In this document: positions 1 through 13,337 of the stretch, piece by piece
Layout of the letters: every line of letters begins with the position of its first letter
Numbering within the stretch: the first letter of the stretch is position 1
Assembly (NCBI GenBank): GCA_017444985.1
Contig: JAFSVK010000072.1
Coordinates: 1-13,337 of the forward strand
Direction: 5' to 3'
Source: Bacillota bacterium
GTDB taxonomy: Bacteria; Bacillota; Clostridia; Lachnospirales; CAG-274
Length of the DNA stretch: 13,337 bases
Notes under the pieces: model-generated
Databases searched by the model: none
Seen by the model: the letters and a program-made list of their open reading frames with translations, nothing else
Told to the model about the DNA's origin: nothing
Program-made: the position numbers and the translations under genes

Positions 1-216
1 ATAAAGAAGAAAAAGAAAATAAAGAAAACATTGAGAGTTGCCCTTCGGGTGATTGAAGTTGTTGATTTTTAAAAATAATTTTATTCTCGATCCTTTTGAT
101 GAAGATATCATACTTTTACTTGATTCAAAGCTATAAGTATCTTCAAAAATATCCGATATTTGATCATCTGTCAAACCTTTGTCGGATATTGCTGTTATTT
201 ATTCTTCGAAAAACCT

Positions 217-780
217 TTACTGTAATTTTTTTATGATACGTGCAGGGCTTCCCGCGATCAAAACATGGTCGGGAAAGGACTTTGTCACTACCGAGGAGGC
301 GGCTATCACGGTGTTATTTCCTATGGAGACCCCGGGAAGTATGGTAACACCGCCACCTATCCACACATCATCACCTATGGTAACGGGTTTGGGGATGCCG
401 ACTTTCTTTCTCCTTGCCTCCGCCTCCAAGGGGTGACCTATAGCATAAATACAGGTTTTTGGACCTATCATACAGTGTTTACCTATACGAATGGGGGCGG
501 CATCTAAAAAAACGCAGTCGAAATTCATAAAAAAATCATCACCCACAAAGATATTATAGCCGTAATCACAGTGGAAGGGTGGTTTGACGGCTATTTTCTC
601 ACCGCATTGCCCCAACAGCTCCTTTAACAGTTTGTGCCTTAATACTTCGTCTTCGGGGGAGTTGTTGAAACGGGAACAGAGTATGCGGGCATTTTTCTTA
701 TCATCCATAAGCTGTGGATCGTTTGTAAAAAAGGGTTCACCCATGGTCATTTTTTCACGTTCGGATCTTCTGTTCTCCAT
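217..780 (-). CDS. maa: Maltose/galactoside O-acetyltransferase (hexapeptide-repeat, left-handed beta-helix family)
   Basis: The 187-aa ORF aligns by eye along its whole length with E. coli Maa (EKEKM..GE, CDYGYNIF, FxNFDCVxLD, PIRIG, KPVTIG, NVWIGG, PARIIKKL). GGAGG lies 6 nt upstream of the ATG at 780. Confidence 0.85.
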   Translation of the reverse strand: MENRRSEREKMTMGEPFFTNDPQLMDDKKNARILCSRFNNSPEDEVLRHKLLKELLGQCGEKIAVKPPFHCDYGYNIFVGDDFFMNFDCVFLDAAPIRIGKHCMIGPKTCIYAIGHPLEAEARRKKVGIPKPVTIGDDVWIGGGVTILPGVSIGNNTVIAASSVVTKSFPDHVLIAGSPARIIKKLQ

Positions 781-865
781 AACTGCCTCCGTAAATTTTT
801 TGTATTTTCCAAGACTAACAGCGGAAGTTTCTGCAAAAGGATAAATAACTGTATTTGAAAATCGG

Positions 866-1271
866 TTATTTGACCTTGCCCTTTGCCTGTGCTCTTTCGG
901 TAAAATCCTCTACCGCTTCCAATATGTCCGGATCTGCAGAAGTTTCACCCAATGTTATCGCCCACTTCAAAAGCTCGGGGGATAATATTTCACACACCTC
1001 CAACAATCGCCTATAGTCCCAATCATCGAAAATTAAAAACGGTTTGTTTTATCTTGGGAGCTACCCATTCTGTGGGAAATTGTTTCAAACTATCTCTTGC
1101 AATAGTAATGGGCAGGATATTTGTGGGTCGACAAGCCCAAGAAAGCAGCTCTCCCACCACCTCGGAGGAGGTTTTTTCGGGGAGAGCCATAATTTCATTG
1201 GGCTTAGAGTATATGTCTTTATTTGCAATATTATTCAGTGAATCCGCTATAGCTTTTTCGTATACGTGCAT
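866..1271 (-). pseudogene. Hypothetical protein (~135 aa) interrupted by a 1-nt frameshift in an A5/T5 homopolymer (plus-strand 1035-1039)
   Basis: A minus-strand ORF (MHVYEKAIADS...KQTVFNFR*) stops at 1023-1025, but a second open frame (..FLIFDDWDYRRLLEVCEILSPELLKWAITLGETSADPDILEAVEDFTERAQAKGKVK*) continues to 866. Removing one T from the T5 run joins the two frames. AGGTG RBS precedes the ATG at 1271. Confidence 0.4.
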
Positions 1272-1339
1272 ACTACACCTGAATTTGTCGATTTAACAAT
1301 AAAACCTTTTGTCGGTTGTAATAGATCTTAACTTAGGGG

Positions 1340-1681
1340 TTAAAAATTACTTCCGTTATATCCCCAATGTTCCGTTTCAGCGTATCTTACATATATTCTG
1401 TTTTTCTCTATACCCAGAACGGACTTATAAGTATCGCATATCATTTCGGTCACTTTTGTAAATTTTTCTCTTGAGCCTTGTCCTAATATGGTCACTTCAA
1501 GCATAGCACAGGGAGTTTTACCGTCTCCGCCAAAATAAAGACTGCATTCATCCTTGATATTTACCATAAGATAGCTTTCGGGCTTTCCTATAGAAGCCAT
1601 GGCTTTTCCAAGCTCGGATTTTACCTTTTCCTTTTGTTCCTCATTCATTTTGATGTTTGTCATACTGTTTATAAAGGGCAT
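1340..1681 (-). CDS. MIF (macrophage migration inhibitory factor)/tautomerase-family protein
   Basis: 113 aa with N-terminal Met-Pro (catalytic Pro1). Conserved MIF pattern SY..V...L.FGG...PCA, RIYV.Y, GWNGS.F relative to human MIF. GGAGG RBS upstream. Confidence 0.75.
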   Translation of the reverse strand: MPFINSMTNIKMNEEQKEKVKSELGKAMASIGKPESYLMVNIKDECSLYFGGDGKTPCAMLEVTILGQGSREKFTKVTEMICDTYKSVLGIEKNRIYVRYAETEHWGYNGSNF

Positions 1682-1704
1682 GATACTTACCTCCGTTTAA
1701 AATT

Positions 1705-2403
1705 TTATTTTTCGGCTTTACACCGTCTGTTTCTCTCATCCACAAGTATGTCAAGGTTGGTTATTTTTGCGGATATACCTTCGTAGTTGTTGCTTGTTAT
1801 CATTTGCTTCAGCTCTTCCATACCCGTTGTTATACGCTGTTCAACATCCTCAAGGGCGGGAGATGAAACGGGATCGCTGTATTTTATTTTTTCCGAAAGT
1901 TTTTCAAGCTGTTTTTTTGCTTCCTTGTCTGTGCAGGAGGCAACGAGGCTGTCGGCATTAAGTCTGAATACTTTATTCTGCTGTATCTTCTGTTTGTTTT
2001 TAATATCTACACTCTCTACCATGTCTCTTGCATTATCCGTTGCAACAGTACCTATCAATACAGCCGCAAGCAGGAGAACACCCACCGTAACGGATATCCA
2101 AAGGGGAGTGATAACAGCTTTGTTCAATATAAATATAAAAAGTGAAAATACAAGCTGTGTTACGGTATAAATACAGCTTATCCTCAATATGGGAAAGCCA
2201 TATATTTTTGAGATCAAGCCACCTCTTTTGTTAAAGGCATAGTTTGTTATAAAACACCCTAATACTATGGAAACTTCGGCAAATGCAAAGGCTACCCATA
2301 CAGCGGGGGTTCTTGTGAAAGGTATTACGAAAAATAACACTGTAAATACCGCAAGTACGATACCGTAAACCGAAAATATGGAGTTTTTCTGCTTGGCTGA
2401 CAT
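1705..2403 (-). CDS. Membrane protein (4 predicted TM helices plus C-terminal coiled-coil/charged region), translationally coupled to the upstream SPFH gene
   Basis: Its ATG overlaps the stop of the upstream gene (ATGA at 2400-2405). Hydrophobic stretches in the first ~125 aa. No recognisable catalytic motif. Confidence 0.65.
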   Translation of the reverse strand: MSAKQKNSIFSVYGIVLAVFTVLFFVIPFTRTPAVWVAFAFAEVSIVLGCFITNYAFNKRGGLISKIYGFPILRISCIYTVTQLVFSLFIFILNKAVITPLWISVTVGVLLLAAVLIGTVATDNARDMVESVDIKNKQKIQQNKVFRLNADSLVASCTDKEAKKQLEKLSEKIKYSDPVSSPALEDVEQRITTGMEELKQMITSNNYEGISAKITNLDILVDERNRRCKAEK

Positions 2404-3941
2404 TATTCATCACCTCGTTTTTCTCCGCAATCGGGGCAGAAATTACTTGTTATGTCTTTTGCACCGCAGGGACAGTTCCAAGTACTTGGCTTTTCGGGTT
2501 TTTTAGCACCGCATTCGGGACAAAACTTGCTTGTGATATTTTTTTTGCCACACACCGAACAATCCCAAGAGTCTTCTTTTTCGGGCTTTTTAGCTCCGCA
2601 ATCGGGACAGAAATTACTTGTGATATTTTTTGTGCCGCACCGGTTACAATCCCAAGAGCCTTCTTTTTTAGGCTCCGTTTTTTTAGCACCGCAGTTGGGG
2701 CAGAAATTGGTGGTTATACCGTTTGTGCCACATTCGGGACATATCCAACCTTCGGGGATGTTACCCGCAACGATACTTCCAAACCCCGTACCTACCTGCG
2801 AAGTGTTCTCCATAATAGGATTGAGGGCTTCCCGTGTCATACCTATAACACCGCCCATTGCACCCAAAGTTACTCCGAGGCCTGCAATATCTCCGAGACC
2901 TCCGCCGCTGCCGCCTCCCGTTATGCCGTTTTGCATAGCTTCAAGCCCAACTTGTCTGGCGGTCTCCTGTTGATATGTATAGCCTTTCATTTTCATTTCT
3001 TCGGCTTCCGCTTGTGCTTGCATTTTGTAAGCTTCCGCCTCTGCCTGTGCCTTTATTTTAGTTGCCTCCGCTTCACCCTGTGCACCTACCATTTTCAGCT
3101 GTGCGGCGGTTTGCGCTTCAAGTATCTTTCTTCCCTGTGCCGCTTCCGCTTCGGCACGTCTTACCTCTTCTTCACGAACCTTTAAGGTCTTATCGGCAAA
3201 CTGTTGTTTAAGCCTCTTAAAATTAGGGTCATCGTCGGGGGTCATAACACTTGTAATGTAAAACTCGGGCATTACAAGACCGTAATCATCAAGGGTCTCG
3301 TTTATGACTTCCCGCATATTTTCCGAAAGTACGTCAAGATATGAGTCTATTTCAAGTATATTTATATTTTGCTCTTTTATAACTCTTGCAAGGTTTGACT
3401 TCACTCTGTTCATAACAAGAGCCTTGAATTTGCCTACCTTGTAGGAAACACCCTCACCAAGCAACTCTCCCTGTGTAAAGGAATCGGTAGTACCTACAAG
3501 TTTAAGTACCAACTTGCGAGAATCATTCACCCGCATATTAAAATTGCCGCAGGCACCTATTTCTATATGCAACCCCGAGGCGGGATCAAACAGGCGTACC
3601 TTGCTGTCGGTACCCCATTTTATACCCATTTGAGTGGTAAGGTTTATAAAATATACCTCGGAATGGAAAACACTTTCACCCCCCGTAGGTATTTTATATA
3701 GCTCACTTAAAATGGGGATATTTTGGGTCTCAAGGCTGTATCTGCCCGAGCCGAACAAGTCAAGGGCACGACCGTCATTGAAAAACAGTGCTTCTTGTGA
3801 TTCGTGTACAATAAGCTGAGAGCCCATATTGAAATCTTCAACGGGGTGCTTCCACACAAATACATCATTGCCGCCTTCATATTTTATAACGTTTATAATT
3901 TCTTTGCCGTTTTGTTTATCCTTTTTATCAAAAAATGCCAT
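2403..3941 (-). CDS. SPFH/band-7 domain protein of the YdjI type (COG4260) fused to four C-terminal tandem zinc-ribbon repeats
   Basis: The N-terminal 330 aa resemble B. subtilis YdjI (MxFF..., FxNxGR, VxFxN, WGT). An Ala/Glu/Gln-rich coiled coil and a Gly-rich linker follow. Then come four repeats of W-x-C-x2-C-G-x-x-x-I-T-[ST]-x-F-C-P-x-C-G-[AE]-K-[KR]. GAGGTGA RBS 5 nt upstream of the ATG. Confidence 0.85.
   Translation of the reverse strand: MAFFDKKDKQNGKEIINVIKYEGGNDVFVWKHPVEDFNMGSQLIVHESQEALFFNDGRALDLFGSGRYSLETQNIPILSELYKIPTGGESVFHSEVYFINLTTQMGIKWGTDSKVRLFDPASGLHIEIGACGNFNMRVNDSRKLVLKLVGTTDSFTQGELLGEGVSYKVGKFKALVMNRVKSNLARVIKEQNINILEIDSYLDVLSENMREVINETLDDYGLVMPEFYITSVMTPDDDPNFKRLKQQFADKTLKVREEEVRRAEAEAAQGRKILEAQTAAQLKMVGAQGEAEATKIKAQAEAEAYKMQAQAEAEEMKMKGYTYQQETARQVGLEAMQNGITGGGSGGGLGDIAGLGVTLGAMGGVIGMTREALNPIMENTSQVGTGFGSIVAGNIPEGWICPECGTNGITTNFCPNCGAKKTEPKKEGSWDCNRCGTKNITSNFCPDCGAKKPEKEDSWDCSVCGKKNITSKFCPECGAKKPEKPSTWNCPCGAKDITSNFCPDCGEKRGDE
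2406..2756. repeat. Four tandem ~78-87 bp coding repeats (zinc-ribbon modules) at the 3' end of the SPFH gene
   Basis: The units recur in the DNA (tttgtcccgaatgcggtgctaaaaaacc...). The protein shows four C-x2-C...F-C-P-x-C-G units. Confidence 0.7.
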
Positions 3942-3992
3942 TTTATCACCTCGATTTCTGGAAAGAACGCCCCCCCATATATTTGTGATACT

Positions 3993-4021
3993 ATTATATA
4001 TTAAACTATTGTATTTTGCAA
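3993..4021 (-). promoter_or_regulatory. Candidate sigma-A promoter for the SPFH operon (TTGCAA -17- TATAAT on the minus strand)
   Basis: On the reverse complement, ttgcaa(4021-4016)-17nt-tataat(3998-3993) lies ~50 nt upstream of the start codon at 3941. Confidence 0.35.
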
Positions 4022-4061
4022 TATAATTTATATCCGTAATATTGCAAAATAATATATTATA

Positions 4062-4218
4062 GGGTACCTCTAAAAAGTGCTATTGAAGTAAAATTGAGAT
4101 AGCTTGTTCGAGGACCGGGAAGTGGCTCGAAGCCAATGTAGAGCATTGGTGAGAGACATTGACGACTAACATGTGCAAGATAGTCAATTTTACGATTTAT
4201 GACTTTTTAGAGGTGCCC
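4062..4218 (+). repeat. Family-A structured repeat, copy 1 (157 bp, 17-bp terminal inverted repeats, MITE-like)
   Basis: GGGTACCTCTAAAAAGT...ACTTTTTAGAGGTGCCC. Near-identical to the copies at 7422, 11288 and 13206. Confidence 0.85.
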
Positions 4219-4267
4219 ATTATTTTATAATAAAAAATATAAAGATCACAATGGGAATTTAGTATAC

Positions 4268-4298
4268 AAAAAAACGCCGAGACTCTCGGCGTTTTTTT
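4268..4298. terminator. Bidirectional rho-independent terminator
   Basis: aaaaaaa-cgccgag-act-ctcggcg-ttttttt is a 7-bp GC-rich stem with a 3-nt loop, flanked by an A7 run and a T7 run. It lies immediately downstream of the stop at 4302 of the minus-strand gene. Confidence 0.7.
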
Positions 4299-4301
4299 CT
4301 G

Positions 4302-4934
4302 TCACTTTATTTTTGCACTACTTGGAATGCGGCTTAGTATATACTCTTTTACATAGTCAAAGTACTCTGTAGCTACATATACTTGATTGTGGCTTAGGGG
4401 TGCATTAAGGTAAATGGTATTTCTTGTACTTGATATTTTAACGCTTTTGACTTTTGAAAATTCTGTACTTATACTGTTTCTGACAGCATTTGAAATACCC
4501 GGCCCCGTCATAGATAAATTTCCTGAAACGGCACCTACAACGGCAGTAAACCAACCCATAGTCTTTGCTTTGTCAAATTGTTGACTCATTTGTCGGTGAA
4601 CTATGCCTTCTTCATCCATCTCAAATATTACCATATACTTCCACCCGTACTGTTTTGCAACCATAAAATAGGCTACTACACCAAGCACACAGAAAAACAT
4701 GGTAAGCATAACAAAAAGCTCTGTAAGAGAAATATAAGGTTTAAGTTCCTTGTTGTTTTCGACTACAAGAAGAAAAATTACAAAAAGCCAAACTATAAAG
4801 GCAGATATACATATTACCTTCCAGATAGTAAAAAGTATGGTGGAATTTTTCAGCATATCAAAATGATACGCCCAGCGATATTTTCCGTCACTGCAAAGGG
4901 TGGGGCTTTGGGCTGTAAACTCTTCTTTATTCAT
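4302..4934 (-). CDS. Hypothetical membrane protein (two TM helices, C-terminal soluble domain)
   Basis: The ORF track gives 230 aa. The likely true start is MNKEEF at 4934, 9 nt after a GGAAAGGAG RBS. Hydrophobic segments at FIVWLFVIFLLVV and VMLTMFFCVLGVVAYFMV. No recognisable family. Confidence 0.6.
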   Translation of the reverse strand: MNKEEFTAQSPTLCSDGKYRWAYHFDMLKNSTILFTIWKVICISAFIVWLFVIFLLVVENNKELKPYISLTELFVMLTMFFCVLGVVAYFMVAKQYGWKYMVIFEMDEEGIVHRQMSQQFDKAKTMGWFTAVVGAVSGNLSMTGPGISNAVRNSISTEFSKVKSVKISSTRNTIYLNAPLSHNQVYVATEYFDYVKEYILSRIPSSAKIK

Positions 4935-5067
4935 AATACACACTCCTTTCCTATTTTTTCCATACATTATACTAAAAAAATCATACATTATCAATGTATA
5001 TAAATTTTTTATTGTGATATGTTGGTAAATATTTTAAATAGAACTTTAAATTTTGATATAAATTATG

Positions 5068-5096
5068 TTGAAATATATTTATAAGTGTAGTATAAT
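5068..5096 (+). promoter_or_regulatory. Near-consensus sigma-A promoter (TTGAAA -17- TATAAT) for the GGDEF gene
   Basis: ttgaaa at 5068-5073, a 17-nt spacer, and tataat at 5091-5096. This leaves a ~95-nt 5' UTR before the ATG at 5195. Confidence 0.5.
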
Positions 5097-5194
5097 AAAA
5101 CGGATAGCTGATACCACTTTTGTGATACGGGACTTGTAGTCGCATTTTAAATAAAATCTGCACCGTAATATAACATAACTCGGGAGGAAAATAT

Positions 5195-6595
5195 ATGGAT
5201 CTTCAAAGTATAGTCGACCAATTTAATATAATATCTGCCGTATATTCCTTTGATATTCTGCCTGACGGAAGTCGCGGAGAAATAAGGCTTGAAGCTGCCA
5301 ATGCCGCAGACAGAGCTTATTTTGCCACATTTTATCCTTCGGTAAAATATTATCCCGGGATACCTATTCGCAAGTTTTTTACGGAATATAACTTGGAGGA
5401 TTTTATATACAGAGCAGCTACATCGGGAGATCCCCTTTACAGCTATGTAAATGCACAAAACAGTTGGATGAAAAGCTTCTTTCTGCCCTTTAAAACAGAT
5501 GAAGACAGGCCCTCATCCGAAGTGAAAACATATTACTGTCTGTATTTTTTGACAATAGACTCAAACTTAAATGCGGGAGATATGTCACAGCGATCTTTTG
5601 AGGTTTCATCGTCGGTATTGCAACTTAGTGTAAAGCTTCACCGCACAGAGGATTTTCGGGAAGCTATGGTTTCTTCCGTAGCGGAGATCAAGAATATTTG
5701 CAGATCGGAAGATTGTGCCATATATACCGTAGATCAACATAAAAGGGAATGTCGCTTGTTTAGTTTTGACGGTGAGCACGAAGAGTTTATAGAAAGCTTT
5801 GCTCAAGAAATGTCACGTACACCCTATGAGGTAGCTATGGCATGGGAAAAGGATCTTGACGGAAGCGATGGCTTGATACTTGATGATCTGAAGGTGGTTG
5901 AAGAAATAGATCCTGTATGGTACAGGTCTATGTGCAATTACGGTATTAAAAATATAATACTTTTTTCCATAAGATTTCATAATAATTTGGTGGGCTTTAT
6001 ATGGGCGGCAAATTATGACAACTCATATTCCTTGGAAATAAAGGAAACTCTTGAATTGGCATCCTTCCTTCTTGCGGCGGTAATAGCCAACCATCAGATA
6101 GTAAGTCATTTAAAAATAATGAGTACCATAGATGCACTTACTCAGGTACACAACAGAAATTCCATGAATGACAGAGTTGATAAGTTGGTATCGGGCAAGG
6201 AAAAGTTGCCCGAAAATATGGGTGTCGTATTTGCGGACATCAACGGCCTTAAGAGTGTTAACGATAATTTTGGCCATAGCGAAGGAGATAAGCTTATAAA
6301 AAAGGCAGCGGCACTTTTGAATATAGCCTTTTTAAGTTATGAAATATACAGAGCAGGCGGAGATGAGTTTGTGGTATTTTGTCCGAATGTCACAAAAGAG
6401 GAATTTGAAGGCTGTTTGGAACAACTTAAAAAACTTACCGATAACACCACGGATATAAGTATAGCTGTAGGTGCAAAGCATTTTTCGGGAAATTACGATG
6501 TGTTGCAAGCAATGCAGACGGTGGATAAGCTAATGTATATAAACAAAGAAGAGTACTATAAAAATCATCCTGAAATGGAGAGAAGAAGAACATGA
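5195..6595 (+). CDS. GGDEF-domain diguanylate cyclase with an uncharacterised ~300-aa N-terminal sensor region
   Basis: The C-terminal ~160 aa carry the GGDEF-domain signatures (..ADINGLKSVNDNFGHSEGDKLIK.., YRAGGDEFVVF). No RxxD I-site was seen immediately upstream of GGDEF. GGGAGG RBS upstream. Confidence 0.85.
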   Translation: MDLQSIVDQFNIISAVYSFDILPDGSRGEIRLEAANAADRAYFATFYPSVKYYPGIPIRKFFTEYNLEDFIYRAATSGDPLYSYVNAQNSWMKSFFLPFKTDEDRPSSEVKTYYCLYFLTIDSNLNAGDMSQRSFEVSSSVLQLSVKLHRTEDFREAMVSSVAEIKNICRSEDCAIYTVDQHKRECRLFSFDGEHEEFIESFAQEMSRTPYEVAMAWEKDLDGSDGLILDDLKVVEEIDPVWYRSMCNYGIKNIILFSIRFHNNLVGFIWAANYDNSYSLEIKETLELASFLLAAVIANHQIVSHLKIMSTIDALTQVHNRNSMNDRVDKLVSGKEKLPENMGVVFADINGLKSVNDNFGHSEGDKLIKKAAALLNIAFLSYEIYRAGGDEFVVFCPNVTKEEFEGCLEQLKKLTDNTTDISIAVGAKHFSGNYDVLQAMQTVDKLMYINKEEYYKNHPEMERRRT

Positions 6596-6670
6596 GATAA
6601 TAAGGGCAATGTCATCAACTTAAGGGTACTCTAAAACTAATATTAGGTTAGATTTTAACAAAAGGCATTA

Positions 6671-6775
6671 TACAACTTGTAGGGAACGACCAATGCACCG
6701 CAAAGATAGATGCGGGCAGGCGAAAGCCTGACTTTTGCGTAGCAAAAGTGCTGATGCGTGTAGTTCCGTCTGCAA
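6671..6775 (+). repeat. Family-B structured element, copy 1 (candidate small ncRNA or cis-RNA), in the 3' region of the GGDEF gene
   Basis: acaacttGTAGGGAACGACC...GTTCC core with internal GAAA-tetraloop hairpin. Near-identical to 13036-13135, and the 5' 20 nt are shared with 7660-7680. Confidence 0.6.
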
Positions 6776-6824
6776 ATTATGGAAAATTAGTAGTATTGAA
6801 ACAAATTGATAACATTGATGATAA

Positions 6825-6862
6825 TGGGGTGTGAAAATATGCATTCACACCCCATTTTGTTT
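6825..6862 (+). terminator. Rho-independent terminator (11-bp stem tggggtgtgaa/ttcacacccca, then TTTTGTTT)
   Basis: A perfect 11-bp inverted repeat with an 8-nt loop, followed by a T-rich tract. It lies downstream of the GGDEF gene and of B copy 1. Confidence 0.6.
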
Positions 6863-6871
6863 GGATCGTTT

Positions 6872-7363
6872 TTAAGCCCAAGGATCGTCTTTTTGCGGTA
6901 CACGTATGTCAGATAAATAGAATATCTCCCATACATACCATTTATCGCCTTTTCTTCGCAGGCTTAAGTATCTGTCGCTGTCGGCTCCCGAAGAGTGCAT
7001 ATATATTTTGGCATAGCCTTCGTTGTCGTATGAGTAGGGATTATCGAATACCGTTATGGTATAGGGCTGTGTGGGGGTATAGTTGTTTTCGGGGCTTGAA
7101 CCTTCAAAAAATGAAAATGTTTTATAGCCTTTTCCCGAAAGTCTGTCACGCAAAAATTGTGTTTCATACACAGACAGGGGTTGAGGACCTTTTAAAAAGT
7201 TCAACATTTCTATGGTTTTTTCTTTGTCTTTTTCATAGTTACAAAGCACAAGTACCGAAAGTGCCGCAGTAGCAAAAGGCGAGGTAAGTTCCGCCTCCTT
7301 AAGAGCTTGAAGTTGTTCTGTGTTTTCGGGTATAGCCGTGAATTTAAAAGTTTCGCTTTTCAT
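6872..7363 (-). CDS. Hypothetical protein (163 aa, no TM helices, no recognisable motif)
   Basis: Clean ORF with an AGGAGG RBS 7 nt upstream of the ATG at 7363. Confidence 0.65.
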   Translation of the reverse strand: MKSETFKFTAIPENTEQLQALKEAELTSPFATAALSVLVLCNYEKDKEKTIEMLNFLKGPQPLSVYETQFLRDRLSGKGYKTFSFFEGSSPENNYTPTQPYTITVFDNPYSYDNEGYAKIYMHSSGADSDRYLSLRRKGDKWYVWEIFYLSDIRVPQKDDPWA

Positions 7364-7421
7364 AAATACCTCCTCTTGATTTGTTTTCTTTTATTTTAAC
7401 ACCTTTAGAGTATTTAGTAAA

Positions 7422-7578
7422 GGGGACCTCTAAAAAGTGCTATTGAAGTAAAATTGAGATATCTTGTTCGAGGACTAGGAAATGGCTCGAAGCCAATGTA
7501 GAGCATTGGTGAGAGACATTGACGACGTAATCGGATAAGATAGCCAATTTTACGATTTATGAGTTTTTAGAGGTTCCC
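7422..7578 (+). repeat. Family-A structured repeat, copy 2
   Basis: GGGGACCTCTAAAAAGT...GAGTTTTTAGAGGTTCCC. Same architecture as copy 1, with a different 10-nt variable box (gtaatcggat). Confidence 0.85.
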
Positions 7579-7659
7579 TAAATATAAAATGCTAATTCTT
7601 TGCATATATATAACCATTAAAGGCATAAAAATAACTACGACAATATTTCAAAAACTTAT

Positions 7660-7717
7660 AACAATCGGTAGGGAACGACCCGCGTGTCGTTCCGGTGGGA
7701 ACAGCTGTTATTTTTTT
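7660..7717 (+). other. Internally deleted family-B hairpin (ggaacgac-ccgcgt-gtcgttcc) with an alternative gttcc/ggaac pairing, followed by a T7 run. Terminator-like or attenuator-like element upstream of the xyl operon
   Basis: It shares acaa.tcgtagggaacgacc with the full B copies but lacks the ~66-nt internal segment. This leaves a perfect 8-bp hairpin. T7 at 7711-7717. Confidence 0.35.
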
Positions 7718-7805
7718 GTAAAATATTATGGCTTATATGGAAATTTGGCGAAAAATAAGGGAAAGGTATTTTTGCTTTTTGAATATTGTTTATAAGAAAA
7801 TTCTT

Positions 7806-7834
7806 ATTGTATTTACTGCGATGTTGTGATAAAA
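7806..7834 (+). promoter_or_regulatory. Candidate promoter for the cupin-xylA-xylB operon (TTGTAT -17- TAAAAT with TG at -15/-14), overlapped by the inverted repeat ATAAGAA-aa-TTCTTAT (7791-7806)
   Basis: Hexamers at 7806-7811 and 7829-7834. The palindrome lies directly upstream of and overlaps the -35 hexamer, and could be an operator. Confidence 0.3.
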
Positions 7835-7897
7835 TATATAGTATAAAAACCTATTTGTAGGGGTTTGTATTCGAAGTATAAGTCTAAGGAGAAGGCT

Positions 7898-8233
7898 ATG
7901 AAGTATTATTCTGACAGTAACAAACTTATAGAGAAAATGGAAAAAGAGGGTGTAAATGCCTGCGATGTTCTTACGGAAGAAAACGGCTGTGTTGCGGGAT
8001 GCAAGGCAGGGTTTACATTTTACAGAACAACAGAGTACAAAAAGCCGGGTGTACATAAAGATCAAGAAGGCTTTTTGGTGCTTGAAGGACGGGGAAGGGC
8101 AAAATTCGGGAAAGAAGAGTTTGATATTTACCCGGGCCTTACAATGATAGCACCCCCGGGAGTTACCCACACCATAAAAAAGAACGAGGACAGCTGTGAT
8201 GTAAAAGTGTTTTGGTTTCACAGTGCAGTGTAA
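7898..8233 (+). CDS. Cupin-domain protein (111 aa)
   Basis: The start was taken at MKYYSDS, 7 nt after an AGGAGAAGG RBS. The G(x)5HxH...PxG...H-like conserved-barrel motif pattern (GFLVLEGRG...PPGVTHTI) is typical of cupin_2. Confidence 0.65.
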   Translation: MKYYSDSNKLIEKMEKEGVNACDVLTEENGCVAGCKAGFTFYRTTEYKKPGVHKDQEGFLVLEGRGRAKFGKEEFDIYPGLTMIAPPGVTHTIKKNEDSCDVKVFWFHSAV

Positions 8234-8246
8234 AAGGAGGAGAGCG

Positions 8247-8474
8247 ATGCCCTATATAGCGATAAAATCCTACCCTAAGGATGAAGAGATCAAAAAAAGA
8301 GTAATAGAAGGAATAAATAAGGTACTTCTTGAGGAAATGGGATGTTCTCAAGAAGCAATATGTATATCTATGGAAGAAGTAAAGCCCGAAGAGTGGGTTG
8401 AAAAGGTGAGGACACCCGAAATAGAGCCTAATAAAGACAAAATGAAAATACTTTACGGAAAGAAAATGTATTAA
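8247..8474 (+). CDS. 4-oxalocrotonate tautomerase-family protein (75 aa, Pro1)
   Basis: [10 protein letters not shown]... begins 7 nt after an AAAGGAGGAG RBS. The size, the N-terminal Pro and the beta-alpha-beta pattern fit the 4-OT family. Confidence 0.65.
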
Positions 8475-8488
8475 AGAGAGGTAAAGAT

Positions 8489-9805
8489 ATGAAAGAATAT
8501 TTTCCAATGGTAAAAAAGGTGGTTTACAAAGGCAAGGATTCAAAGGATCCCTTTGCATTTAAATATTACGATGCGGAAAGGATAGTAGGCGGTAAGCCTA
8601 TGAAGGAGCAACTTAAATTTGCCATGAGCTGGTGGCATACACTGTGTGCTGCGGGAGCGGATCCCTTTGGAGCGCCTACTATGGACAGAAGTTACGGTGG
8701 CTTGACAGACCCTATGGAAATTGCAAAGGCAAAGGTTGATGCAGGCTTTGAGTTTATGTCAAAGCTCGGTATAGAGTATTTTTGCTTTCACGATGCGGAT
8801 ATAGCGCCTGCCGGGGAAACTTTTGCCCAAACAAAAGAAAACTTTTGGAAGATAGTTGAATACATAGAGACCAAAATGAAGGAAAGCGGTATAAAGCTTT
8901 TATGGGGTACGGCAAATTGCTTTAACGAGCCGAGATATATGCACGGAGCGGGAACATCCTGTAATGCTCATAGCTTTGCCTATGCGGCGGCACAGATCAA
9001 AAATGCCATAGAAGCCACCGTAAAACTTGGAGGTAAGGGCTATGTGTTCTGGGGCGGAAGAGAGGGCTACGAGACCCTTTTGAATACGGATATGGCTCTT
9101 GAAACGGACAATATGGCAAGACTTATGCGTATGGCGGTGGATTTCGGCAGAAGCATAGGCTTTGAAGGAGATTTTTACATAGAGCCAAAGCCTAAGGAAC
9201 CCACAAAACATCAGTACGATTTTGATGCCGCAACTGTTTTGGGCTTTTTAAGAAAATACGGTCTTGAAAAAGATTTCAAACTTAATATAGAGGCAAATCA
9301 TGCCACCTTGGCAGGCCATACCTTTGAACATGAGTTGAGGGTAGCAAGAACAAACGGCGCTTTCGGAAGTATAGATGCCAACAGCGGAGACCCTAATTTA
9401 GGTTGGGATACGGATCAATTCCCTACGGATGTATACTCGGCTACACTTTGTATGCTTGAAGTTATAAAGGCGGGAGGCTTTACAAACGGCGGACTTAATT
9501 TTGATGCTAAGGTACGCAGAGGTTCCTTTACCTTTGAGGACTTGGTTTATGCATATATAAGCGGTATGGATACCTTTGCCTTAGGTCTTATAAAGGCTTA
9601 TGAAGTGATCGAGGACGGCAGGATAGATGATTTTGTAAAACAGAGATACATAAGCTACAGCAAGGGTATAGGTAAAGACATTGTAGAGGGTAGGGCAAGC
9701 CTTGAAAGTCTTGAAAAGTATATACTTGAAAATGACAAGGTAACTATGGAAAGCGGAAGGCAAGAGTACCTTGAGACCATATTGAATAACATACTCTTCG
9801 GGTGA
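8489..9805 (+). CDS. xylA: Xylose isomerase (class II)
   Basis: 438 aa. The N-terminus [24 protein letters not shown] and the motifs FHD.D, WGGREG and the catalytic His/Asp/Glu spacing match the Firmicutes/Thermoanaerobacter XylA pattern. Confidence 0.95.
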
Positions 9806-9809
9806 TATT

Positions 9810-11312
9810 ATGAGATATATTATAGGCTGTGATATAGGTACTTCGGGAACGAAGACGGTTTTATACAATGAAAACCTTGAACCTCTTTTTCAAGCCCTCG
9901 GGGAATACACCCTTCACCAGCCACAAAACGGTTGGGCTGAGCAAAACCCCAAGGATTGGTATGATGCGGTCATAAGCACTGTAAAAAAAGTTGTGGAAGA
10001 AGCTAAGGTAGATAGCAGTGATATAAAGGCTATAGGTCTTTCGGGACAAATGCACGGCCTTGTCATGTTGGATGAAAACAACAATGTTTTAAGACCTGCC
10101 ATAATATGGTGCGATCAGCGAACGGGAAAAGAGTGTGTGGAAATAACACAAAAAATAGGCGCAAGTCGACTTGTGGAAATAACGGCAAATCCCGCTCTTA
10201 CAGGCTTTACCGCATCTAAGATAATGTGGGTCAAAAACAATGAGCCCCATATTTACCGCAAGTGCAAACATATACTTCTTCCAAAGGATTATATACGATT
10301 TATGCTTACGGGAGAGTATGCTACGGATGTGTCGGATGCAAGCGGTATGCAGCTTTTGGATGTTCCAAAAAGATGTTGGTCGAAGGAAGTATTAAATAAG
10401 CTTGATATAGATGAGAGTCTACTTGGTTCGGTGTATGAGTCCTGTGAAATAACGGGATATATTACCGAAAAAACAGCCTCCCTCACAGGTCTTTCCACAA
10501 ACACCGCCGTAGTGGGGGGAGCGGGAGACAATGCGGCGGCAGCTATAGGAACGGGCATTGTAAAAGAAGGCAGAGCCTTTACCACCATAGGCACCTCGGG
10601 AGTGGTATATGCTCACACCGATAAGCCTGTTATAGATCCAAAGGGCAGAGTCCACACCTTTTGCTGTGGGGTAAAGGGTAAGTGGCATGTTATGGGAGTT
10701 ACCCAGGCTGCGGGTTCTTCTTTAAAATGGTTTAAAAATACCTTTGGAGATACCGACTACTCTCTTATAAACCATATGGTTAAAAATTCACCTATAGGTG
10801 CTGACAGGCTTATATATCTACCCTATCTTATGGGTGAGAGGACACCTCATCTTGATGAGGATTGCAGAGGTGTTCTTTTCGGCTTATCCGCAAGCCACAG
10901 CCGTGGGAACATATATCGCAGCGTAATGGAGGGAGTAGCCTTTTCTCTTACGGATTGCAAGGATATACTTGAAGAAATGGCTATAGAAGCAAAGGATATG
11001 ACAGCTTGCGGCGGAGGCAGTGAAAGCGATATTTGGATGCAAATATTGGCGGATTGCTACAACTGTGATATAAAAAGACTAAGTAGCGCACAGGGTCCCG
11101 CCTTAGGTGTTGCAATATTGGCAGGTGTAGGTGTCGGGATATTTCCCGATGTGGTCTCCGCCTGCGATAAATTTATAAAGCCTGCAAGTATCACTAAAAG
11201 CCAAAAAGAAAATGCAGAAAAGTACAAGAAGATACATAATTTATACAAAAAACTCTATTTGGATCTAAAAGAGGATTTTAAATTATTGGGGAGCTCTAAA
11301 AAGTGCTATTGA
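9810..11312 (+). CDS. xylB: Xylulokinase (FGGY carbohydrate kinase)
   Basis: 500 aa. N-terminal GCDIGTSGTK (FGGY phosphate-1 loop), an internal GGGA...N motif and the C-terminal FGGY domain. The last ~8 codons and the stop lie inside family-A copy 3. Confidence 0.9.
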   Translation: MRYIIGCDIGTSGTKTVLYNENLEPLFQALGEYTLHQPQNGWAEQNPKDWYDAVISTVKKVVEEAKVDSSDIKAIGLSGQMHGLVMLDENNNVLRPAIIWCDQRTGKECVEITQKIGASRLVEITANPALTGFTASKIMWVKNNEPHIYRKCKHILLPKDYIRFMLTGEYATDVSDASGMQLLDVPKRCWSKEVLNKLDIDESLLGSVYESCEITGYITEKTASLTGLSTNTAVVGGAGDNAAAAIGTGIVKEGRAFTTIGTSGVVYAHTDKPVIDPKGRVHTFCCGVKGKWHVMGVTQAAGSSLKWFKNTFGDTDYSLINHMVKNSPIGADRLIYLPYLMGERTPHLDEDCRGVLFGLSASHSRGNIYRSVMEGVAFSLTDCKDILEEMAIEAKDMTACGGGSESDIWMQILADCYNCDIKRLSSAQGPALGVAILAGVGVGIFPDVVSACDKFIKPASITKSQKENAEKYKKIHNLYKKLYLDLKEDFKLLGSSKKCY

Positions 11313-11444
11313 AGTAAAATTGAGATATTTTGTTCGAGGACCGGGAAATGGCTCGAAGCCAATGTAGAGCATTGGTGAGAGACATTGAGGACTAACATGT
11401 GCAAGATAGCCAATTTTACGATTTATGACTTTTTAGAGGTTCCC
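11288..11444 (+). repeat. Family-A structured repeat, copy 3 (overlaps the 3' end of xylB)
   Basis: GGGGAGCTCTAAAAAGT...GACTTTTTAGAGGTTCCC. Its variable box is identical to copy 1 (taacatgtgc). The A-rich left TIR is read as ..GSSKKCY* in the xylB frame. Confidence 0.85.
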
Positions 11445-11475
11445 TATTGTCCAATATTTAAAAGGAGTGAATATT

Positions 11476-12915
11476 ATGAAAAGAAAAGTAATGAATTTTG
11501 CCGCACTTGTGTTAATGGGTGCAACACTTATGTCTGTAGGTGCTTATGCCGAGGGTATCGGTATAGTTATAGACGGAAAAAATATTGAGACCGATGTAGC
11601 ACCTATTATAACACCCGAGGGTAGGACTATCGTTCCCTTAAGAGTGATATCCGAAAACTTAGGTGCAAATGTGGAGTGGGACGGTACCACAAAAACAGTT
11701 ACGGCAGAGAAAGAGGGAGATGTTATAAGCCTTGTTATAGGAGAAGAATATCTTGACTTTAACGGCAAGACATTAGAACTTGACTCTCCCGCGCAAATAG
11801 TCAATGAAAGGACTATGGTGCCTATAAGAATAATATCCGAGTGCTTTGGCTGTAATGTAGATTGGGAGGCTGAAACAAAGACAGTCGTGATCTCTTCCGC
11901 CGAAGAGAAGAAGGAGACCAAACTCCCTAAATATACCGCAAACGAGGACAAATACATTGCAGCCGCTGAGAGTAAAATACTTGAATATTCCGAATATTAC
12001 TCTCCCGCCGACCTTTCTCAACCCGTAGTCACTATTGTAAAGGTAGATGACAGCGATCCCGATGATATTAAGTGTTACGGTAGTTTTTGGATACTTAATT
12101 ATGATCTTAAAGGCAAATTGCTTGAATTTGTAAGCGGTGGCTCCTATCCCGGCTGTATGCACATGAAAAAGGGTGCTGATGGAAGTATTGAAGTGACAAG
12201 CTTTGATATAGTAGAGGACGGCGAGAACGGACAAGAGTCTCTTGAAAAGATATGTGGCGGAGATAAAGAACTTGCCGCACAGGTAACTAAAGCATTGGAG
12301 TTAAATGAGGATGTAAGAAAAGAAGGCTTAAAAGCTTACGTTAAAGCCAACAAACTTGATATAGAAGGCTACAAGGATTACGGGTATGATGCCGTATACT
12401 TTGATACCGAAGGACCTACGGAAGCTACGGAGGACCTCATAGGCGAAGAGGTACCAAATGAATTTATATTTTCCAGCGGTGCGGGAGGTTGGCGCACGGT
12501 TTTAAGGCTTAACAAAGACGGCTCTTTTACAGGCAACTATTCCGATTCCGAAATGGGAAGTACGGGAGAGGGCTACCCCAAAGGCTCTGTCTATGTGTGT
12601 GATTTTTCGGGTAAGTTTACGGACATAAAAAAAGATGGACAAAACTACACCATGAAGTTGGAAAGCCTTGAATCGGAGAAAAAAGAGGGTGAAGAGTGGA
12701 TAGAAGATGAGATCAAATACATCTATTCCACACCCTACGGCATAGAGGGCGGTAAGAATTTCGTCATCTACGCCCCCGACACTCCCCTCGAAGGCTTCTC
12801 GGAAACATTCCTAAGCTGGTGGCCCGGAAGATACAGCGAAAACAAAGACCAAAAAACATTGGGCTTTTACAGTATTTGTAATGTGGAAACAGAAGAAGGA
12901 TTCTTTGCGGATTGA
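11476..12915 (+). CDS. Secreted protein: signal peptide, two copper-amine-oxidase N-terminal-like 'stalk' repeats, and an uncharacterised ~330-aa C-terminal domain
   Basis: Start taken at MKRKVMNF, 8 nt after an AAAGGAG RBS. The signal peptide ends with AYA-EG. Two ~55-aa repeats (...TIVPLRVISENLGANVEWD.. / ..TMVPIRIISECFGCNVDWE..) are characteristic of the Cu_amine_oxidN1 stalk domain common in clostridial cell-surface proteins. Confidence 0.75.
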   Translation: MKRKVMNFAALVLMGATLMSVGAYAEGIGIVIDGKNIETDVAPIITPEGRTIVPLRVISENLGANVEWDGTTKTVTAEKEGDVISLVIGEEYLDFNGKTLELDSPAQIVNERTMVPIRIISECFGCNVDWEAETKTVVISSAEEKKETKLPKYTANEDKYIAAAESKILEYSEYYSPADLSQPVVTIVKVDDSDPDDIKCYGSFWILNYDLKGKLLEFVSGGSYPGCMHMKKGADGSIEVTSFDIVEDGENGQESLEKICGGDKELAAQVTKALELNEDVRKEGLKAYVKANKLDIEGYKDYGYDAVYFDTEGPTEATEDLIGEEVPNEFIFSSGAGGWRTVLRLNKDGSFTGNYSDSEMGSTGEGYPKGSVYVCDFSGKFTDIKKDGQNYTMKLESLESEKKEGEEWIEDEIKYIYSTPYGIEGGKNFVIYAPDTPLEGFSETFLSWWPGRYSENKDQKTLGFYSICNVETEEGFFAD

Positions 12916-12952
12916 GAAGTAATATAAAAATTCTTCGTATTTATAAAAAATG

Positions 12953-12990
12953 AAAAAACCTCTCGCAGAGCTAACTGTGAGAGGTTTTTT
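12953..12990 (+). terminator. Rho-independent terminator (bidirectional: A6, 10-bp stem with one G-U pair, T6)
   Basis: aaaaaa-cctctcgcag-agctaa-ctgtgagagg-tttttt, immediately downstream of the stop at 12915. Confidence 0.75.
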
Positions 12991-13035
12991 CATAATAATC
13001 CAATAGAAAACTTTATATTTAACATAGAATATAGC

Positions 13036-13135
13036 ACAACTCGTAGGGAACGACCATTGCACCGCAAAGATAGATGCGGGCAGGCGATAGCCTGACTTTT
13101 GCGTAGCAAAAGTGCTGATGCGTGTTGTTCCGATG
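13036..13135 (+). repeat. Family-B structured element, copy 2
   Basis: acaactcGTAGGGAACGACC...GTTGTTCC. It differs from copy 1 at ~6 positions, including a compensatory A->T in the 3' half of the closing stem. Confidence 0.6.
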
Positions 13136-13205
13136 GGAGTAGACACTAATTTTTGACTCAAAAATATAAAGATTACTATTGATCTTTAGTATTATACTTT
13201 TTTAT

Positions 13206-13337
13206 GGGTACCTCTAAAAAGTGCTATTGAAGTAAAATTGAGATAGCTTGTTCGAGGACTAGGAAATGGCTCGAAGCCAATGTAGAGCATTGGTGAGAGA
13301 CATTGACGACGGACTCGGGCAAGATAGCCAATTTTAC
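13206..13337 (+). repeat. Family-A structured repeat, copy 4 (truncated by the window end)
   Basis: GGGTACCTCTAAAAAGTGCTATTGAAGTAAAATTGAGATAGCTTG... is identical to copy 1 over the left half and has its own variable box (ggactcgggc). Confidence 0.8.

Follow-up and report, generated by a model that had tools for sequence, protein, structure and literature searches.

A probable new MITE family in an uncultured member of the gut or rumen Clostridia

Copies of the element and their gene neighborhood

The window, by which we mean the whole 13,337-bp stretch of Bacillota DNA that was analyzed, harbors four copies of a 157-bp unit, all on the + strand, as a first-pass annotation had claimed and as repeat detection and alignment confirm. 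Copy 1 (4062-4218, 157 bp) has the terminator of a 210-aa gene on one side and, on the other, the promoter region of a 512-aa Band_7/zinc-ribbon gene, both genes being on the minus strand. Copy 2 (7422-7578, 157 bp) occupies the divergent region between a minus-strand DUF6935 gene and a plus-strand cupin-tautomerase-xylA-xylB operon. Copy 3 (11288-11444, 157 bp) lies within the final codons of xylB, and a Cu_amine_oxidN1 gene starts 31 nt downstream of its end, at 11476. Copy 4 (13206-13337) is cut by the end of the window but is complete in L006 (11731-11887), and the duplication on its right-hand side includes the stop codon of a convergent, minus-strand 107-aa gene. The earlier statement that all copies are intergenic therefore does not hold cleanly for copies 3 and 4.

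In comparison with copy 1, identity is 94.9% for copy 3 and 93-94% for copy 4, in keeping with the figure of more than 90% given initially, from which copy 2 departs slightly at 89.8%. This likeness is far above chance (BLAST E values of 1e-53 to 1e-79; folding z-scores of -8 to -10 where tested). The unit is also not confined to the window. Three further copies are found outside it, at 15261-15417 and 19498-19654 of L001 and at 659-815 of L013, giving seven copies at seven different sites. Six of these are linked within 22 kb, at around one per 3.7 kb and all in one orientation, and at least one more is found elsewhere. The L013 copy (copy 7) was recovered by a six-frame pseudo-protein search for spurious open reading frames called on the copies, a search that gave a single match, to P0001, in a translation that reads TGA as Trp. 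A number of contigs from several samples (L004, L005, L011 and L012) break off within the element, because a multi-copy repeat fragments short-read assemblies. The element itself has no useful open reading frame: all six frames are broken by stops, and the longest stop-to-stop stretch is about 49 codons and is without a usable start.

The orientation of the element with respect to its flanking genes varies. Among the six linked copies three are sense, one is antisense and two lie between divergent or convergent genes, and five of the six mapped copies are clear of genes or right at the ends of them; copy 7, on a short contig without mapped genes, is left out of this count. The proposal that the copies bracket every gene block holds as a description of the window, but the blocks are not cassettes, because the first contains three genes of mixed orientation. 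That the copies might drive shuffling of such cassettes is speculation. All metagenome contigs recovered for the locus have one arrangement. A scan for promoter-like sites gave no excess and none that was outstanding within the element, and found no terminator-like site in it. The use of GC skew for leading and lagging strand assignment was dropped, as the skew tracks gene orientation.

Terminal repeats, fold and target sites

The element is bounded by terminal inverted repeats (TIRs) of 17 bp. On the + strand the left TIR reads GGG(T/G)A(C/G)CTCTAAAAAGT and is found at 4062-4078 in copy 1 and at 7422-7438, 11288-11304 and 13206-13222 in the other copies of the window, where it would presumably serve as the site of transposase binding and cleavage. 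The right TIR, A(C/G)TTTTTAGAGGT(G/T)CCC, is found on the same strand at 4202-4218, 7562-7578 and 11428-11444. The TIRs are kept in all seven copies, but they are not the perfect reverse complements that they were initially taken to be. In every copy position 4/154 is a wobble, either G.T or T.G, and in none a Watson-Crick pair, and G.G mismatches are found at 6/152 in three copies and at 16/142 in three. Each copy has 14-16 Watson-Crick pairs among the 17 positions, or 15-17 pairs if the G.T at position 4 is included.

The lowest-energy fold of the element is a single rod without branches, 52-58 pairs long, which a CCAATG...CATTGG hairpin closes. This shape arises because the element is a long imperfect palindrome, and the interior, described at first as not being a simple foldback, is essentially just that. 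The folding energy of the + strand ranges from -54 to -71 kcal/mol and is better than that of the - strand by 15-24 kcal/mol in all seven copies, because 5-6 of the pairs are G.U. A copy that is co-transcribed with its neighbors will thus, on the modeled fold, form a very stable RNA hairpin, for which a purpose as RNA is without supporting evidence. Within the rod, a hypervariable patch of 10 nt (4167-4176 on the + strand in copy 1; element columns 106-115) exists in five variants among seven copies that are otherwise about 95% identical. In copies 2, 4 and 7 the patch is completely base-paired to the invariant columns 45-52, which is not so in copies 1, 3, 5 and 6, and pair 51/109 switches from G-C in copy 4 to A-U in copy 7. 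Across the window family as a whole, the seven sequences are too alike for covariation to be informative.

Perfect 4-bp duplications, which consist only of A and T, flank six of the seven copies (TAAA, TATT, TTAT, AATA, ATAA and ATAA). In the window these are TAAA around copy 2 (7418-7421 and 7579-7582), TATT around copy 3 (11284-11287 and 11445-11448) and TTAT at copy 4 (left, 13202-13205). Copy 1 has the imperfect pair TATA (4058-4061) and ATTA (4219-4222), which counts against reading the element as a transposon.

Two genes bear the marks of insertion. The copy at 19498-19654 of L001 splits an ABC-ATPase gene into two ABC_tran fragments, and in-silico excision of the element together with one ATAA gives a 236-codon frame with the Walker A, signature and Walker B motifs. 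The restored frame is collinear with intact 232-aa homologues (69-86% identity) and has no gap at the junction. In xylB, copy 3 has changed the C-terminus from ...DFKLLSNI* (ancestral) to ...DFKLLGSSKKCY, so that the element itself provides the tail ...GSSKKCY. An empty site was sought in sister strains, where none was found, and every recovered contig has the same insertions. For the split ABC-ATPase the search for an intact allele gave best matches of 84-86% identity, in other organisms and with no empty site, and the neighboring loci contain no element copies. Likewise, xylB-anchored loci from 80 other species (1.3 Mb), drawn from Clostridia, Treponema and Megamonas and with a closest amino acid identity of 75%, hold no copy that either nhmmer or a covariance model could detect. 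Because all recovered contigs share the same insertions, recent mobility is not demonstrated, and the present activity of the element is something we can only infer.

Relatives and searches for a known family

A group of GC-richer relatives is found in JGI metagenomes, where 57 contigs matching the pattern (loci L094-L150) gave 50 unique elements of about 142 bp. These carry the same TIR as the window element (GGGCACCTCTAAAAAGT / ACTTTTTAGAGGTGCCC), with 16 of the 17 positions identical and GGGNACCTCTAAAAAGT terminating both groups. Perfect 4-bp duplications flank 37 of the 50; they are A/T-rich against loci that average 53% GC, and the positions just outside them are most often C or G. Like the window element, the JGI relatives are small, have no coding content and lie mostly between genes; they also fold as an unbranched rod and are at times present in several copies per contig. 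They differ in length (142 versus 157 bp), in their GC-richer loci (43-61% GC) and in their hosts, which are clearly different. With respect to neighboring genes, the JGI elements are found in same/same (9), opposite/opposite (15), divergent (8) and convergent (6) settings, and adjacent copies in the JGI contigs also tend to be co-oriented, as are 10 of 12 adjacent pairs overall.

A profile of the JGI interior shows no similarity to the window-family interiors up to an E value of 100 with nhmmer at maximum sensitivity. A covariance model of the relatives detects every window-family copy at full length, with E values of 1e-6 to 2e-3. Within the JGI rod, double changes are found in 16 of 43 pairs, and the covariation score is 0.184 compared with at most 0.043 for slid controls. 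The JGI elements and the window element have TIRs in common but are not one family; they probably use a related transposase. A hammerhead or other small ribozyme in the JGI core was considered by eye and is unsupported by Rfam.

The central 60 nt of the JGI elements and their rod shape are also found in an intergenic repeat of about 142-150 bp in E. coli, with 85-89% identity by BLAST, and the JGI-based model scores 73 bits across the full-length E. coli element. Genomes carry this repeat at a median of 5 sites, with a maximum of 8. It probably corresponds to the repeat named 'RSA' when K-12 was annotated in 1997, on the basis of size and copy number alone, RSA being listed at 150/151 bp with 6 copies (PMC5172473 Table 1). 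BoxC was ruled out as its identity, being a 56-bp triplex motif. The JGI core also matches the Xanthomonas sRNA sX9 (Rfam RF02228), albeit at a sub-threshold 31.5 bits compared with a gathering score of 44. The termini of the E. coli repeat are unlike those of the window element, which itself has no detectable similarity to either the E. coli repeat or sX9. Together, the E. coli repeat and sX9 show this element architecture to be old and widespread.

The first-pass annotation could place the element in no known family, and this stands for the collections searched. Searches of Rfam release 15 gave nothing at gathering thresholds and no match overlapping the copies at E values up to 5, while BLAST against plasmid and phage records and a literature text search for the terminal-repeat sequence returned nothing relevant. 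An exact 24-mer from the central hairpin was absent from metagenome and viral contigs and from genomes among the matches listed. A full-length parent insertion sequence with the same TIRs was likewise absent from the fetched loci, the viral contigs and the plasmid records: long-range TIR pairs in all fetched loci were only adjacent MITE copies, the terminal-repeat 18-mer did not occur in viral contigs, and a search of plasmid records with the left end turned up nothing of note. A DDE_Tnp_1 gene in L156 is bounded by unrelated ends.

Interpretation and comparison with known systems

The element is, with high probability, a MITE, that is to say a non-autonomous DNA transposon, which has inserted repeatedly in one genome of the Clostridia, that of an uncultured gut or rumen bacterium. 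Prokaryotic MITEs are less than 500 bp in length, with TIRs of 4-30 bp and flanking direct repeats, and they favor A/T-rich intergenic targets and, once transcribed, fold into stable stem-loops (PMC10969869, section 2.1). The definition also takes in multiple dispersed copies and a related autonomous insertion sequence, matching in its TIRs, by which they can be mobilized. The window element is 157 bp and non-coding, with 17-bp TIRs, 4-bp duplications, seven dispersed copies, A/T-rich and mostly intergenic targets and a stable stem-loop. The duplications, the gene that closes up on in-silico excision, the copies outside the window and the relatives with the same TIRs all favor the MITE reading, which the first-pass annotation had offered as one possibility. 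Against it count the autonomous parent that did not turn up in the fetched loci, viral contigs or plasmid records and the lack of an empty site among the contigs recovered. Mobilization would occur in trans by a transposase whose gene lies elsewhere, most likely a DDE enzyme, that recognizes the 17-bp TIRs (GGGNACCTCTAAAAAGT). For insertion the enzyme would make a staggered cut of 4 bp at A/T-rich targets, and repair of the cut would generate the 4-bp direct duplication.

Plain double-stranded cut-and-paste transposition fails to predict the advantage of the + strand fold, the uniform orientation of the linked copies and the compensatory change in the relatives, and other readings have been weighed against these features. 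One would have the unit as an RNA in the first place, either a structured RNA gene or a cis-regulatory RNA, made from the + strand, repeated by happenstance and with the TIRs as its closing helix. This would fit the lower folding energy of the + strand in all seven copies, the wobble at 4/154, which is U.G in some copies and G.U in others but Watson-Crick in none, the G-C to A-U change at 51/109, the strong covariation of the JGI relatives and the approach of their core to sX9. We nonetheless consider it quite unlikely. Duplications and insertions in reading frames are traits of mobile DNA, orientation relative to genes is mixed in both the window family and the JGI relatives, and the element lacks an outstanding promoter-like or any terminator-like site. 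The strand asymmetry is effectively a single observation, inherited from one master copy, and the seven copies are too similar for a covariation test. Moreover, compensatory change in palindromes can also come from template switching during replication, which may have produced it here. With an orientation that looks random and no Rfam family, even at E values up to 5, a dedicated RNA role is therefore unsupported, and so is the structured intergenic RNA family suggested by the first-pass annotation.

Movement as a single-stranded hairpin, driven by an HUH-type enzyme as for REP/RAYT elements or the palindromes derived from IS200/IS605, would account both for the strand asymmetry and for copies that share one orientation: the + strand gives the better fold, the six linked copies and 10 of 12 adjacent pairs overall are co-oriented, and compensatory change maintains the hairpin in the JGI relatives. 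However, REP/RAYT and IS200/IS605-derived elements make no target-site duplication, have no true TIRs and insert beside a fixed short motif. The 4-mers that flank the present element vary by site and are duplicated, true TIRs are present and in-silico excision requires the removal of exactly one 4-mer, all of which makes such a mechanism very unlikely. The possibility that the copies are integron-like or shufflon-like recombination sites, with the intervening genes as exchangeable cassettes, is suggested by the layout of the copies, imperfect palindromes of one orientation that lie 1.9-3.9 kb from one another and enclose genes. We rejected this as extremely improbable. The surrounding 32.7 kb has no integrase or recombinase gene, the blocks comprise one to four genes of mixed orientation and include an ordinary xylose operon, and the arrangement is identical across contigs from different samples; cassette bracketing is further contradicted by the duplications, as every copy has its own, different 4-mer, and by the copy that lies inside a gene. 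A broader proposal places the element in a cross-phylum set of mobile rod hairpins, linked through the JGI relatives and their core to the E. coli repeat and sX9, in which the single-strand fold is itself selected on one strand. Were this so, the fold would be a transposition intermediate or a functional RNA cargo, and the strand asymmetry, uniform local orientation and compensatory change would be signs of function rather than by-products of a palindrome, but we regard it as unlikely.

As a MITE, the element is a new family of an ordinary and well-known kind, and it leaves knowledge of how MITEs work unchanged. Its effects on the host genome include one split ABC-ATPase gene, a rewritten xylB C-terminus and the fragmentation of short-read assemblies, and at its local density it could be a major force in shaping intergenic regions in this uncultured gut or rumen Clostridia lineage. 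One TIR, together with a 4-bp duplication, is found on unrelated interiors in very different bacteria. This common TIR and duplication length point to a widely distributed transposase lineage, which the terminal repeat provides a direct handle for finding.

Among known systems, integron attC sites resemble the element in being imperfect palindromes found between genes in one orientation. An integron attC array, however, has an adjacent integrase and cassettes that consist of one promoterless gene in one orientation, and is without target duplication, whereas the present element has no integrase, has its own duplications, sits in one case within a gene and separates multi-gene blocks of mixed orientation. 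A further likeness is to the classical MITEs, namely Correia in Neisseria, RUP in Streptococcus pneumoniae, ERIC/IRU in enterobacteria and bcr1 in the Bacillus cereus group, which, at around 100-160 bp, are of similar size. These too have TIRs, many intergenic copies, a long hairpin in transcripts and occasional insertions in genes. The element is set apart from them, as they have been described, by its terminal sequence, and its 4-bp duplication is unlike the TA of Correia and RUP or the 5-bp site reported for bcr1.

Copies, target duplications and disrupted genes

The 157-bp repeat with its 17-bp terminal inverted repeats is genuine and constitutes a new family of MITEs in this uncultured Clostridia genome. 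The element is small, has no coding capacity, is found in several dispersed copies and has A/T-rich targets. Taken with the terminal repeats and a flanking duplication of fixed length and variable sequence, these are the properties that define a prokaryotic MITE in the summary of PMC10969869 (section 2.1). The first-pass annotation had suggested either a new MITE or a structured intergenic RNA family; the former is supported by the target duplications and by a split ABC-ATPase gene, whereas the latter is unsupported.

Repeat detection, a four-way alignment and a BLAST search with copy 1 as query over the window and related contigs all bear out the four reported same-strand copies of about 157 bp. 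Copy 1 lies at 4062-4218, copy 2 at 7422-7578, copy 3 at 11288-11444 and copy 4 from 13206, all on the + strand; the last is cut by the window end and is complete at 11731-11887 of the metagenome contig L006. The identity of over 90% that had been claimed holds, relative to copy 1, for copies 3 (94.9%) and 4 (about 94%) but not for copy 2 (89.8%). Metagenome contigs of this organism from ENA and Logan also encode the window proteins, and merging contig L001 (reversed), the window and L006 gives a locus of 32.7 kb. This locus harbors six copies within 22 kb, the two to the left of the window being at L001 15261-15417 and L001 19498-19654, and the local MITE density is very high. All six share one orientation; the flanking genes differ in direction. 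An 855-nt contig has one more copy, the seventh, in an unrelated place (L013 659-815); it was reached via a spurious ORF called on the element, the only one found with a six-frame pseudo-protein of the element meant to catch such ORFs. Contigs from other samples (L004, L005, L011 and L012) terminate within the repeat, as short-read assemblies usually do at multi-copy repeats.

No copy was found in the 9.5 kb to the right of the window copies, a stretch that contains MobC, relaxase and WCX-domain genes and looks like a mobilisable island. The element is also absent from the neighbourhoods of xylB in 80 further species of the gut and rumen, 1.3 Mb in all, and from plasmid and phage records. A 24-mer from its central hairpin was not seen among the matches listed for a genome collection, a negative that needs caution. 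The host is absent from the species-representative genomes, where XylB is matched best, at 75% identity, by an uncultured Clostridia MAG and next, at 72%, by sheep-rumen and roe-deer gut Bacillota MAGs. For an ABC-ATPase adjoining the window, identity is 74% with a Pseudobutyrivibrio protein and 69-72% with one from Oribacterium. The host is probably an uncultured Clostridia bacterium of gut or rumen, perhaps close to Lachnospiraceae. Across the linked copies and the contigs of relatives, adjacent copies are co-oriented in 10 of 12 neighbouring pairs, which may come from a replication-linked insertion bias; the GC skew of the merged locus gave no assignment of the leading strand.

The target-site duplications that the first-pass annotation had proposed looking for are present at six of the seven copies, as perfect 4-bp direct repeats that vary between sites (TAAA, TATT, TTAT, AATA, ATAA and ATAA). 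Copy 1 has the imperfect flanks TATA and ATTA. The copy at L001 19498-19654 separates two gene fragments that both match the ABC_tran family, with the element inserted between AGAGATAA and ATAATATAAAAG. In silico removal of the element and one ATAA yields a continuous frame of 236 codons with a Walker A motif (GSSGSGKST), an LSGGQQQ signature and a Walker B motif, and this frame aligns without a gap at the junction (LSVRDNI, then KVAEKLS) to intact 232-aa homologues that are 69-86% identical. The split gene lies outside the window, on the minus strand at L001 19103-19854. It is without an ATG start, its frame beginning with ATT where the homologues have MI, and close to the N-terminus it has five residues more than the intact homologues; with the MITE added, it looks like a decaying pseudogene.

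The copies had been described as all intergenic, which is not strictly so for copy 3. This copy is placed in the last codons of xylB, whose protein ends in DFKLLGSSKKCY with the element and would end in DFKLLSNI without it. At copy 4, a convergent gene takes its stop codon from the duplicated 4-mer on the right. Unoccupied versions of the insertion sites were looked for and not found.

The fold of the element

The terminal repeats are not the perfect reverse complements first described: every copy has a G.T or T.G wobble at position 4/154, and G.G mismatches occur at 6/152 in three copies and at 16/142 in three. The interior, first described as something other than a simple foldback, is essentially one: the best fold is an unbranched rod with 52-58 pairs and the CCAATG...CATTGG hairpin at its tip. 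Folding energies of -63 and -68 kcal/mol correspond to z-scores of -8.3 and -10.5 against shuffled controls, which the fold of every copy far exceeds. Throughout the seven copies, folding favours the + strand over the - strand by 15-24 kcal/mol, because 5-6 of the pairs are G.U.

Among copies that are otherwise about 95% identical, a 10-nt patch (columns 106-115) exists in five variants; three copies have a patch that can pair completely with the invariant arm opposite, and four do not. Template switching in quasi-palindromes yields clustered changes that perfect a palindrome, and the variation within the patch points to a process acting at the level of DNA. We read the fold as a consequence of the palindrome, one that perhaps helps the element to persist.

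A role as RNA, or a single-stranded transposition intermediate, is possible at low probability. Against an RNA function, the orientation of the element relative to flanking genes is mixed. The same applies to a family of about 142 bp in JGI metagenome contigs, which has the element's terminal inverted repeat around a different interior and lies 9 times in sense/sense, 15 in antisense/antisense, 8 in divergent and 6 in convergent settings. Promoter-like sites show no excess over shuffles and none in the element is outstanding, no terminator-like sites lie within it, and Rfam gave no match. The seven copies are too alike for a covariation test.

The window contains a second structured repeat, family B, with full + strand copies of about 97 nt at 6672-6768 and 13036-13132 that are 96% identical. 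Its closing helix (GGGAACGAC with GT(A/T)GTTCC) surrounds three hairpins, CCGCA...TGCGG, AGGC-GA(A/T)A-GCCT and CTTTTGC-GTA-GCAAAAG, and a partial copy (7661-7702) is reduced to the closing helix, which there forms a simple hairpin. The full copies sit just downstream of the + strand GGDEF and Cu_amine_oxidN1 genes; family B has no Rfam match. The minus-strand gene at 2403-3941 encodes a Band_7/SPFH-domain protein of 512 aa with repeated C-terminal zinc-ribbon units of the CPxCG type, which are specified by four tandem coding repeats of 84-93 nt (2418-2748).

Relatives and known repeats

A search pattern consisting solely of two terminal-repeat cores spaced 105-135 nt apart matched 57 JGI metagenome contigs. 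These gave 50 unique full elements, mostly of 142 bp, with the ends GGGCACCTCTAAAAAGT...ACTTTTTAGAGGTGCCC, and perfect 4-bp duplications flank 37 of the 50. The loci average 53% GC, yet the duplicated 4-mers are rich in A and T: all 37 start with T or A and 34 end in A or T, with C the commonest base just before the duplication and G just after. A covariance model was made from 43 of these copies. In the rod of this family, 97% of cells are paired and both sides have changed in 16 of 43 pairs; covariation scores 0.184, compared with no more than 0.043 once the partners are slid. Compensatory change in this rod is real, and in two copies the terminal-repeat core itself has changed on both sides, from AAAAAGT/ACTTTTT to ATTTATT/AATAAAT. 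Strand asymmetry in the JGI copies is small: the mean is -1.7 kcal/mol, and one strand folds better in 35 copies, the opposite strand in 15. A third, A/T-rich type of 131-145 nt occurs in SDBV01 contigs (L125, L129, L133 and L136), with the ends GAGTCCACTCTAAAAAGT...ACTTTTTAGAGGTGACTC; it shares only the core CTCTAAAAAGT with the terminal repeat and has no obvious 4-bp duplication.

Over their central 60 nt, the JGI elements are 85-89% identical to an E. coli intergenic sequence, part of a rod-shaped repeat of about 142 nt that none of the 5,426 complete E. coli genomes lacks. A JGI element as query finds 1-3 places per genome, and the E. coli sequence 1-8 (median 5). Examples lie in the qseG-glrK intergenic region (L151 1459-1600) and in K-12 MG1655 (L152 5523-5664). 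The JGI model scores 73 bits over the full length of the qseG-glrK copy, although the E. coli termini differ from those of the JGI elements. RefSeq does not annotate the repeat. Judged by size and copy number, it is probably the 'RSA' repeat named when K-12 was first annotated (150/151 bp and 6 copies in PMC5172473 Table 1). The Xanthomonas sRNA sX9 gave sub-threshold Rfam matches on the minus strand at L117 6379-6424 and L151 1473-1539 (about 31.5 bits against a gathering score of 44), which suggests that sX9 descends from a related repeat element. The E. coli and sX9 similarity does not reach the element in the window.

The JGI model matches all copies of the element over their full length on the + strand (19-31 bits, E 1e-6 to 2e-3), but the JGI interior profile alone finds no match in their interiors. 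No parent insertion sequence was found among the fetched loci, viral contigs and plasmid records. The element and the JGI group have the same ends, duplication length and rod shape; they probably use a related transposase, and are not demonstrably one family. The ends of the element are common to an uncharacterised and widespread group of elements, and the 4-bp duplication and GG-starting ends presumably fit DDE transposases of the IS5 group or IS701 type, which we take as a lead.

Follow-up and report, generated by a model that had tools for sequence, protein, structure and literature searches.

Family B, one of two non-coding repeat families (A and B) in the 13,337-nt window analysed here (positions 1-13,337 of contig JAFSVK010000072.1 from a Bacillota bacterium), is probably a composite, nested, DNA-level palindromic repeat that spread through single-stranded DNA, and not a regulatory RNA. 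It has two layers with independent distributions. The outer layer is a GTAG-tagged hairpin of the REP type, and the inner layer is a small module of three hairpins on a short closing helix, which occupies the loop of the outer hairpin in two of the three window copies and is found elsewhere without it. Neither layer is associated with a particular kind of gene.

The window has a G+C content of 40% and carries ordinary chromosomal genes, which encode a Mac/hexapeptide acetyltransferase, a MIF-like protein, an SPFH/zinc-ribbon protein, a GGDEF cyclase (5195-6595, + strand, with its stop at 6595), a DUF6935 protein (6872-7363, - strand), a cupin, an isomerase of the XylA2 type (based on Pfam labels), an FGGY kinase and a Cu_amine_oxidN1 protein (11467-12915, + strand). 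ARAGORN found no tRNA or tmRNA in the window. Several metagenome contigs in ENA and Logan, reaching 46 kb in length, carry the same locus, and on them it adjoins a gene with an SLH domain, as would suit an organism of the Clostridia type. Family A, a repeat of about 166 nt, is represented four times in the window. The repeats break the metagenome assemblies, and several contigs end within family A or family B. Over about 33 kb of the source organism, where gene orientation is mixed, the three family-B copies, a further module at locus L080 (see below) and six family-A copies all lie on one shared strand, and the GC skew of the + strand in the window is +0.084. Together these are weak evidence for a DNA-level element, since coding bias contributes to them.

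The first long copy of family B (6679-6768, + strand) lies between the GGDEF stop codon and an intrinsic-terminator-like hairpin (6823-6856, + strand) and so probably belongs to the 3' untranslated region of the cyclase gene. Its GTAG tag (6679-6682) is followed by the 5' arm GGAACGAC (6683-6690), which stands opposite the 3' arm GTAGTTCC (6760-6767) with a G.A mismatch at 6762. The 64-nt module (6692-6755, + strand) sits in the loop between the arms. Based on the family structure of 57 and 50 distinct relatives and on the DNA fold, its helices are assigned as the closing helix P1 (GCA 6695-6697 with TGC 6749-6751) and the hairpins H1 (CCGCA 6698-6702, loop AAGATAGA, TGCGG 6711-6715), H2 (CAGGC 6717-6721, loop GAAA, GCCTG 6726-6730) and H3 (CTTTTGC 6732-6738, loop GTA, GCAAAAG 6742-6748), followed by the tail TGAT (6752-6755). 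The first-pass annotation had already recognised the pairing of the arms, the CAGGC-GAAA-GCCTG hairpin (6717-6730) and the 7-bp hairpin of H3 (6732-6748), as well as the position of both long copies 3' of genes. The second long copy (13043-13132, + strand) lies 3' of a terminator hairpin (12950-12993) and 63 nt before a family-A repeat. Its GTAG tag is at 13043-13046, its 3' arm is GTTGTTCC (13124-13131, with a G.T at 13126), and its module (13056-13119, + strand) has the H2 loop GATA.

The short copy (7668-7694, + strand) is a plain REP hairpin and represents the empty form of the outer layer, with GTAG at 7668-7671, the arm GGAACGAC at 7672-7679, the loop CCGCGT and the arm GTCGTTCC at 7686-7693. 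It has GTAGGGAACGACC and GCGTGTnGTTCCG in common with the long copies and retains only their ends, reading GTAGGGAACGACC-C-GCGTGTCGTTCCG. The 13-mer GTAGGGAACGACC has three exact occurrences, each of them on the + strand. Aligned with blastn, the two long copies agree at 95.9% over 97 nt (6672-6768 and 13036-13132), a repeat search gives 90% identity over 115 nt (6654-6768 and 13018-13132), and the earlier description of a repeated element with two long copies and a short version stands. A 25-nt upstream flank (6654-6678, + strand, with its partner at 13018-13042) is common to both long copies, so the composite was evidently duplicated once in the source organism, with at least 115 nt copied together. 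Whether folded as RNA or as DNA, each strand gives a much more stable structure than shuffled sequences do; the z-scores on the + strand are -3.9 and -4.4 for RNA and -4.6 and -4.7 for DNA.

Judged by its sequence, the outer stem is a REP-type hairpin, with the tetranucleotide GTAG and an 8-bp hairpin with a short loop. By definition a REP has a stem of 7-20 bp and a loop of 2-5 nt, preceded at 0-2 nt on the 5' side by GTAG or GTGG (PMC6006769), and REPs are arranged as BIME-like clusters or REPIN doublets (PMC6006769; PMC3733652). GTAG stands directly before GGAACGAC in all three window copies (6679-6682, 7668-7671 and 13043-13046). In the short copy the stem is paired over its full 8 bp, and the loop has 6 nt, or 4 nt should C7680 pair with G7684. 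The stem of the long copies includes the G.A in copy 1 and the G.T in copy 2, with 69 nt lying between the arms, not 2-5. A scan with the pattern ACAANNNGTAGGGAACGACC, one genome per species, returned 70 stretches, about one-third of which are chance matches in unrelated phyla and the rest Clostridia MAGs and isolates. The hosts are Ruminococcus, Candidatus Fimenecus, Ruminococcaceae UBA7075, Acetanaerobacterium elongatum, Geosporobacter, Sedimentibacter and 'Eubacteriales'. The hairpin GTAG-GGAACGAC...GTCGTTCC is present in 67 copies at 49 loci of other Clostridia/Oscillospirales genomes, where the conservation of GTAG is not independent, as it formed part of the search pattern. The 3' arm is GTCGTTCC in 46 of the 67 copies, the spacer is 4-5 nt in 62 (maximum 9 nt), and CTAC lies within 12 nt upstream in 23. 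Several MAGs supply 4-9 loci each, and many copies lie within runs of G+C-rich hairpins that end in CTAC or start with GTAG, such as gggcgggcgtggaaacccgcccCTAC-aaccc-GTAGggaacgacc. Inverted doublets occur at three loci (L031, L036 and L057), and the hairpin is also present on two viral contigs in IMG/VR. The hairpin is thus dispersed in the other genomes; the source organism has three copies in about 33 kb.

The closing stem had been thought to carry a compensatory change, with selection on the helix at a position that is C, T or A. The change is one-sided, since all three bases stand opposite an invariant G (as Watson-Crick pair, wobble and mismatch, respectively), and C is found at this position in 63 of the 67 related hairpins. 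The A and the T in the two long copies represent decay, not compensation.

The outer hairpin shares several features with the REP, BIME and REPIN sequences that are mobilised by RAYT/TnpA-REP in E. coli, Pseudomonas and Stenotrophomonas. GTAG lies directly 5' of an 8-bp, G+C-rich, short-loop hairpin, and the copies are extragenic and numerous, form alternating GTAG/CTAC clusters and inverted doublets, and usually lie after genes. The hosts are different, being Clostridia/Oscillospirales, whereas a 2013 survey recorded GTAG repeats in Proteobacteria, Cyanobacteria, Chloroflexi and the PVC group, with Firmicutes absent (PMC3733652). The long form also differs in the mismatch or wobble pair of its stem and in the 64-nt structured insert in its loop, compared with a largest described loop of 27 nt, which is self-complementary (PMC3733652). 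A further hallmark of REPs is a cognate RAYT/TnpA-REP gene of the Y1 HUH type in the same genome, usually with REPs on its flanks. Group 1 RAYT genes are on record in Clostridia (PMC5581495). A weak, motif-only search of about 1 Mb of fetched loci gave no credible match to the RAYT/Y1 motif [YF]H..xR[GAS].

It is very improbable that the long form is an old REP variant whose loop expanded in place, with its metagenomic likenesses due to descent from a single composite and not to insertion. A long interior is present in none of the 67 related hairpins, and the module occurs about 120 times without REP arms and within three other unrelated host contexts. These REP-free copies largely refute expansion in place, even though self-complementary loops reaching 27 nt are described for some REP families (PMC3733652), large-loop GTAG-14 REPs occur in Bradyrhizobium, and the 25-nt flank points to duplication of the composite.

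The inner module has its own distribution. A third, REP-free relative of the interior was found by blastn in the source organism (L080:21337-21405), 75 nt after a MobA/VirD2-type relaxase gene. Its H1 is identical, its H2 is wholly exchanged (CAGGC/GCCTG for GATTGC/GCAATC), and its H3 has one additional G-C pair. A search with the 19-mer of H1, ACCGCAAAGATAGATGCGG, found 119 copies in 104 metagenome stretches and one IMG/VR contig. A few of these are chance or coding matches, and the remainder have one architecture of 58-71 nt. The closing helix P1 is GCA/TGC, CAA/TTG, GAA/TTC or GGAA/TTCC, H1 is CCGCA-AAGATAGA-TGCGG with a purine-rich conserved loop, H2 is variable with 4-7 bp, H3 is C(T)TTTGC-loop-GCAAA(A)G and variants, and the tail is TGA(C/A/T). 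H1 was fixed by the search pattern, and its apparent invariance is partly circular. Diverged copies found by nhmmer include CCGCAC-AAGACA-GTGCGG in L104 and, in L086, GCGGC-AAGATAGA-GCCGC, in which the H1 stem is exchanged and the loop retained. This points to the H1 loop as the part of the module that is sequence-specific.

Module copies occur singly, in head-to-tail arrays, nested in larger inverted repeats, and at contig ends, the many copies at contig ends being expected of a high-copy repeat. The tandem arrays have a period of 63-69 nt, with four units in L092, three each in L120 and L166, and further arrays in L110 and L164. The inverted repeats that enclose a module include AATTCAGTGGG...CCCACTGAATT and CAAGCCTT...AAGGCTTG. 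A CRISPR reading of the 69-nt arrays was rejected because the 'spacers' are themselves conserved hairpins, and an integron attC reading because the closing helix covaries (GCA/TGC, CAA/TTG, GAA/TTC), AAC/GTT is not kept, and the units are in tandem. Identical composite copies adjoin different genes on different contigs, and the relatives have unrelated neighbours and show all four orientations of element to gene. The neighbours encode a MiaB-like radical-SAM enzyme, RtcB with DUF2828 (in one case with an array between the two genes), Macro and Fic proteins, a C5 methylase with an EcoO109I-type endonuclease, and a phage HNH endonuclease. Other neighbour proteins we take to be MurE/MurF-like and LigA-like from reading their sequences, without a Pfam scan. 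An inverted module pair lies beside an HNH endonuclease gene on an IMG/VR viral contig. A two-unit array had no BLAST match in 72,556 PLSDB plasmids or 50,697 INPHARED phage records, and a looser module pattern found nothing in IMG/VR. The module is a widespread, uncatalogued repeat of uncultured gut-type Clostridia.

Plain MAFFT alignment with RNAalifold misaligned H2 and H3 and recovered H1 alone, and was replaced by a hairpin-parsed, N-padded alignment. In this alignment, which was made with knowledge of the hairpins and so favours structure, 1186 of the 1196 paired cells in 57 distinct modules are Watson-Crick, with three G.T and two A.C. The near-absence of G.T could partly reflect young, little-diverged copies. 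In a formal count on 50 distinct sequences, 99.3% of cells pair, and 13 of 23 pairs show changes on both sides (161 cells). None of 500 shuffles reached the observed percentage paired or the covariation score, and slid controls gave 30-44%. This covariation strongly supports a predicted cloverleaf, in which the module forms a four-way junction of a 3-bp closing helix and three hairpins. The first-pass annotation had made its case depend on further homologues and significant covariation; homologues are numerous and the covariation is strong. On the + strand, GNA triloops with a closing C-G pair make up about 60% of the loops of H2 and H3.

A riboswitch or attenuator was proposed earlier for this element from a three-way competition among helices, in which the segment cgcaaag (given as 6695-6701, its actual position being 6699-6705) would pair with part of H3. 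This alternative helix, CGCAAAG with CTTTTGCG, can pair in 86.6% of cells in the 50 sequences and has no covarying pair. Its central pair (columns 12-53) is broken in 22 of the 50 relatives, and the changes that break it are compensated by H3's own partner. Since the alternative helix is not conserved, the four helices would coexist as a cloverleaf-like junction. The proposed agca-aaag-tgct hairpin also lacks support in relatives, its bases belonging to H3 and P1, which covary. With several conserved helices that meet at a junction within about 65-90 nt, the module resembles riboswitches and attenuators (c-di-GMP-I/II and others), but it has no fixed 5'-leader site, no shared downstream gene class and almost no G.U pairs. 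The window elements have no match in Rfam 15, either at the gathering score or at E<=10, which agrees with the earlier failure to place them in a known motif. Canonical modules in 20 related loci gave none even at E<=5. The sole Rfam match above the gathering score in those loci is a SAM riboswitch in L120, which is unrelated to the modules. A riboswitch would be expected at a constant 5'-leader position before related genes; the window copies are 3' of genes, and copy 2 is beyond a terminator and not near a GGDEF gene. The riboswitch reading also fails at the level of the two layers. The closing stem is a REP-type hairpin present in many genomes without the interior, and the interior is dispersed independently beside unrelated neighbours, with almost purely Watson-Crick pairing and C-GNA-G loops of the DNA type.

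The module or the 90-nt composite could instead be a structured non-coding RNA, its helices being selected as RNA. It might be an sRNA, a riboswitch-like cis-regulatory element, or a stabiliser of 3' UTRs that binds a specific protein. We regard this as unlikely. Only 3 G.U are found among about 1100 paired cells, and G.T is almost absent despite many double changes, which argues for the DNA level. Modules also lie within an ORF, between an RBS and an ATG, and in head-to-tail arrays, in all four gene orientations and with unrelated neighbours, and copy 2 is beyond a terminator. No promoter-like site was found upstream on the + strand. The strong covariation of the four-way junction and the RNA fold z-scores of -3.9 to -4.4 would fit such an RNA, as would the position of copy 1 between the GGDEF stop codon and the terminator and the terminator-like hairpins that follow some metagenomic module copies. 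The array between the DUF2828 and RtcB genes is in a context where Y-like RNAs are known. The unconserved switch helix and the lack of an Rfam family count against an RNA here as well. Given the GAAA tetraloop of copy 1, its place in a transcribed 3' UTR and the significant RNA folds, the element may yet have an RNA-level role.

The contexts of several copies suggest that the module, as a DNA-level element, reaches new sites by insertion. In the REP loop, the empty hairpin at 7668-7694 and the 67 copies elsewhere can be set against the filled long copies, in which the complete unit A(A/T)TGCACC...GTGCTGAT lies exactly within the loop. The module at L080:21337-21405 lies between the RBS GGGAGG and its ATG, behind a promoter-like TTGCAA-17-TATAAT. 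Without the module this site reads GGGAGGTAT-CATTATG, with an ideal RBS-ATG spacing of 7 nt. At L137:6639-6707 a 69-nt unit splits the PF03432 nuclease domain of a relaxase, between ...YQYVIAVH and LDREHTHVHIVMN. When the unit is removed and a nearby frameshift is repaired, positions 1-132 of the PF03432 profile are matched (E=4.9e-40); without the frameshift repair the match ends at position 87. As it has a frameshift and a stop codon besides the module, this relaxase gene is a pseudogene. Translational bypass or an intron was rejected for the 69-nt in-frame insert, which contains an in-frame TAG and has no matching take-off and landing codons, in a gene that also has the frameshift and the stop. 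Gene interruption was also rejected as a general rule, as deletion of the module over a grid of boundaries seldom joins open flanks into a long frame. Most module copies are therefore intergenic, with L137 as the exception.

None of the three informative sites (L080:21337-21405, L137:6639-6707 and window 6692-6755) shows a duplicated target. The left flank of the modules usually ends in A-pyrimidine, and no fixed target tetranucleotide or conserved target sequence could be defined among the module flanks. Candidate empty sites are the junction of GGGAGGTAT and CATTATGAACG, the junction of the AVH and LD codons in the relaxase, and GTAGGGAACGACC-NNN-GTGTCGTTCC at both window loci. None of the module sites yielded a pair of empty and filled forms, and an IMG/VR search for the empty RBS-ATG site found nothing, so we infer insertion from context.

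The module resembles three kinds of known element in different respects and fits none of them. Like the miniature elements derived from IS200/IS605 (PATE-type), whose transposition is single-stranded and guided by hairpins, it is very small, built of hairpins, co-oriented and able to occur in tandem; it shows no target duplication at the three informative sites and appears to enter regions presumed to be single-stranded. It differs in having three unlike hairpins where those elements have similar left- and right-end hairpins, and in that no TnpA, defined target tetranucleotide or empty site was found here. Like the BOX elements of Streptococcus pneumoniae (boxA-boxB(n)-boxC), it is an intergenic repeat, rich in hairpins and built of modules, that lives in Gram-positive hosts and has an iterable unit near genes. 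The module is, however, a closed four-way junction in prediction and also nests inside other hairpins, and to our knowledge the two have no sequence similarity. With the single-strand initiation (ssi) signals, such as the phage G4 origin and RSF1010 ssiA/ssiB, it shares a loop chemistry confined to one strand: mini-hairpins of the d(GCGNAGC)/d(GCGAAAGC) type have high stability in DNA and are known from the G4 origin and from ssiA (PMC13037366).

This last likeness raises the question of whether the module is itself a single-stranded DNA signal of mobile elements, such as an ssi priming site or a single-strand origin or promoter used after conjugation or rolling-circle replication, the chromosomal copies being relics or co-opted. 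The strand-specific loop composition with C-GNA-G mini-hairpins would fit such a role, and so would the two relaxase-associated copies, one 75 nt after the MobA/VirD2-type gene and one inside the relaxase pseudogene, and the inverted pair beside the HNH endonuclease gene on the viral contig. We nevertheless consider it quite improbable, given that most copies flank housekeeping genes (murE/murF-like, ligA-like and miaB-like) and that tandem arrays and nesting in REP loops would be unexpected for origins. The copies are chromosomal and dispersed, no primase or replicon context was seen around them, and the plasmid and phage records contain no match.

A composite that spreads at the DNA level could arise as follows, where the single-stranded mode, the enzyme and any effect on neighbouring genes are what we infer. 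The module would fold on the GTAG/GNA strand once the DNA is single-stranded, and would be copied, with no duplication of the target, into exposed single-stranded sites, for example hairpin loops. This would probably be the work of an HUH/Y1-type enzyme of the RAYT/IS200 kind or of another replication-linked single-strand process. Arrays may arise as one unit lands beside another. REPs are known as stabilisers of upstream mRNA, and resident copies would be at most passive hairpins, with copy 1, for example, shielding the 3' end of the GGDEF mRNA.

More tentatively, it is possible that the 60-70-nt cloverleaf represents an undescribed class of minimal element whose existence is as folded single-stranded DNA. 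Such an element would be common among uncultured gut-type Clostridia and would here have taken over a REP hairpin. It could be the smallest known mobile element guided by hairpins, one that can enter ORFs, RBS-ATG spacers and the loops of hairpins and can form tandem arrays, or it could be a new strand-specific signal in single-stranded DNA.

These results remove a riboswitch candidate beside the GGDEF gene as false. The module is abundant, covaries cleanly and has no Rfam family, so it will recur in screens for structured RNAs. GTAG-type REP hairpins appear to extend to Clostridia/Oscillospirales, a lineage absent from the 2013 survey. If the module does act as single-stranded DNA, it would offer a compact system for the spread and nesting of hairpin repeats and for their tolerance between an RBS and a start codon.

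The 64-nt cloverleaf module, which in the window occupies the loop of the long family-B copies, also occurs without the GTAG-tagged REP hairpin. One such copy lies in the source organism, about 9.5 kb past the window end (L080:21337-21405, the same as L083:18790-18858), where it exactly separates the ribosome-binding site GGGAGG from the ATG of the gene that follows a MobA/VirD2-type relaxase; the start chosen by the gene caller is an in-frame ATG within the module. A relaxase (PF03432) has another unit, of 69 nt, inserted in frame within its H-x-D motif (L137:6639-6707). That relaxase gene also bears a stop codon and, at an A7 run, a frameshift, and is therefore a pseudogene.

Three modules form an array at L166:7873-8075, in the 455 nt that separate a DUF2828/DUF7788 gene from an RtcB ligase gene; the array is antisense to both. 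Y-like RNAs are known from contexts such as this one, and an Rfam search of the array region gave no match. Two diverged modules in inverted orientation lie on an IMG/VR contig (L086:129-292), where they flank a terminator-like hairpin and adjoin an HNH endonuclease gene; in one of them the stem of hairpin H1 is wholly swapped and its loop unchanged. About 0.9 kb from the module array at L120, Rfam places a SAM-I riboswitch (7002-7086, minus strand; 54.3 bits, exceeding the gathering score), which is unrelated to the family-B and module finding.

Family A, a 166-nt repeat, is bounded by 17-nt terminal inverted repeats (GGGTACCTCTAAAAAGT ... ACTTTTTAGAGGTnCCC), and its interior is strongly conserved among copies. 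The window holds four copies, at 4051-4218, 7411-7578, 11277-11444 and 13195-13337 (the last truncated by the window end), and two more lie outside it (L001:167-322 and L075:19502-19648), all six on one strand and spread over about 33 kb. Contigs from other assemblies start or end within family A (L003, L004, L078 and L079), and it had no match in an Rfam search. It looks like a MITE-like element or a structured RNA. Families A and B adjoin twice in the window (7578-7668 and 13132-13195): the short REP lies about 90 nt downstream of the second A copy, and the fourth A copy begins 63 nt downstream of the second long family-B copy. This repeated adjacency may mean that the two families favour the same kind of insertion site, or that they belong to a larger composite.

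At 7689-7702 the short REP's 3' arm (GTTCC) pairs with GGGAAC as well, in a small hairpin, GTTCC-GGTG-GGAAC; a T-rich run comes after it, and the scanner called it terminator-like. A 116-aa ORF on the minus strand (12811-13161) covers the second long family-B copy and a terminator; it had no match in Pfam and is almost certainly spurious. Elsewhere in the window, the minus-strand gene 2403-3941 encodes an SPFH/Band-7 protein whose C-terminal part contains three to four coding repeats in tandem (2418-2748), each 84-93 nt long; they match a zinc-ribbon motif that recurs in the protein (Pfam Zn_ribbon hits).

The REP hairpin also recurs in a Eubacteriales MAG (L025:3212-4002 and 6158-6834), where it belongs to 219-nt tandem repeats and to dense GTAG/CTAC hairpin clusters; nine copies lie within 8 kb, on a single strand throughout. 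The module-bearing intergenic regions at L161:960-1320, L097:960-1230 and L150:10840-11180 are crowded with further short perfect palindromes, whose loops in many cases are GTA, GAA or GCA (for example aacctatttc-gta-gaaataggtt), which suggests that module-bearing genomes hold a broader repertoire of such hairpin repeats.
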